Source: Desulfomicrobium sp.
GTDB taxonomy: Bacteria; Desulfobacterota; Desulfovibrionia; Desulfovibrionales; Desulfomicrobiaceae
Direction of reading: 5' to 3'
Length of the DNA stretch: 64,000 nt
NCBI GenBank assembly: GCA_040768745.1
Contig: JAXGMI010000001.1
Location: 1,248,001-1,312,000 of the forward strand
The notes below the pieces were generated by a model. It was not told the DNA's origin and made no database searches. It was given only the letters and a program-made list of their open reading frames with translations. This document shows positions 1-64,000 of this stretch, one piece after another. The translations under genes and the position numbers were made by a program. Each line of letters starts with the position of its first letter. Positions within the stretch are counted from its first letter, which is position 1.

Positions 1-181
1 CAGTCGCCGGGCCACGCGTAACAAGTCAGGCAACTCCGGATCGATACGACAAAATGTGCAGGTTCATGGCTCGTGAGGCTGGAATTTGAGGGCAGGAGCC
101 AATTTTTTGTTTGTCATTCGGCCTGCAGTGATTAGTAGCTGTCAAAGAGAAAGAGAGAAAGTATTTCAGGAGGAAACACTC

Positions 182-454
182 ATGAAAAATATGAATACAC
201 TCTTGCACTTCATGCGCTATTTCGAACCACACTGCATTGAGAACGCTGGTCAGAAAGTCTGTTATGTATCCGCCCTGGAATATCCGGATAAGGACGAGGC
301 CTTGGAAGCCCTGGGCGGCAACGGGTGGATTGCCAGTGGACCAAGTAATATTGAGCTCAAATACGCCGGGTTGGTGCGGACTGATGACGGCGAGAGGTGG
401 CAACTGACCGATGAGCAGTTGCCGGGGTCATATCCTGTCTGGGAAGCCAGATAA
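182..454 (+). CDS. Small hypothetical protein (about 90 aa)
   Basis: AGGAGG RBS before ATG 182; first gene of a tight run with the LEA_2 gene and msrA; no family recognised. Confidence 0.6.
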   Translation: MKNMNTLLHFMRYFEPHCIENAGQKVCYVSALEYPDKDEALEALGGNGWIASGPSNIELKYAGLVRTDDGERWQLTDEQLPGSYPVWEAR

Positions 455-465
455 ACGTCACGTGA

Positions 466-954
466 ATGCAGACGGAGGGACGGATGCGACGAGTCATGCA
501 GCTGTTGCTGTGCGGGGTGTTTTTTGTTGTTCTGTCCGGATGCGCGCATCTGGGACGACCTGTGGAACCACCCACTGTGCGCCTTGTCAATATCATGCCT
601 GCCGGGAGCTCCCTTTTCGAACAGCGTTTGCGCCTGACCTTGCGGGTGACCAACCCCAACGAATTCGCCCTTTCCTGGAGCGGTTGCAAGGTGAACACCC
701 GTTTCAACGACATGGATTTGCTTCCGGCCGTATCCAAGGAAAACGGCTCGGTGGAGGGTCTTGGTGAAGCGGAAATAAAGGTCGAAGCGACCGTCTCGAC
801 TTTCGATGTTCTGCGGCAGATCATCAGCCTGAAGGGCGGTCAGGGCAAGCTGGCCTACGACATGGACGGGGTGCTGTTCCTCAGTGGCCTTCGCGCGGGG
901 CAGATGCCCTTCACCTCCAAGGGGACACTCTGGGATTCCGGGGCTGTCAAATAA
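466..954 (+). CDS. LEA type 2 (WHy domain) lipoprotein
   Basis: Lipobox LSGC and L-x-V-x-NPN motif (LRVTNPN); start may be 484. Confidence 0.8.
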   Translation: MQTEGRMRRVMQLLLCGVFFVVLSGCAHLGRPVEPPTVRLVNIMPAGSSLFEQRLRLTLRVTNPNEFALSWSGCKVNTRFNDMDLLPAVSKENGSVEGLGEAEIKVEATVSTFDVLRQIISLKGGQGKLAYDMDGVLFLSGLRAGQMPFTSKGTLWDSGAVK

Positions 955-963
955 GGAGAGGCG

Positions 964-1566
964 ATGCGCGCGGTTTTCTTTGCAGCTGTTATGGTTGTTG
1001 TGTTGTCAGGAGGGAGTATGAGCGCACAAACCAGGGAAGCCGTTTTTGCGGGCGGATGTTTCTGGTGTTTGGAATTGCCTTTTGACGCCCTGCCCGGAGT
1101 ACTCGAAACCGAAGTCGGCTACACAGGGGGTTCTGTGCCCAACCCCACTTACGAGATTGTCTCCTCCGGAACCAGCGGACATGTGGAGGCGATCCGGGTG
1201 GTCTATGATCCGCAGAAGGTCGATTTTGCGGGCCTGCTGGACGTGTTCTGGCGAAATATCGACCCCACAGACGGTGGAGGGCAGTTCTGTGACCGCGGTC
1301 CGCAGTACCGTTCTGCAGTGTTTGTTGCAGGAGCCGAAGAGGAGGGGACGGCGCGCGCATCCATGGAAAGTTTGGCCCGGGTCAAGGGGCTGAAGATCGC
1401 GACAGAGATCCTGCCCAAAACCACGTTCTATCCTGCCGAGGACTATCATCAGGACTATTACAAAAAGAATCCCATCAGATACCATTTTTATCGCCAGGCC
1501 TGCGGGAGGGATCAGCAACTGAACCGGATCTGGGGCGAGGGGGCGGGGTCTGATAAAACCCCCTGA
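964..1566 (+). CDS. msrA: Peptide-methionine (S)-S-oxide reductase with signal peptide
   Basis: GGCFWC active site, GYTGG, HVEA, FYPAEDYHQDYY; hydrophobic N-terminus. Confidence 0.95.
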   Translation: MRAVFFAAVMVVVLSGGSMSAQTREAVFAGGCFWCLELPFDALPGVLETEVGYTGGSVPNPTYEIVSSGTSGHVEAIRVVYDPQKVDFAGLLDVFWRNIDPTDGGGQFCDRGPQYRSAVFVAGAEEEGTARASMESLARVKGLKIATEILPKTTFYPAEDYHQDYYKKNPIRYHFYRQACGRDQQLNRIWGEGAGSDKTP

Positions 1567-1590
1567 TGGCGAGCCGTTCAACGGCCCCCA

Positions 1591-1628
1591 AGGCAGGTCA
1601 TCTCCAGGTGGAGGTCCTGCCTTTTTTC
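1591..1628 (+). terminator. Rho-independent terminator between convergent genes
   Basis: AGGCAGG...CCTGCCT stem followed by a T run. Confidence 0.6.
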
Positions 1629-1641
1629 GTGCAGAGGCCGA

Positions 1642-3774
1642 TCATTCCTCATGCAATTCACACTCGCTCATGAAGCCTCTGCCATAGCGGGCCCAGATGT
1701 CGAGCGCCATGTTCAGGGGTTTGACCATGGGCACGGTGTAGGTGTGGAAACGATGGGCATAGAGGGCTTCCCGAAACCGGGCCATGTGGGTGGACAGCCC
1801 GCGCGGAGAGACAATGAAGGGTTTTGGGGTTGCGCGTCGGAATTCCACGAGCCGCTCTGGCAGATATTCTGAGAGGTAGGGGACCTGCAGGTACACTGCG
1901 GCCATGATCACGTCCGTGTTCGGGTCGTCGGCGATGATTTCCAGGGCACGAATCAGGCGGCGGTCGTCGCAGTTGCCGAAGAGGTCCATGGGGTTGTTGC
2001 CAATGTTGACGAGCATGAGTTCCAGATCGTCAGGGCGGGCGGCCTTGACGTTCTCCCGCAACAGGTCTTGGAGCCGTTGCCGGGTTTGGGGGGCGAAGTT
2101 GGCAAGTTCCATGCCTTCGGCAGTGATCTGGTCCGCCAGCAGTACTGCCGCGCCTCCGCCCACGCTGACCACGGCCGTTCGCTTGCCCATGGCCGGGGGC
2201 TGCGTGGTCAGGATGGACAGGACATTGACCATGATCTTGGGGTCCTCGGTCAGCTCCTCTATGAGATAAAATCCAGCCTGGGAGCAGCAGGCCCGGAAGG
2301 CCTCGTGGCTACCGGCCAGAGAGGCTGTGTGGGACATGGTCGCCTCGCGGCCCCCGCCGGAACCACCCTTGATGATGATGACAGGCTTCTGGGCCGAGAC
2401 CTTTTTCCCCACTTCCATGAGTTTGAGACCCTCGGACAACCCCTCAAGATAGATGGCGATGATACTGATGCGCGGATCTTGATCCATGTGGGCCAGGATT
2501 TCGGCCACACCGACGCTGCTGGAGTTGCCACAGGAGACCCATTTGCCCATGCCGACCCGATCCGCATGGAGCATTTCCATCAATTCCAAACCAATGCCGC
2601 CACTCTGTGAAATGATTCCAATACCGTTCTGTTCTCGGATGACTCCGGTGCGGTGGTCGGGAATGAACATGGTGTTCACGCCGGAAAAATTGTCGATGAT
2701 CCCCAGGCAGTTCGGGCCGATATAAGCCACATCGTGGGCGAGGCTCAGTTCTCGCAGTCGATCTTCCAGTTCCCTGCGGCCTGATTCGGCGAATCCGTCG
2801 CTGATGACAATGGCCCCCTTGCCTCCGGCCTGGCAGAATTTCTCGAATTCCCGCACAACGGTTTCGGAATTGACCACGAAGACGGCCAGATCCGGCACCG
2901 CTGGCAGGCTGGCCAGATCAGGGTAGCAGGTCATCCCCTGCAGCGATGTCACACGAGGGTTGATGGGATAGACCGTGCAGCGGCGGCGCAAGTTCTTGAG
3001 CACGATACCGCCTACAGTCCCGGTGTTGGAAGCCCCGAACACGGCTACGGACCCGGGATTGAAAATGGTTTCCAGGCTCCGCATTTTGCCCGGAGAAACA
3101 TCGGTTTGTTTCGGATAATGCACGGGGTCGCCGACAATGACGCGGGCATCGACCAGGGCAAAGCCTTCTTCATAGACGATTATCGGGTTCAGATCGAGTT
3201 CGTGAACCTCTGGATGCTCGCTCATGAGGCGGGAAACGTTCACGGCCAGCCGGATTACTGCGTTCTTGTCCAGGGAGGGGCCCCGAAATCCGTCCATGAT
3301 GCGTCCGGCCTGGGTTCTGGCCAGCATGCCGCGCACGTCATCCTCGTTCAGCGCGCCGATGCCTGGCATGACATCGGCAAGGAGCTCCACCAGCCTGCCG
3401 CCCGAGCCGACCATGGTCATGGGACCGAAACTCGGATCCTGTGTGGCGCCGATGAGGATTTCCAGGCCTGGCCGGACCAAGGGCTGAATCAGCAGCCCTT
3501 CCGGCTCATTGAATCCGGCCACGCGGATATTCTCCAGCATACGGTCGTGGGCCGCGCGCAGGTCGGCCTCGCTGAAAATATTCAGGAATACGCAGCCAAC
3601 GTCGGTCTTATGGAGGATCTGGCTTGAAACAGCCTTCAGGACCACGGGAAAGCCCATGGCCCGGGCTGCCTTCACTGCCTGGTCCAGAGTTCGGAGCCCA
3701 CGACCCAGGACAGGAATATCATATTGCTTCAGTAAGTTGCGACTCTGTTCAAAATCGAGCTGCTGCGGGGTCAT
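1642..3774 (-). CDS. ADP-forming acetate/acyl-CoA ligase, fused beta-alpha order (ATP-grasp N-terminal, CoA-binding C-terminal)
   Basis: GFPVVLK..HKTDVG ATP-grasp, ELDLNP, IGPNCLG, SQSGG, SHTASLAG phospho-His; AAGGAG RBS before ATG 3774. Confidence 0.85.
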   Translation of the reverse strand: MTPQQLDFEQSRNLLKQYDIPVLGRGLRTLDQAVKAARAMGFPVVLKAVSSQILHKTDVGCVFLNIFSEADLRAAHDRMLENIRVAGFNEPEGLLIQPLVRPGLEILIGATQDPSFGPMTMVGSGGRLVELLADVMPGIGALNEDDVRGMLARTQAGRIMDGFRGPSLDKNAVIRLAVNVSRLMSEHPEVHELDLNPIIVYEEGFALVDARVIVGDPVHYPKQTDVSPGKMRSLETIFNPGSVAVFGASNTGTVGGIVLKNLRRRCTVYPINPRVTSLQGMTCYPDLASLPAVPDLAVFVVNSETVVREFEKFCQAGGKGAIVISDGFAESGRRELEDRLRELSLAHDVAYIGPNCLGIIDNFSGVNTMFIPDHRTGVIREQNGIGIISQSGGIGLELMEMLHADRVGMGKWVSCGNSSSVGVAEILAHMDQDPRISIIAIYLEGLSEGLKLMEVGKKVSAQKPVIIIKGGSGGGREATMSHTASLAGSHEAFRACCSQAGFYLIEELTEDPKIMVNVLSILTTQPPAMGKRTAVVSVGGGAAVLLADQITAEGMELANFAPQTRQRLQDLLRENVKAARPDDLELMLVNIGNNPMDLFGNCDDRRLIRALEIIADDPNTDVIMAAVYLQVPYLSEYLPERLVEFRRATPKPFIVSPRGLSTHMARFREALYAHRFHTYTVPMVKPLNMALDIWARYGRGFMSECELHEE

Positions 3775-3961
3775 GCGCTTCTCCTTGGATGAGTATTGTG
3801 CATCATCATGAAGGGCTGTCCCTTTTTTGGCAAGGACCGAGGTGGTCTGCTTTTCGCAGTCGCCCCGTTGTCTTGCTGCGCGGATGAGACGCGTTGCGGG
3901 AACCAGCCTCTTACAGTAGATCTGCATGCATTCCGCTCCTTCGTTTCCCGTGGAGAAGCCC

Positions 3962-6925
3962 ATGCCCTGCACCTCGGTCCTGAATCCCGTGGCCCAAGAC
4001 TCCGAATTCCGGAAATTTCATGATCTCATGGCCCGTAAGGTCCAGAACATCCTCCTCGTGTCCACGGCGTACGATGCTTGGGTCATGGAGGAGGACTGTA
4101 AGCTGTCTGAACGCATCGTGTCCGAATACCGCGGTTTGAACCTGAGCCGTCCGCCGCGCCTGACCTGGGCGTCCAGCGCTGAAGAGGCCCTGGATTGCCT
4201 TGCCAACCGCCCTTTCGAGTTGATCATCCTCATCCCGCAGATGACCGGAGGTGAGTCGATGGGGTTGGCCCGGCGGATCAAAGGCCTCAACCTGGGTATC
4301 CCTGTCTATCTTCTGGCCCACCGCGAGATCACTGAGACCCATGACCGTCAGGTCGAAGGCATTGACCAGCATTTTGTCTGGACCGGGAATGCGGATTTGC
4401 TGGTGGCCCTGGTTAAATACGCGGAAGATTTCATGAATGCGGATTTCGACACCAAGGCGGTGGGTGTCAGGGTCATTATCGTGGTCGAGGATTCGCCGGT
4501 CTATCTGTCCAGCCTGCTTCCCGCCCTGTACCGGGAACTGGTGGTCCAGACCCAGGACGTCATCCGGGAAGGCCTCAACCAGGAACACCGCCTGCTGACC
4601 ATGCGCTGCAGGCCCAAGATTCTGCTGGCCCGCACCTATGAAGAGGCTTTGGCCCTGTTCGAGAAGTACGAACCATTTGTCCTTGGTATGCTTTCGGACG
4701 CGTGTTTGCCTCGAAGGGGAGAGCTCGATCCGGAGGCAGGAGTGGATCTGTTGCGCACGGTCGGGACCAAACGCTTCGACATCCCGCTGCTTCTGATGAG
4801 CAGCGAGCCCGAAAACAAACGTCGCGCAGAGGACATATCCGCCACCTTCGTGGACAAGAATGCCCCCACCCTTCTGGCTGAGGTCCGGCGTTTCGTGCTG
4901 GAGCGGTTGGGGTTCGGCGAATTCATCTTCCGGCGGGCGGATGGGGAGGAGATTGTCCGGGCCGGGAATCTCTTCGCCCTGGAGGAGAGGTTGCAGGCCG
5001 TCCAGGCGGAGGTACTCATCCGCCACGCCCGGCTCAATGATTTTTCACGCTGGTTCTACGCCCGCACCGAATTCGAGCTGGCTGAACGGCTTCGCCCCAT
5101 GACAGAGCAGGATTTCTCCTCGCCTGAGCAGCTGCGAGGCAGTCTTGCAGAGATGATCCGCGCCCGCCGGGAACTGCGCCAGCGGGGAATCATCGCCAGC
5201 TTCAGCCCTGGAGATTTCGATCCGGCCACAGATTTTTTCAAAATTGGCGAAGGGTCACTGGGAGGAAAGGGGCGGGGTCTGGCATTTCTCTACTCCCTCA
5301 TGAGCCGGCTGCCGGCTCTGCGGGACAAATACCCGCAGGTTGATTTTGTCATGCCCAAGACCCTGGCTTTGGCCACCGAATGCTTTGATGGCTTTCTGAA
5401 GCGAAACGGTCTGAAGAGTTTTTCCCGCATGGACGTCTCCGACAAAGAGGTGTTGGTCCAGTTCGGGAAGGGCAGTTTTTCCAGACGCCTGAGGCAGCAG
5501 CTCGGGTCCTATCTCACCCATGTCCAGCGCCCGTTGGCGGTGCGCTCGTCGAGCCTGCTGGAAGACGCCCAGTTCCAGGCCTACGCTGGTCTCTATTCGA
5601 CCGTGATGCTTCCCAACAACAACCCAGATCTTCAAATCAGGTTGCAGGAACTCCTTCTGGCCATCAAACATGTCTATGCCTCGACCTTTTTTCAAGCCCC
5701 CAAGACGTTTTCCCGCCGTGTCAGCCTGCGCACCGAAGAGGAAAAGATGGGCGTGCTCATCCAGCAGGTCGTGGGTGAGGAATATGGGGGGTATTTGTAC
5801 CCGGCTATTTCCGGGGTAGCCCAGTCCTACAACTATTATCCTTCCGGGCGCATCAAGCCCGAGGATGGAGTGGCCACCATCGCCATGGGTCTGGGGAAGA
5901 CAGTGGTTGATGGCGGTCAGGCGCTGCGCTTTTCGCCCAGGCATCCCCATGTTCTGCCCCAGTGTCTGACAGTGGAACTGGCCTTGCGTACGACCCAAAC
6001 CGATTTTTACAGTCTTCCGCTGCATGGCCGGCCCTGGCCGGACACGGATTTCCTCCTTTCACGGCGGAACATCGTAGAGGCGGCAGGGGATGGGCCATTG
6101 GATCTCGTGTCATCGACATTTCTGGCGGAAGAAAGGCGCATCCGGGATACAACCTCCATCCCTGGCCAACGGGTTCTCCTCTTTGCCCAGGTCCTGAAAC
6201 ACAGAACCTTGCCCCTGGCCGAGATCCTGTGCGACCTGTTGGCCGTCGCCGAAGGGGCCATGGGCTGCCCGGTGGAATTGGAATTCGCCTGCAATCTCTA
6301 TAAGGACAAGACCCGCAAGCCGAATTTTTCCCTTTTGCAGCTTCGTCCCATGACCGCCCGGGCCGCGATGCATCGGGTGACAATCACGGGCCCGGACCGG
6401 GAGAAGGCTTTCTGTATTTCCTCCCATGCGCTGGGCAATGCGGAAAAAAGTGATGTGAGCGACATTGTTTTTGTGTCTCCTGAAACATTCGCCGTGGACC
6501 GAACGGTCGAGATTGCACGGGAGATTGCAGATATGAATGCCCGTCTGACGGCCGCGGGACGTAAGTATCTCCTGGTCGGACCGGGAAGATGGGGTTCTTC
6601 AGACCGCTGGCTGGGCATACCGGTTGGCTGGAATGACATCTGCGGGGTGGCAGCCATTGTCGAGACCACTGTGTCCCAGTTGCGGGTCGAACCATCTCAA
6701 GGGTCTCATTTTTTTCATAATATTACGACATTGGGCATCAACTACATCATGGTTTCCGGCAAAGAAGGGGAACGATTTGACTGGGAGTGGCTGGAAGGGA
6801 GGGCCGGGGCGGTCCGGAATGGACACGTCGTCCACGTTCGTTTGTCGAAACCTCTGCTCATCAAGGTGGATGGCCGGACGTCGTGCGGCGTTATCCTTCC
6901 TGACGAGGGTCTGGAGGAGCAATGA
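3962..6925 (+). CDS. PEP/pyruvate-binding (PPDK_N-like) domain protein with N-terminal receiver-like domains
   Basis: GGKGRGL, AVRSSSLLED..AGLY, EEKMGVLIQ, LLQLRP; REC-like IIVVED...LSD...MSS...DK; C-terminal PSQGSHFFHN. Confidence 0.8.
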   Translation: MPCTSVLNPVAQDSEFRKFHDLMARKVQNILLVSTAYDAWVMEEDCKLSERIVSEYRGLNLSRPPRLTWASSAEEALDCLANRPFELIILIPQMTGGESMGLARRIKGLNLGIPVYLLAHREITETHDRQVEGIDQHFVWTGNADLLVALVKYAEDFMNADFDTKAVGVRVIIVVEDSPVYLSSLLPALYRELVVQTQDVIREGLNQEHRLLTMRCRPKILLARTYEEALALFEKYEPFVLGMLSDACLPRRGELDPEAGVDLLRTVGTKRFDIPLLLMSSEPENKRRAEDISATFVDKNAPTLLAEVRRFVLERLGFGEFIFRRADGEEIVRAGNLFALEERLQAVQAEVLIRHARLNDFSRWFYARTEFELAERLRPMTEQDFSSPEQLRGSLAEMIRARRELRQRGIIASFSPGDFDPATDFFKIGEGSLGGKGRGLAFLYSLMSRLPALRDKYPQVDFVMPKTLALATECFDGFLKRNGLKSFSRMDVSDKEVLVQFGKGSFSRRLRQQLGSYLTHVQRPLAVRSSSLLEDAQFQAYAGLYSTVMLPNNNPDLQIRLQELLLAIKHVYASTFFQAPKTFSRRVSLRTEEEKMGVLIQQVVGEEYGGYLYPAISGVAQSYNYYPSGRIKPEDGVATIAMGLGKTVVDGGQALRFSPRHPHVLPQCLTVELALRTTQTDFYSLPLHGRPWPDTDFLLSRRNIVEAAGDGPLDLVSSTFLAEERRIRDTTSIPGQRVLLFAQVLKHRTLPLAEILCDLLAVAEGAMGCPVELEFACNLYKDKTRKPNFSLLQLRPMTARAAMHRVTITGPDREKAFCISSHALGNAEKSDVSDIVFVSPETFAVDRTVEIAREIADMNARLTAAGRKYLLVGPGRWGSSDRWLGIPVGWNDICGVAAIVETTVSQLRVEPSQGSHFFHNITTLGINYIMVSGKEGERFDWEWLEGRAGAVRNGHVVHVRLSKPLLIKVDGRTSCGVILPDEGLEEQ

Positions 6926-7065
6926 TATCATGGGCATCGTCCATGCCGACATGAAAAAGAAGGCTTGCTTTATGCGTTCCTGTGTGACCAAAACGCAGGC
7001 CGCATCGCCTGCAGAGAGAGTGTCTCCGCAGTGTGTAAACATCAACCCTGATACTCGGGTATCCT

Positions 7066-7617
7066 ATGAATGTAACGTTGACTGATATCCCCGGCGTGCT
7101 GCTCATAAAGCCGAATGTCTTCGGCGACCATCGCGGCTCTTTTTGTGAAACCTATAGCCGTCGCCAGTTTGCCGCCCATGGCCTGGACATTGATTTTGTT
7201 CAGGACAATCAAGTTATTTCTACAAGAGCTGGTGTATTGCGAGGACTGCATTTTCAAATTCCGCCCATGGCCCAGGCCAAGCTTGTGCGGGTGACCAGGG
7301 GCGCGGTTTTTGATGTGGTGGTGGACCTGCGCAAGGGCTCGGCTACATTCGGCAAGTGGCAGGGGTTTACCCTGTCAGCAGAGAATTTTCTTCAGCTTCT
7401 GGTTCCCAAGGGCATGGCGCATGGGTACATGACCCTTACCGGACATGTGGAATTTCTCTACAAGGTGGATGCTCCTTATGCCCCAGGGCACGAAGGAGGA
7501 ATTCGCTGGAACGATCCTGATCTGAACATCGCGTGGCCTGATCTGCCGCCAATCCTCTCGGACAAGGACCTGCGCCTGCCGCTGTGGGCAGAATCGGGGA
7601 TTCAGTTTTCCATTTGA
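7066..7617 (+). CDS. rfbC: dTDP-4-dehydrorhamnose 3,5-epimerase
   Basis: FGDHRGSF, FVQDN, GVLRGLHFQ, AHG, GIRWNDPDL. Confidence 0.95.
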   Translation: MNVTLTDIPGVLLIKPNVFGDHRGSFCETYSRRQFAAHGLDIDFVQDNQVISTRAGVLRGLHFQIPPMAQAKLVRVTRGAVFDVVVDLRKGSATFGKWQGFTLSAENFLQLLVPKGMAHGYMTLTGHVEFLYKVDAPYAPGHEGGIRWNDPDLNIAWPDLPPILSDKDLRLPLWAESGIQFSI

Positions 7618-7708
7618 ACGTGAGATGCATTGTCGATCATTCAGGTGGGAATAGTCCGTTTCGCCACGGAAATCTTCGTCTTTCGAGGGGGTTATTCCTA
7701 TTCGGAAG

Positions 7709-7737
7709 ATCGTGATTTTTTTCATTATCTCTTGACA
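7709..7737 (+). promoter_or_regulatory. qrc promoter: Rex-like half-palindrome next to a TTGACA -35 box
   Basis: ATCGTGA-N6-TCATTAT (7709-7728) then TTGACA (7732-7737); resembles the Rex consensus TTCGTGA-N6-TCACGAA as recalled, right arm degenerate. Confidence 0.4.
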
Positions 7738-7823
7738 CGGGCAGACCCTCTTGAATACAGAAGGGCAATTATTCTGAGGGATTTTTTTCATATCTCATTT
7801 CAACGCGGTAGGAGGAGAGGACT

Positions 7824-8366
7824 GTGGCAAAATGCAAAAGCTGCGTGGTGCTGCCATTCCTGGTCGGCTTGGTGGCATCGATCGTGCTTGGTTGGTGGGG
7901 CTTCCCCAAAGTCCTGTACAGTCAGAAGGCCCAACCCATCCGGTTCGATCACGTCGTGCATGTGGAAGGCCAGGCCATGGCATGTGAGGATTGTCATGCG
8001 TTTCGGGAGAATGGCTCCTTCACCGGGTTGCCTACCAATGCAAATTGTGTCGGGTGTCATGAGGACGTCCAGGGGGAGGATCCAGAAGAGGCCCGTTTCG
8101 TAACCGAGTACGTGCAGAAGGAAAAGGAAGTGGAATGGCTGGCCTACCAGAAACAGCCAGATAACGTGTACTTCTCCCATATCGCGCACAAGGAAAAATT
8201 TGAGTGCAAAACGTGTCACCACGATGTGTCCACGATGAGCACCCCGCCCGTCTACCATGAAAACAGGCTCTCGGGCTACAGCAAGGACACCATGAAGATG
8301 TGGCAGTGTGAAGAATGCCATGCCAAGAATGGCGCCAGCAACGCCTGCTTTGTGTGCCACAAATAA
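7824..8366 (+). CDS. qrcA: Qrc complex multiheme cytochrome c subunit (5 CxxCH)
   Basis: GTG start with GGAGGAG RBS, N-terminal TM helix, CEDCH/CVGCH/CKTCH/CEECH/CFVCH; operon order. Confidence 0.9.
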   Translation: MAKCKSCVVLPFLVGLVASIVLGWWGFPKVLYSQKAQPIRFDHVVHVEGQAMACEDCHAFRENGSFTGLPTNANCVGCHEDVQGEDPEEARFVTEYVQKEKEVEWLAYQKQPDNVYFSHIAHKEKFECKTCHHDVSTMSTPPVYHENRLSGYSKDTMKMWQCEECHAKNGASNACFVCHK

Positions 8367-8384
8367 GAGAGGAGTGGATTTACG

Positions 8385-10445
8385 ATGGGACTCGACAGAA
8401 GAAGCTTTATTTCTTTGGTGACTGGCGGCGTCGTAGGCAGCCTCTTCACTCCCGTGGTTTGGAAATCCCTTGATGACGTGTCCATCTGGACCCAGAATTG
8501 GTCGTGGGTTCCCCGTCTGAACTACGGCGAGGAAGTGAAGGTTCCGGCATTATGCAAGCTGGGTGCCGATGCATACGGCATCAAGGTCAAAACCGTGGCT
8601 GGGAAGCCGGTCGGGGCTGAGGGCAATCCTGACCATCCGCTGAGCCTGGGTGGGATATGCCCCCTGGGCGCAGCCAGTGTGCAACTCCTGTACAGTCCTT
8701 CCAGGGTGAAAAATCCCAAGGTCAAGGACGGTGATAAATTTAAGGATATCAGCTGGGAAGAGGCCGAGAATCTGTTGGTCGAAAAGCTGAAGGCCGCGGG
8801 ATCAAGCGTGGCGATGATCAGCGGTGACGAGACCGGCTCCGTGTCCGACGTGCTGGCAGGCCTCGTAGGCAAGGCCGGCTCAGACAAGGCGTTCTTCATG
8901 CCCGGTGAAAGCGCCCCTGCGGCGGCGGCGCTAGCCATGCTCGGGGGGGATGGCCAGGTCGGCTACGACATTGAAAATGCGAGCCATGTCCTTCTGCTCG
9001 GGGCCGACGCCTTGGGCTCTTGGGGCAATGTGGCCCGGAATGGTCGGGCCTTCTCCGCCAGCCGGGACAAAAAGATCAAGTACGTATATGTCGGACCGGC
9101 CCAGAACGGGACCTCGGCCGTGGGCGATGTCTGGGTGCCATGCAACGCCGGCACAGAGCCCATTCTGGCCCTGGGTTTGGCTTCCGTGATCCTCAAGGAG
9201 GGCCGCGACCGCTCGACCTGGCCTGGCTACGCCAATTTTGCGAAGTTCCTGGAGGCTCACTACAAGCCGGAACAGGTGTCCGCATTGACTGGTGTTTCCG
9301 CCGAAGTGATCAAAGGGCTGGCTTTGGACCTGATCAAGGCCGGTCGCCCGCTGGTATTGGCGGCATCCGAGTCTGGGCAGGGCCTGGGCGCCATGGAGGC
9401 CGTTGCAGGAATGTATGTGAACATGCTCCTGGAGCGGATCAACGTGGTTGGTGGGGTGCGGGTTCTGCCATGGGCCCCGAAAGTCGTGCAGGCCGCAGCG
9501 AGCAAAAAGGCACTCCTCGGCAATGACCTTGCAGCCTTCTTGTCGACTGTGGCGGATGGCGGGTCAGATGCTCCGGCCGTGCTCCTTGTTCACTCCGCCA
9601 ATCCGGCCTACGCCATGCCGAATCTGGCCAAGGCCCAGGCGGCCATCGACAAGGCGGGTTTTGTGGTGTCCTTCAGCCCCTTCATGGACGAGACCGCAAC
9701 CATGGCCGACCTGATCATGCCCGATTGCTACGCGTTCGAGCGTCTGGATGACGCATATTCACCCTATGGCTCGGGTCAGCCCAACTATACGGTCGCCGCG
9801 GCGGTCATCAAGCCCGTATTCGACACCAAGCCGGCCGGCGACGTCCTGCTCTCTGTCGCTGCCAAGGCCGGTCTGGACCTGGGCTTCGAGAAGTTCGAGG
9901 ACGTGGTCAAGGCCAAGGCCGAGGCCCTGGGTGCCGAAATGGATTCCCTGCTGGAAGGCACTCCGTGGATCGGCAAGGAATACCCTGCCCAGGACCTGGC
10001 CCTGTGGACGAAACCCATGCAGGAAATTCCTGTCGCCTCCGCGGATGGCAAGTCCCTGGCCCTGTCTGCGGTGACGCGTTTGAAGATCGGCAGCGCCAAA
10101 ATCGCCACCCCGCCCTTTGGGACCAACGCCATCCGTTTCAACGAGATGTTTGGCAACGACATGTACGTGCTGGTCAACGGGGCCACGGCCAAGAACCTGG
10201 GTCTGAAAAAGGACGACCTGGTCAAGTTGGCAAATGCCGGCGGCGAGTGCAAAGCCAGAGTCGGCATCTTTGAGGGAGTGATGAACGATACCGTGGTGGC
10301 TCCGTTGGGTTTTGGCCACACTGCCTGGGACGGTTTTTCCAGAGGCAAGGGAGATAACGTCTTCAAGCTCTTGACCGCAGAAGTTGAGGCCAAGACCGGT
10401 ATTTCACGGCTTGGCGCGGTTCGGGTCACTGTCAGCAAGGCGTAA
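8385..10445 (+). CDS. qrcB: Qrc complex molybdopterin-oxidoreductase-like subunit
   Basis: Tat signal DRRSFI; WTQNW, GNPDHPLSLGGICPLG. Confidence 0.9.
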   Translation: MGLDRRSFISLVTGGVVGSLFTPVVWKSLDDVSIWTQNWSWVPRLNYGEEVKVPALCKLGADAYGIKVKTVAGKPVGAEGNPDHPLSLGGICPLGAASVQLLYSPSRVKNPKVKDGDKFKDISWEEAENLLVEKLKAAGSSVAMISGDETGSVSDVLAGLVGKAGSDKAFFMPGESAPAAAALAMLGGDGQVGYDIENASHVLLLGADALGSWGNVARNGRAFSASRDKKIKYVYVGPAQNGTSAVGDVWVPCNAGTEPILALGLASVILKEGRDRSTWPGYANFAKFLEAHYKPEQVSALTGVSAEVIKGLALDLIKAGRPLVLAASESGQGLGAMEAVAGMYVNMLLERINVVGGVRVLPWAPKVVQAAASKKALLGNDLAAFLSTVADGGSDAPAVLLVHSANPAYAMPNLAKAQAAIDKAGFVVSFSPFMDETATMADLIMPDCYAFERLDDAYSPYGSGQPNYTVAAAVIKPVFDTKPAGDVLLSVAAKAGLDLGFEKFEDVVKAKAEALGAEMDSLLEGTPWIGKEYPAQDLALWTKPMQEIPVASADGKSLALSAVTRLKIGSAKIATPPFGTNAIRFNEMFGNDMYVLVNGATAKNLGLKKDDLVKLANAGGECKARVGIFEGVMNDTVVAPLGFGHTAWDGFSRGKGDNVFKLLTAEVEAKTGISRLGAVRVTVSKA

Positions 10446-10485
10446 CGTTTCTTGAGCACCTGGAGAAAAGAAGAGGATACCCACA

Positions 10486-11256
10486 ATGCAAGCAAAAGAA
10501 TTCAAGGTGAAATGGGGCATGGTCATTGACCTTGACAAGTGCACCGGCTGCGGCGCCTGCGCCGTGGCCTGCAAGGCGGAGAACAACCTGCCCCCGGAAG
10601 TCGACGCGTCCAACAAGCTGCGGACCACCGACTGGATGAACATATATGAGCTGTCAAACGAGAAACCCTTTCCCGAACACCAGGTCGCCTATCTGCCCAG
10701 GCCGTGCATGCAGTGCGGCAAGCCATCCTGCTCCACGGTCTGTCCCGTGGTGGCGACCTTGAAGGACGAAGAGGGCGGCATCGTCAGCCAGATCTATCCC
10801 CGTTGTATCGGGTGCCGGTACTGTATGGCGGCCTGTCCGTATCATGCCCGTTATTTCAACTGGTTTGATCCGATCTGGCCCGAGGGTATGGAAAAGACCT
10901 TGACCCCGTATGTTTCGGCACGTCCACGTGGCGTGGTGGAGAAGTGTACATTCTGCCATCATCGTTTCAACGCAGCCAAGGAACAGGCGCGCATGAACGG
11001 AGAAAACCCGACGGAGCTGCCAGAGAATGCGTATATCCCGGCGTGCGCGGAGATCTGCCCGACCGGAGCCATCAAATTCGGCAACCTCAACAATCCCGAG
11101 CACGAAGTTAGCAAGCTGGCCGCGTCCAAGAACGCTTTCCGCCTGCTGGCCAAGCTCGGCACCGACCCGCAGGTGTACTACTACTCCAAGCGTGAATGGG
11201 TGCGCAAACTCGGGGACAACTACCTGAAGAACGCGAAGGGGGGAGAACATGTCTGA
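10486..11256 (+). CDS. qrcC: Qrc complex 4Fe-4S subunit
   Basis: CTGCGACAVAC, CMQCGKPSC..VCP, CIGCRYCMAACPY, CTFC. Confidence 0.92.
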   Translation: MQAKEFKVKWGMVIDLDKCTGCGACAVACKAENNLPPEVDASNKLRTTDWMNIYELSNEKPFPEHQVAYLPRPCMQCGKPSCSTVCPVVATLKDEEGGIVSQIYPRCIGCRYCMAACPYHARYFNWFDPIWPEGMEKTLTPYVSARPRGVVEKCTFCHHRFNAAKEQARMNGENPTELPENAYIPACAEICPTGAIKFGNLNNPEHEVSKLAASKNAFRLLAKLGTDPQVYYYSKREWVRKLGDNYLKNAKGGEHV

Positions 11257-12484
11257 TAGAGCGTACTGGCCCGAAGGGGTGGAACGGTGTTCTGTTGGAA
11301 AGTTCCTGGCCTGGCTGGGCGTGATCAGTATCTTCCTCGCCTGGGGCGGATACGGGGCGTTCAAGGTCCTGGGAACCGGTATCGGCGTGACGGGTCTGGA
11401 CAACTATTTCGGGTTCGGCCTGTGGATCACCTTTGACTTGGCGGTCATCGCCCTGGGCGCCGGAGCCTTTTTCTCCGGCTTCCTGCGTTACATCATCCGC
11501 ATCGATGAGCTGAAAAACATCATCAACCTGGCGGTCATTGTCGGATTCCTGTGCTATTCCGGCGCCATGCTCGTCCTGGTGCTCGACGTCGGGCAGCCCC
11601 TGCGGGCCTGGTTCGGCTACTGGCACCCCAACGTCCATTCCATGCTGACGGAAGTCATCTTCTGTATCACCTGTTACTTGACCGTCCTGATCATCGAGTA
11701 CGTGCCGATCATCCTGGAAAACCGCAAGATCAACGAGAACAAGTTCTGCCACCACCTGGCCCACAACTTCCATGTGTACATGCCGCTCTTCGCCGGCATC
11801 GGCACTTTCCTGTCCTTCTTCCATCAGGGTTCCCTGGGCGGTATGTACGGTGTGCTCTTCGGCCGCCCGTTCGTGTATCGCGAAGGCTTCTTCATCTGGC
11901 CCTGGACGTTCTTCCTGTTCATCTCCTCGGCCATCGCCACGGGCCCCGGCTTCACCATGCTCTGTGCCACGCTGATGGAAACCATCACCGGCCGCAAACT
12001 GGTCAGTTACGAAACCAAGAAGCTCATGGGCAAGATTTCCGGTCTGCTCCTGTGCTTTTACATGTTCTTCAAGATTCTGGACACGTATGCCTGGGCCAAG
12101 GGCATCCTGCCCGGCATGGGTCTGACCTTCGAGCAGATGTACAACAGCGAGTACGGCTATGGCATCGGTTTGCTGTGGGCTGAACTGGTTGTGTGCGGGC
12201 TGCTGCCAGCCCTCATGCTCATCCTGCCCGCGGTGCGCAACCGTCCGGCGCTGATGTACATTGCCGCGGTCCTGGCAGCCATCGGCGTGACCATCAACCG
12301 GTTCGTCTTCACGGTGCAAGGCCTGGCCATCCCGGTCATGCCCTTTGACCGCTGGACCTCCTACATGCCCAACTGGGCCGAGTGGTCCACATCCCTCATG
12401 ATCGTGGCCTACGGATTCCTGGTCATGAGCCTGTCCTACCGCTACCTGCCGATCTTCCCTCAGGAAGTGAAGCTGAACAAGTAG
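11249..12484 (+). CDS. qrcD: Qrc complex NrfD/PsrC-family membrane subunit
   Basis: Polytopic; GLWITFDL, DVGQPLR, SFFHQGSLGG. Confidence 0.92.
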   Translation: MSDRAYWPEGVERCSVGKFLAWLGVISIFLAWGGYGAFKVLGTGIGVTGLDNYFGFGLWITFDLAVIALGAGAFFSGFLRYIIRIDELKNIINLAVIVGFLCYSGAMLVLVLDVGQPLRAWFGYWHPNVHSMLTEVIFCITCYLTVLIIEYVPIILENRKINENKFCHHLAHNFHVYMPLFAGIGTFLSFFHQGSLGGMYGVLFGRPFVYREGFFIWPWTFFLFISSAIATGPGFTMLCATLMETITGRKLVSYETKKLMGKISGLLLCFYMFFKILDTYAWAKGILPGMGLTFEQMYNSEYGYGIGLLWAELVVCGLLPALMLILPAVRNRPALMYIAAVLAAIGVTINRFVFTVQGLAIPVMPFDRWTSYMPNWAEWSTSLMIVAYGFLVMSLSYRYLPIFPQEVKLNK

Positions 12485-12500
12485 GGTGCGTGCGCTCCCC

Positions 12501-12530
12501 ACAAAAAAGGCCCTGCGGGGCCTTTTTTGT
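12501..12530. terminator. Terminator of the qrc operon
   Basis: ACAAAAAAGGCCC-TGCG-GGGCCTTTTTTGT inverted repeat. Confidence 0.85.
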
Positions 12531-12655
12531 TCCCCTTTCGTAAAGGGGTTCCGTGTTGTCGCGGATACGGGATGATCGAGAAGGGCATTGCGCCAAGCAT
12601 AACAAAAGGATGAACAAGCGTCGTGGGATCTGATGTGCGGGAGGCGCGGGGCGAT

Positions 12656-13846
12656 ATGAGCACAGTCCTGTCGGCTTCCATTCTCAAGTTGAACGTGTTC
12701 GCGGCCCTGAAGATGACCCTTTTCCCCATGGCCGTGATCACCATCTTCTGGAAGGACCGGATCGGTCTGTCCCTTACCGAGATACTGATGCTGCAGGCCT
12801 TTTTTTCGGCAGCCAGCGTGGTCATGGAGTACCCTTCCGGGTATGTCAGCGACAGACTGGGATATCGCCGCGCTTTGATTGTGGCCTGTATCCTCGGCAT
12901 CCTCGGGTGGGGCTGGTATCTTGTGGCGACCTCGTTTTGGGGGGTCTTGGGAGCTGAATTGCTTTTGGGCGTGTCCTATGCATTCATCAGCGGTTCGGAT
13001 ACGGCCTTGCTCTTTGAGATCCTGCAGGCCGAGAACCGTGTTGAGCTCTACACCCGTTGCGACGGTCGGATGGTGAGCTGGGCCCAGGGTGGGGAGGCTG
13101 CCGGGGCCCTCGCTGCAGGGATCATGTACAGCACATCCCCCCTCCTGCCTTTTGTGGCCCAGACCGGCGTATGGGTGCTGGCCCTTGGCCTGTGCCTGAC
13201 TCTGCACGAGCCCCGGGCCAAGACCTTGAGGCCGGTCACATCCCATCTTTCCGAGGCCCTGGGCGTATGCAGGTACGCCCTGCGCGAAAATTCGGGCATC
13301 CGCTCGACCATGCTGCATGGCATGCTTCTGGGGCTGGCCTCGTTTTACCTGGTCTGGCTCATCCAACCGTACATGCAGTACTGTGGAGTGCCCCTGGACT
13401 GGTTCGGCCCGGCATGGGCCGGGGCCAATCTGGTGGTGGCCCTGGCAGCGGCAAACAGCCATCGGGTGCAGTCCTGCCTGGGCCTGGCAGGCATGAACAT
13501 CCTTTTTTTCGTCCTTGTCGTTACGGCCTATGCTGGCCTGGGGCTGACTGCGGCGCCAGGCGGGTTCCTCTTTTACTATCTGCTGACGGCCATGCGCGGG
13601 CTGCAGGGGCCTCTCATGCGCGCCCGCCTGCAGAACGCCAGCGAGCGCAGCAACAGGGCAAGCATCCTGTCCCTGCACAGCCTGCTTTTCCGTCTTGGTT
13701 TTGTCCTGACCGGCCCCTTGGTGGGCGGTCTTGCTGATGGCCAGGGGCTTCCCGTCACCTTTTTCGTTGTGGGCGGCCTGTTTGCCGTTATCCTCCCGGT
13801 CAGCGGGAGGGTATTTGTGCGTCACAATGCATCTGCCAGCGGCTGA
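12656..13846 (+). CDS. MFS transporter
   Basis: About 12 TM segments; EYPSGYVSDRLGYRR motif A; SGSDTALL. Confidence 0.85.
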   Translation: MSTVLSASILKLNVFAALKMTLFPMAVITIFWKDRIGLSLTEILMLQAFFSAASVVMEYPSGYVSDRLGYRRALIVACILGILGWGWYLVATSFWGVLGAELLLGVSYAFISGSDTALLFEILQAENRVELYTRCDGRMVSWAQGGEAAGALAAGIMYSTSPLLPFVAQTGVWVLALGLCLTLHEPRAKTLRPVTSHLSEALGVCRYALRENSGIRSTMLHGMLLGLASFYLVWLIQPYMQYCGVPLDWFGPAWAGANLVVALAAANSHRVQSCLGLAGMNILFFVLVVTAYAGLGLTAAPGGFLFYYLLTAMRGLQGPLMRARLQNASERSNRASILSLHSLLFRLGFVLTGPLVGGLADGQGLPVTFFVVGGLFAVILPVSGRVFVRHNASASG

Positions 13847-13920
13847 AAAGGCTGTTTTCACCCTGTGAGCAGACCTGTGGAAAAGGTTTTGGTTGCGGCA
13901 GGGCTTGCGTTGCATTATAC

Positions 13921-14080
13921 AGCTTATGTTCTGCATAACACCTTCGGGTGTAAGGGAATCCGGTGCAAGCCCGGAACGGTCCCGCCGCTGTGACCCTGCA
14001 CATGCCGCGCATCACATGCCACTGCCGATTCCGGTGGGAAGGCGATGTGTGGCGGGGGAGTCAGAAAACCTGCCTGAAGC
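13921..14080 (+). ncRNA. Cobalamin riboswitch
   Basis: AAGGGAATCCGGTGCAAGCCCGGAACGGTCCCGCCGCTGTGA, GCCACTG..GGGAAGGC and B12-box GAGTCAGAAAACCTGCC; upstream of nrdG-nrdD. Confidence 0.92.
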
Positions 14081-14149
14081 ATTTCTCGTAACCCTCTGCA
14101 CGCGGATGCAGGGTGTTGGGACATTCACCAATCATCACGTTGAGAACTC

Positions 14150-14773
14150 ATGGCTGACACGACCCCGGCCTGGGAGCGCGTGCGCGGCATTGTCCCGGTA
14201 AGTCTTTGCGACTGGCCGGGAAAGATCGTGTGCGTCCTTTTTGCCGGAGGATGCAACCTGCGCTGCCCGACATGCCACAATCCGACCCTGGCCTGGAACT
14301 GGCAGATGCTGCCGACCCTTGGCCGCGATGGAGTGTTGACTGACTTGCGTCGCCGCAGGCGCTGGCTGGACGGACTCACCCTATCGGGAGGCGAGCCGAC
14401 AGCTTTGGAAGGGCTGGAGGAGCTGCTGAACGATCTGGCCGCAGCCGGTCTGCCCATCAAACTGGATACCAACGGCTCTGCTCCGGCGGTGTTGGAGCGG
14501 TTGTTGCGTGCCGGCCTGGTCCAGACCCTGGCCGTGGACGTGAAAGGTCCGTGGGAGTTGTACCCGGACTTAACCGGCCAGACAATGTCGGCCATGGATG
14601 CGTTGGGCCGCCTGGAGCAGATCTTCGAGTTGGCCCGGGAGTTTCCGGATCGGATTTACTTCCGCTGCACCAAGGTGCCGCGCCTTTCGGAAGCCGACCT
14701 TGTCCGGACCAGGGCCCAGGTCCCGTCGGATCTGCCCCTTGTGTTTCAGGATTTCGTTCCGGCGATGACGTGA
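14150..14773 (+). CDS. nrdG: Anaerobic ribonucleotide reductase activating enzyme (radical SAM)
   Basis: GCNLRCPTCHNP, SGGEPT, KLDTNG; adjacent to nrdD. Confidence 0.9.
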   Translation: MADTTPAWERVRGIVPVSLCDWPGKIVCVLFAGGCNLRCPTCHNPTLAWNWQMLPTLGRDGVLTDLRRRRRWLDGLTLSGGEPTALEGLEELLNDLAAAGLPIKLDTNGSAPAVLERLLRAGLVQTLAVDVKGPWELYPDLTGQTMSAMDALGRLEQIFELAREFPDRIYFRCTKVPRLSEADLVRTRAQVPSDLPLVFQDFVPAMT

Positions 14774-14815
14774 TTTTTCGTGAACCCAGTACTGCCGACC
14801 AAAATTGGAGAATAC

Positions 14816-16876
14816 ATGCCTCAGCATATTGTCAAACGTGATGGCCGGATCGAAACGTGGTCTTTGGACCGCATCACCCAGGCAATCCTGAAGTCTCTCA
14901 ACGCGAGCGGAATCAAGGATCCCCTCCTGGCCAAGCGTCTTGCCGGCAAGGTCGAAGCCAAGCTGGAGGGTCTGTCCAGCCCTGAGCAGGAAATGGTCCA
15001 GGATACGGTTGAGCAGGTTTTGATGGAGTCCCGGCTCTACCATGTGGCCCGGCGTTACATCGTCTATCGCGAGAAGAGGCGTCAGATCCGCAGTCAGACC
15101 GAGACATTTCTGGATGTGACCGAGACCATCGACAGCTACCTGAACAAATCCGACTGGCGGGTCAGTGAAAACGCCAACATGGCCCACTCGTTTCAGGGGC
15201 TCATGCTGCATCTGTCTGGGTCTGTGCAGGCCAGATACACCTTGGAAAAATATCCGGAGGAAATCCGGCAGGCCCATGAGCACGGCTATTTTCATATTCA
15301 TGACTTGTCCTTTGGCCTGGCCGGATACTGCGCTGGCTGGTCTCTGCGCGACCTGTTGCTGGAAGGCTTCAACCTGGAGGGCCGCTGCTCGTCCGGGCCT
15401 CCGCGTCATTTCGACGCAGCCATGGGCCAGATGGTCAATTTTCTTGGCACGTTGCAAAATGAATGGGCCGGGGCCCAGGCGTTCAACAACGTGGACACCT
15501 ACCTCGCCCCATTCGTCCGTCACGATGGGCTGAGTTACGACGAGGTCAAGCAGGCCATGCAGAAGTTCGTGTTCAACCTGAACACGACCTCGCGTTGGGG
15601 TGGACAAAGTCCTTTCACCAACCTGACTTTCGATCTGACCCCGCCGGCCCATATCGCCGCCGAGGCGGTCATTATTGGCGGCAGCCTCCAGGACAGCACG
15701 TACGGCGAGTTCACGGCAGAAATGGAGATGATCAATCGGGCCTTTCTGGAAGTCATGCTCAAGGGTGACTACCACGGACGGATTTTTTCCTTTCCCATCC
15801 CGACCTACAACGTGACCCCGGATTTTCCCTGGGAATCCGAGGTGGGCGAACTTTTGTTGAGGCTCACGGCCAAGTATGGGGCACCCTATTTCCAGAATTT
15901 CATCAATTCAGACCTGAAACCCGAAGATGTGCGGTCCATGTGCTGCCGTTTGCAGATGGATCTGCGGGAACTCAGGAAGCGCACGGGCGGGCTGTTCGGA
16001 GCAGGCGATCTGACCGGATCCATCGGGGTGGTGACCTTGAACCTGCCCAAGCTGGCCTATCTGGCCCAGGGCGAGGAGGATTTTCTGGATCTGGTCGGAG
16101 AATACGCCGGCCTGGCCAAGGATTCCCTGGAGTTCAAGCGCAAGATGGTGGTGGACAACATGGACAAGGGCATGTTCCCTTTTTCCCAGAGGTACCTGAA
16201 AAGCGGCTTCCGCAACCACTTCAGTACAATCGGGTTGCTGGGTGGCCACGAGGCGTGTCTGAACCTGCTGGGCAAGGGCATAGACACCGAGGCCGGGATC
16301 CGGCTCATGATCCGAACCCTTGATTACCTGCGGGGACTGACCGCACATTTCCAGGAAGAAACCGGCAACCTCTACAATCTGGAGGCCACTCCTGCCGAGG
16401 GAACCAGTTACCGTCTGGCCAAGATAGACAAGAAGCTCTACGCCGACATCCAGGTTTCGGGCAACGGTGTCCCGTACTACACCAATTCTACCCTGCTGCC
16501 CGTGGGGCACACGGCCGATGTGTTCACGGCCCTGGAGCATCAGAACAGGCTTCAGCCGCTGTACACGGGCGGCACGGTGTTCCACAGCTTTCTGGGCGAG
16601 TCGGTGCCGGATGTCGCGGCCCTGCGCAGCTTCATTGTCAGGGCGCTGAGCGAAACAAAGATACCCTATATCTCCATCACCCCGACGTTTTCGGTGTGCA
16701 AGGATCATGGGTACTTGACCGGGGAGCAGTCCACGTGCCCGCGGTGCGGTCAGGAGACCGAAGTCTACACGCGGGTTGTGGGTTACTACCGGCCGGTGAA
16801 GATGTGGAACAAGGGCAAGCAGGCAGAGTACAAGGACCGGGTCGAATATTCCCCGTCCTCGTGCTTCAGGACGTAA
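14816..16876 (+). CDS. nrdD: Class III anaerobic ribonucleoside-triphosphate reductase with ATP-cone
   Basis: IVKRDG ATP-cone, SMCCRL finger loop, YNLEATPAEG, CKDHG..CPRCG, TRVVGYY glycyl-radical motif. Confidence 0.95.
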   Translation: MPQHIVKRDGRIETWSLDRITQAILKSLNASGIKDPLLAKRLAGKVEAKLEGLSSPEQEMVQDTVEQVLMESRLYHVARRYIVYREKRRQIRSQTETFLDVTETIDSYLNKSDWRVSENANMAHSFQGLMLHLSGSVQARYTLEKYPEEIRQAHEHGYFHIHDLSFGLAGYCAGWSLRDLLLEGFNLEGRCSSGPPRHFDAAMGQMVNFLGTLQNEWAGAQAFNNVDTYLAPFVRHDGLSYDEVKQAMQKFVFNLNTTSRWGGQSPFTNLTFDLTPPAHIAAEAVIIGGSLQDSTYGEFTAEMEMINRAFLEVMLKGDYHGRIFSFPIPTYNVTPDFPWESEVGELLLRLTAKYGAPYFQNFINSDLKPEDVRSMCCRLQMDLRELRKRTGGLFGAGDLTGSIGVVTLNLPKLAYLAQGEEDFLDLVGEYAGLAKDSLEFKRKMVVDNMDKGMFPFSQRYLKSGFRNHFSTIGLLGGHEACLNLLGKGIDTEAGIRLMIRTLDYLRGLTAHFQEETGNLYNLEATPAEGTSYRLAKIDKKLYADIQVSGNGVPYYTNSTLLPVGHTADVFTALEHQNRLQPLYTGGTVFHSFLGESVPDVAALRSFIVRALSETKIPYISITPTFSVCKDHGYLTGEQSTCPRCGQETEVYTRVVGYYRPVKMWNKGKQAEYKDRVEYSPSSCFRT

Positions 16877-16908
16877 GGTCGCTCACTATCCGGGAATCAG
16901 ATATCAAT

Positions 16909-16942
16909 GAACGGCCGGGCTGGGTTGCAGTCCGGCCGTTTC
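16909..16942. terminator. Hairpin terminator between nrdD and the convergent lipoprotein gene
   Basis: AACGGCCGGGCTG...CAGTCCGGCCGTTT. Confidence 0.6.
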
Positions 16943-17023
16943 GCGTTTTCATCCGCCCTGCCGCGGTGCGTCAGCCGTGCTGCTCAAGGATGCCGAAGGC
17001 AGGTGGTGCGGGAAATCGTCTGG

Positions 17024-17737
17024 TCACTTGTTAACCAGCGAGAATTTTTTGAGCTGCACGGCGCCCGGCGGGGGTTGCTCCACATAATGCGGCCACTGGG
17101 CGCTCTCGACATAAAAGATGCTCGAATCCCGATACAGGTAGGAGCCCTGGTAGGTGAAGGAGGAGTTGACCTGGATTTCGCCGTCAGGAGTCTGGGCCGA
17201 GAATTGGCCACTTTCCTCGGCGACCAGGGGGAGGGGCCGATAGGCACCCTGGTCGTCCTTGAGCTGCCTGAATCCTGGCTCCAGGGACATCCGCACACCC
17301 TCCGCGGTCTTGGTCAGGGTGCGGGCATGGGCGAGAAAATTGACATTGACCTCCAGGATAATCGCCCCTTCAGGGGAGGGGGCTGTTGGCACACCGTACG
17401 CCACGAGGTGGGTGAGCAGGGACTCCCGCAGGGCCTTTGCAAAGGGCGTATGGCCAGCTTGAGGGACAAAGACCGCAACCCCGCCCTGGGGGAAAAAATG
17501 CCCCAACGCTTTGCTGCCGTGTTCGGCCACCTTGGCGGCCAGGTTGTCCCAATGCTGCAGGGCCTGCATCTTGGGTTGGGTGCTGAGCAGGTATCCGGTG
17601 GGGACAGGTACCTGGGCTGTGGCCATCAGGCGCGCATTGCTTGAGTCCGTCCGCAGGGACGAACACCCGACCAGGGCGTTATGAACCAGCAGGACCAGCA
17701 GGATCATGGGCGTGAAGAACTTGGTGTCTTTGTTCAT
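17024..17737 (-). CDS. Hypothetical lipoprotein
   Basis: Signal peptide with LVGC lipobox; QPKMQALQHW segment. Confidence 0.7.
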   Translation of the reverse strand: MNKDTKFFTPMILLVLLVHNALVGCSSLRTDSSNARLMATAQVPVPTGYLLSTQPKMQALQHWDNLAAKVAEHGSKALGHFFPQGGVAVFVPQAGHTPFAKALRESLLTHLVAYGVPTAPSPEGAIILEVNVNFLAHARTLTKTAEGVRMSLEPGFRQLKDDQGAYRPLPLVAEESGQFSAQTPDGEIQVNSSFTYQGSYLYRDSSIFYVESAQWPHYVEQPPPGAVQLKKFSLVNK

Positions 17738-17840
17738 GCTGAAGGAATCGGCGAAAACGGGAAAAACTTTAGACGCAGCGGGTTGGCACAGGGTGTGCTT
17801 TGCAAGTGCCGGATGTCATTTTTTTGCCGGAGGGTCCATC

Positions 17841-18413
17841 ATGCCCAAATTCTTTGCCGCTATTTTTCTCGTCATCCTGGCCGCATGCACGTCTTTGACG
17901 GGCATCACCCCGGCTGATTCAGGGAACAGTGAACCCAACCTGATGGAGGTGTCCTACAAAGCCGCCGACCATCTGCACGGGCAACTGGCCGGCAGCGGGG
18001 TGGCCGCATATCCCATGCTGGCAGCTGCGTTTGTCGATTCGGCCGATGTCGGGATCACCAATGATGCAGGTCGCCTCATTTCGGAACAGATCGCCTCACG
18101 TTTGAGCCAGCTCGGCTATTCACTGGCCGAAGTCCAACTGCGGGCGGATCAGCTGGCCGTGCTGCCCGGGGGTGGGGTCTTTGCCCTGTCCAGGGATCTG
18201 ACCCGGATCAATGCCGACGCATACGCCTATTCCATCCTGCTCGGGACGTATACGGTCGTTGGCCGCCAGATTTACTTCAATGCCAGGGTGTTGCGGACCA
18301 GCGATGGCGTGGCTCTGGCCTCGTCTGACTTTTCCCTGCCGTATGTCCGCCTGCCCCGCTCTGCGCGCGGGAGTGTCGTCGCCCTGCCGTCGGTCGGTAC
18401 CCGGCTGGAATGA
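17841..18413 (+). CDS. FlgO-domain lipoprotein
   Basis: LAAC lipobox; GRLISEQIASRLSQLGY..EVQLR, FALSRDL, LLGTY, NARVLR. Confidence 0.75.
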   Translation: MPKFFAAIFLVILAACTSLTGITPADSGNSEPNLMEVSYKAADHLHGQLAGSGVAAYPMLAAAFVDSADVGITNDAGRLISEQIASRLSQLGYSLAEVQLRADQLAVLPGGGVFALSRDLTRINADAYAYSILLGTYTVVGRQIYFNARVLRTSDGVALASSDFSLPYVRLPRSARGSVVALPSVGTRLE

Positions 18414-18459
18414 TTTTTTGAGTTGGAGGTCCCTTTCGGGCTTGTTTTTAAGTCTCCCA

Positions 18460-18485
18460 TGACATATTATAATTAACATATGTCA
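18460..18485. promoter_or_regulatory. Palindromic operator upstream of tupA
   Basis: TGACATAT-N10-ATATGTCA perfect 8-bp arms; spacer begins with TATAAT. Confidence 0.65.
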
Positions 18486-18508
18486 CACTTCACCTATTGG
18501 GAGGAATT

Positions 18509-19375
18509 ATGCGAAAAATTCTGGCATTGGTGCTTTTCCTGTTGGCATTTCCGGCTCTGGTCTGCGCCCAGGATCAGGTTCTCAAGATGTCCACCACCAC
18601 CAGCACGGAACAGTCTGGCCTGCTGGGGGTCCTGCTGCCCGAGTTCAAGAAGGACACGGGCATAGACGTCAAGGTCCTGGCCAAGGGTACGGGAGCGGCA
18701 ATCAAGGATGGGGAGGACGGCAATGTGGACGTGATCTTCGTGCACGACCCTGCGCGCGAGGAAAAGTTCGTGGCCTCCGGCTTTGGGACCAAGCGCTACT
18801 ACGTCATGTACAATGACTTTCTCATTATCGGCCCGGCCTCTGACCCGGCCAAGGCCAAAGGCAAGGATGGAGCCGCGGCAATGAAGAAGATCGCCGAGTC
18901 CGGCGCGGTGTTCGTGTCCCGCGGCGATGCCAGCGGCACCCATGCCAAGGAGCAGGAACTTTGGAAGGCCACCGGTCTGGCCCTGAAGGAAGAGGAGACG
19001 ATCTTGAAGGATATGACCGTCAAGGCGGTCCACCCCGATCAGATGAAGGGCTATATGTCCATTGGACAGGGCATGGGCAAGACCCTGGTTTTTGCCGAGG
19101 AAAAGCAGGGCTACACCATCACGGACCGTGGCACGTATATCCAATACAAGTATGGCCGTCCGGAGAGCCTGCAGCTTGAGCCCATCTCTGAAGGCGATGT
19201 CAAGCTGTTCAATCCCTACGGGGTCATCCCGGTCAATCCTGCCAAACACCCCCACGTCCGGTTCGACCTGGCTGACAAGTTCGCCCAGTGGCTGGTGTCC
19301 GAACGCGGACAGAAGGTCATCGGTGACTACAAACTTCTTGACAAGCAGCTTTTCTTTCCTGACGCGAAGAAGTGA
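18509..19375 (+). CDS. tupA: Tungstate ABC transporter substrate-binding protein
   Basis: TTTSTEQSGLL signature, GTGAA, FVSRGDASGTH, NPY. Confidence 0.92.
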   Translation: MRKILALVLFLLAFPALVCAQDQVLKMSTTTSTEQSGLLGVLLPEFKKDTGIDVKVLAKGTGAAIKDGEDGNVDVIFVHDPAREEKFVASGFGTKRYYVMYNDFLIIGPASDPAKAKGKDGAAAMKKIAESGAVFVSRGDASGTHAKEQELWKATGLALKEEETILKDMTVKAVHPDQMKGYMSIGQGMGKTLVFAEEKQGYTITDRGTYIQYKYGRPESLQLEPISEGDVKLFNPYGVIPVNPAKHPHVRFDLADKFAQWLVSERGQKVIGDYKLLDKQLFFPDAKK

Positions 19376-19485
19376 TCGGCACGACTGACATGCCGTTGCA
19401 CAGCAAATGATAATCGGCCCGCCACCAGAGCGGGCCGATTATTCCCTGGGGGTTCGACCCGCTTTCTTCCCTGAGGTTTTTTGTC

Positions 19486-20178
19486 ATGTATTTTTTTGAC
19501 AGCTTGTATTCCGCATTGATGCTGCTTGGTCAATTCGACGCCGAACTGCTGTTCATCGTCGGCGTGTCCCTAAACATCAGCTTCTGGTCCACGGTCGCGG
19601 CCTGTCTGGTCGGGATACCAATGGGATTCGTCATCGGCATCAGCAGTTTCCGCGGCAAACAAGCTGCGATCACTTTTTTCAATACCATGCTGGCCCTGCC
19701 CACCGTGGTCATCGGCCTGGTCGTCTATACCCTGCTGTCCCGGCGTGGGGTGTTCGGCTCCCTTGGCTGGCTCTATACCCAGAAAGCCATGATCATCGGC
19801 CAGATCATACTCATCACCCCCATCATCGTGGCCTTCACCATTGCGGCCGTAGGCCGCATCGACGACCGCTACCGGCGCACAGCCCTGGCCCTGGGCGCAT
19901 CATCCTGGCAGGTGGCCATGGTCATCCTGCGCGAGGCCCGCTTCAGCATCATGGCCGCAGTGGTGGCCGCCTTCGGGCGGGTCATTTCCGAGATCGGCAT
20001 CTCCATGATGCTCGGCGGCAACGCCAAGGGATTCACCCGGACCATGACCACGGCCATGGCCCTGGAATACGACAAGGGCGAGTTCGTGCTTTCCCTGGCC
20101 CTGGGCATCGTCCTGCTGGCCATCAGCCTGACCGTGAACACTGCCCTGGGTTATGTGCAGGGGAAGACGTTGCGATGA
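19486..20178 (+). CDS. tupB: Tungstate ABC transporter permease
   Basis: LPTVVIGL, FGRVISEIG..MMLGGN..TRTMTTA. Confidence 0.9.
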   Translation: MYFFDSLYSALMLLGQFDAELLFIVGVSLNISFWSTVAACLVGIPMGFVIGISSFRGKQAAITFFNTMLALPTVVIGLVVYTLLSRRGVFGSLGWLYTQKAMIIGQIILITPIIVAFTIAAVGRIDDRYRRTALALGASSWQVAMVILREARFSIMAAVVAAFGRVISEIGISMMLGGNAKGFTRTMTTAMALEYDKGEFVLSLALGIVLLAISLTVNTALGYVQGKTLR

Positions 20179-21179
20179 ATATCTATACCCTCTCGCAAGT
20201 GTCGGTAACCCATGGCGGCAGGCGGATCCTTGATGTCGATGCTCTTTCCCTGGAGCGGGGTCTGACCTATTCCCTGCAGGGCCCCAACGGGGCTGGAAAA
20301 TCCACTCTGCTCGGGATCCTGTCTTTTTTGAGCCCGCCCCACGATGGCGAGGTCCGTTTCGAGGATACGCCCGTGGTGTGGACCGAAACATACCTCAGGC
20401 CTTTGCGGCGGCAGGTGGGTCTGGTGGATCAGCATCCGGTCATGTTCAGCCGCAGCGTACGGGAAAATGTGGGGTTCGGCCTGAAAATGCGTGGCTACTC
20501 CGGGAAGGAACTGGACGATCGGGTGCTGCGGGCCCTGGACAGGGTCGGTCTGGCCCACATGGCCGATACCTTCGCGCCCCGCCTTTCCGGCGGAGAAACC
20601 CAGCGCGTGGCCATTGCCCGCGCCCTGGCATGCGAGACCAAGATTCTGCTTCTGGACGAGCCAACGGCCAGTGTGGATGCTCAGCATCGATCGGTCATTG
20701 AACAGATCGTTGCCGACCTGCGTGATGCCAGGGAGACGACCATCATCCTCTGCACACACAACCGCTATCAGGCCTGGGCCCTGTGCCCCAATGTCATTTA
20801 TCTTGAGGACGGGCGTTTGGCCACCAGACCCCTGACCAATTCATATGCCTGCGATTTTGTGGAACAGGATGGCCACACCTGGTGCCGGATTACGGATCGG
20901 TTCGGGGTCGCGGCTCCCTTTGCCGCCACAGGGCGTGGCCGGGTGGTCATCGAGCCCGAACGCGTGAAGGTTGCACCGGTCGCCCAGCCAGGTCTGAACA
21001 ATGGTGTTGTCACCCAGGTTCAGCTCGAGGCGGGGATCGTCTCCATGACCGTGGATCTGGGTTTGCCGTTATGCGTGCGCCTGGGGATGAAGGACTTTCA
21101 GAGTCTGAGCGCATGTGTGGGGGAACTGGTCCGGGTCGAAATATCTCCCGAGTCTGTTGATTTCTGCCGGAAATGTTGA
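20175..21179 (+). CDS. tupC: Tungstate ABC transporter ATPase with C-terminal TOBE-like region
   Basis: GPNGAGKS, LSGGETQR, LLLDEPT. Confidence 0.88.
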   Translation: MNIYTLSQVSVTHGGRRILDVDALSLERGLTYSLQGPNGAGKSTLLGILSFLSPPHDGEVRFEDTPVVWTETYLRPLRRQVGLVDQHPVMFSRSVRENVGFGLKMRGYSGKELDDRVLRALDRVGLAHMADTFAPRLSGGETQRVAIARALACETKILLLDEPTASVDAQHRSVIEQIVADLRDARETTIILCTHNRYQAWALCPNVIYLEDGRLATRPLTNSYACDFVEQDGHTWCRITDRFGVAAPFAATGRGRVVIEPERVKVAPVAQPGLNNGVVTQVQLEAGIVSMTVDLGLPLCVRLGMKDFQSLSACVGELVRVEISPESVDFCRKC

Positions 21180-21254
21180 AGGCCCCTTGCCTCCAGTCAG
21201 AACACACACGGGCCTGCTGCCCGTGTCCCGTAGCGCACGCCGGTGGGGACGCAC

Positions 21255-21989
21255 TCAATTTCCGAGGTACATATAATTGTCGATGTCACATCTGAACCTG
21301 TATTTGTCCCCGCGATAGAGAGAATACGCATATTCAACGGCCCTGCCGGCATCGTTGAAAACAACGCTTTCGACCCACAGGCATGCATTCGTGCTGGAAA
21401 TTTTCAGAATCTTCCGGTCAGATTCCTCTGGCAGAATGGCCCCAATTTCCTGACTCGAATGCATCAGTTTCATTCCATACTCTTCCCGGATCACGTTGTA
21501 TAAAATACCGTTGAGATTCTTGTCCAATATGTCAGGAAACAATTCTTCAGGAAGATAGCAATGCTCCAGAACCAGAGGGACATTGTTGGCCAGCATCAGT
21601 CTTTTCAGAAATATGATCTGCTCTCCGGCCTGCAATCCCAATTTCTCTGCGGTCTCTTCACAGGGATCCTGGATCATTGCCTGGATCGTTTTGTATTTCG
21701 GCTCAAGCCCTGCCCTCACAATATCATCGTAGTACGTTGAGATGCCTGCCAGTGATCTGGTCAGCACAGGCGTTTTTTCCGAAAGGAGAAATGTCCCTTT
21801 CCCGCGTGTGCGGATCAGCATGTGGTTGTTGACCAGCTTATCAATGGCCTGCCGAACAGTCATCCTGTGGACATTGAACTTTGCAGCGATCTCTGTTTCA
21901 TTTGGTATTTTGTCTCCAGGAACAAAGACTTTGTTGCTTATCTGCTCTGAAAGCCAGTTGTATATCTTTACGTATTTCGCTTCTGACAT
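21255..21989 (-). CDS. GntR family (HutC/UTRA subfamily) transcriptional regulator
   Basis: PGDKIPNETEIAAKFNVHRMTVRQA..RGKGTF HTH; UTRA-like C-terminus ending YRGDKYRF. Confidence 0.92.
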   Translation of the reverse strand: MSEAKYVKIYNWLSEQISNKVFVPGDKIPNETEIAAKFNVHRMTVRQAIDKLVNNHMLIRTRGKGTFLLSEKTPVLTRSLAGISTYYDDIVRAGLEPKYKTIQAMIQDPCEETAEKLGLQAGEQIIFLKRLMLANNVPLVLEHCYLPEELFPDILDKNLNGILYNVIREEYGMKLMHSSQEIGAILPEESDRKILKISSTNACLWVESVVFNDAGRAVEYAYSLYRGDKYRFRCDIDNYMYLGN

Positions 21990-22196
21990 GAACGGATCCT
22001 TTTCGAGTTTCCAGTGAGTGATTTTGAATTCCGTGATTTTTGTAAAAAATACTCAAGAGAATGAATCAAGATCACATTGATTCATCGGGTGTTCGGACAA
22101 ATCTATGCGGTCGGTCAGCCTGGCGTATCATCCGGTTGTCGTCCAGATCGGGGCGTGGACCGGTGCATGACTAAGTTCTCTCTATACTTTTTGATT

Positions 22197-22212
22197 AAAA
22201 GTCTAGACTTTT
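22197..22212. promoter_or_regulatory. Putative GntR operator (autoregulatory)
   Basis: Perfect 16-bp palindrome AAAAGTCTAGACTTTT upstream of the gntR gene. Confidence 0.7.
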
Positions 22213-22278
22213 CGATGATTTTTATTGCACCTGCAGGATCGGTATGCCGCAGCGGCAGGGGCCAGCGGACTGCGAAAT

Positions 22279-22317
22279 AAGAACACCCCGGCGGGAATTT
22301 CCCGCCGGGGTGTTCTT
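22279..22317 (-). terminator. xsc terminator
   Basis: Perfect 19-1-19 inverted repeat AAGAACACCCCGGCGGGAA-T-TTCCCGCCGGGGTGTTCTT. Confidence 0.85.
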
Positions 22318-22340
22318 GTACCGTATAACAGGCTGCGGAG

Positions 22341-24119
22341 TTAGCAGTTCATTTCGGGACGCATGTCCTCTTTCTTGATGCCGGCAACCACTTCAGGCTT
22401 CTTCATGGCGTCGCGGCGGAAAGGATCGCCCAGTTCCTGATTGAGGATGACCTCAATGAAGGTGGTCTGCTTGTTTTCCATCTGGTCCTTGATGGCCTTG
22501 GTCAGGGCAGCGTTCAACTCCTCGCGAGTTCTGACCTGAACACCCTTCATGCCGCAGGCTTCAGCGATTTTAGCATAGCTGGTATCGCGGTCCTGTTCAG
22601 TGCCGACAAAGTTGTCGTTGAACCAGAGCGTGGAATTACGCTTTTCAGCACCCCACTGGTAGTTTCTGAAGATGACCTGGGTGATGGGCGGCCACCATTC
22701 GCGACCGCAAGTGGTCATCTCGTTCATGGAGATGCCATAGGCACCATCACCGGCAAAGCCGACCACCGGGACGTCCGGGCAGGCGATCTTGGCGCCGATG
22801 ATGGCCGGGAAGCCGTAGCCGCAGGGGCCGAACAAGCCAGGGGCCAAGTACTTACGCCCTTCCTCGAAGGTCGGGTAGGCGTTGCCGATGGCGCAATTGT
22901 TGCCAATGTCGGAGGAGGTGATGGTATTCTTGGGCAGCACCTTCATGATTTCCCGCCAGGCCATTCTTACGGACATCAGGTTCGGGTCCTTGGCGCGGGC
23001 GCGCTGGTTCCAGGTAGTGCCCGGGTCGTCGTTTTCATGATCCATGGTGGCCAATTCAGCAGCCCACTGGGCCTTGGTCTTTTTGATCAGTTCTTCGCGT
23101 TCCTTGCGGCCCGCATCGCCGGCATTGGGGGTCAAGGCAGCGAGAATGCGTTTGGCCACGGGGGCGGCGCCACCCTGGATACCGACGGTGACGGGCTTGG
23201 TCAGGCCGATGCGGTCGGCGTTGATGTCGACCTGGATCAGCTTCACGTTCTTCGGCCAGTAGTCCATGTTGTAGCTGGGCAGGGTCGAGAAGGGGTTGAG
23301 CCGGGTGCCCAGGGCCAGGACCACATCGGCCTTGCTGATCAGTTCCATGGCGGCCTTGGACCCGTTGTAACCCAGGGGGCCCGCAAACAGGGGATGGGAG
23401 CCGGGGAAGGCGTCGTTGTGCTGGTAGTTGCAGCAGACCGGAGCGCTGAGGCGTTCGGCCAGGGCCTTGGATGCATCGATGGCATTGCCGACGATGACAC
23501 CATAGCCGTTGAGGATGACCGGGAACTTGGCGTTGGAAAGCAGTTTTGCGGCTTCGGCAATGGCTTCGTCACCGCCGGAGGGATGTTCGAAACGGACGAT
23601 CTGCGGCAATTCGATATCGACGACCTGGGTGAACATGTCGCGGGGAATGTTGATCTGTGCCGGGGCGGAAAAACGACGGGCTTTTTCGATGACGCGGTTG
23701 AGCACCTCGGCGACGCGGGAGGGATCACGCACTTCTTCCTGGTAGCAGACCATGTCCTGGAACAGGGCCATCTGGGGAATCTCCTGGAATCCACCCTGTC
23801 CGATGGTTTTGTTGGCGCACTGGGGGGTGATCAGCAGCAGGGGGGTGTGGTTCCAGTAAGCGGTTTTGACCGGGGTGACCAGGTTGGTGATGCCAGGGCC
23901 GTTCTGGGCCACGATCATGGACATCTTGCCCGAGGAGCGAGTGTATCCGTCGGCCATCATGCCGGCGTTACATTCGTGGGCGACGTCCCAGAAGGTGATG
24001 CCTGCGCTGGGGAAAAGGTTGGAAATCGGCATGAAGGCGGAGCCGATAATGCCGAAACCGTGCTCGATTCCCTGCATTTGCAGAACTTTGACGAATGCTT
24101 CTTCTGTGGTCATTCTCAT
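22341..24119 (-). CDS. xsc: Sulfoacetaldehyde acetyltransferase (ThDP-dependent)
   Basis: MTTEEAFVKVLQMQGIEHGFGIIGSA, KTAYWNHTP, GDGAYGISMNE, NYQWGAEKRN, PFRRDAMKKP. Confidence 0.95.
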   Translation of the reverse strand: MRMTTEEAFVKVLQMQGIEHGFGIIGSAFMPISNLFPSAGITFWDVAHECNAGMMADGYTRSSGKMSMIVAQNGPGITNLVTPVKTAYWNHTPLLLITPQCANKTIGQGGFQEIPQMALFQDMVCYQEEVRDPSRVAEVLNRVIEKARRFSAPAQINIPRDMFTQVVDIELPQIVRFEHPSGGDEAIAEAAKLLSNAKFPVILNGYGVIVGNAIDASKALAERLSAPVCCNYQHNDAFPGSHPLFAGPLGYNGSKAAMELISKADVVLALGTRLNPFSTLPSYNMDYWPKNVKLIQVDINADRIGLTKPVTVGIQGGAAPVAKRILAALTPNAGDAGRKEREELIKKTKAQWAAELATMDHENDDPGTTWNQRARAKDPNLMSVRMAWREIMKVLPKNTITSSDIGNNCAIGNAYPTFEEGRKYLAPGLFGPCGYGFPAIIGAKIACPDVPVVGFAGDGAYGISMNEMTTCGREWWPPITQVIFRNYQWGAEKRNSTLWFNDNFVGTEQDRDTSYAKIAEACGMKGVQVRTREELNAALTKAIKDQMENKQTTFIEVILNQELGDPFRRDAMKKPEVVAGIKKEDMRPEMNC

Positions 24120-24384
24120 AAAAATACTCCTTGTAATGGCCTCGTTAAGGGTTTGTACCTACGTTGCTCTTCAAGTCTCGAAAGGTTCTCCATCTTGCGT
24201 CCCGATGTGCCGGGCTGGATCATTCCGAAACTTTTAATTCCTGACGGTGTGTCCCGCTGACAAGGCGGTCGTGACAGATTTTCAAAACATCTCTCGTTAC
24301 GATGTGGAAAATCAGTCCATGGATGTGGCGACCCAGGCTTTCCCATCGCGTTATGGATCGGAAATAGCTCGGTCCAGAAAAAAT

Positions 24385-24392
24385 GTCTAGAC
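24385..24392. promoter_or_regulatory. Putative GntR operator on the xsc side
   Basis: AAAT-GTCTAGAC-TAAA. Confidence 0.65.
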
Positions 24393-24617
24393 TAAATTTT
24401 GATTGTCATCGAAAAAAAATCCATATTCCGCGCGAAAGTTGGATGCCCGCATTCCTGTTTCACATAAATTTCAATAAAAATGAATAGAATAGTTCTAGTC
24501 ATAATTTTTGGCTCAAAAATGGGCTCGAAAAAACAAATGGAAAGTAGAAATGTAACATGCTGGAAAACATGGATAAAAAATAACTGCAATCCGGGTGTGA
24601 TTTTTTTCTCAAAAAAT

Positions 24618-24682
24618 GTCTAGATTTTTTTAAAAATCAGCTTGACAGGAAAAGAGCGTGCTCGATAGTACTAGGTCTAGAC
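24618..24682 (+). promoter_or_regulatory. tpa promoter with two flanking putative GntR operators
   Basis: GTCTAGAT (24618-24625), TTGACA -35 (24642-24647), GATAGT/TAGTAC -10-like (about 24664-24671), GTCTAGAC (24675-24682). Confidence 0.65.
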
Positions 24683-24816
24683 AAATGTGGCAACCCGAGG
24701 TTTCTGGTGCAGGCAGGGAAAGCCGAGCCGCCTCTGTCTCAAAACAAATTTCTGCGAGACAGGCAAACGTGGCGAGTGGCAGCGTGTTTCTCACTTTTAA
24801 ATCAAGGAGTAGGGCT

Positions 24817-26196
24817 ATGGGCCAGGGCAAGAATCTTGACGCCTCTAAGTATATCGAAGCCGATAAGGCGCATGTGTGGCATCATCTTTTGCAGCATCAG
24901 GCGATTGCTGCCAAGGGACCGATGATTGTCGTCGAGGGGACGGGCCTCCGGATTAAGGATGTCAATGGCAAGGAGTACCTGGATGCCACCTCTGGCGGGG
25001 TGTGGTGTGTGAATGTGGGCTACGGCCGCGACAGCATCGCCAACGCCGTGTGCGAGCAGTTGAAGAAAATGCCCTACTACGCGGGCACCGCGGGCAACAT
25101 TCCGCATATCGAATATTCCGAGAAGCTGATTGGCTACATGCCCGGGCTGTCCAGGGTCTATCTGTCCAACAGCGGTTCCGAGGCCAACGAGAAGGCCTTC
25201 AAAATGATCCGCTCCCTGGCGCACATCAAAGGGAACCCCGAGAAGAAGAAGATTATTTTCCGCAACCGCGACTATCACGGGACGACCATCGCCGCCCTCA
25301 GCGCCACGGGCCAGCCCGAGCGCAAGGAGTGGTTCGGGCCTTTCGTGCCTGGTTTCGTCGAATTCCCGCATGCATGCTGCTACCGTTGCGCCTTCAACAA
25401 GACCTATCCCGGGTGCAACATCGAATGTGCCAGGGCCCTGGAGACGGTCATTAAAGAGGAAGGTCCGGACACAGTGGGCGGCGTGATCGTGGAGCCCATC
25501 ACCGCCGGTGGCGGCGTCATCCCGCCGGTGCCCGAGTATTATCCCATTCTGCAGGAAATCTGCCGCAAGTACGATGTGCTGCTGATCATGGACGAGGTGG
25601 TCTGCGGAGTTGGCCGTACCGGCAAAATGTTCGGCTACCAGAACTACGACGTCAAGCCCGATATCGTGACCATGGCCAAGGGTGTGGCCAGTGCGTACAT
25701 GCCCATTTCCGTGACGGTGACCACCGAAGAAGTCTTCCGCTCTTTCCTGCATGATCCCGCCGACCCGATGAGCTACTTCAGGGATATCAGCACATTCGGC
25801 GGCTGCGCCGGCGCCTGTACCGCTGCCATCGAGAACCTGAACATCATCGAGCGGGAGAATCTCCTCGAAAACGTGACGAACATGGGACAGTACATGATCG
25901 AAGGCCTGCGCGACCTTCTCGAGCTGCCCAATGTCGGTGACGTACGTGGCCGGGGTCTTTTCTGCGGAGTGGAAATGGTTGTGGACAAAAAGACCAAGCA
26001 GCCAGCCCCCGAAGGGAAGGTGGCCCAGATCGCCGGGGAAATGGCCGCCAATGGCGTCCTGGTCGGGCGGACAAACCGCAGTCTCCCTGGTCTGAACAAC
26101 ACCATCAACCTTGCCCCCGCCTATGTCGCCACCAAGGCAGACATCGACATCATCGTCTCGACGCTGCGCAAGGCAATCACCAAGATTTTTGCATAA
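24817..26196 (+). CDS. tpa: Taurine--pyruvate aminotransferase (class III PLP)
   Basis: YLDATSGGVWCVNVGYGR, EPITAGGG, MDEVVCG, DIVTMAKG, YFRDISTFGGC; context with xsc and ald. Confidence 0.88.
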   Translation: MGQGKNLDASKYIEADKAHVWHHLLQHQAIAAKGPMIVVEGTGLRIKDVNGKEYLDATSGGVWCVNVGYGRDSIANAVCEQLKKMPYYAGTAGNIPHIEYSEKLIGYMPGLSRVYLSNSGSEANEKAFKMIRSLAHIKGNPEKKKIIFRNRDYHGTTIAALSATGQPERKEWFGPFVPGFVEFPHACCYRCAFNKTYPGCNIECARALETVIKEEGPDTVGGVIVEPITAGGGVIPPVPEYYPILQEICRKYDVLLIMDEVVCGVGRTGKMFGYQNYDVKPDIVTMAKGVASAYMPISVTVTTEEVFRSFLHDPADPMSYFRDISTFGGCAGACTAAIENLNIIERENLLENVTNMGQYMIEGLRDLLELPNVGDVRGRGLFCGVEMVVDKKTKQPAPEGKVAQIAGEMAANGVLVGRTNRSLPGLNNTINLAPAYVATKADIDIIVSTLRKAITKIFA

Positions 26197-26260
26197 CATC
26201 GGGCGCTAAAGCGCTGATGTATGTAATTGATACTGTAACTACTCAGTGAGGAAACAAAAA

Positions 26261-27376
26261 ATGATCGTTGGAGTTCTGAAAGAGATCAAGGCACAAGAAA
26301 ACCGCGTCTGCATGACCCCGAGCGGCGTGGAAGTGTTGAAACAGAACGGGCACACCGTTCTGGTGGAAACTGCAGCCGGTGTGGGCAGCAACTTTTCCGA
26401 TGACCAATACAAGGCGGCCGGCGCGACCATCGTCTCCACCCCGGCCGAAGTGTATGCCAAGTCCGACATGGTCATGCACGTCAAGGAGCCGCTGCCTTCC
26501 GAGTACGGCATGGTCCGTCCCGGTCAGATCGTGTTCACCTATTTTCATTTCGCGGCAGACGAAAAGTTGACCCGTGAGTTCATGAAGACCGGCTCCGTCT
26601 CCATCGCCTACGAGACCGTGACCGGCCCGAACGGCATGGGCCTGCCCCTGCTGACTCCCATGAGCGAAGTCGCCGGTCGCATGGCGGCCCAGGAAGCGGC
26701 CAAATACAACGAGCGCGTGCATGGCGGCCGCGGCATCCTGCTCGGCGGTGTGACCGGTGTTGCCCCGGCCACCGTCCTGGTCCTGGGTGGCGGCATCGTC
26801 GGCACCAATGCGGCCTTGATGGCTGCAGGCCTGGGCGCCCGCGTCTTCATCCTGGACATGAACCTGGACCGCCTGCGCTACCTGTCCGAGGTCATGCCCA
26901 AGAACGTCACCCCGCTGATGAGCTCACCGTCCGTGGTACGCGAGCTGTCCAAACAGGCCGACGCCATCATCGGCGCGGTTCTGGTGGTTGGCGCCAAGGC
27001 CCCCAAGCTGGTCACCCGCGCCATGCTGAAGGACATGAAACCCGGTTGCGTGATGGTCGACGTGGCCATTGACCAGGGTGGCTGCTTCGAGACTTCCAAG
27101 CCCACGACCCATTCCGATCCGGTTTACGAGGTTGACGGCATCATCCACTACTGCGTGGCCAACATGCCCGGCGGCGTGCCCAGCACCTCGACCATGGCCC
27201 TGACCAACGCCACCCTGCCCTATGCCGTGCAGATCGCGAACAAGGGCTGGAAGCAGGCCTGCCTGGACAGCCCGGGTCTGAAGAACGGCCTGAACATGGT
27301 CGGCGACAAGATCACCTTCAAGGGTGTGTCCGATGCCTTTGGCCTGCCGTACACCCCTGCTGACAGCGTACTGTAG
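26261..27376 (+). CDS. ald: Alanine dehydrogenase
   Basis: KEIKAQENRV, PMSEVAGR, GGGIVG, DVAIDQGGCFETS, HYCVANMPG. Confidence 0.95.
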   Translation: MIVGVLKEIKAQENRVCMTPSGVEVLKQNGHTVLVETAAGVGSNFSDDQYKAAGATIVSTPAEVYAKSDMVMHVKEPLPSEYGMVRPGQIVFTYFHFAADEKLTREFMKTGSVSIAYETVTGPNGMGLPLLTPMSEVAGRMAAQEAAKYNERVHGGRGILLGGVTGVAPATVLVLGGGIVGTNAALMAAGLGARVFILDMNLDRLRYLSEVMPKNVTPLMSSPSVVRELSKQADAIIGAVLVVGAKAPKLVTRAMLKDMKPGCVMVDVAIDQGGCFETSKPTTHSDPVYEVDGIIHYCVANMPGGVPSTSTMALTNATLPYAVQIANKGWKQACLDSPGLKNGLNMVGDKITFKGVSDAFGLPYTPADSVL

Positions 27377-27459
27377 GATTTCTTACAACAAAGAGCTGGG
27401 AGGGACATCATGAAGTTGCATACGCGCCAAGGATGTCACTCCCCCAGCAGCCAGAATAT

Positions 27460-27503
27460 GGCCCGCTTTCTTTTCGTTACGTAAAGGAGGCGGGCCTTTT
27501 TTT
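27460..27503 (+). terminator. tpa-ald terminator
   Basis: GGCCCGC...GCGGGCC followed by T7. Confidence 0.75.
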
Positions 27504-27783
27504 GGATTTTTGTACTGGTGTATCACTGACAAGATCAATTGTGACACGCAATACTGCTGTTTGAGTAGAGAGGAAAGAAATTCCTCGTTTTGAAAGAATA
27601 CTACTTTTTATGTATTGTTTTTATATTGTTGCGTATTTATTTTTTATGAATACTATTTTCTCCTGTAGTGAATCAATTTTATTTTTATAATTACGATTTA
27701 TATGAACATATTTGCGTATGAGCGCGTCTCCTCCTCAACTCGACGCATGAACAGATATATTCTAACCCAAGACCGGAGGAAAA

Positions 27784-28332
27784 ATGGTTAAAAAATTCTT
27801 CACATCTTTGCTCGACCATTTTGAAAGCTATATTTGCCAAGTACTTCTTGTTTTCTTTGTGGTCATACTGTTTGTTCAGATTGTTCTGCGGGCCATCAAC
27901 ATGTCGTTGTCCTGGACAGAAGAGATCGCACGCTACGCCTTTCTGTGGTTCATCCTGTTTGGCGCCTGCTACGCCACCCGTCTTGCATGCCTGAACCGCG
28001 TCACCATGCAGTTCGCCAAATTTCCCAAATGGGTCACTTCCGCATCTCTTCTTCTCAGCGATTTTGTGTGGTTCTGCTTCTGCCTGGCCATGGCCTGGTA
28101 CGGGTACAAGGCGTACATGGACCTGGTGGAATTCCCCTACCATACCCCGGCCCTGGATTGGGACCTGAGCAGGATTTACCTCGTATTTCCCATCAGCTTT
28201 CTGCTCATGGCCATCCGGATCATCCAGGTCAATGTCATCAAATATGTGCTGAAGGAAGAACTTGTCGACCCGGAACAGGAGGCCCTGAAGGAGAGTCAGA
28301 AAACCCTCATCGCACACGAAGGAGGTGAGTAA
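27784..28332 (+). CDS. TRAP transporter small permease (DctQ; TauL-like by context)
   Basis: 4 TM; SWTEEIARY. Confidence 0.88.
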   Translation: MVKKFFTSLLDHFESYICQVLLVFFVVILFVQIVLRAINMSLSWTEEIARYAFLWFILFGACYATRLACLNRVTMQFAKFPKWVTSASLLLSDFVWFCFCLAMAWYGYKAYMDLVEFPYHTPALDWDLSRIYLVFPISFLLMAIRIIQVNVIKYVLKEELVDPEQEALKESQKTLIAHEGGE

Positions 28333-29639
28333 TGGGCGCGATATCCCCCGCCGAAGTTGCATTGGTGCTGTTTGGCGTTTTCTTTGCCGTGCTTCTCATC
28401 GGCAGTCCGATCATGGTGGCCCTGGGCGTCGCGGCCATGGCCTCCTTTGCCATGGTGGGAACGGACCTCGGGGCCATGATCGAAATGGCGGCTTCATCCT
28501 TGACATCCTTTCCGCTTATGGCGCTGCCGTGCTTTGTGCTGGCAGGGTCGCTCATGGAGGCCGCCGGAGTTTCGCGAAGGCTGGTGCATATCGCCGAGAA
28601 CATCGTCGGCCCGATTCCGGGCGGTCTGGCCGTCTCCACTGCGCTGGCCTGCGTGTTTTTCGGGGCCATTTCCGGCTCGGGCCCGGCCACGACCGCGGCT
28701 GTGGGCATGCTCATGATCCCGGCCATGGTCAACCGCGGGTATGACAAGGGGTACGCGGCCGCCGCAACGGCAACTGCCGGCGGAATCGGCATCATCATTC
28801 CGCCGAGCATACCCATGGTCATTTACGGTGTTTCCGGTCAGCAGAGCATTGCCAAAATGTTCATGGGCGGGTTCATTCCCGGCACAATGATCGCTCTGGC
28901 TTTCAGTGCCGCGCATCTGTATTTTTGCAGAAATCTCGATACCAGCGGGCTGCAGCGTTGGTCTGTATCCAGCCTGCTGCGGGCGCTGAAGGACGGCATT
29001 TGGTCCATGCTGGCGCCCATAATCATCCTGGGCGGCATTTACGCTGGGTTCTTCACGCCGACCGAAGCCGCCGTAGTCGCCATTTTCTATACCCTCTTCG
29101 TGGGCGTATTCATTCACAGGGAATTGAAATTCCATGAATTCATGAGCGCATTGAAGACAACGTCGTGGCTCACTGGCCGAGTCCTGGTCATTGTCTTCAC
29201 CGCATATGCCTTTGGCCGTCTGCTGACCGAGTACCGCATCCCCATAATGATTGCGGACTGGATACTGGGATTTACAACCCAGGTGTATGTGGTGTGGTTC
29301 TTTGTTGTCGCTCTGCTCATCTTCCTGGGCATGTTCATGGAAACATTGGCCATAATCCTGCTGGTGACGCCGGTGCTCCTGCCTGTCATGGTCGCCTATG
29401 GAGTCGATCCCATTCACTTCGGTGTTGTCTTGATCTGCTGCGTGGCTGTTGGTTTCTCCACTCCTCCCCTTGGGGAAAACATTTTCATCGCATCCGGCAT
29501 CTCGGATATGTCTCTCGAACAAATCGCGTTGAAAGCCCTGCCCTTTGTTTTGATCAACATCGCTGTCATAGCGCTATTGATCATCTTCCCGGATCTTGTC
29601 CTGTATTTGCCGAGCCTGATTGATGTCACTCTGCAATAA
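28332..29639 (+). CDS. TRAP transporter large permease (DctM; TauM-like by context)
   Basis: FGAISGSGPAT, IIIPPSIP, FTPTEAA, GVDPIHFG, TPPLG; TAATG overlap with dctQ. Confidence 0.92.
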   Translation: MGAISPAEVALVLFGVFFAVLLIGSPIMVALGVAAMASFAMVGTDLGAMIEMAASSLTSFPLMALPCFVLAGSLMEAAGVSRRLVHIAENIVGPIPGGLAVSTALACVFFGAISGSGPATTAAVGMLMIPAMVNRGYDKGYAAAATATAGGIGIIIPPSIPMVIYGVSGQQSIAKMFMGGFIPGTMIALAFSAAHLYFCRNLDTSGLQRWSVSSLLRALKDGIWSMLAPIIILGGIYAGFFTPTEAAVVAIFYTLFVGVFIHRELKFHEFMSALKTTSWLTGRVLVIVFTAYAFGRLLTEYRIPIMIADWILGFTTQVYVVWFFVVALLIFLGMFMETLAIILLVTPVLLPVMVAYGVDPIHFGVVLICCVAVGFSTPPLGENIFIASGISDMSLEQIALKALPFVLINIAVIALLIIFPDLVLYLPSLIDVTLQ

Positions 29640-29740
29640 TGGTGTTGGTGTTTTGTGGAATGGAGACATATGCGCAGGTTCAATTTCGGGAGTGGTTCTC
29701 GACCAGGGGCCTTGGCGCAAATAACTGCAAGGAGATTTGA

Positions 29741-30748
29741 ATGAAAAGAAGCATCGTTCTCATCGTGATGGCATTGTTCGTCGTCTGTTCAACGGCCGCA
29801 TGGGCCGCTCCGAGTCTGGTTCTCAAAATGGCTGCCGGCGATCCCAAGGATTCGGAAATGGGCGTGGTCGGGGATGCGTTCAAGAAATACGTCGAAGAGA
29901 AATCCAAAGGCGCCATAGAGGTTCAGACTTTTTATTCCGGAGCCCTTGGCGATGAAACCGAAACCATCCACAACGTGCGACGCGGCACCCTGGACCTGAC
30001 CTGCGTGGGCATTGCCAACGCCGTTCCTTTCGTCAAGGAACTGGGCATGCTGACCCTGCCCTACATGTTCAGCAACCTGGATGAAGTTGTGGCGGCCACG
30101 AATGGCGAGTCGGCAAAAATCCTGACTGACTATTCTCTGAAAGGCGGTTTCCGTCCCCTGACCTGGACCTATACCGACTTCCGCTACATTTCCAATGCCA
30201 AGCGTCCCATCACGAAAATGTCTGATGTCGTGGGCTTGAAGTTCCGCGTGCCCCAGAGCGCCGTGCTGCTTGCCGCCTACAAGTCCTGGGGCGCCAGCCC
30301 GGTTCCGATCTCCTGGGCGGAAACCTTCACCGCCCTGCAGCAGGGCGTGGTCGACGGCCAGTGCTATGGCTACATCGGATTCCGGGCCATGAAGTTCAAT
30401 GAGGCCAACCAGAAGTATATCACGGAGATCCACTATACCTATCAGCTGCAACCGCTGCTCATGAGCGAACGCGTGTTCAAGAAGATGACCCCTGAGCAGC
30501 AGCAGCTCATGATCGATGCGGGCAAGGCCGCGCAGGATGCAGTGCTCAAGTACCAGATCGAACAATCCTCCAAGGCCAAAGAAGACCTTGTCAAGGTGGG
30601 GGTTGTGGTCTCCCAGCTGGAAAATGAAGAGGAGTGGAAAAAGGCGGCTGTGGGAAAGGTGTGGCCAGAGATGGCAGATTTTGTCGGCGGCAAGGACGCC
30701 ATCAATGCATTCCTGAAGAGCTTCGGCAAGCCGGAGTGGAAGCCTTAA
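29741..30748 (+). CDS. TRAP transporter substrate-binding protein (DctP; TauK-like by context)
   Basis: Signal peptide; GLKFRVP, WAETFTALQQGVVDG. Confidence 0.92.
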   Translation: MKRSIVLIVMALFVVCSTAAWAAPSLVLKMAAGDPKDSEMGVVGDAFKKYVEEKSKGAIEVQTFYSGALGDETETIHNVRRGTLDLTCVGIANAVPFVKELGMLTLPYMFSNLDEVVAATNGESAKILTDYSLKGGFRPLTWTYTDFRYISNAKRPITKMSDVVGLKFRVPQSAVLLAAYKSWGASPVPISWAETFTALQQGVVDGQCYGYIGFRAMKFNEANQKYITEIHYTYQLQPLLMSERVFKKMTPEQQQLMIDAGKAAQDAVLKYQIEQSSKAKEDLVKVGVVVSQLENEEEWKKAAVGKVWPEMADFVGGKDAINAFLKSFGKPEWKP

Positions 30749-30814
30749 CTCACTGAAGAGTTTGCCGGTCCGACTTCGCAGGAAGCTGGACCGGCAAGTT
30801 TCATGGGAGAATGT

Positions 30815-31645
30815 ATGTCACACGCCTCTTCTGACGAGCCTTTCTCCTGTTTGCAGGCCGTCGTCATGGACTGGGCCGGCACGACAGTTGATTTCGGTTG
30901 CCAGGGCCCGGTGCAGGCCTTTGTGGAATGCTTTGCTGCTTTTGGGGTTGAGGTAACCGTGGCCGAAGCCCGGGAGCCCATGGGTATGGGTAAAAGGGAA
31001 CACGTGGCCGCCATGTGCGCCATGCCGCGCATAGCCGATGCGTGGAGGACGGTGCATGGAGCGCCCCCATCCGTTGCGGATATCGATCGTATCTACAAGC
31101 GGGTGGAAAGCGTCATGGTCGAAGTCATCCAGCGCTACAGTGTGCCCATGCCAGGTGTGGTGGATGCCGTGGCGGCCATGCGGCGGCAGGGACTGCGCAT
31201 TGGTTCCTGCACAGGGTATCCCAGGTCCGTGGGCGAGATTCTCGCGGAACGCGCCCGGGAATTTGGTTATGAGCCTGATGTGCTGGTCTGTGCGACTGAT
31301 GTGTCCCACGGCAGGCCGGAGCCTGACATGTGTTTGAAGGCACTGAAGGACATGAACCTTCAGGACCCTGCCCGGGCCGTGAAGATCGGCGATACGGTCA
31401 ATGATGTCCTTGAAGGGCTGCGGGCCGGAATGTGGGTGATAGGGCTGACTTTGTCCGGGAGTCTGGCCGGCTTGACAGAGGAAGAGCTGCGGCAGCTCCC
31501 TGAAGCGCAGAAGTGGCTGATGCACAACAAGATTGGTGACCTTCTGGCGAATGCCGGAGCGCATTTCACCGCGCCGGATCTGCCTTCGTGTCTCTCCATT
31601 CTGAGCAAAATAGACGAGCACTGCCAGAATAACTACACGCCATAA
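30815..31645 (+). CDS. phnX: Phosphonoacetaldehyde hydrolase (phosphonatase)
   Basis: DWAGTTVDFG nucleophile loop, PMGMGKREH (Schiff-base Lys and His), GRPEP, KIGDTVND. Confidence 0.88.
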   Translation: MSHASSDEPFSCLQAVVMDWAGTTVDFGCQGPVQAFVECFAAFGVEVTVAEAREPMGMGKREHVAAMCAMPRIADAWRTVHGAPPSVADIDRIYKRVESVMVEVIQRYSVPMPGVVDAVAAMRRQGLRIGSCTGYPRSVGEILAERAREFGYEPDVLVCATDVSHGRPEPDMCLKALKDMNLQDPARAVKIGDTVNDVLEGLRAGMWVIGLTLSGSLAGLTEEELRQLPEAQKWLMHNKIGDLLANAGAHFTAPDLPSCLSILSKIDEHCQNNYTP

Positions 31646-31789
31646 CCAATCCATCGGCATCAGATTGCTCGTAAACATGATCGACCGATCAGATTGATGG
31701 CTGTATGACAGGAATTTTGGCATCGCAGCGATGTCTGTGCGAGCGTCCGACGTTGCCGATCCAAGAAACGTATCACGCTCATCCTCCTG

Positions 31790-31824
31790 GGGCCTTTGGA
31801 CCGATGTCCAGGGCCCTTTTTTTT
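31790..31824 (+). terminator. Terminator after phnX
   Basis: GGGCCTTTGGAC-CGAT-GTCCAGGGCCC followed by T8. Confidence 0.8.
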
Positions 31825-31921
31825 CGCAGTTTTTGGCTGCAGTTTTCGGCACCTACCCATAAATAAGCCTGCTTTGTGCCGGATTGGCGAAATTCCCTCC
31901 GCCTTGTGCGCAGGAGGGCAC

Positions 31922-33797
31922 CCCAAGTTTGACAGCAATATCGAGCTTATTTGTTTAAAATTAGGATATTATCGCTTCGGCGCTAGTTGGAGTTTACACT
32001 ACATTTCCTTTTTCTCCACGGGTCGGGATCGGCGGGACTCCCAGAGCACGCAGGATCTTTTTCTGCGCGTCCGTGGGGCGACTAGGAGTCATCAGCGTCT
32101 CCTCTCCGACCATGATCTCCCCCATCTTGATCTGACGCAGAAGGCGGATGGCTGTCGGCACAGACACTGCCATTCCTTTGAGCTTGTTGCGCATCCAGCG
32201 CTCTAACTGCAATGCGATCACGCAGACAAACACATGTGCCCTGATTCGCTCCTCAGTCCAGTGATACACAGGGCGTAGTTCCAAGGTGCTTTTGAGCGCT
32301 CTCCATCCCCGTTCAATTTCAGCAAGCTCTTTGTAATGTTTGATAATGTCTGCGCATGGTGCATCCATGTCGGTTGTTTCGAGAAGCAAGACGCCATCGA
32401 TCTTTTCCTCCCAAGCCCTGCGTTTCCTGTGGGCCTTGACGATGACCTGATCCTGAGTGAGCGCAACTTGGAACAATGAGAGCAAGCCCTTGTCACGCAG
32501 GTAATCCCTGATGCGGTCGTATTGACCCTGTGGGCTTGGTTTGCGTCCCTTGCCTGACCTTGGGGCGAGTATTTCCCGGATCTTGGCATCGGCCTTGGCA
32601 AGGCGCTCCTGGCGGTTCGCCTTGGTTTCGGCTGCGATCTTCGGAGAATAGGCCATAACGAACCGGACCCCGCTGCGAACTTCCTCGACAATCTCCTCGT
32701 CCTGCCCATTAAACGAGATCTTAAGACGCAACGCCTCGATCACGCTCCGCGCCTCCTCTCCACGACGCAATGGATGCGCCACGATGAAGCCGAATTCCTC
32801 GGCCAGCAACGTCTCGAGATTTTGGTCCGAGAGCATTCCCCTGTCCCCGACAAACACCACGCTGCGTAGCTTGAAGCGAGTCTTCAGATCCTTCACCACC
32901 TCAACCACAGTGGTCTTATCCACGGTGTTCCCCGGAAAGACATGGTGGCAAAGCGGTATGCCGTCCTTGCCCATGACCACGCCGATGGTGATTTGGCGCC
33001 GATCAAACCGGCCATCGCGACTGTATCCGAAGCGCCGAATGTCATCCTCCACCAACGATCGATCCCCGTCGAACCATGTGGAAGTGATGTCATAGAAGAG
33101 CAGGTCGCCTTCCCAATGCGCCTTGGGCATGAAGCGCTTGGCTATCAAGGGCTCCAAAGCTTCCTTCGCATCCAGCAATCTATCCATGGCGCGCAGGAGA
33201 TGGTGATAGGCCGGGCGGTGTTGCTCAAATCCAGAAAGCCAGACGCCATCGAGCCAATCCAGTAGCGCCAGTTTGGAGCACGGATCGCAGAGTCGATTGA
33301 CGATCAGCAACTTGATCAGTTCAGCATAATCCATCCCGGCCCCGGTCTTTACTCCTGCACGGGCCAGGGCTTTGGAGAGTCCCAGGATTTCCCAGAGATG
33401 TTTGACCGCGTGAACATGTCCGAAATCACGTGCAAACGTGAGGAGCGGCGGTCCAGTCTGAACCGGGTCTCGACCGAGAGCTTTCTGGAAGCCAGCGATG
33501 AGTCTCTCGACCTGGTCTTCGCCCAAACTCTCGATAGTGCCGAGATGAGCCAGGATGCGTGTGCGCGGAGATCCGCCTTTCTCGGGATCACGGAAAGATT
33601 CCGCGATCTGAAGATGGCGGTAGACTTTGTCGCCTCGTTTCTGCTTGGCTATTCGTACAAACATAAACTACGAGTAGCATTATTATTCATGAATAGCAAT
33701 GTTTATGTCTATTTTGTACGTACTACAAATTGGGCATTAAAAAACAATATAAGTCATAACTTCGAGGTGTTAGCCTCAGGCCGCTGTCAAACTTGGG
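31922..33797 (-). mobile_element. Complete IS1634-family insertion sequence (1876 bp)
   Basis: Perfect 15-bp TIRs CCCAAGTTTGACAGC (31922-31936) and GCTGTCAAACTTGGG (33783-33797); 6-bp TSD GGGCAC at 31916-31921 and 33798-33803. Confidence 0.92.
31994..33664 (-). CDS. IS1634-family DDE transposase
   Basis: RLCDPCSKL, YDITS, GYSRDGR, FPGNTVD, VGDRG, IERGWRALK..LRPVYH..RIRAHVF. Confidence 0.92.
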   Translation of the reverse strand: MFVRIAKQKRGDKVYRHLQIAESFRDPEKGGSPRTRILAHLGTIESLGEDQVERLIAGFQKALGRDPVQTGPPLLTFARDFGHVHAVKHLWEILGLSKALARAGVKTGAGMDYAELIKLLIVNRLCDPCSKLALLDWLDGVWLSGFEQHRPAYHHLLRAMDRLLDAKEALEPLIAKRFMPKAHWEGDLLFYDITSTWFDGDRSLVEDDIRRFGYSRDGRFDRRQITIGVVMGKDGIPLCHHVFPGNTVDKTTVVEVVKDLKTRFKLRSVVFVGDRGMLSDQNLETLLAEEFGFIVAHPLRRGEEARSVIEALRLKISFNGQDEEIVEEVRSGVRFVMAYSPKIAAETKANRQERLAKADAKIREILAPRSGKGRKPSPQGQYDRIRDYLRDKGLLSLFQVALTQDQVIVKAHRKRRAWEEKIDGVLLLETTDMDAPCADIIKHYKELAEIERGWRALKSTLELRPVYHWTEERIRAHVFVCVIALQLERWMRNKLKGMAVSVPTAIRLLRQIKMGEIMVGEETLMTPSRPTDAQKKILRALGVPPIPTRGEKGNVV

Positions 33798-33882
33798 GGG
33801 CACACCGGCCTTTGTAGCCATTCCAGGGCCTTTCAGCTAAGCAAGGCCATGCAAAAAGCCACGCATCCCCATCTGCGGGGGA

Positions 33883-34785
33883 ATGTCTGATCATGTCACC
33901 CGGTCCGGCAAAACTGCCATGATAGAGCCTTGGCGCGCACTCTGCCAGCTTTGCAACGAACTCTTGGCGGTGCCCGGCAGCTGGTGGCAGCGTATCACTG
34001 CCGACCGGGAAGCCGTCCTGCGCGTGGACGAAGATTGTATTGAGGTTCGCCTGCACGGCAATGTGTTGCTGACGGTAGAGCCGCGCGGCACTGGCCTGCA
34101 TTGCCGCATTGCACCGGAATACCTCCTCCTTTGCCATCCAGGCAGCAGGGCGGTGTTGTGTCAAGAAGGGTGCGCCCCGGAGTTGGCGGGCATTGCCTCC
34201 CTGGATGATCTGGCCACGCGGTACGCGCACGTCCGGCGCAGGGCCTGCAGGCATGTGGATCGGCGGAGGATGGTCCAGGACCGGATCTTTCTGCGCCACT
34301 CCTGCATCCTGGCGGTGGATGCGCCCTTTGCACCTGGCCGGATCGATCTGGTTGGAGTGAGTCCGGACGGGGTATGTACTTTCTTTTTTGTGCGCCGGTA
34401 TGCCGACGCAGATCTGCGCATGCAGGGTCCTGGTGGCGTGGGGCATCGCATGCGGCAGTGGGATGAATGGCTGCACACGGAGGGCAAGTCGCTTGCCGCA
34501 GTCCGGGGCCTTATGGAGCGGTCCCGCGCCCTTGCAGGACCGCAAAACCGGCGGTATTTCCGCGTTGCAGACAACATTTCGGTTTCAATGCGCACCCGAT
34601 TGCTGATCGTCGATTTTGACCATGCCCAACGGTTTTCAGGGCTGCCGGGTCTGCTCTCCATCCTGCAGGACGGACTTGACCGTCCGTTGCGGAGAGACGA
34701 TATTATCTGTGCCGGCGATCCAGGCAACATTTCCCAGGGGATCCTTTTTGACGGCATCAGATGCGTTGGGGCCCGCAGGCTCTGA
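33883..34785 (+). CDS. Hypothetical protein, possibly a degenerate PD-(D/E)XK fold
   Basis: 300-aa ORF in line with hsp20; GRIDLVGV motif; start may be 33919. Confidence 0.6.
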   Translation: MSDHVTRSGKTAMIEPWRALCQLCNELLAVPGSWWQRITADREAVLRVDEDCIEVRLHGNVLLTVEPRGTGLHCRIAPEYLLLCHPGSRAVLCQEGCAPELAGIASLDDLATRYAHVRRRACRHVDRRRMVQDRIFLRHSCILAVDAPFAPGRIDLVGVSPDGVCTFFFVRRYADADLRMQGPGGVGHRMRQWDEWLHTEGKSLAAVRGLMERSRALAGPQNRRYFRVADNISVSMRTRLLIVDFDHAQRFSGLPGLLSILQDGLDRPLRRDDIICAGDPGNISQGILFDGIRCVGARRL

Positions 34786-34797
34786 CGTGGAGGGATT

Positions 34798-35256
34798 ATG
34801 TCCGATCTGCATCTTTGGCACAGCACAGAACTTGGGAAACTCCGGCGGGACATGGAGGAACTTTTCGAGTCCTTTGTGCGTGATTTTTGCAGCCCCGTGG
34901 ATCTGCGTCTGCTGCGTTGTGACCCGGCGGTGCGGATTGTCAGCGAGGGCGATACCATCATCGTCACGGCCCAGATTCCCAACCTCGACCCAAAGTCCCT
35001 GAAGGTGACAGTGTCCGGAAACGTGTTGTCGATCACCGGAGAGAAGGTTGAAGAGGAAAAGGCGGAACAGCATTTCAGTATTTCCAGGCAGGGTTTTTCC
35101 AGCGCTGTCCGTTTGCCCTGTCAGGTTGACGCGCAGCAGGTCAGGGCCCATTACGCCAAGGGAGAATTACGCGTCTTCCTGCCCAAGAAGACGGCGCGGT
35201 CTGCAGTCAGGCTGAACATGGACCGCTTCAAACATGAGCGAGGTGAGGATGAGTGA
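34798..35256 (+). CDS. Hsp20/alpha-crystallin small heat-shock protein
   Basis: LKVTVSGNVLSITGEK, FSSAVRLP..V.AHYAKGELRVFLPK. Confidence 0.88.
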   Translation: MSDLHLWHSTELGKLRRDMEELFESFVRDFCSPVDLRLLRCDPAVRIVSEGDTIIVTAQIPNLDPKSLKVTVSGNVLSITGEKVEEEKAEQHFSISRQGFSSAVRLPCQVDAQQVRAHYAKGELRVFLPKKTARSAVRLNMDRFKHERGEDE

Positions 35257-37675
35257 GGAACGGGAATTGCGACCTGAAGCATTGCGGTGGACCCTTGATC
35301 CGTCCACCCTGCCTTTCGAGACCACAGCCGAGCTAGAGCCCCTGGACGAGATCCTCGGCCAGGAAAGGGGGGTGGGAGCCTTGCATTTCGGCATTGGCAT
35401 CCGTCGTCCCGGCTACAACATCTTCGTTACCGGGGCTCCGGGCAGCGGTCGCATGGACGCGGTCAGGAACGTGTTGTCCAAGGCTGCCGGGGGCGGAAAT
35501 ACGCCTGGTGACCTTTGCTATCTGAACAACTTCAAGAATCCCGAGGCGCCGATCCTCATCCGCCTGCTGCCTGGTCAGGGCGCAAAGCTCAAAAAGGACA
35601 TGCAGAGCCTTGTGGAGGAACTGAAGAAGGAAGTTCCCAAACTCTTCGAAAGTCCGGAATATCTGGCCCGCAAGAACGAGATCAACGAGGCCTACGAAAA
35701 AAAGACATCCAGTTTTTTCATCAACCTGGAGAAAAGAGTCAAGGAGGCGGGGTTCGCCCTGGTCACCTTCCAGGGTCGCCAGGGGCAGCCACCCGAGGTC
35801 ATGCCCATCGTCGATGGAGAGCCAACGCCCGTTCTGAAGCTTGAGCAGATGGTCGAGAAAGGACGTTTCCCCAAGGACGAATTCGAGCGGATCAAGGTCA
35901 AGCATATCGAGATCAAGACCGAGATAGATTCCATTTTTCTGCAGATCCGGGCCCTGCAGAAGGAGATTCAGGAGAAGAACAGGCAGGCGGACAAAATCAT
36001 GTTTTCCAATCTGGCAGCTGATCTCATCACCCCCCTGAAGGGTGATTTTGCCTGTGAAAAGCTCGACCAGTACCTGCAGCACATGATTGACGACATGGTG
36101 GACAATATCGCGATCTTTTTCGGGCACGAGCAGCCCCAGGGTGGCGCCATGTCCATGGGAAATCCTTTTGAACAGTATTCGGTCAATGTCCTGGTGGACA
36201 ATTCCGAACAGGTCGGCCCCCCGGTCATCATCGAGGAGTACCCGACATACCGCAATCTTTTCGGCGGTATCGAGCGCATCGTGGACCGCAGCGGGGTATG
36301 GAGGACGGATTTTTCCAAGATCAAGGCCGGATCCTTCATCAGGGCCAACGGTGGATATCTGGTCCTGAATCTCCTCGACGCCATCATGGAGCCAGGGGTT
36401 TGGCAGTCCTTGAAGAGGGCCTTGAAAAGCCGCAGGATGGAAATCCAGACCTACGATCCCTTCTATCTCTTCACCACCTCGGCCATGAAGCCAGAGCCCA
36501 TCGAGATGGACATCAAGGTCATTGTCCTGAGCGACCCGTACGTCTACCACCTCCTGCAATACTACGACGAGGACGTGCCCAAGATTTTCAAGGTTCGGGC
36601 TGATTTCGACTCTACCATGGACAGGACCCAGGATGCGGTGGCCCAGTTTGCCCGGTTCGTCCGCACCCAGTGTCAAGAGAACGGGCTGCGCCCCTTTGAT
36701 CGCTCTGCCGTGGCCGCCTTGGTGGAGGAGGCCGTGCGCATGGGCGGCAGACAGGAGAAAATGGCTGCCACCTTTCCCAAGCTGGCGGACCTGCTCATGG
36801 AGGCAGATTATTTTGCCGGCCAAAACGGCCGGAACGTGATTCTGGGCGAGGATGTGCTGCAAGGCATAGAGACCCGCATCCACCGCTCGAGCCTCATGGA
36901 GGAAAAAATCCAGGACATGATCGACCGCGGGTCCATCATGATCGACACGGATGGGGTCAAAGTCGGGCAGATCAACGGCCTGGCGGTGTACAGCCTGGGT
37001 GAGATGATGTTTGGCAAGCCCAGTCGCATCACCGCCACTACGTCCATGGGCAAGGCCGGGATCATCAATATCGAACGTGAGGCCGACCTGTCCGGAAGCG
37101 TCCACAACAAGGGTGTGCTCATCTTGAGTGGGTATTTGCGGAAAATGTTCGCCCAGGACAAGCCGCTGGCCGTGAGTGCGTCCATCGCCTTCGAGCAGAG
37201 CTATTCCGGAGTTGATGGAGACAGCGCCTCGTCCACGGAAATGTATGCCCTGCTGTCCAGTCTTTCGGGCGTGCCCATCAAGCAGGGCATTGCCGTGACA
37301 GGTTCGGTCAACCAGAACGGCGAGATCCAGGCCATCGGGGGAGTGAATCACAAGATCGAGGGATTTTTTACCTGCTGCAAGGCCAGAGGTCTGACAGGAG
37401 AGCAGGGGGTGCTCATTCCCGAGGCCAATGTCCCCGATCTGATGCTCAAGTCCGAGGTGGTGGAGGCGGTACGGGCTGGCACATTCCACATCTGGTCCGT
37501 GTCCACCATCGAGCAGGGCATCGAAATCCTGACCGGAAAGCAGGCTGGGCCGCCTGAAAAGGATGGGGGCTATCTCGAGGGGAGTATTTATGCCCTGGCG
37601 GACGCCAGGCTGAAGGATTTGGCCCAGGGCATAGTCAATTTCGGCAAGGACGAGAATACACAGCAACAAGCGTGA
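35249..37675 (+). CDS. Lon-family protease (LonC/AAA_32 type)
   Basis: ILGQERG, GAPGSGR (atypical Walker A), GQINGL, DGDSASSTE catalytic Ser, IGGVNHKIEGF. Confidence 0.88.
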   Translation: MSEERELRPEALRWTLDPSTLPFETTAELEPLDEILGQERGVGALHFGIGIRRPGYNIFVTGAPGSGRMDAVRNVLSKAAGGGNTPGDLCYLNNFKNPEAPILIRLLPGQGAKLKKDMQSLVEELKKEVPKLFESPEYLARKNEINEAYEKKTSSFFINLEKRVKEAGFALVTFQGRQGQPPEVMPIVDGEPTPVLKLEQMVEKGRFPKDEFERIKVKHIEIKTEIDSIFLQIRALQKEIQEKNRQADKIMFSNLAADLITPLKGDFACEKLDQYLQHMIDDMVDNIAIFFGHEQPQGGAMSMGNPFEQYSVNVLVDNSEQVGPPVIIEEYPTYRNLFGGIERIVDRSGVWRTDFSKIKAGSFIRANGGYLVLNLLDAIMEPGVWQSLKRALKSRRMEIQTYDPFYLFTTSAMKPEPIEMDIKVIVLSDPYVYHLLQYYDEDVPKIFKVRADFDSTMDRTQDAVAQFARFVRTQCQENGLRPFDRSAVAALVEEAVRMGGRQEKMAATFPKLADLLMEADYFAGQNGRNVILGEDVLQGIETRIHRSSLMEEKIQDMIDRGSIMIDTDGVKVGQINGLAVYSLGEMMFGKPSRITATTSMGKAGIINIEREADLSGSVHNKGVLILSGYLRKMFAQDKPLAVSASIAFEQSYSGVDGDSASSTEMYALLSSLSGVPIKQGIAVTGSVNQNGEIQAIGGVNHKIEGFFTCCKARGLTGEQGVLIPEANVPDLMLKSEVVEAVRAGTFHIWSVSTIEQGIEILTGKQAGPPEKDGGYLEGSIYALADARLKDLAQGIVNFGKDENTQQQA

Positions 37676-37694
37676 ACCTGAAGGAGCGGAAGCA

Positions 37695-38642
37695 TTGGAA
37701 AACCAATTTTATGATCTGGTCATCGTCGGTGGTGGACCTGCAGGATTGTCGGCCGGGATTTATGCCATGCGTGCGGCCTTGAATGCCGTGCTGGTGGAAA
37801 AGGGCATGCCCGGTGGCCAGATTGCCTTGACCAAGGACGTGGAAAACTATCCAGGTATCGAGGAAGTGGGCGGCTTCGAACTGTGTGAAAAATTCTTGAA
37901 TCATGCCAAGCGGTACAATCTGGAAATTCGGGAGAGCGAGGTTGTGCGGGTCGAGCCGGGAGTGGAATTCCATGAAATCGTGCTGGCCGACGAAACGAGA
38001 CTCCATGCCCATGCAGTGATTCTGGCCGCCGGGGGAACGGCACGCAAGCTGTCCATTCCCGGTGAATGCGAGAGCTTCGGCAAGGGTGTTTCCTACTGTG
38101 CAACCTGTGACGGATTCTTTTTCAGGGGCAAGACAGTCACCGTCATCGGAGGCGGGGATACGGCCCTGGAGGACGCCTTGTACCTGTCAAAGATCTGCAC
38201 GCAGGTCTATCTGGTCCATCGTCGGGAGGAGTTTCGCGGCAGCCGCATCCTGCAACAGCGGGTCTTTGCCGAGCCACGGATCACCACGGTGCTCAGCTCC
38301 GTGGCCACGGAAATCCTGTCCAACGATGCCGGCGTGACGGGAGTGAAGGTCAAGAACGTGCAAACCGGTGACATGCGGGAGATCAAGACCGACGGCGTGT
38401 TCATCTTCGTCGGGTTTTCGCCCAACAACCAGCTCGTGCCAGCGGGCGTGAAAATGAATGCGGGCGGATACGTCATCACGGACGAGAAATGTGAGACCAG
38501 CCTGCCGGGCATTTTCGCCGTGGGCGATCTGCGCCAGAAATATGCCAATCAGATAGTCCTGGCTGCGGCAGATGGCTGCGTGGCGGCCCTGGCCGCAGCG
38601 CATTACGTGGAAGCGCGCAAGGCCCAAACCGGCAAGAAATAG
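37695..38642 (+). CDS. trxB: Thioredoxin-disulfide reductase
   Basis: GGGPAG, SYCATCDG, GGGDTA, FAVGD; TTG start with AAGGAG RBS. Confidence 0.93.
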   Translation: MENQFYDLVIVGGGPAGLSAGIYAMRAALNAVLVEKGMPGGQIALTKDVENYPGIEEVGGFELCEKFLNHAKRYNLEIRESEVVRVEPGVEFHEIVLADETRLHAHAVILAAGGTARKLSIPGECESFGKGVSYCATCDGFFFRGKTVTVIGGGDTALEDALYLSKICTQVYLVHRREEFRGSRILQQRVFAEPRITTVLSSVATEILSNDAGVTGVKVKNVQTGDMREIKTDGVFIFVGFSPNNQLVPAGVKMNAGGYVITDEKCETSLPGIFAVGDLRQKYANQIVLAAADGCVAALAAAHYVEARKAQTGKK

Positions 38643-38675
38643 CCGTTCTTGTGCGGCGCTGCACTCCGCTGAAAA

Positions 38676-38706
38676 CAACAAAACCCCTTTCACGGGGGTT
38701 TTGTTG
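38676..38706. terminator. Bidirectional terminator (trxB / tRNA-Asn)
   Basis: CAACAAAACCCC...GGGGTTTTGTTG. Confidence 0.8.
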
Positions 38707-38724
38707 GAGCGGATCGAGAAATCT

Positions 38725-38800
38725 TGGCTCCCCGGGACAGATTTGAACTGCCGACAGGGTGGTTAACAGCCACCTGCTCTGCCAACTGAGCTACCGGGGA
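38725..38800 (-). tRNA. tRNA-Asn(GTT), copy 1
   Basis: TCCCCGGTAGCTCAGTTGGCAGAGC..CTGTTAA..GTTCAAATC..GGGGAGCCA, 76 nt with encoded CCA; TTGACA upstream at about 38843-38848. Confidence 0.96.
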
Positions 38801-38880
38801 ACGTCAGCCGGAAGGCGCTTTGTAGGGAACGTCTGCAAGTTTTGTCAACACATGCCCCGCCCTTCACCGCTGTGCACCAG

Positions 38881-39504
38881 TCAACGTCGATGCCAATCAA
38901 ACGTTTCCAGACTTTCCTGCGGATAGAGTTTGCCAAATGCGGGAAGCTCAGGCCAGGCCTCCCCGGGAACAAGTTCCATGATCCGTATCAAGACAGTGTC
39001 TATCGGCAATCTGTCCCGGACGAGGACCGAGTACGCCGGGGCGGGGGTCAGCCCTTCCTGGCGGATTCGTCCGAAGTAACGCTTGTATTCCGCGTCGCCC
39101 GTATCGGAGGAGAGACCATAGCTCCCTTCGCGGTAGGCATACCCTGCAATGAAGGTCTTGCTTCCGCCCAGAAAAGTAAAGATTTCCGTGAATCCGGTTT
39201 TGAGCACCCGCGACAGGAAAAGGAGATGCGGTCCTTTTTCCCCTTCACGCACGAAAAGCATGGTTTCGATCTGGTCCATGGGGGGCAGGCTCGAATTCCA
39301 GATCTCCCCCCGGACCAGGAATTTTTCAGTCCCCAGGTATCGCCAGCCCGGTTCCAGGGGGATGGGTTCAGACCGCCACAGGGAGATTTCCGTGGCCCCG
39401 GGTTGGACGAGGTCGGCCGTACGGACTGTGGAGCAGGCGCTGGCAAAGAGAAATATGGCCAGGGTTAGCAGCAGGAGTCGATGCGAACTTTTGAACGCAG
39501 ACAT
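38881..39504 (-). CDS. Hypothetical lipoprotein (DUF4851-like, tentative)
   Basis: FASAC lipobox; AGGAGAG RBS. Confidence 0.7.
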   Translation of the reverse strand: MSAFKSSHRLLLLTLAIFLFASACSTVRTADLVQPGATEISLWRSEPIPLEPGWRYLGTEKFLVRGEIWNSSLPPMDQIETMLFVREGEKGPHLLFLSRVLKTGFTEIFTFLGGSKTFIAGYAYREGSYGLSSDTGDAEYKRYFGRIRQEGLTPAPAYSVLVRDRLPIDTVLIRIMELVPGEAWPELPAFGKLYPQESLETFDWHRR

Positions 39505-39835
39505 GTTTTCTCTCCTTTGGCTGGATGGCTCAGTGCACAATGATCCCTATACTCTCCCCACAACCAGAACCCAAGCCCCGGCACAGCCCATTTGCGGGAT
39601 CCTTCAATGCCCGAATGCTGCTCGGTTCAGGAGGATTCTGGTTCGCGATAGCCGCATTGCCCTGAATCCGGATCACTGATCCCGGGCCGGCTGGCCCGTT
39701 GGAATCCAGGATGAGCGTGCATCATGAGGCGCCGTCTTTCCGCGTCAACCCTGCCGATCCCGTATTCCCGTTGCATGCCTCCCCGGTGTGGGCTTCAGCT
39801 CGGGTGCGTGTGCCCTGATCACGGATCCTGCGATA

Positions 39836-40918
39836 TCAGTCCACCCGCAGGATGGTGGCGTAGCTGCTGAAAACGGCCCAGGCTGTGTCCCCTTCTCGCA
39901 ACCTCATGGATCCAAGGTGTTCCGTGGAGAAGATGATGCACAGCTCCGCATTGTCGCCCACTTGCAGGACGCATTCCGTATTGACATGCCCGCGGGTGAT
40001 GCGGGCTATGGTCCCGGACAGGCGATTTTCGGCGGAGCAGAACGGTTCCGCATTGCCGGGATGCAGGACCACCCAGGGGGCCTTGACCTCTACGGTGGCC
40101 AGGCGGCCTTCCTTCAGACCCAGGCGATGCAGGCTGCTGAGGGTGATGATGGAGGAGATTGTCTGGCCGCCGAGAGTGGTCAGTTCCACCAGGGCCTGGA
40201 TGTCCGAGGCCTGGATGCGGGTGATCTTGCCGAAAAAGGAATTGCGCGCGCTGGTTTTGCGGCTGGTTTCGCGCTCCAGAAAAGAGGATGTGATGGCCCG
40301 GATTTCGTTTTCGGAGAAGGAGACCAGGGCCGAGGTCAAGTTGGGGCTCGAATGTCCAAGATATTGCTGGACCGCGGGCAGAGGCATGTTTGCCTGCATC
40401 AGCTCCACTCCGCGAGATTTCCGGATCATTTCAGGGGCACCGAGTTGCTTGGGAAATCCGCAGGCCTGGGCGCGTTCATAAAATTTCCGGCGAATGAAGG
40501 CTGGATCAACGCCCACGCCCTGGATGACGGCCTCGCTCAGGGCTGGCTCTGCGGTCATGGACCGGATTTCGTTTGCCAGGCTTTCGGACAGGGGCACGTG
40601 GCGCAATCCTTCGGCATTGTTTCCATAGACTACCGCGAGTCGTTCGTAGTCGATGTCCGTGGCCGGCCGCAGAGCCAGCACTTCGTGCAGTTTCGCCCCG
40701 GTGTAGCGGATAAGCAGGAACACGAGCAGGACCCGCTTCCGGGACAGGATTATATCGGATCGGCGGGAAAGTCCGGCCCAGGCCCGGAATTCCCGTTCCA
40801 GCACTTCCAGCTGCAGGGAATCGAGACACGGGCCGGACTCGGTCACAATCCGTCCGTGATCGGCTGCCTTCGCGGCGGAGGAAGAAACTGAGGGCGTCTT
40901 GGTGTGCATTGCGCGCAT
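39836..40918 (-). CDS. tunR: TunR-family tungstate/molybdate-responsive regulator (XerC-like DNA-binding domain plus tandem TOBE/Mop domains)
   Basis: YTGAKLHEVLAL, PEMIRKSR, QQYLGHS (no catalytic Tyr: TSAL); TSARNSF.G.I and SAENRLSG TOBE repeats; start 40918 or 40909. Confidence 0.8.
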   Translation of the reverse strand: MRAMHTKTPSVSSSAAKAADHGRIVTESGPCLDSLQLEVLEREFRAWAGLSRRSDIILSRKRVLLVFLLIRYTGAKLHEVLALRPATDIDYERLAVVYGNNAEGLRHVPLSESLANEIRSMTAEPALSEAVIQGVGVDPAFIRRKFYERAQACGFPKQLGAPEMIRKSRGVELMQANMPLPAVQQYLGHSSPNLTSALVSFSENEIRAITSSFLERETSRKTSARNSFFGKITRIQASDIQALVELTTLGGQTISSIITLSSLHRLGLKEGRLATVEVKAPWVVLHPGNAEPFCSAENRLSGTIARITRGHVNTECVLQVGDNAELCIIFSTEHLGSMRLREGDTAWAVFSSYATILRVD

Positions 40919-40966
40919 TGTGCTGCCGGGGGCTGTCCGATGCAAGGGGGAAGTGTGGAAGAAAAC

Positions 40967-40993
40967 AAAAAAGCCCTTCGGGTGAAGGGCTTT
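40967..40993 (-). terminator. Terminator of tRNA-Asn copy 2
   Basis: AAAAAAGCCCTTC-GGGT-GAAGGGCTTT. Confidence 0.8.
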
Positions 40994-41001
40994 GGAAAGT
41001 C

Positions 41002-41077
41002 TGGCTCCCCGGGACAGATTTGAACTGCCGACAGGGTGGTTAACAGCCACCTGCTCTGCCAACTGAGCTACCGGGGA
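41002..41077 (-). tRNA. tRNA-Asn(GTT), copy 2 (identical to copy 1)
   Basis: Same 76-nt sequence; TTGACA at 41117-41122 on the minus strand. Confidence 0.96.
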
Positions 41078-41118
41078 ATGCTCGTGAGGAGGCTCTTTAG
41101 GAAAAGGCCCACCATCTG

Positions 41119-43551
41119 TCAACCATTTTGGGCCGCTGCCCTGATTTTTGTCTGCCTGGCTTCCTCGGCCTTGTTCTGCTGCTCCAGAGCGGTGATGAGC
41201 ACCTCCCAGAAGGCTGGCGCCTCGGGCTTCAGATGTACGCTCTGTCGGGCCAGGGATTCCGCCACTTCGGGGTCGTCTCCGCGCTCCAGATAGATCTTGG
41301 CCAGCAGATGGTATGAGTACGGGTCATGGGGGTTGGTGATGATGGCCTGGTGTAAAAATTCCCGGGCCATGTCCCTGTCGTCGCGGCGGAAGGCCAGCCG
41401 GGCCAAGTAGCGATAGGCCAGGCGCTCGCCATCGGGCAGGGTGCGGACCCTGTCGTACAACTCCCAGGCCTGGTCCAGATCGCCCTCGTCCTCGGCCATG
41501 AGGCCCAAGCGGACCAGGGCGTAGACGTTGTCGGGCTGGATGTTCAGGACCTGGGCGAAGGCCTCTTTGGCGCTGGATGCATCGCCGTCCTTGAGGCACG
41601 CGCAGCCAAAATTATAGAGGGGCATGATGTGGTCCGGATAGAGCCGGACGAGGTCGTGAAAAATGGTCCGGGCCGTGGCGTATTTATTCAGGCGGGCATA
41701 ACAGATGCCGAGGGAATTGCGGGCCAGGAAATTTTTTTCATCGACGGTCAGGGCTTTTTTGTATTCAGCGATGGCATCATAGATCTCACCCTGGGCGAAA
41801 AGCCGGTCCGCGCTGATGTTCAGCGACACCGAATCGAAGCAGGCGATTTTCTCCCCTTGCAGCATGCTGGCGTGATCCAGGGCCTTCCGGGCGTTGTCCA
41901 GGATTTCCGAGCGAGTGGACTCCAGGAACGGGTAGCTGGCGATGCCCACGGTGGCGTCGAGGCCGTCGAAGCGGTCATCCTCGAGGAGTTCCTGAACGAT
42001 GCGGGCGCAGTCCTTCTGGTCCAGGCCCGGGACATAATACACAAGACAGTTCATGCTGTAGCGCCCACCCGAGGCCTCGGGGCCGAAGAGTGTCTCGGCC
42101 CGGCCGGTCAGGACCTGCAAGAACTGCTCTTCCTTCATCTGAACCAGAGGGGTGCGTTCGGCGTGGGGAGTTTCCAGGCGCATGAGCACAATGGAGAAGG
42201 ATTTTTCGTGGGCGCGGGCATTCTGCCAAGCCAGGAGAAAATCCCGGTACGGATAGAGTCCGGTCAGCACGTCCTTCTGCGGGATGCGATCATCGGAACG
42301 GGAGCTGTCCTGCTCCATGAGCCCGCTGTGTTCGTCCAGCAGGGTCAACTTGTCACCTTTCTCGACTACCCAGTTGGGATCCGTCTGGAACAAGACCTCG
42401 GCGATGGAAATTTCGTCCTGCGCTTCGACCAGGGATACCTCTCCCTTGTACATGGGGGGGTAGTGACCAAACACGGACTCGCCCCTGGGACCGACCATGG
42501 TTTCCCGGCCGTTGAACTTGCGGGACCAGATCAGGAAACGCTGACCCTCGTGGGCGTCCACGCTCCGCCCCAGGTTGATGACCAGCCGGTTCATGGGCAT
42601 GACTTCGAGAACAACCCCTCCCTGGCTCAGAATCTGACGGAAGGAATAGACCTGTCCCCGCCCTGTGGCCTGGGCTGCATGCAGGGCCTTTTCGGCTTTT
42701 TCCAGAACCACGTAGCACTGTTCCTCTGGGGCCTTGCGGAATTGGGCGCCTTGAAAATCCTGCGGGTAATTGACGAAACCGCAACAGGCCGACAGACCGA
42801 CATCCTCCCGCAGGGGGGCGAAACGGGCGGTGATGCGGGAAAGCTGTGCAACCAGGTTGTGGGCCAGTTCGCCCAGTTTGGTCCGGGAAGCCTGGGGGCA
42901 GAGCACTCCAAAGGCGTCTCCGTCCAGGCGGCATACAAGGGTCTGTTTGGGACAGATCTCGCGCAGGCACTCGGCAGCCAGGACAAGCAGCCTGTCTCCA
43001 AAAAGATGGCCGAAGTTTTCGTTGATCTGTCGGAAGCGGTCCAGGTCCACGACGATGAGTCCGAAACACGCGCTGTGCGTGTGCAGCGATTCGTCCGCCA
43101 AGGCCTCGGGGCCGGGCATGATGGCCCCCAGAATACCCGAGATTTCCCGGATCAGGGCTTGGTGGAGGCTGGTGCGGTTGAAGAGGCCGGTCAAGGGGTC
43201 GGTGATGGCCTGCTTGTGCAGGACGATCTGGTTCAGACACAGTGCAGCCATGACAGGCAGGTACGGCAGGGCCGGTCGAATTTTCTTGCGATCCACACCC
43301 CTGGCCGAGAAAATGGCCAAAAGCCTGCCCTGGCGGGTCAAGGGAAGTCTGAGGTGGTCATTCTCCAGCACAGCGCGGCCATGGGGACGGGCAGGTGTGG
43401 GCCCCAGATCCTTGGGGACGCTTGTCGGGAAGGTGAGGCTGTAGGAAGAAAAGGACAGGATGCCCTGCAGGGCTGTTTTGAGCAGGGACTCGTGCTCAAT
43501 GATGTCCTGGCGACGCAGGTCCGGAGTCTCGTTGGAAATTGCCGTGTGCAT
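41119..43551 (-). CDS. GGDEF-like plus TPR-repeat protein
   Basis: TDPLTGLFNR, DLDRFRQINENFGHLFGD, degenerate RLDGDAF; second GGDEF-like domain (DVLTGL..GRYSMN); C-terminal TPRs. Confidence 0.85.
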   Translation of the reverse strand: MHTAISNETPDLRRQDIIEHESLLKTALQGILSFSSYSLTFPTSVPKDLGPTPARPHGRAVLENDHLRLPLTRQGRLLAIFSARGVDRKKIRPALPYLPVMAALCLNQIVLHKQAITDPLTGLFNRTSLHQALIREISGILGAIMPGPEALADESLHTHSACFGLIVVDLDRFRQINENFGHLFGDRLLVLAAECLREICPKQTLVCRLDGDAFGVLCPQASRTKLGELAHNLVAQLSRITARFAPLREDVGLSACCGFVNYPQDFQGAQFRKAPEEQCYVVLEKAEKALHAAQATGRGQVYSFRQILSQGGVVLEVMPMNRLVINLGRSVDAHEGQRFLIWSRKFNGRETMVGPRGESVFGHYPPMYKGEVSLVEAQDEISIAEVLFQTDPNWVVEKGDKLTLLDEHSGLMEQDSSRSDDRIPQKDVLTGLYPYRDFLLAWQNARAHEKSFSIVLMRLETPHAERTPLVQMKEEQFLQVLTGRAETLFGPEASGGRYSMNCLVYYVPGLDQKDCARIVQELLEDDRFDGLDATVGIASYPFLESTRSEILDNARKALDHASMLQGEKIACFDSVSLNISADRLFAQGEIYDAIAEYKKALTVDEKNFLARNSLGICYARLNKYATARTIFHDLVRLYPDHIMPLYNFGCACLKDGDASSAKEAFAQVLNIQPDNVYALVRLGLMAEDEGDLDQAWELYDRVRTLPDGERLAYRYLARLAFRRDDRDMAREFLHQAIITNPHDPYSYHLLAKIYLERGDDPEVAESLARQSVHLKPEAPAFWEVLITALEQQNKAEEARQTKIRAAAQNG

Positions 43552-43674
43552 GGTGGTTCCAGGGTGTTTTTTCGACGGCTTTGCCTGATGCTGGAACCCT
43601 TGTCCAGAAAGGAGAATTGAGTTTTGGGTGGAAGGTGGCTACATCGGCAGAAAATGAAGATGCAGGAGGATGGG

Positions 43675-44304
43675 ATGCTGCAGGTGACGGCGATGCCCCT
43701 CGGGGTGTTGGATACAAATTGTTATATAGTGCATACAGAGCGCGAGGCGACGGTCATCGATCCGGGGGGGGACGCGGACGAAATCCTGTCTTTTTTGGGC
43801 AGGAACAGGTTGACCCTGACCACGATCCTGAACACACATCTCCATTTCGACCATATCCAGGGCAATGCCGACCTGGTCGCCGCCACAGGCGCGCCAGTGC
43901 TGGCCAGCCCCAGGGACGGTTATCTGCTGGGGACCGAATTGGGGGGCGGAGGCATGATGGGCTTTCCACGTACCCCTGTTTTTTCGTTCACCCACCTCGA
44001 CGAGGGAGAGCAGACTTTTCTTGGCGCGGTTTGCCGCGTCCTGGCCACACCTGGTCACAGCCCGGGCAGCCTGTCCTTCTATTTTGCCGAAATCGGTTCT
44101 GTTTTTGTCGGCGACCTGCTTTTTTACCGGTCCGTAGGCCGTACGGACTTTCCCGGCAGCTCCGAGAGGGACCTCCTGCGCTCCGTGCGGACCAAGATTT
44201 TTTCCCTCCCCGAGGCCACTGTGGTCTACCCTGGACACGGTCCGGAAACCACAGTGGGAGCGGAACGTCTGAACAATCCCTTTTTCACGGAATTCATCCG
44301 TTAG
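43675..44304 (+). CDS. MBL-fold hydrolase (glyoxalase II-like)
   Basis: THLHFDH, TPGHSPG, GDLLF..GRTD, PGHG. Confidence 0.9.
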   Translation: MLQVTAMPLGVLDTNCYIVHTEREATVIDPGGDADEILSFLGRNRLTLTTILNTHLHFDHIQGNADLVAATGAPVLASPRDGYLLGTELGGGGMMGFPRTPVFSFTHLDEGEQTFLGAVCRVLATPGHSPGSLSFYFAEIGSVFVGDLLFYRSVGRTDFPGSSERDLLRSVRTKIFSLPEATVVYPGHGPETTVGAERLNNPFFTEFIR

Positions 44305-44312
44305 GAGATGAC

Positions 44313-44540
44313 ATGATTGCCGATGGCGAGCATGATTTCCGGAGCCAATGCTGACACGTGGGTGTAGACGCCAGTTGGCATCTCCGTTTCGGACGCAAGG
44401 ACAGGCAGGTTTTCTGGGTCAGCCCGGGAGTGGTCCCCCAGTTGGAAAATGTCCTCTATGTTGAAACCGATTGGACCCTGACCCTGGCCCCGGTTGGGGA
44501 ATGGATCCGTGCGGAATTCACGCGCAAGCCACGCCCATGA
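44313..44540 (+). CDS. Small protein with in-frame TGA at codon 14 (candidate selenoprotein, otherwise a nonsense pseudogene)
   Basis: AGGAG RBS (44303-44307) overlaps the upstream TAG; ATG 44313; TGC-TGA-CAC at 44349-44357; the frame stays open to TGA 44538-44540, which overlaps the next ATG. Confidence 0.6.
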
Positions 44541-45088
44541 TTCCACTCGTCCTGTCCTTGAGCCCCCGACCCGAGGGCAATTCCGACAGCGCGGCCGAGC
44601 ATTTCGCCCGGTCCCTGGCTGGACCCAGCACGTTTCTCCGTTTGCGGGACCATGTCGTCGCGCCCTGCACGGGTTGCGGGGCCTGTGCCAAGAGCGGAAG
44701 ATGCGTGTTCGCCGACGGGGACCATGCCGAGGGCCTCTTCGCCAGCCTGGATGCGGCACCCATGGTCATGCTCGCCGCCCCGGTCTATTTCTACCATCTG
44801 CCCGCCCAAGCCAAGGCCTGGATAGACCGGGCCCAAAGCCGCTATCTCAGCGGCAGATTCGGGCAGGGGATCATCCGTCCTGCATATATTGTCCTGGTTG
44901 CCGGCAGAACCCGGGGGGTACATCTTTTTGCCGGCATCATGCCCACCTTGCGCTATTTCCTGCAGGTTTTCGACTTCTCCATCCAGGGTACTGTGCATTT
45001 GCGCGGACTGGATGGGCCCAGGGATCTCCTCGCCAACGAGAAGGCCTTGGAGGCAGTGGCCGCCCTGGCCCGGAGCAGCGGATGGTAG
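44537..45088 (+). CDS. Flavodoxin-like / iron-sulfur flavoprotein (NADPH-dependent FMN reductase family)
   Basis: SPRPEGNS, PCTGCGAC..GRC, APVYFY..KAWIDR. Confidence 0.85.
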   Translation: MIPLVLSLSPRPEGNSDSAAEHFARSLAGPSTFLRLRDHVVAPCTGCGACAKSGRCVFADGDHAEGLFASLDAAPMVMLAAPVYFYHLPAQAKAWIDRAQSRYLSGRFGQGIIRPAYIVLVAGRTRGVHLFAGIMPTLRYFLQVFDFSIQGTVHLRGLDGPRDLLANEKALEAVAALARSSGW

Positions 45089-45819
45089 CCAATGCGGCGT
45101 GCAGCCCCGCCTACCGGCTGCTTTCGAATTTTATGTTCAGGCTGGGTCGTCGCTGTCAGCTCTGCGCGGCAGTCCTCGACCATCCTGAGGATTTTCCTCT
45201 TTGTCCGCAATGTGCCGCTCTCCTTGCGCCGCGTCTGGGGGGCTACTGCCCTCGCTGCGGCGATTGCTACGCAGATCCCATGGCACCGGTTTACGACTGC
45301 TTGTCCTGCCGGACGGCCCCGCCGCCCTGGGCCGCCTTGGGTTTTTACGGTTCCTATTCCGGTCTGCTCCGGGATCTCGTACACCGGCACAAGTTCGGCC
45401 GGGACCATGGACTGGGAGTGATTCTGCGGTTCATGGTCCTCCAGGCCTGGAGGCTGCACGCCCTCGAACGGCCAGATATCATTGTTCCGGTGCCCATGCG
45501 GCCCATGCCTGTGCTGCGTCGAGGATTCAACCAGAGTGCGGAGCTTGGGCGCCTGCTGGCGGGCGCCCTCGGAGTGGCCTTTGCAGGGCAAGGGCTGCTG
45601 AAGATCAGGGAGACGAGGGCCCAGTCGAGTCTGGGCCGGGCGGCCAGGATGCGCAATGTGGCTGGGGCGTTCAGGGCTGCCAGGGACGTCGCTGGGCGGC
45701 GTGTGTTGCTCGTCGACGACGTCATGACCACAGGCGCCACCATGCGGGCCTGCTCCAGGGCGTGCCGGGAGGCGGGCGCAGCGCGTATCGAGGTCCTGGT
45801 TCTGGCCAGGGCGTCGTGA
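45082..45819 (+). CDS. comF: ComF family (zinc ribbon plus PRTase) protein
   Basis: Multiple CxxC, VPVP..RRGFNQS, LLVDDVMTTGAT. Confidence 0.85.
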   Translation: MVANAACSPAYRLLSNFMFRLGRRCQLCAAVLDHPEDFPLCPQCAALLAPRLGGYCPRCGDCYADPMAPVYDCLSCRTAPPPWAALGFYGSYSGLLRDLVHRHKFGRDHGLGVILRFMVLQAWRLHALERPDIIVPVPMRPMPVLRRGFNQSAELGRLLAGALGVAFAGQGLLKIRETRAQSSLGRAARMRNVAGAFRAARDVAGRRVLLVDDVMTTGATMRACSRACREAGAARIEVLVLARAS

Positions 45820-46078
45820 AGGGGCATTGTCCGCCATGCATGTGCTTCCCGGCATGCTCTGGATGTCGGTGTTTGAGGATGTCCAGGCGTCCATGCCCAG
45901 GGGCGGTGTCCGTGATCCTGAAGTTTTGTGTTGACGGCCTTGGGATTACGATTTATGGACAGCATCCCTCTCGGCTGATGCCCTGCTCCGGGCATCCTGT
46001 GGTTTCTCGTGATGTAACGTCTTGACGGGTTGCGCTGGAAAAGGTAGCCACGTCGTTCAATATTTTGGAGGTCGCAAA

Positions 46079-46390
46079 ATGTTTGCAATCGTGGAAGCGG
46101 GCGGAAAACAGTTTCGTGTGGAAGAAGGTCGCAGCCTGAAGGTGGCCAAGATGTCCGCGCAGGCCGGGACAGAGATAACTCTGGACAAGATTCTGCTTGT
46201 CGGGACCGGCGCCGACGTGAAGATAGGTCAGCCTTTCGTGTCCGGAGCGTCCGTGCAGTGCGAAGTGGTCGATCACGGCCGGGACAAGAAAATCATCATA
46301 TTCAAGAAGAAACGCCGCAAGGATTATCGCAGAACACAGGGTCACCGTCAGGATTTCACGCTGCTCAAGGTGAAGTCCATTCAGGCCTAG
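46079..46390 (+). CDS. rplU: 50S ribosomal protein L21
   Basis: MFAIVEAGGKQFRV..GHRQDFT. Confidence 0.97.
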   Translation: MFAIVEAGGKQFRVEEGRSLKVAKMSAQAGTEITLDKILLVGTGADVKIGQPFVSGASVQCEVVDHGRDKKIIIFKKKRRKDYRRTQGHRQDFTLLKVKSIQA

Positions 46391-46405
46391 TGTCGGGAGG
46401 AAAAC

Positions 46406-48952
<2,547 letters not shown>

Positions 48953-48973
48953 GGGCCGTTCCCGGCCCTGGGT

Positions 48974-49612
48974 TCAGTCCCGGTGGAGGTGGAAGACGAG
49001 GAGCCGTCCAGTCTCCAGGCGCACCGTGGCAGTGCTGCTGGTGAACACGTTGCTCATGCCCCATGTTGTCCCGAAATGCAGGGTTGCGTTCTGCAGCGGG
49101 TACTCCAGGCCGGACAGTGTCACGCCAGCGGCCTGGGGGGTGACGGGCATGAGGGACAGGGTGTCACCGACGGTTCCCTGCAACTCCAGAAAAGAGTCCG
49201 CCAGATAGACGCTTTGGGCCGCGTCCATGATGCAGGTCGGAACGGAGTGGGCCTGGCAGAGGGAGAGCAGGAAAAGGTTGCCCAGGGTGTGGTCCAGACG
49301 CCCGCCCGTGGCCCCGAGGAGGGTGATGCGGGTGGCCTGGCCGGCAAAGGCGAGGTGCAGGGCCAGCTCCAGATCGGTGGCGTCCTTTTGCGGAGGATGC
49401 AGATGCAGGGGCACGCCCTGGCGTCGGTAGAGCTCCAGCAGCTCGGACGGGATGGAGTCCATGTCCCCCACGGCCAAGTGCGGCGTGAGGCCCATGGCCA
49501 GAAGATGGCTCCCGCCCCCATCAACAGCCACCAGCCGGTCGGCGGTGGAAAGCAGGTTCTGTATCCGGGGTGCAAGCTGACAGTGGCCGTTGGCCAGAAG
49601 AACCCAATGCAT
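48974..49612 (-). CDS. thiN: Thiamine diphosphokinase
   Basis: AVDGG, GDMDS, KDATDLELA, GGRLDH, GLEYPL, GMSN. Confidence 0.9.
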   Translation of the reverse strand: MHWVLLANGHCQLAPRIQNLLSTADRLVAVDGGGSHLLAMGLTPHLAVGDMDSIPSELLELYRRQGVPLHLHPPQKDATDLELALHLAFAGQATRITLLGATGGRLDHTLGNLFLLSLCQAHSVPTCIMDAAQSVYLADSFLELQGTVGDTLSLMPVTPQAAGVTLSGLEYPLQNATLHFGTTWGMSNVFTSSTATVRLETGRLLVFHLHRD

Positions 49613-49739
49613 GCGCGCTCCATTGAGAAATGTCTGCCATGATCCGTCGCCATGTCTGGCAAACGTTCCGGCGTGCAAAGAAAGCTAACCATCTGCTGTG
49701 GACAAATCAAGGGCCCGGAAACGGCATGGGAGTTGAGCG

Positions 49740-50615
49740 GTGGGACTGAAAATTTCCGTACACGGCGGGCACAGCGGCCAGTTCTGCACCCATGCCCGCG
49801 ACTCCCTGGCCGAGATGGTGGCCGAGTATCATCGCCAGGGGTTTGCCTGCGTTTGCCTGACCGAGCATATGCCTCCAGAGTCTGATGCCTGGCGATACGC
49901 CGACGAGGTGGAGGCCGGGTTGACTGCAAGGGACATGCAAGAGCGCTTCCAGGCCTATGTGGACGAGGCCAGACGCCTGTCTGGATTGTACGCCGGCCAG
50001 ATGACAGTGCTCGTGGGCATGGAGTCGGAATGGTATCCGGGGGTGCAGGCCGGAGTGGCCCGCTGGCGAGGGGACCTTGATGTGCTGGTCGGCTCCGTGC
50101 ATCATGTCGGCGGGATCTGCTTTGACTATTCACCGGAACATTACGCCGGGGCCGTGGCCAGGGCCGGCGGCCTCATTCCCTTGTACCTCTCCTATCTGGA
50201 CGCGCAGTGGGAAATGCTTGTGGGCCTGCGGCCGGAAGTGGTCGGCCATTTTGATCTGATCCGCATGCACGATCAGGACTATGTCCAGCGCATCGCCCAT
50301 CCGCAGGTGTGGAGCCGCATCACCCGCAATCTGAAACTGATAGGGGAAATAGGGGCGGTGCTCGATGTGAATAGCCGGGCCCTGCTCAAGGGTCAGCCTG
50401 AACCCTACGTCTGCAAGCCCATTCTCGAGGCCGCGTCCTCGCTGGGAATCCGGGCCGCGTTCGGGGACGACGCCCACGGGGTGGACGATGTGGGCAGAGG
50501 GGAAGAATCTGTGCGGAACCTATTGACCAAGGGCGGATTTGCCCCGCTGACCATTACGGGTGGCCAAGATCGCCAAGGGGGATGTCGGGAGTTTTTTTCC
50601 AAGCCCTCCACATGA
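49740..50615 (+). CDS. Histidinol-phosphatase, PHP (HisJ) family
   Basis: HGGHSGQFCTHA, LTEH, GSVHH, GHFDL, GDDAH. Confidence 0.85.
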   Translation: MGLKISVHGGHSGQFCTHARDSLAEMVAEYHRQGFACVCLTEHMPPESDAWRYADEVEAGLTARDMQERFQAYVDEARRLSGLYAGQMTVLVGMESEWYPGVQAGVARWRGDLDVLVGSVHHVGGICFDYSPEHYAGAVARAGGLIPLYLSYLDAQWEMLVGLRPEVVGHFDLIRMHDQDYVQRIAHPQVWSRITRNLKLIGEIGAVLDVNSRALLKGQPEPYVCKPILEAASSLGIRAAFGDDAHGVDDVGRGEESVRNLLTKGGFAPLTITGGQDRQGGCREFFSKPST

Positions 50616-51024
50616 GTCGACTCGACACAAGAAGACCGCTGCCCACAAGAATATAGACCGCGCATTTGATCTCCACTGCCATGGATGTCCAGGACATGAT
50701 CCGGCCCAGGGCGATCATGAGGACGATCAGCGTCCAGTTCCTCAAAGAAAAAAGACCGCCCAGGCAGGTGGGCACAGCCCTGCTTTGGATACGGGCAATG
50801 ATTTTCCCGGCCACGTTGTCAATAACCATCCGGCTCTTGACCAATCCCAGCACAAGTCCTCCCAGCCCGACTCCGGCCCCGGTCAGCCATGATTCCTGGC
50901 AAAGCAGGACAACTCCCCTGACGATGAGCAGAAAGCCCACTGCGGACCAGAAGCAGGCTGCCGTGAAGAGCTGCGTTCGGGGAGAGGTGCGGGGGGTCAG
51001 CCGATCGAGGAACTGGGGCAGCAT
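50554..51024 (-). CDS. Hypothetical membrane protein
   Basis: About 4 hydrophobic helices. Confidence 0.65.
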   Translation of the reverse strand: MLPQFLDRLTPRTSPRTQLFTAACFWSAVGFLLIVRGVVLLCQESWLTGAGVGLGGLVLGLVKSRMVIDNVAGKIIARIQSRAVPTCLGGLFSLRNWTLIVLMIALGRIMSWTSMAVEIKCAVYILVGSGLLVSSRLMWRAWKKTPDIPLGDLGHP

Positions 51025-51102
51025 TGCGGTTCCCTGGATTGTTGAGCTTGCGGGGAGAGATGGCCGGGAACGTCACAGATGAAGGAATGCACCGTGCATG
51101 GA

Positions 51103-51131
51103 GGCCGGGGCGGTGACAGCCACCCCGGCCT
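51103..51131 (-). terminator. Hairpin after cydB
   Basis: AGGCCGGGG..CCCCGGCCT. Confidence 0.55.
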
Positions 51132-51146
51132 ATTCAGGCGAGAGAA

Positions 51147-52172
51147 CTAGTAGGCGCCTTCCTGGTTCAACTCCTTGTCCGTGACCTTGTGCGAGAAGGT
51201 CCGGTACATCCAAAACTGGTAGGCGGCGACAATGGGCACGAAGACCAGGGCCACTCCGAGCATGATGGACAGGGTGAGGGTGCTGGAGGCGGCATTGCTG
51301 ATGGTGATGGAGAATTCCGGGGCAATGCTCGACGGCAGCAGGGCCGGGTAGAGGCCAACCACGCCGAAAAGGGTCAGGCCCGCGATCAGAACCGCAGACA
51401 GGGCCCATGCATACCACCAGTCCCCCTTGCCGATCTGGCGTCTGAGCAGGACCAGGGCCAGGACAGGCACGGCCAGCAGAACCAGCATCAGAGGGTTGCG
51501 CAGATAGTTCGCCAGCAAATTGGTGCTGAAGGCCGTCAGGACGACAAAAGCCGCGATAAGGGCGGCCAGCACCGGCCAGAGTTTGCGGGTCAGGCTTGCG
51601 GCGCGTTGTTGCAGATCGCCTTCGGTCTTGACCGTCAGCCACAGGGACCCGTGCATGGCAAAGAGAAGTACGAAGAGGGCCCCCCCGGCCAGACCGTAAG
51701 GGTTGAGCAGGGTCAGCAGGTTGCCCTGAAACACGCCGTTCTGGTCCAGAGGCAGACCCATGAAGATGTTGGCGAAGGCCACCCCCAGGAGCAGGGCGGG
51801 CAGGAAGCTGCCGACCGTCGCACCCAAGTCCCAGACCCGACGCCAGGCGGTGTTTTCAACCTGATGGCGGAATTCCAGGGACACGCCGCGGATGATCAGG
51901 GCGAAGAGCAGGAGCATGAGCGGGGTGTAGAGGCCGCTGAACATGACGGCGTAGGCCTTGGGAAACGCGGCAAAGGTGACTCCGCCGGCGGTGATCAGCC
52001 AGACCTCGTTGCCATCCCAGAAAGGCCCCATGGCGTTGAGCATGACCCGGCGGTCGCGGTCCGACTTGCCGAGGATCGGGATCAGGGAACCGATGCCCAG
52101 GTCGTAGCCATCCAGGATGAAATAGATGGCCCACAGTACTCCCCAGAGTAGGAACCAGATGGTTTCGAGCAT
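51147..52172 (-). CDS. cydB: Cytochrome bd oxidase subunit II
   Basis: LDGYDLGIG, GPFWDGNEVWLI..FAAFP. Confidence 0.95.
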   Translation of the reverse strand: MLETIWFLLWGVLWAIYFILDGYDLGIGSLIPILGKSDRDRRVMLNAMGPFWDGNEVWLITAGGVTFAAFPKAYAVMFSGLYTPLMLLLFALIIRGVSLEFRHQVENTAWRRVWDLGATVGSFLPALLLGVAFANIFMGLPLDQNGVFQGNLLTLLNPYGLAGGALFVLLFAMHGSLWLTVKTEGDLQQRAASLTRKLWPVLAALIAAFVVLTAFSTNLLANYLRNPLMLVLLAVPVLALVLLRRQIGKGDWWYAWALSAVLIAGLTLFGVVGLYPALLPSSIAPEFSITISNAASSTLTLSIMLGVALVFVPIVAAYQFWMYRTFSHKVTDKELNQEGAY

Positions 52173-52202
52173 GTATGAATCCTCCTTGACTGTCCGATGG
52201 GG

Positions 52203-53510
52203 TTAGGCGTCAGCTGGGCCTTTCTTGGCGAATTTGTAGAGCAGGTAGATGTCCACGGCACCAAGCAGGGCGTAGAGCAGGGTCAAAGCCACCAGGGAGA
52301 AGGCCACCTGGGAGGTGACAATAGGTGAAACGGCATCGGCCGTTTTCATCATCCCGTACACGATCCAGGGTTGCCGACCTACTTCGGCCACGACCCAGCC
52401 CGCCTCGATGGCGATATATGGGAGCGGAATGGCGTAGAGCATCGCCTTCAGGAGTTTCGGGGTTTCGGTCAGCTTGTTGCGGCGCAGGAAGGCCCAGATG
52501 CAGAGAATGGGCATAATCGTGCCAATTCCGACCATGGTCCGGAAGGACAAAAAGGTCAGCAGCACGGGCGGACGTTCCTCGGCTGGCCAGTCCTTGAGCC
52601 CCTGCACAGGCGCGCTGAAGGAGTTATGGGCCAGGAAGGACAGACCGCCGGGGATGCCGAAAAGTTCGATGGAGTTTCTTTCATTCTTTTCGTCAGGAAC
52701 CACGAACAGGTACATGGGCGCACCATCCTCGCGGGTGTCCCACAGGGATTCCATGGCCGCCAGCTTGGCCGGCTGGATCCTGGTCACCTCCTGGGCATGG
52801 TGGTGTCCTTGACCGGCGACCACAATGGAGAAGACCAGGGCGAAGACCATGCCCATCTTGAACGAGCGGGTGAAGAAGTCGATATTCTGCTTCTTGAGCA
52901 GGTGGTACGACGACACGCCCATGATGAAGAAGCCGGCCAGGGTAAAGGCGCCGCTCAGGGTGTGCACGTATTGCTGCCAGGCGAAGCCGTTGAAGACCAC
53001 GGCAAAGAAGTCCTCCAGTTCGGCCCGGCCATTGCGGATGACGTATCCCACCGGGTGCTGCATGAATGCGTTGGCGATGAGGATCCACAGGGCGGAAAGG
53101 TTGGAGGCGATGGCCACCAGCCAGATGCAGGCTGCGTGCATCCAGGGGGAGAGCACGTTCCAGCCGAAAATCCAGGCACCCAGGAAAGTGGATTCCAAGA
53201 AGAAGGCCACGGTAGCCTCAATGGCCAACAACGAGCCGAAGATGTCACCGACGTATTCGGAATAGCGGGACCAGTTGGTCCCGAACTGGAATTCCAGGGT
53301 GATGCCGGTGACCACGCCCAGCACAAAATTGATGACAAAAAGTTTGCCCCAGAATTTGGTCATTCTCTTGTACATCTCGTCGCCGGTCCGCACATACTTG
53401 GTTTCCATGACGGCCACCAGGATGGACAGGCCCAGGGTCAGGGGGACGAAGATGAAATGAAACATGGTAGCCATGGCAAACTGGAGCCTGGATAACATGA
53501 GCACATCCAT
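52203..53510 (-). CDS. cydA: Cytochrome bd oxidase subunit I
   Basis: SRLQFA..FHFIF, EFQFGTNW, QPAKLAAME, EVGRQPW. Confidence 0.96.
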   Translation of the reverse strand: MDVLMLSRLQFAMATMFHFIFVPLTLGLSILVAVMETKYVRTGDEMYKRMTKFWGKLFVINFVLGVVTGITLEFQFGTNWSRYSEYVGDIFGSLLAIEATVAFFLESTFLGAWIFGWNVLSPWMHAACIWLVAIASNLSALWILIANAFMQHPVGYVIRNGRAELEDFFAVVFNGFAWQQYVHTLSGAFTLAGFFIMGVSSYHLLKKQNIDFFTRSFKMGMVFALVFSIVVAGQGHHHAQEVTRIQPAKLAAMESLWDTREDGAPMYLFVVPDEKNERNSIELFGIPGGLSFLAHNSFSAPVQGLKDWPAEERPPVLLTFLSFRTMVGIGTIMPILCIWAFLRRNKLTETPKLLKAMLYAIPLPYIAIEAGWVVAEVGRQPWIVYGMMKTADAVSPIVTSQVAFSLVALTLLYALLGAVDIYLLYKFAKKGPADA

Positions 53511-53521
53511 AGGTTTCTCCT

Positions 53522-54229
53522 TCAGTCGTTTGCGGGTGCTTGGCCCGTAATCCGGGATATGGCCTCGTCGGCCAGGGTTGCGGGGGTGAGTTCCAGAACC
53601 TGCCTGTCACGGTACAGCTCCAGGGGCGTGGCGTCGTTGCGGAACTCCTCCAGGTGGGGCAGGGAGGATTTGAGGCCGAGCATCCCGCAGGCCCAGGCAG
53701 AGAATCCGCGGATGACCGGGTCACAATCGTTCAGAGCGCAGAGCAGATCAGCTTCTGCCTTGGCAGCCAGATCCGGGCGGATCTGGGCCAAACGCCCCAC
53801 CCCCCAAATCGCCCCCCGGCGCAGGGGGGCGTGTTCGAGATAGCAGTCGGGGCGGCAATGATCCTCGTGGATATAGGCCAACAGGTGATTGTGGAACTCC
53901 GTGGCCATGAGGGGGCTTTGGCAGACAATCTCGGCCATGGCTTCGGGTGCGCCCCACCCGATACCTCCGGATTCGTCATTGAGGCTCCAGATGAAACGGC
54001 GCATGACGATACGCGCTTTTTCCGGTGTCGTGGCGGCCATGGCGCTGACCACGACGCCAAAGGCGGTGACCGCATGCCAGCGCACCAGGGATGATGCATT
54101 GCACAGGGCGGAAAAGAGCGGGGCCACGGCCTGCTGGCCAAGGCCGGCCAGCCGGGGCAGTTCCTCTTCCCATCCCTCGTCAGCCAGGATGGAGAGGATG
54201 CGCCGCTTGAGTTCCCTGCCGCCCTTCAT
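53522..54229 (-). CDS. HEAT-repeat protein (DVU0298-like family)
   Basis: MRRFIWSLNDESGGIGWGAPEAMAEI. Confidence 0.75.
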   Translation of the reverse strand: MKGGRELKRRILSILADEGWEEELPRLAGLGQQAVAPLFSALCNASSLVRWHAVTAFGVVVSAMAATTPEKARIVMRRFIWSLNDESGGIGWGAPEAMAEIVCQSPLMATEFHNHLLAYIHEDHCRPDCYLEHAPLRRGAIWGVGRLAQIRPDLAAKAEADLLCALNDCDPVIRGFSAWACGMLGLKSSLPHLEEFRNDATPLELYRDRQVLELTPATLADEAISRITGQAPAND

Positions 54230-54237
54230 GTGCAATC

Positions 54238-55446
54238 TCAGGCGTCGGCAGCCACTTTGGCCTTGATGGCCATAGCCACCTGACGGCCAAGGTCCTTGCA
54301 TTCTGCCAACTTGGCGTGGTCTGGCACGTTCTTGGACTTTACTCCCGGCTCGATAACCTCGATTTTGGCCGACTTGAGCCAGTCGTTCAGGATGTTGAGC
54401 GATTCTCCGCTCCAGCCAAAGGAGGCGAAGGCCGCACCGACTCGTCCCACTGGCCGCAACCCTTTCATGTAGGTCAGGAAATCGGCCACCAGGGGCAGGA
54501 TGCCGTTATTGTGGGTCGGCGAGCCGCAGATGATGCCCGTGGCATCGGCCAGTTCGCCCATGACGTCGCTGTGGTGGTACTGCTTGAGGTGCATGATCTT
54601 CACGGCGACCCCTTCCTCCATGAGACCCTCGGCAATGGCCTTGGCCATCTTTTCCGTGGAGTGCCACATGGTGTCGTAGACGATAACCGCCTTGGCATTG
54701 GGTTTCTGTGTGGCATAGTCACGATAGGCCTGCAGGATGAGCGGCACGTTGGAGCGCCAGATGATGCCGTGATCCGGGGCGATCATGTCGATCTGAAGGC
54801 CGAGCTTCTCGACCTCGTCGAGGACAGCAGTGACCCGCTGGGAATAGGGCAGCACGATGTTGTGGTAGTAGTGGGAGCTGGCGGCCATGAGCATGGCCAG
54901 ATCGATCTCGTCGTCAAAGCGCTCGCTGGAGGCGATGTTCTGGCCAAAGGCATCGTTGGAGATGAGAAGCCTGTCCTCGGGGATGTACGAGAACATGGAG
55001 TCCGGCCAGTGCAGCATCCGCGTTTCCAGAAACTGCACCGTGCGCTTGCCCAGGCTTATGGAGTCCCCCGTCTGGACCGGGTGATACGGCCAGTCGGGCT
55101 GGTGGAAATGGTCCAGGAGCATGCGGTGCCCCATCTTGGAGCAGAAGACCTTCTCCGGGCGGATCTTTTCCATCAGAAACGGCATGGCCCCGGCATGGTC
55201 CGGTTCGATGTGGTTGCAGACAATGTAGTCGATCTTTTCCAGCGGGATGATGGACCTGACCTGGTGGTAGAGGTCCATCTGGAATTTGGCCGGTACCGAG
55301 TCGAACAGGGTGATCTTGTCGTCAATGACGAGATAGGCGTTGTAGGTCGTGCCTTGGGGGGACTTGGAATATCCGTGGAAGTCGTGGATGTTCCAGTCCA
55401 CAATTCCGACCCAGTAGATGTCTTTCTTGATTTCGGTGACAGGCAT
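54238..55446 (-). CDS. roo: Rubredoxin:oxygen oxidoreductase (flavodiiron protein, FprA family)
   Basis: GTTYNAY, NHIEPDHAG, HWPDSM, SNDAFGQ, APDHG, flavodoxin domain. Confidence 0.95.
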   Translation of the reverse strand: MPVTEIKKDIYWVGIVDWNIHDFHGYSKSPQGTTYNAYLVIDDKITLFDSVPAKFQMDLYHQVRSIIPLEKIDYIVCNHIEPDHAGAMPFLMEKIRPEKVFCSKMGHRMLLDHFHQPDWPYHPVQTGDSISLGKRTVQFLETRMLHWPDSMFSYIPEDRLLISNDAFGQNIASSERFDDEIDLAMLMAASSHYYHNIVLPYSQRVTAVLDEVEKLGLQIDMIAPDHGIIWRSNVPLILQAYRDYATQKPNAKAVIVYDTMWHSTEKMAKAIAEGLMEEGVAVKIMHLKQYHHSDVMGELADATGIICGSPTHNNGILPLVADFLTYMKGLRPVGRVGAAFASFGWSGESLNILNDWLKSAKIEVIEPGVKSKNVPDHAKLAECKDLGRQVAMAIKAKVAADA

Positions 55447-55541
55447 GGTGCGTGGTCCTTCAATGTGATGCCCCCTCCGGGGTGGAGGGGGATGTTGCGT
55501 TCAATCTCTTCCAGCCGTTCATCCCGGCTGGACAGGGAAGA

Positions 55542-55703
55542 TCAGTTCTCCTTGGCGAAATCGGCCTTGCCAGCCCCGCAGACCGGGCAGGACCAATCGT
55601 CGGGGATGTCCTCGAATTTCGTTCCAGGTGCGATCCCGCCATCCGGATCGCCTACCGCCGGATCGTACACATAGCCGCAGAGAGTGCATACATATTTGTC
55701 CAT
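55542..55703 (-). CDS. rub: Rubredoxin (53 aa; absent from the ORF track)
   Basis: Manual translation [53 protein letters not shown]. Confidence 0.97.
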
Positions 55704-55716
55704 GGCGTGAGTCTCC

Positions 55717-56097
55717 TCAGTTTTGGTTTTTCCATTGTCCGTGCAGATTGCAATATTCCCTGGCAGTGACCTTCTCGGCCTGGATGCAAAATTCCGCTTC
55801 CGGTGCCTGGCCGGGGTTCAGGTACTGCCGATAGACCTTGCCGTCGGCGACGAGTTCGATCCATTCGATATAGTGGGCATCCAGCATGGGATGGGGCACA
55901 TCGCCGACCACTACCTTGTAGCCTGTCGCCGTCTTATGGATGACCGGGACATGTTTTTCCCTGGCTGCGTCCACGGTTCCCTCGGCCTGGAGCTGCATGT
56001 CTTCCCCGCAACAAACCAGGGTGCCACCTCCACCGTGGAGAACTTCGACGATATTGCCGCAAAGGGCGCATTTGTACACTTCAAGCCGTTGAGCCAT
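55717..56097 (-). CDS. dfx: Desulfoferrodoxin (superoxide reductase)
   Basis: [31 protein letters not shown]. Confidence 0.96.
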
Positions 56098-56210
56098 TGT
56101 TCACTCCTTGAACGTTTTGCTGATGAATTTCCAGTCGACAGATAACAGGGAACGGCGCGCTGTTCCAGTCATTATTCGACTGGCCGCAGGCGCATTCCCG
56201 TGCGATGGGC

Positions 56211-56624
56211 TTACTGTTCAGGTTGCTGGCGGGCCTGGCAGTGGGGACAGATGCCCGAAAATTCCAGGATAAAACCCGTGACCTGGAAATCGGAGTGCAG
56301 TCCCTTCTCGATGCCGGAAATATCCGGCGCGTCGTAAATGTCTCCGACCTTGCCGCAGACTTCGCACCGGATGTGATGGTGGGGTGAGGTGTCCCCGTCA
56401 AACCGCTTCTGCCCGGCCGCGTTCTCCAGTTTGCGGACCAGCCCCAGGGAACTCAGAACCTCGAGATTGCGATACACAGTGCCCAGGCTGATGCGCGGCA
56501 TTTTCTGCCGGACCAAGCCGTAGACTTCGTCGGCAGTCGGATGGGTGCTGACGGACTGGAGTTCCTCCAGGATGATTCTGCGCTGGTTGGTGAGGCGCAT
56601 GTCTTTGCCCAAAAATTCTTTCAT
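56211..56624 (-). CDS. Fur-family regulator (PerR-like by context)
   Basis: RLTNQR, HPTADEVY, SLGTVYRNL, HHHIRCEVCG, GICPHC. Confidence 0.9.
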   Translation of the reverse strand: MKEFLGKDMRLTNQRRIILEELQSVSTHPTADEVYGLVRQKMPRISLGTVYRNLEVLSSLGLVRKLENAAGQKRFDGDTSPHHHIRCEVCGKVGDIYDAPDISGIEKGLHSDFQVTGFILEFSGICPHCQARQQPEQ

Positions 56625-56642
56625 GATCGTGTCCTCGTCAAA

Positions 56643-56663
56643 ATTTGATAACCATTACTAATT
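56643..56663. promoter_or_regulatory. Fur/PerR-like box upstream of the regulator gene
   Basis: ATTTGATAAC-C-ATTACTAATT imperfect inverted repeat resembling TGATAAT-N-ATTATCA. Confidence 0.5.
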
Positions 56664-56679
56664 GAGCAAAGCACAAAGG

Positions 56680-57711
56680 TCAAGAAAAAGAAGTCGTTCT
56701 GGACGATTCCGGAAGGGCACTGACCAAGTCGATCAATTTGGCAGGGGATATTTCAGCCATGCATGCGTTGTCGAGGGGGCAGACATTCTGGCCGTGCAGG
56801 GAACATGGAGCCTTGGGGCAGGGGCTTTGGTACACGATGTCCGCCGGCCCGGTGGGAAAAAAACCCCATTCCTGGGTGGTCGGACCGAACAGGGCCACGA
56901 CAGGGGTGCCCACGGCCGCGGCCAGGTGCATGGGGCCCGAATCCCCGGTGATCAGACCGCGACAGAGGGACAGCAGGGCCGATGTGGTCCGCAGGTCCGT
57001 GGAGTTGGTCAGATCCAGGGGCCAATCAGGGAGAAGGGGGATTGGGTTGCGACCCAGAACGATGATTTCATGCCCCATGTCCGCCAGGGTCCGGATCATG
57101 TTCGTCCAGACCTGTGGGCGAGGGGTCTTGGCCGGATGGGTGGCGTAGGGGTGAATGGCGATGGGGTCTTGCAGACCAAGGGCGTTCAGCCGCAAACGGG
57201 CCTGGATGATTTCGTTCTCGCGCAGGACAATCTGAGGTCGCAAGGCGCTCTTTTCCGGAGCGTCGTTCTGCAGGGCCAGGCTGTAGCGCTGTGGCACATT
57301 GTAGCGGTTCAGGCGCCTGGAAAAAAAAGGATGGTGCGTGGCCAGGAAAAGTCGTCTGCTGAAGGAGAATTTGGGGTAGGCGCGGGTTGGGCCGGGCCAG
57401 AGCAGGCGCAGGGCTCTCGTGCGCAGGGTGCCGTGCAGGTCGATGAACGGCATGCGTCCGTATGCCGTGGCCAGAGACCTGCAGAGCCGGATCCAGGCCA
57501 GCCCGCGAAGGTCTTTTTCCTCGACGGTGATGACGCTGCGGACCGCCGGGTGGTTGTCGAAGACCGGGGCCAAGGCCGGTCTGGTCAGGATATGGAAACT
57601 CAGACCGAAATGATCCTGCCAGTGGCGGAGCACACCGGTGGTCAGGATGGCGTCTCCCAGGGCGCTCAGGCGAATGGTCAGACATTCCTGGTTGGCGAGG
57701 GTTGCGGGCAC
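56680..57711 (-). CDS. Glycosyltransferase family 9 (LPS heptosyltransferase-like)
   Basis: IRLSALGD, TGDSGPMHLAAAVGTPVVALFGPT. Confidence 0.9.
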   Translation of the reverse strand: MPATLANQECLTIRLSALGDAILTTGVLRHWQDHFGLSFHILTRPALAPVFDNHPAVRSVITVEEKDLRGLAWIRLCRSLATAYGRMPFIDLHGTLRTRALRLLWPGPTRAYPKFSFSRRLFLATHHPFFSRRLNRYNVPQRYSLALQNDAPEKSALRPQIVLRENEIIQARLRLNALGLQDPIAIHPYATHPAKTPRPQVWTNMIRTLADMGHEIIVLGRNPIPLLPDWPLDLTNSTDLRTTSALLSLCRGLITGDSGPMHLAAAVGTPVVALFGPTTQEWGFFPTGPADIVYQSPCPKAPCSLHGQNVCPLDNACMAEISPAKLIDLVSALPESSRTTSFS

Positions 57712-57720
57712 GAATGCTCC

Positions 57721-58857
57721 TTATCTTGAAGGGCCCAGCTCGGCATAGACGTCCATGAGTCGGGCCGAAGTGCGGGATGGCTGAAATTTTTCCGCCTGGG
57801 CCAGTCCGCGGGCGATCATTGACTGGCGCAGGGATTGGTCGCCCATGACCCGATCGATGGTCTTGGCCAGCTCGGTCACATCGCCTGGAGTGGTGTACAG
57901 GGCAGCGTCGCCTCCTGGTTCGGTGAAGCATGATCCGGTGGAGGTGATGACCGGGACCCGGCTGTGCAGGGCTTCCAGGATGGGGATGCCGAACCCTTCG
58001 CCCACGGACGGATACACAAAGACCGTGGCCATCCGGTACAAGGCGGCGAGGGCCTCGTCCTGAACGCGTCCCGCAAAGCGAGTCCAGGCTTCAAGGCCAA
58101 GAGCTCTGACCTGCGCCCGCAGGGATTCTTCCAGAGGCCCCGTGCCGACGATGACAAGCCCTGGACGGCTGGAGGCCGGGATCTCAGCCAGGGCGGCGAC
58201 CAGGGTCTGGACACCCTTGCGGGCAACGAGGGAGCCGACGAACAGGACATAGTCCCCTGGCAATGCATGGGTCCGGCGCACACGATCCAACTCGGCCCTG
58301 TCAATGGGTCGCGAGAAGATCTCCGCGCAACTCTGGTATGCCACCCGGATGCGCTCCCAGGGGATGCCGAAAAGGTTGTGCACATCCTCGGCGGTTTTCT
58401 GGCTGATGGCCACGACGAGATCGGCCCTTTGGCAGCTGACTTTGTATTTGAGGGCATAGATGTGGCGGTCCAGCCAGGGATAGAGATGCGGGTGCGTCAG
58501 GAAGAGCAGGTCGTGCATGCTGACCACGGTCCTGGTGCGTCGGGCAAAACGGGTCAGGGGCAGTTCGTGGGACAGACCATGGAATATGTCGAGGCTGTCC
58601 GCCTCTGCGGCCCGGGGAATACCGAAGGTCCTCCACAGGGCTGGCACGACGCGTCCCAGAGGGCATGCTTCATGCACAACGAGGTCTGCCTTGGCGGAAA
58701 TTGTGCAGGATCCTTCGCTCCCACGCGCGTTGTAGAGGATGTAACGGTGCTGCGGATAATGGAGGGCCAGCCCGAGGACGGTGCTGCGTGCGTAGTTGCC
58801 AAGGCCCGTGGGGTTGTGGAAGAAGCGCTTGGCGTCAAATCCGATGTGCATGCACAT
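57721..58857 (-). CDS. Glycosyltransferase family 4
   Basis: IGFDAKRFFHNPTGLGNY, EGFGIPILEA. Confidence 0.9.
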   Translation of the reverse strand: MCMHIGFDAKRFFHNPTGLGNYARSTVLGLALHYPQHRYILYNARGSEGSCTISAKADLVVHEACPLGRVVPALWRTFGIPRAAEADSLDIFHGLSHELPLTRFARRTRTVVSMHDLLFLTHPHLYPWLDRHIYALKYKVSCQRADLVVAISQKTAEDVHNLFGIPWERIRVAYQSCAEIFSRPIDRAELDRVRRTHALPGDYVLFVGSLVARKGVQTLVAALAEIPASSRPGLVIVGTGPLEESLRAQVRALGLEAWTRFAGRVQDEALAALYRMATVFVYPSVGEGFGIPILEALHSRVPVITSTGSCFTEPGGDAALYTTPGDVTELAKTIDRVMGDQSLRQSMIARGLAQAEKFQPSRTSARLMDVYAELGPSR

Positions 58858-59449
58858 GTTCCTTTCGTTGCACAAGAAGGGTCAGATAGGCGGCCAGGTC
58901 ACTGGCCTGCCAGGCCGGCCAGCCTGGGCGGGCGGGACAGCGCTGGACCTCCCCGTCCAGGGGAGGCAGGCCCAAGGCCAGCGCCTCCTTTGGCCCATAC
59001 CCTGTCATGACCAGGACCGTTTCGGCGCAGCCGATGGCATGTCCGAAGCGGATGTCGGCGACCTTGTCCCCGACCATGACGGTGCTTTCCCCGCGCAGGT
59101 TGTGTGCCTGGACCAGCCTGCGCCACAGGCCCGGGCGGGGCTTGCGGCAGTCGCAGTCCGCCTCAGGTCCGTGGGGGCAAAAAACACTGTCCTGCAGGGA
59201 CAGGCCCTCCGCCTGAAGCAATTCCTGCAGGCGGGCGTGGACGCTGCGATACTCCTCCAGGGTGAGGAGGCCTCGGCCAATCCCGCTCTGGTTGCTGACC
59301 AGGAAAAAGCGGCAGCCGAGGTGTGCAAGGCGGCGCCAGGGGGCCGCGATGCGGGTCGCGAGGCAGACCTGGTCCGGGTCGCGAAGATAGTGCCGTTCCT
59401 CGATGAGGGTCCCGTCTCGGTCCAGCAGGATGGTGTCGATGTCCTTCAT
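58835..59449 (-). CDS. gmhB: D-glycero-D-manno-heptose 1,7-bisphosphate phosphatase
   Basis: LDRDGTL, SNQSGIGRG, CPHGP..CDCRKP, MVGD. Confidence 0.9.
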   Translation of the reverse strand: MKDIDTILLDRDGTLIEERHYLRDPDQVCLATRIAAPWRRLAHLGCRFFLVSNQSGIGRGLLTLEEYRSVHARLQELLQAEGLSLQDSVFCPHGPEADCDCRKPRPGLWRRLVQAHNLRGESTVMVGDKVADIRFGHAIGCAETVLVMTGYGPKEALALGLPPLDGEVQRCPARPGWPAWQASDLAAYLTLLVQRKEHVHAHRI

Positions 59450-59677
59450 GTCCGTGTTCCCAGCAGGAGGGGAAAGTGCTTTTTTGATCGGATAGGCGGC
59501 CCAGGTCAAGGCGGGAGTGGGCGGTGCAGGGATGCGGGAGGGATTATGCAAAATTTGCCTGACGAAATTGTTGACGAAACAGTTCAGGTTGTGGATATGC
59601 GCGAGCGGGCGCACGTCTCGGGGTGACAGGGGGTGGCGGTCCGTGCTAACATACGCCACGCAGAAAACGGAGAGTGC

Positions 59678-60121
59678 ATGACAAACGCAAAGAATCAGAA
59701 GTGGGTTTATTTGGCCGCTGTCCTTTTGGTCGGAGCCGGGGTGGGCTACCTTCTCTTCAGTGGCCTTTCCCAGAATTCCGTGTATTTCTTGAATGTTTCT
59801 GAAGCGCTGGCCATGCCGGCGGAAAAGCTTGCCCAGGCCCGTCTTTTTGGTTCCGTGGCCGGGGAGAATATCGTTCCGGATCCTGCATCCTTGGGTGTCT
59901 CCTTCACGGCTCAGGACAAGGACGATCCCGCCAAGACAATCCGGGTGCACTACCGCGGCGCTGTCCCTGACACGTTCAAGGCCGGCGTGGAGGTCATCGT
60001 GGAGGGGACGTTCAATCCCCAGACCCGGGAATTCGAGGCCTCCACGTTGCTGACCAAATGTCCGTCCAAATACGAAAAGAACGAAAAGGGCCAGATGCGT
60101 CCTCCAGGGTTCAATGGCTAG
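59678..60121 (+). CDS. ccmE: Cytochrome c maturation heme chaperone (CxxxY type)
   Basis: YRGAVPDTFK.G.EVIVEG, TKCPSKY. Confidence 0.92.
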   Translation: MTNAKNQKWVYLAAVLLVGAGVGYLLFSGLSQNSVYFLNVSEALAMPAEKLAQARLFGSVAGENIVPDPASLGVSFTAQDKDDPAKTIRVHYRGAVPDTFKAGVEVIVEGTFNPQTREFEASTLLTKCPSKYEKNEKGQMRPPGFNG

Positions 60122-60171
60122 CCGGGCTTTTCCACCATCCAACCAGCATCCTCACAAGGACGTATCGTTCC

Positions 60172-62055
60172 ATGCATGCCATCTGTTTCACCGCTTTGCT
60201 GCTCAGCATGCTGACAGCGGTGGGCCTCGCCGCCCTGGCCGGCATAAAGGCCCTGAAGGATGATTTCGGCACCGTGCCCCTTTTGGAAAAAGGCCAGCTG
60301 GCCTTGACCGTTGTGGTGGTTGTCGTATCCGTTGTGCTCGTCCAGGCCCTGGCGGTCAGGGATTTTTCCTATGCCTATGTCCGGGACTACACCGACACGT
60401 TCCTGCCCCTCTTCTACGCCGTGACGGCCTTCTGGGCCGGCCAGAACGGGTCCTTCCTGTTCTGGTACCTCTGCGTGGCCGCCATGGGTTGGGTCATGAT
60501 CTTCACCCCGGGTTATTCCAGAATGGACGGCCGGACCAAGGTCTTTTTCTGGCTTTTTCTTTTTCTGGTCGAGATCTTTTTCCTTTACGCCCTGACAGGA
60601 CCAAGCAACCCATTCCTGAAGCTTGACCCTGTGCCCGACGAAGGACGGGGTCTCAACCCCCTGCTCCAGAATCCAGGCATGATCTTCCATCCTCCGCTGC
60701 TTTTCCTGGGTTACGCCGGGTACACAATCCCCTGCTGCCTGGCCCTGGCCTCCCGGCTGTCGGGCAATGGCAGGGAGTGGTTGGATTTATGCAGGAACTG
60801 GAACATTGTGGCCTGGATTTTTCTCACGGCAGGCATCATTCTCGGGGCCTGGTGGTCCTACATGGAACTGGGCTGGGGCGGATACTGGGCATGGGATCCG
60901 GTGGAGAACGCGTCCCTCATCCCCTGGCTGGCAGGGACCGCCTTCGTGCATACCTCCATTGTCGGTCGGACGCGCAAGACCCTGCTGCGGACCAACGTAT
61001 TCATGGCCTGTCTGACCCTGTGGCTCTGCTTCTTCGCGACCTTCGTGGTCCGCAGCGGGCTCATTGACTCCCTCCATGCCTTCGGGGGGAGCCGCATGGG
61101 CGTGCCCCTGCTGGTCTTCATGGTCGCAGGGTTTGTGCTGACCCTCTATGTCTGTCTGGTGCCCCGCAAGGATGACGCCTCCCATCTGGATGAGTTCATC
61201 AGCAGGCCAGGCATGCTTTTCCTGGCTTCCTGGCTTCTTCTCTGCCTGGGCGGCATCGTTTTGCTCGGCGTGATCTGGCCTGTGCTGAGCAGCCTGTGGA
61301 GCGCCAACCCGGTGGGACTGGACGCCGGCTTTTACAACCGGGTCTGCCTGCCCCTTTTCGCCTTTCTGGCCCTGATCATGGGCCTTTGTCCGTGGTTCGG
61401 CCAGAAAAGCGGCATCAACGACAAGCTCGGGCTCGGCATTGTCCTGGCCACAGGCATCGTATCCGCAGCGGCGGTCTATTCACTGGGCTATACCCAGCCA
61501 CTGGCGCTCCTGGCCACCGCATCGGGACTTATGATCGTGGTTTCCGTAGTTGCAACCTTCATCCGGACCAAGGGGTTGCGTTCTTTCCGGCCGGCATGGG
61601 GGGCGTACGGAGTGCACTTGGGCGTGGCCTTGATGGTCGTGGGTGTGGCCTTTTCCGGACCGTACAAGGTGGAGGGAGAGGCCTTGCTGACCAAAGGGCA
61701 GTCCATGAACGTCGGCGGGTATGTGGTGACCTTCCAGGACCTGCGGCATGATCACGACAATCCGGCCATGGACATGCACGAAGCGCTGCTGACCGTGACC
61801 AGGGATGGCCGCGACGTCGGGCAGCTCACTCCCCAGAAGCGGCTGTACCGCAACTTCGAGCAATCGTCTTTTGCCGAGGTTTCGGTCATCCCGTCCCTGG
61901 GCGAGGAGGTCTACGCCACCCTGCTTGGCTTCAACGAGACAGGGGCGGTCAGCCTGAAGGTCAGCATCAACCCGCTGGTGAACTGGATCTGGATCGGCGG
62001 GACGCTGTCCTGCCTCATCGCCTTCTTGTGCTGGAGAAAGATCGAGCCTCGATGA
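60172..62055 (+). CDS. ccmF: Cytochrome c biogenesis heme lyase
   Basis: GLNPLLQN..HPP, LGWGGYWAWDPVENAS, SLHAF. Confidence 0.95.
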   Translation: MHAICFTALLLSMLTAVGLAALAGIKALKDDFGTVPLLEKGQLALTVVVVVVSVVLVQALAVRDFSYAYVRDYTDTFLPLFYAVTAFWAGQNGSFLFWYLCVAAMGWVMIFTPGYSRMDGRTKVFFWLFLFLVEIFFLYALTGPSNPFLKLDPVPDEGRGLNPLLQNPGMIFHPPLLFLGYAGYTIPCCLALASRLSGNGREWLDLCRNWNIVAWIFLTAGIILGAWWSYMELGWGGYWAWDPVENASLIPWLAGTAFVHTSIVGRTRKTLLRTNVFMACLTLWLCFFATFVVRSGLIDSLHAFGGSRMGVPLLVFMVAGFVLTLYVCLVPRKDDASHLDEFISRPGMLFLASWLLLCLGGIVLLGVIWPVLSSLWSANPVGLDAGFYNRVCLPLFAFLALIMGLCPWFGQKSGINDKLGLGIVLATGIVSAAAVYSLGYTQPLALLATASGLMIVVSVVATFIRTKGLRSFRPAWGAYGVHLGVALMVVGVAFSGPYKVEGEALLTKGQSMNVGGYVVTFQDLRHDHDNPAMDMHEALLTVTRDGRDVGQLTPQKRLYRNFEQSSFAEVSVIPSLGEEVYATLLGFNETGAVSLKVSINPLVNWIWIGGTLSCLIAFLCWRKIEPR

Positions 62056-62711
62056 TGGGTGCCAGACCCCTGCTTCGACTGGACGCGGTCAGCCATTTTT
62101 TCGGCTCGCGTCTGATCTTCAAGGGTGTGACCTGCGCCCTTGAACCAGGCAGCATTATGCTTGTGGCCGGGCCTAACGGGGCGGGCAAGTCCACTCTCCT
62201 GAAGATCATGGCCGGACTTCTCACGCCCCAGGCCGGACGGGTCGAACGGACGGTCCCAGATCGGGCCATGGCCTTCATGGGCCATCAGACCTTCATCTAT
62301 CCATCCCTTTCGGCCTTGGCGAATCTGGAATTCTGGGACGCGCTCTACGGCCGACGGTTGGACCAGGCCGGGATCATGGCCCTTCTGGACAGGGTTGGCC
62401 TGAAAGCCTTTGCCCTGGAAGCGGCCGGGACCTTTTCCCGGGGCATGGCCCAGCGCCTTTCCCTGGCCCGGGCACTTCTGGTAGATCCCCTTCTCCTGTT
62501 CCTGGATGAACCGGCCACTGGCCTGGACAAAGCCTCCCTTACCCTGCTGCACGGTGAACTGGAGAAAGCCCGGATCCGCGGGGCCGGAATTGTGTGGATC
62601 TCCCACGACCTGGAGCGTGATCTGCCCAGGGCTGACACCCTGCTGCGCCTTGGCGGGCGGGCCATGACCTATTTTGGCCCGGCCTCTGGTCTGGATGTGG
62701 AGGGGTCATGA
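62052..62711 (+). CDS. ccmA: Heme exporter ATPase
   Basis: GPNGAGKST, FSRGMAQR, LDEP. Confidence 0.88.
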   Translation: MMGARPLLRLDAVSHFFGSRLIFKGVTCALEPGSIMLVAGPNGAGKSTLLKIMAGLLTPQAGRVERTVPDRAMAFMGHQTFIYPSLSALANLEFWDALYGRRLDQAGIMALLDRVGLKAFALEAAGTFSRGMAQRLSLARALLVDPLLLFLDEPATGLDKASLTLLHGELEKARIRGAGIVWISHDLERDLPRADTLLRLGGRAMTYFGPASGLDVEGS

Positions 62712-63382
62712 TTGGTCATGCAATGGCCGTGGCCCACAAGGATTTGCGCCTGGCCTTCGCCCATGGGCAGGGTCCGGTCCAGGCCATTCTGCTCGGCCTT
62801 CTGCTGGTGTTCATGTTCTCTCTTTCGGCCCAGCCAGGCGAGCGTTTCACGCCCCAGCAGGGTGTGGCCATTTTTTGGCTGTGCAGCGCCTTTGGCGTGG
62901 TCCTCATTTTTTCGCTCCTCTTTCGCTTCGAGGAGGAGAACGATACGGCCACCGCCTTGCTCCTCTCCCCCCTGCCAATCCAGGGACTGTGGCTGGGCAA
63001 GACCATGGCCGGGTTCGTGCTGCTGGCCCTCTGCCAAGTTTTCTTCTTTCCCGCCGCCCTGGTCTTTCTGGGTCTGGACCCCGGAGGGAGTCTGGGCTCC
63101 ATGCTGGTCATGGTCGTGAGCGTGGATCTGGGGCTGTGCATCCTGGGCGGGCTGGTCGGGGCCATGGGGCACGGCCAGGGCGCCAAGGACGCGCTGCTGA
63201 CCATCATCGTTTTTCCGCTGCAGATTCCTCTTCTGCTGGGCGGAATCCGCATTGGAGTCGGGCTCATGCAGGGCGAGGACCTGGCTGGGCTGGGCGACTG
63301 GTTCGGGCTGGTCTTGGCCTTTGACGCCGTTTTTGCCGGAGCGGCGCTTTTTCTCTTTCCCCATGTTTTCCGCGGCGAATGA
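62708..63382 (+). CDS. ccmB: Heme exporter permease
   Basis: KDLRL.., FEEEND, 6 TM, FPLQIP. Confidence 0.88.
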   Translation: MIGHAMAVAHKDLRLAFAHGQGPVQAILLGLLLVFMFSLSAQPGERFTPQQGVAIFWLCSAFGVVLIFSLLFRFEEENDTATALLLSPLPIQGLWLGKTMAGFVLLALCQVFFFPAALVFLGLDPGGSLGSMLVMVVSVDLGLCILGGLVGAMGHGQGAKDALLTIIVFPLQIPLLLGGIRIGVGLMQGEDLAGLGDWFGLVLAFDAVFAGAALFLFPHVFRGE

Positions 63383-63393
63383 GGGACGGTTGG

Positions 63394-64000
63394 ATGGAAC
63401 GAATGCACTCAAGATGGCTCATGCTCCTGGCGCCAGCCGCCATGGCCCTGATGACCGTGGGGCAGTACTTCATTTGGATCTATGCCCCGGAAGAAGCGAC
63501 CATGGGCCTGGTGCAGAAGATTTTTTATTTTCACCTCCCTTTGGCGTGGTGGGCCTTTGCCGCATTTTTCGGGGTTTTTGTGTCCAGCATCCTTGTTCTT
63601 GTGACCAAGCGGGAAGACTGGGATGTCTGGGCCGCGGCCCTGGCCGAAGCGGGGGTGCTCCTGAGCGGTCTGGCCCTGGTGAGCGGGTCCGTCTGGGGGC
63701 GGGCGGCGTGGAATACATGGTGGACCTGGGACCCGCGATTGTCCACGACCCTGGTCATGTGGTTCGTATACGCGGGCTACCTCGTGCTGCGGGCCGCAGA
63801 CGTCGGCGGGGCCAAGGCTGCGCGAGTGCGGGCCGTCCTGGGCATCGTCGCTTTTCTGGACGTGCCCCTGGTGTTTGTTTCCGCCCGGCTGTGGCGCTCC
63901 ATCCACCCGTCTGTTTTTGCGTCCAAAAGCGGAGGCCTCGAGCCGGAAATGTGGACGACTGTTTGGATCAATGTTCTGGCCTGGGGTGTGCTCTGCACGG
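63394..64000 (+). CDS. ccmC: Heme exporter CcmC, truncated by the window end (absent from the ORF track)
   Basis: Manual translation ..APEEATMGLVQKIFYFHLP..GSVWGRAAWNTWWTWDPRL..SIHP. Confidence 0.92.
   Translation, partial: MERMHSRWLMLLAPAAMALMTVGQYFIWIYAPEEATMGLVQKIFYFHLPLAWWAFAAFFGVFVSSILVLVTKREDWDVWAAALAEAGVLLSGLALVSGSVWGRAAWNTWWTWDPRLSTTLVMWFVYAGYLVLRAADVGGAKAARVRAVLGIVAFLDVPLVFVSARLWRSIHPSVFASKSGGLEPEMWTTVWINVLAWGVLCT

Follow-up and report, generated by a model that had tools for sequence, protein, structure and literature searches.

Two possible readings may explain a short interval in the 64,000-nucleotide stretch of Desulfomicrobium DNA analyzed here (the window). The TGA at codon 14 of a 75-codon frame could be a true stop, leaving a leader peptide and a 60-aa gene, or a pseudogene. 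Alternatively, it could be read through as selenocysteine (Sec), giving a single 75-aa protein. The first-pass annotation of the window favored read-through, and all of its positions were borne out base for base, from ATG 44313 to the terminal TGA at 44538-44540. It also held that the gene fills its gap exactly, and both overlaps behind this claim are seen in the sequence: AGGAG overlaps the stop of the upstream hydrolase, and the terminal TGA overlaps the flavoprotein ATG at 44537. The features of the locus are as follows:

43675..44304, + strand: MBL-fold hydrolase, upstream (PF00753, E 6.9e-32); upstream in 24/24 loci of the genus and 49/62 other loci
44303..44307, + strand: Shine-Dalgarno-like AGGAG, overlapping the MBL-fold hydrolase stop TAG at 44302-44304
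44313..44540, + strand: gene of the putative TusA-fold selenoprotein, 75 codons, read through the TGA at codon 14
44334..44336, + strand: Asp8, six residues N-terminal of Sec, a spacing as in TusA-family proteins; Asp in 85/85 loci
44349..44351, + strand: Cys13, vicinal to Sec; Cys in 85/85 loci and in 30/30 loci of a second clade
44352..44354, + strand: in-frame TGA, predicted Sec14, just ahead of helix 1; TGA in 85/87 loci
44366..44383, + strand: predicted bacterial SECIS hairpin; loop 44373-44376 starts at +19, with G at +20
44537..45088, + strand: flavodoxin-fold protein of the iron-sulfur flavoprotein type, bearing a four-Cys motif, downstream (PF03358, PF02525)
45082..45819, + strand: ComF/GntX-like phosphoribosyltransferase-fold gene (TIGR00201, PF00156); downstream in 22/24 loci of the genus and 50/62 other loci

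The read-through protein matches 41 of 61 related genomes, 40 of them with a single internal TGA. A profile of 28 sequences matches 172 of the 301 genomes of the order (E 0.01), a count that includes a few weak genome hits, probably to the Cys paralogue described below; among the matches listed for this profile, TGA is present in all (150). We extracted 87 loci, picked for spread: 85 carry TGA, one reads C-P-C (genome G031), and one is a Cys paralogue. An RBS-like word lies ahead of the chosen start in 71 of the 85 TGA loci. All 85 share Asp at -6, Cys at -1, and Leu at +10, whose codons vary synonymously (Cys uses both TGC and TGT), except that of Asp within the genus. Directly behind the TGA, 22 of 24 same-genus loci encode His, whereas 55 of the 61 others encode Gly. 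Hence, of the Cys-Sec-His motif proposed at first, Cys-Sec holds throughout, and His, by this comparison, is lineage-specific and outside the family motif. Database matches 69 to 80% identical to the window protein come from Desulfomicrobium where they are named; more distant named matches belong to Solidesulfovibrio, Nitratidesulfovibrio, Desulfolutivibrio, and Desulfonatronospira, names that point to Desulfovibrionales as the order. The N-terminal motif is missing from 159 of 167 database proteins, and the named ones are called hypothetical. Contigs from RNA libraries (four runs), which do not prove transcription or its level, cover the gene wholly or partly with the TGA unchanged. One locus (L108, genome G658) has an extra in-frame TAA about 37 codons past the TGA and is possibly broken or affected by a sequence error.

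Gene callers begin most database proteins at a GTG, TTG, or ATG past the TGA, and the codon at +2 could serve as a start in 56 of the 85 loci, as a true stop would have it. Yet no downstream start is common to all members, strand 1 of the predicted fold is encoded upstream of the TGA, and the drift to TAA or TAG expected of a stop was never seen in the 85 family and 30 second-clade loci; the terminal stop outside the genus does vary (41 TGA, 14 TAA, and 6 TAG; n = 61). The codon might instead be read as Cys or Trp, and three database proteins (P0011, P0083, and P0193) do have Trp at this position. We rejected these forms as probable code-4 gene calls, as shown for P0083, which reads its terminal TGA as Trp too, and inferred for the other two; moreover, TGA serves as a stop in this genome, where the UCA tRNA is called tRNA-Sec. 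Such gene calls, made with a code in which TGA is Trp, are a trap for screens of Sec/Cys pairs. The simple nonsense mutation that the first-pass annotation had kept as an alternative is excluded: homologues have TGA or Cys at codon 14, the TGA is common across the order rather than private to this strain, both flanks are conserved, including the 13 upstream codons with their Asp and Cys, and the Sec machinery is present. Overall, we give almost no credence to a true stop or to a Cys or Trp reading, and the conservation of the frame indicates that the 75-aa read-through product is almost certainly a selenoprotein.

The genome encodes selA, selB, a TGA-containing selD, and tRNA-Sec, that is, every component whose presence the first-pass annotation had proposed to confirm. 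selA is found in 280 of the 301 genomes of the order sample; among 20 listed genomes without it, only G037 has the gene, and this genome has selB, a Sec-type selD, and tRNA-Sec. In G031, which is 85% complete, none of selA, selB, selD, and tRNA-Sec was found over the cut-offs, and in its congener G028 the four lie at four distant places. The syntenic orthologue of G031 (L039, 1172-1390, minus strand) reads C-P-C and still has a hairpin. This is suggestive of a Sec-to-Cys replacement with a one-codon insertion, in a genome that is only 85% complete; replacements of this kind have been described as uncommon in bacteria (PMC13188914). One database protein, P0084, reads C-C, and the sole metagenome locus found for it, 82% identical, has TGA.

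The predicted hairpin of the window has seven pairs, including one C-A mismatch, and a 4-nt loop. Taken alone it is no better than chance: it is not significant against shuffles (z of -0.90 to +0.35 in five fragments), its 18-nt core reaches -5.4 to -6.3 kcal/mol, weaker than the -7.5 of the PMC13188914 model, and the minimum-energy fold of 44355-44400 (-11.4) takes another register, with the loop three bases further 5'. What stands of the hairpin as first described is its coordinates and its comparative conservation; support for the register comes from comparison rather than energy, since 24/24 same-genus loci keep both the loop-closing pairs and the G at +20. Across the family, this G occurs in 84 of 85 loci despite a changing amino acid (Ser, Gly, Arg, or Cys), and where the codon at +20 specifies Ser, it is always AGT (36/36 cases). 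We scored a hairpin as present when its loop started at +17 to +21, with G in the first two loop bases and an energy of -6 or lower over +8 to +38. By this test, 82 of 85 members have one versus 0 of 30 Cys-only paralogues, against a background of 505 among 5,087 TGAs closing long open frames in this genome. Outside the genus (58 sequences), pairing in the 7-pair stem stands at 94.1%, and 23 cells show changes on both sides, a covariation reached in 0/500 shuffles and with all slid controls lower, although the sequences are kin and not independent, so these figures are overstated. In the window's group, the stem is shifted two bases around the same G and is conserved; covariation in this register (27 sequences, 23 distinct) is not significant. 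The bacterial SECIS model calls for a 3- to 9-nt loop with G at either of the first two positions, 16 to 37 nt after the UGA (PMC13188914), and the family hairpin agrees with it in loop position and G placement. The geometry also resembles that of SelD, NiFeSe hydrogenase, and two formate dehydrogenases of this genome (loops at +18 to +24).

A structure model of the 75-aa protein (pLDDT 91.9) places two helices on a four-stranded sheet, and a fold search with it pointed to TusA/SirA-like proteins. Going by this model, the protein very probably has the beta-alpha-beta-alpha-beta-beta fold of TusA/SirA, with Cys13-Sec14 on the loop that starts helix 1, at the position of the TusA/YeeD persulfide Cys. 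In sequence and profile alignments, too, Sec aligns with the TusA persulfide cysteine, six residues after the conserved Asp. The first-pass annotation recognized no family for this protein, which is true as far as models go, since none in NCBIfam 20.0 (best E 0.044, unrelated) or Pfam matches; the fold, however, is recognizable, and Sec occupies the catalytic position of TusA. There is no CPxP motif: the family reads C-U-G/H, the second clade C-U-K/R, and the paralogues x-C-G-x-x-P. PF01206 gives no match to the protein of the window, to 15 homologues, or to 26 members of the second clade, and it does match the two canonical TusA-family genes of this genome, both with CPxP:

C1 796959-797147: canonical TusA-family gene (L052)
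225246-225434: canonical TusA-family gene, continuing into a longer protein (L053)

The family profile found nothing under E 0.2 among the sequences of solved structures, Foldseek found nothing in the PDB at E 0.001, and a profile comparison with a two-sequence TusA alignment gave no match. A tree built from 80 trimmed sequences, which represent part of the loci, splits family, paralogues, second clade, and TusA, with support of 0.72, 0.97, 0.88, and 0.87, respectively, from a short alignment and without a trusted root.

Two groups of relatives bear on this assignment. The Cys-only paralogue (Asp-x5-Cys-Gly-x-x-Pro; P0065-P0067, P0077, P0078, and L158-L187) has at least 80 stop-free matches at E < 1e-12 within a single family of the order; this genome gave none. 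It aligns with the selenoprotein family over the whole length (profile probability 99), and its Cys, encoded by TGC or TGT in 30/30 loci, falls on the TGA column. Unlike the family, it has no TGA and no hairpin (0/30), keeps one Pro, and has the preceding Cys in only 8/30 loci. An Atlas search with it returned unnamed clusters only (best score, 0.78). In 15 of 30 loci it lies directly after mnmE; for the members of this mnmE-linked, 80- to 85-aa group (L158 and L174-L187) that were scanned, neither Pfam nor NCBIfam gave a match, and it may be a new TusA-like protein that takes part in modifying tRNA U34. The first profile, run phylum-wide, gave no matches outside the order among 401 genomes; a deeper one gave four weak matches outside it among 301 genomes, a range that is under-sampled, and the one examined (G294) is real. 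This match led to a second clade, present in 39 of the 61 genomes around G294, with Cys-TGA and G at +20 in 30/30 loci, of which 27 pass the hairpin test on a stem of different sequence. It matches the family with a profile probability of 95.8 (score of 45 versus a shuffle maximum of 15) and the Cys paralogues with a probability of only 1. Its named members include Dissulfurimicrobium hydrothermale and Dissulfurirhabdus thermomarina, some records are labeled SeepSRB2, and it includes sulfur disproportionators and seep-associated lineages. In 24 of 30 loci, dusB follows the gene. In 10 of the 30 (within L197-L207), an in-frame hydrophobic stretch resembling a lipoprotein leader ends in Cys 15 to 25 residues before Cys-Sec; most of these loci also have a Met after the stretch, which makes the true start ambiguous.

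What might such a protein do? We think it likely, if only just, that it is a small chalcogen (sulfur/selenium) carrier or redox shuttle working through its Cys-Sec pair; the three parts taken jointly, a selenoprotein with a TusA-like fold and a carrier or redox role, are our best explanation and reasonably probable as a whole. SelB with Sec-tRNA almost certainly binds the hairpin, whose loop begins 19 nt past the UGA, and inserts Sec at codon 14. In the carrier scheme, the selenolate could then attack a sulfane-sulfur, thiosulfate-like, or disulfide donor to form a Se-S adduct, and the neighboring Cys would either release the cargo or close a vicinal selenenyl-sulfide to be reopened by a cellular reductant. 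The ring chemistry of the vicinal Cys-Sec pair would be as in thioredoxin reductase. The two residues seem to act together, since the preceding Cys is found in all 115 Sec loci versus 8 of 30 loci of the Cys paralogue, and two Cys remain in G031. That related clades adjoin mnmE and dusB hints at a sulfur relay to tRNA or cofactors, proximity being the sole evidence.

The main rival keeps the selenoprotein and its fold and has the Cys-Sec pair serve in a chaperone or sensor that binds soft metals or metalloids (Hg, Cu, Zn, or As). The dipeptide Cys-Sec is uncommon and has been argued to be a sign of heavy-metal contact in SaoL, SaoB, SaoC, HgcA, and MerT (bioRxiv 10.1101/2022.07.06.499078); G031 retains both chalcogens as C-P-C, 10/30 second-clade loci have the hydrophobic leader ending in Cys, and a ZupT-like transporter lies two genes upstream at one locus. 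However, the usual neighbors are not metal-handling genes, the Cys paralogues are mostly single-Cys proteins like TusA, and the fold and Sec position fit a sulfur carrier; we regard metal binding as unlikely. Far less likely still is an Alba/Smr/IF3-C-like nucleic-acid-binding module that carries Cys-Sec as a redox switch. The operon is conserved (nitroreductase, MBL hydrolase, selenoprotein gene, four-Cys flavoprotein, and ComF), and the flavoprotein has its CxxCxxCx4-9C motif in 67 of 69 loci. The first-pass annotation took the small protein as a possible partner of this flavoprotein, which as a dedicated redox partner would reduce the selenenyl-sulfide. Adjacency is indeed frequent: the flavoprotein is the direct successor in 24/24 loci of the genus and 52/62 others, stop and start overlap in 27 of 69 loci, and one RNA-library contig spans both genes, which is not proof of a single transcript. 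Nevertheless, in 18/18 loci of two other genera the flavoprotein stays beside the MBL gene with the selenoprotein gene cleanly absent; the operon thus survives the loss, and the flavoprotein is not an obligate partner. In addition, the two genes are apart in 10/62 loci outside the genus, the second clade sits at dusB instead, and linkage is roughly as strong for ComF and the MBL gene, pointing to a conserved operon of mixed content. Dedicated partnership consequently appears improbable. A complex prediction for the C-P-C orthologue with its neighboring flavoprotein scored 0.00 and was counted neither for nor against it.

Two further observations concern gene context. At six loci (L048, L049, L088, L100, L105, and L106), the gene lies outside the usual operon, after a 90-aa membrane protein that has no NCBIfam match at E 1e-8 and that resembles the GDT1/TMEM165 family. 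Elsewhere in the window, two tRNA-Asn genes on the minus strand (38725-38800 and 41002-41077) flank about 2.2 kb with a long open reading frame, in which integrase-like and TOBE-like parts are seen by eye, possibly an integrated or duplicated segment.

The family is apparently new, common to many sulfate reducers, and absent from the catalogues checked. The 119-family table of a 2026 inventory (PMC13188914, supplements apart) has no TusA, SirA, or YedF entry; the words TusA and SirA do not occur in the examined text of PMC9312934 or in the examined text and four supplements of PMC12013277, where HgcA, a CopZ-like family, or SaoB accounts for all seven Cys-Sec-Gly places; and the examined text of PMC13490349 does not mention selenium. 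No description of such a family appeared in the paper listings and abstract openings searched; a prior mention in subscription papers is possible. A deep-learning screen reported no new selenoproteins in its two Desulfovibrionia genomes, which may or may not have the gene (PMC12013277). The bacterial selenoproteome gains a family that current annotation cuts in Desulfomicrobium, Solidesulfovibrio, Nitratidesulfovibrio, Desulfolutivibrio, and Dissulfurimicrobium. If the fold assignment holds, a thoroughly studied sulfur-carrier fold has selenium at its active position, and Cys-Sec, Cys-Pro-Cys (in a genome apparently without Sec), and the single-Cys paralogue form a natural series for the contribution of Sec to sulfur transfer. 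A fuller reading, possible rather than probable, is that this undescribed family is the first with a TusA fold and Sec at the persulfide position, that it spans at least two orders of sulfur-metabolizing bacteria, and that it is a dedicated S/Se shuttle via Cys-Sec; as part of it, some second-clade forms may be membrane-anchored lipoproteins passing sulfane sulfur across the envelope.

Three groups of known proteins invite comparison. SaoL, SaoB, SaoC, HgcA, KCU-star, MbdU, and CopZ-like form 2 share the vicinal Cys-Sec, database genes commonly cut at the UGA, and anaerobic hosts, and differ from the present family in that the latter has a TusA-like fold and other neighbors; their NCBIfam models match none of the 55 members scanned from the present family. 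The DsrE-like, rhodanese-like, and YeeE-family selenoproteins also belong to sulfur-transfer families and use Sec for the active Cys (PMC13188914), but they have other folds and other motifs (UxxC, UxxS, UxxG, CxU, and GUxSG). The TusA, YeeD (TsuB), and SirA-like proteins (PF01206; PDB 3lvj_C, 8j4c, and 3hz7) share the size of about 75 aa, the predicted fold, and Asp-x5-(Cys/Sec) where helix 1 begins, whereas in the family described here Sec replaces the catalytic Cys, one more invariant Cys stands before it, and neither CPxP proline is kept.
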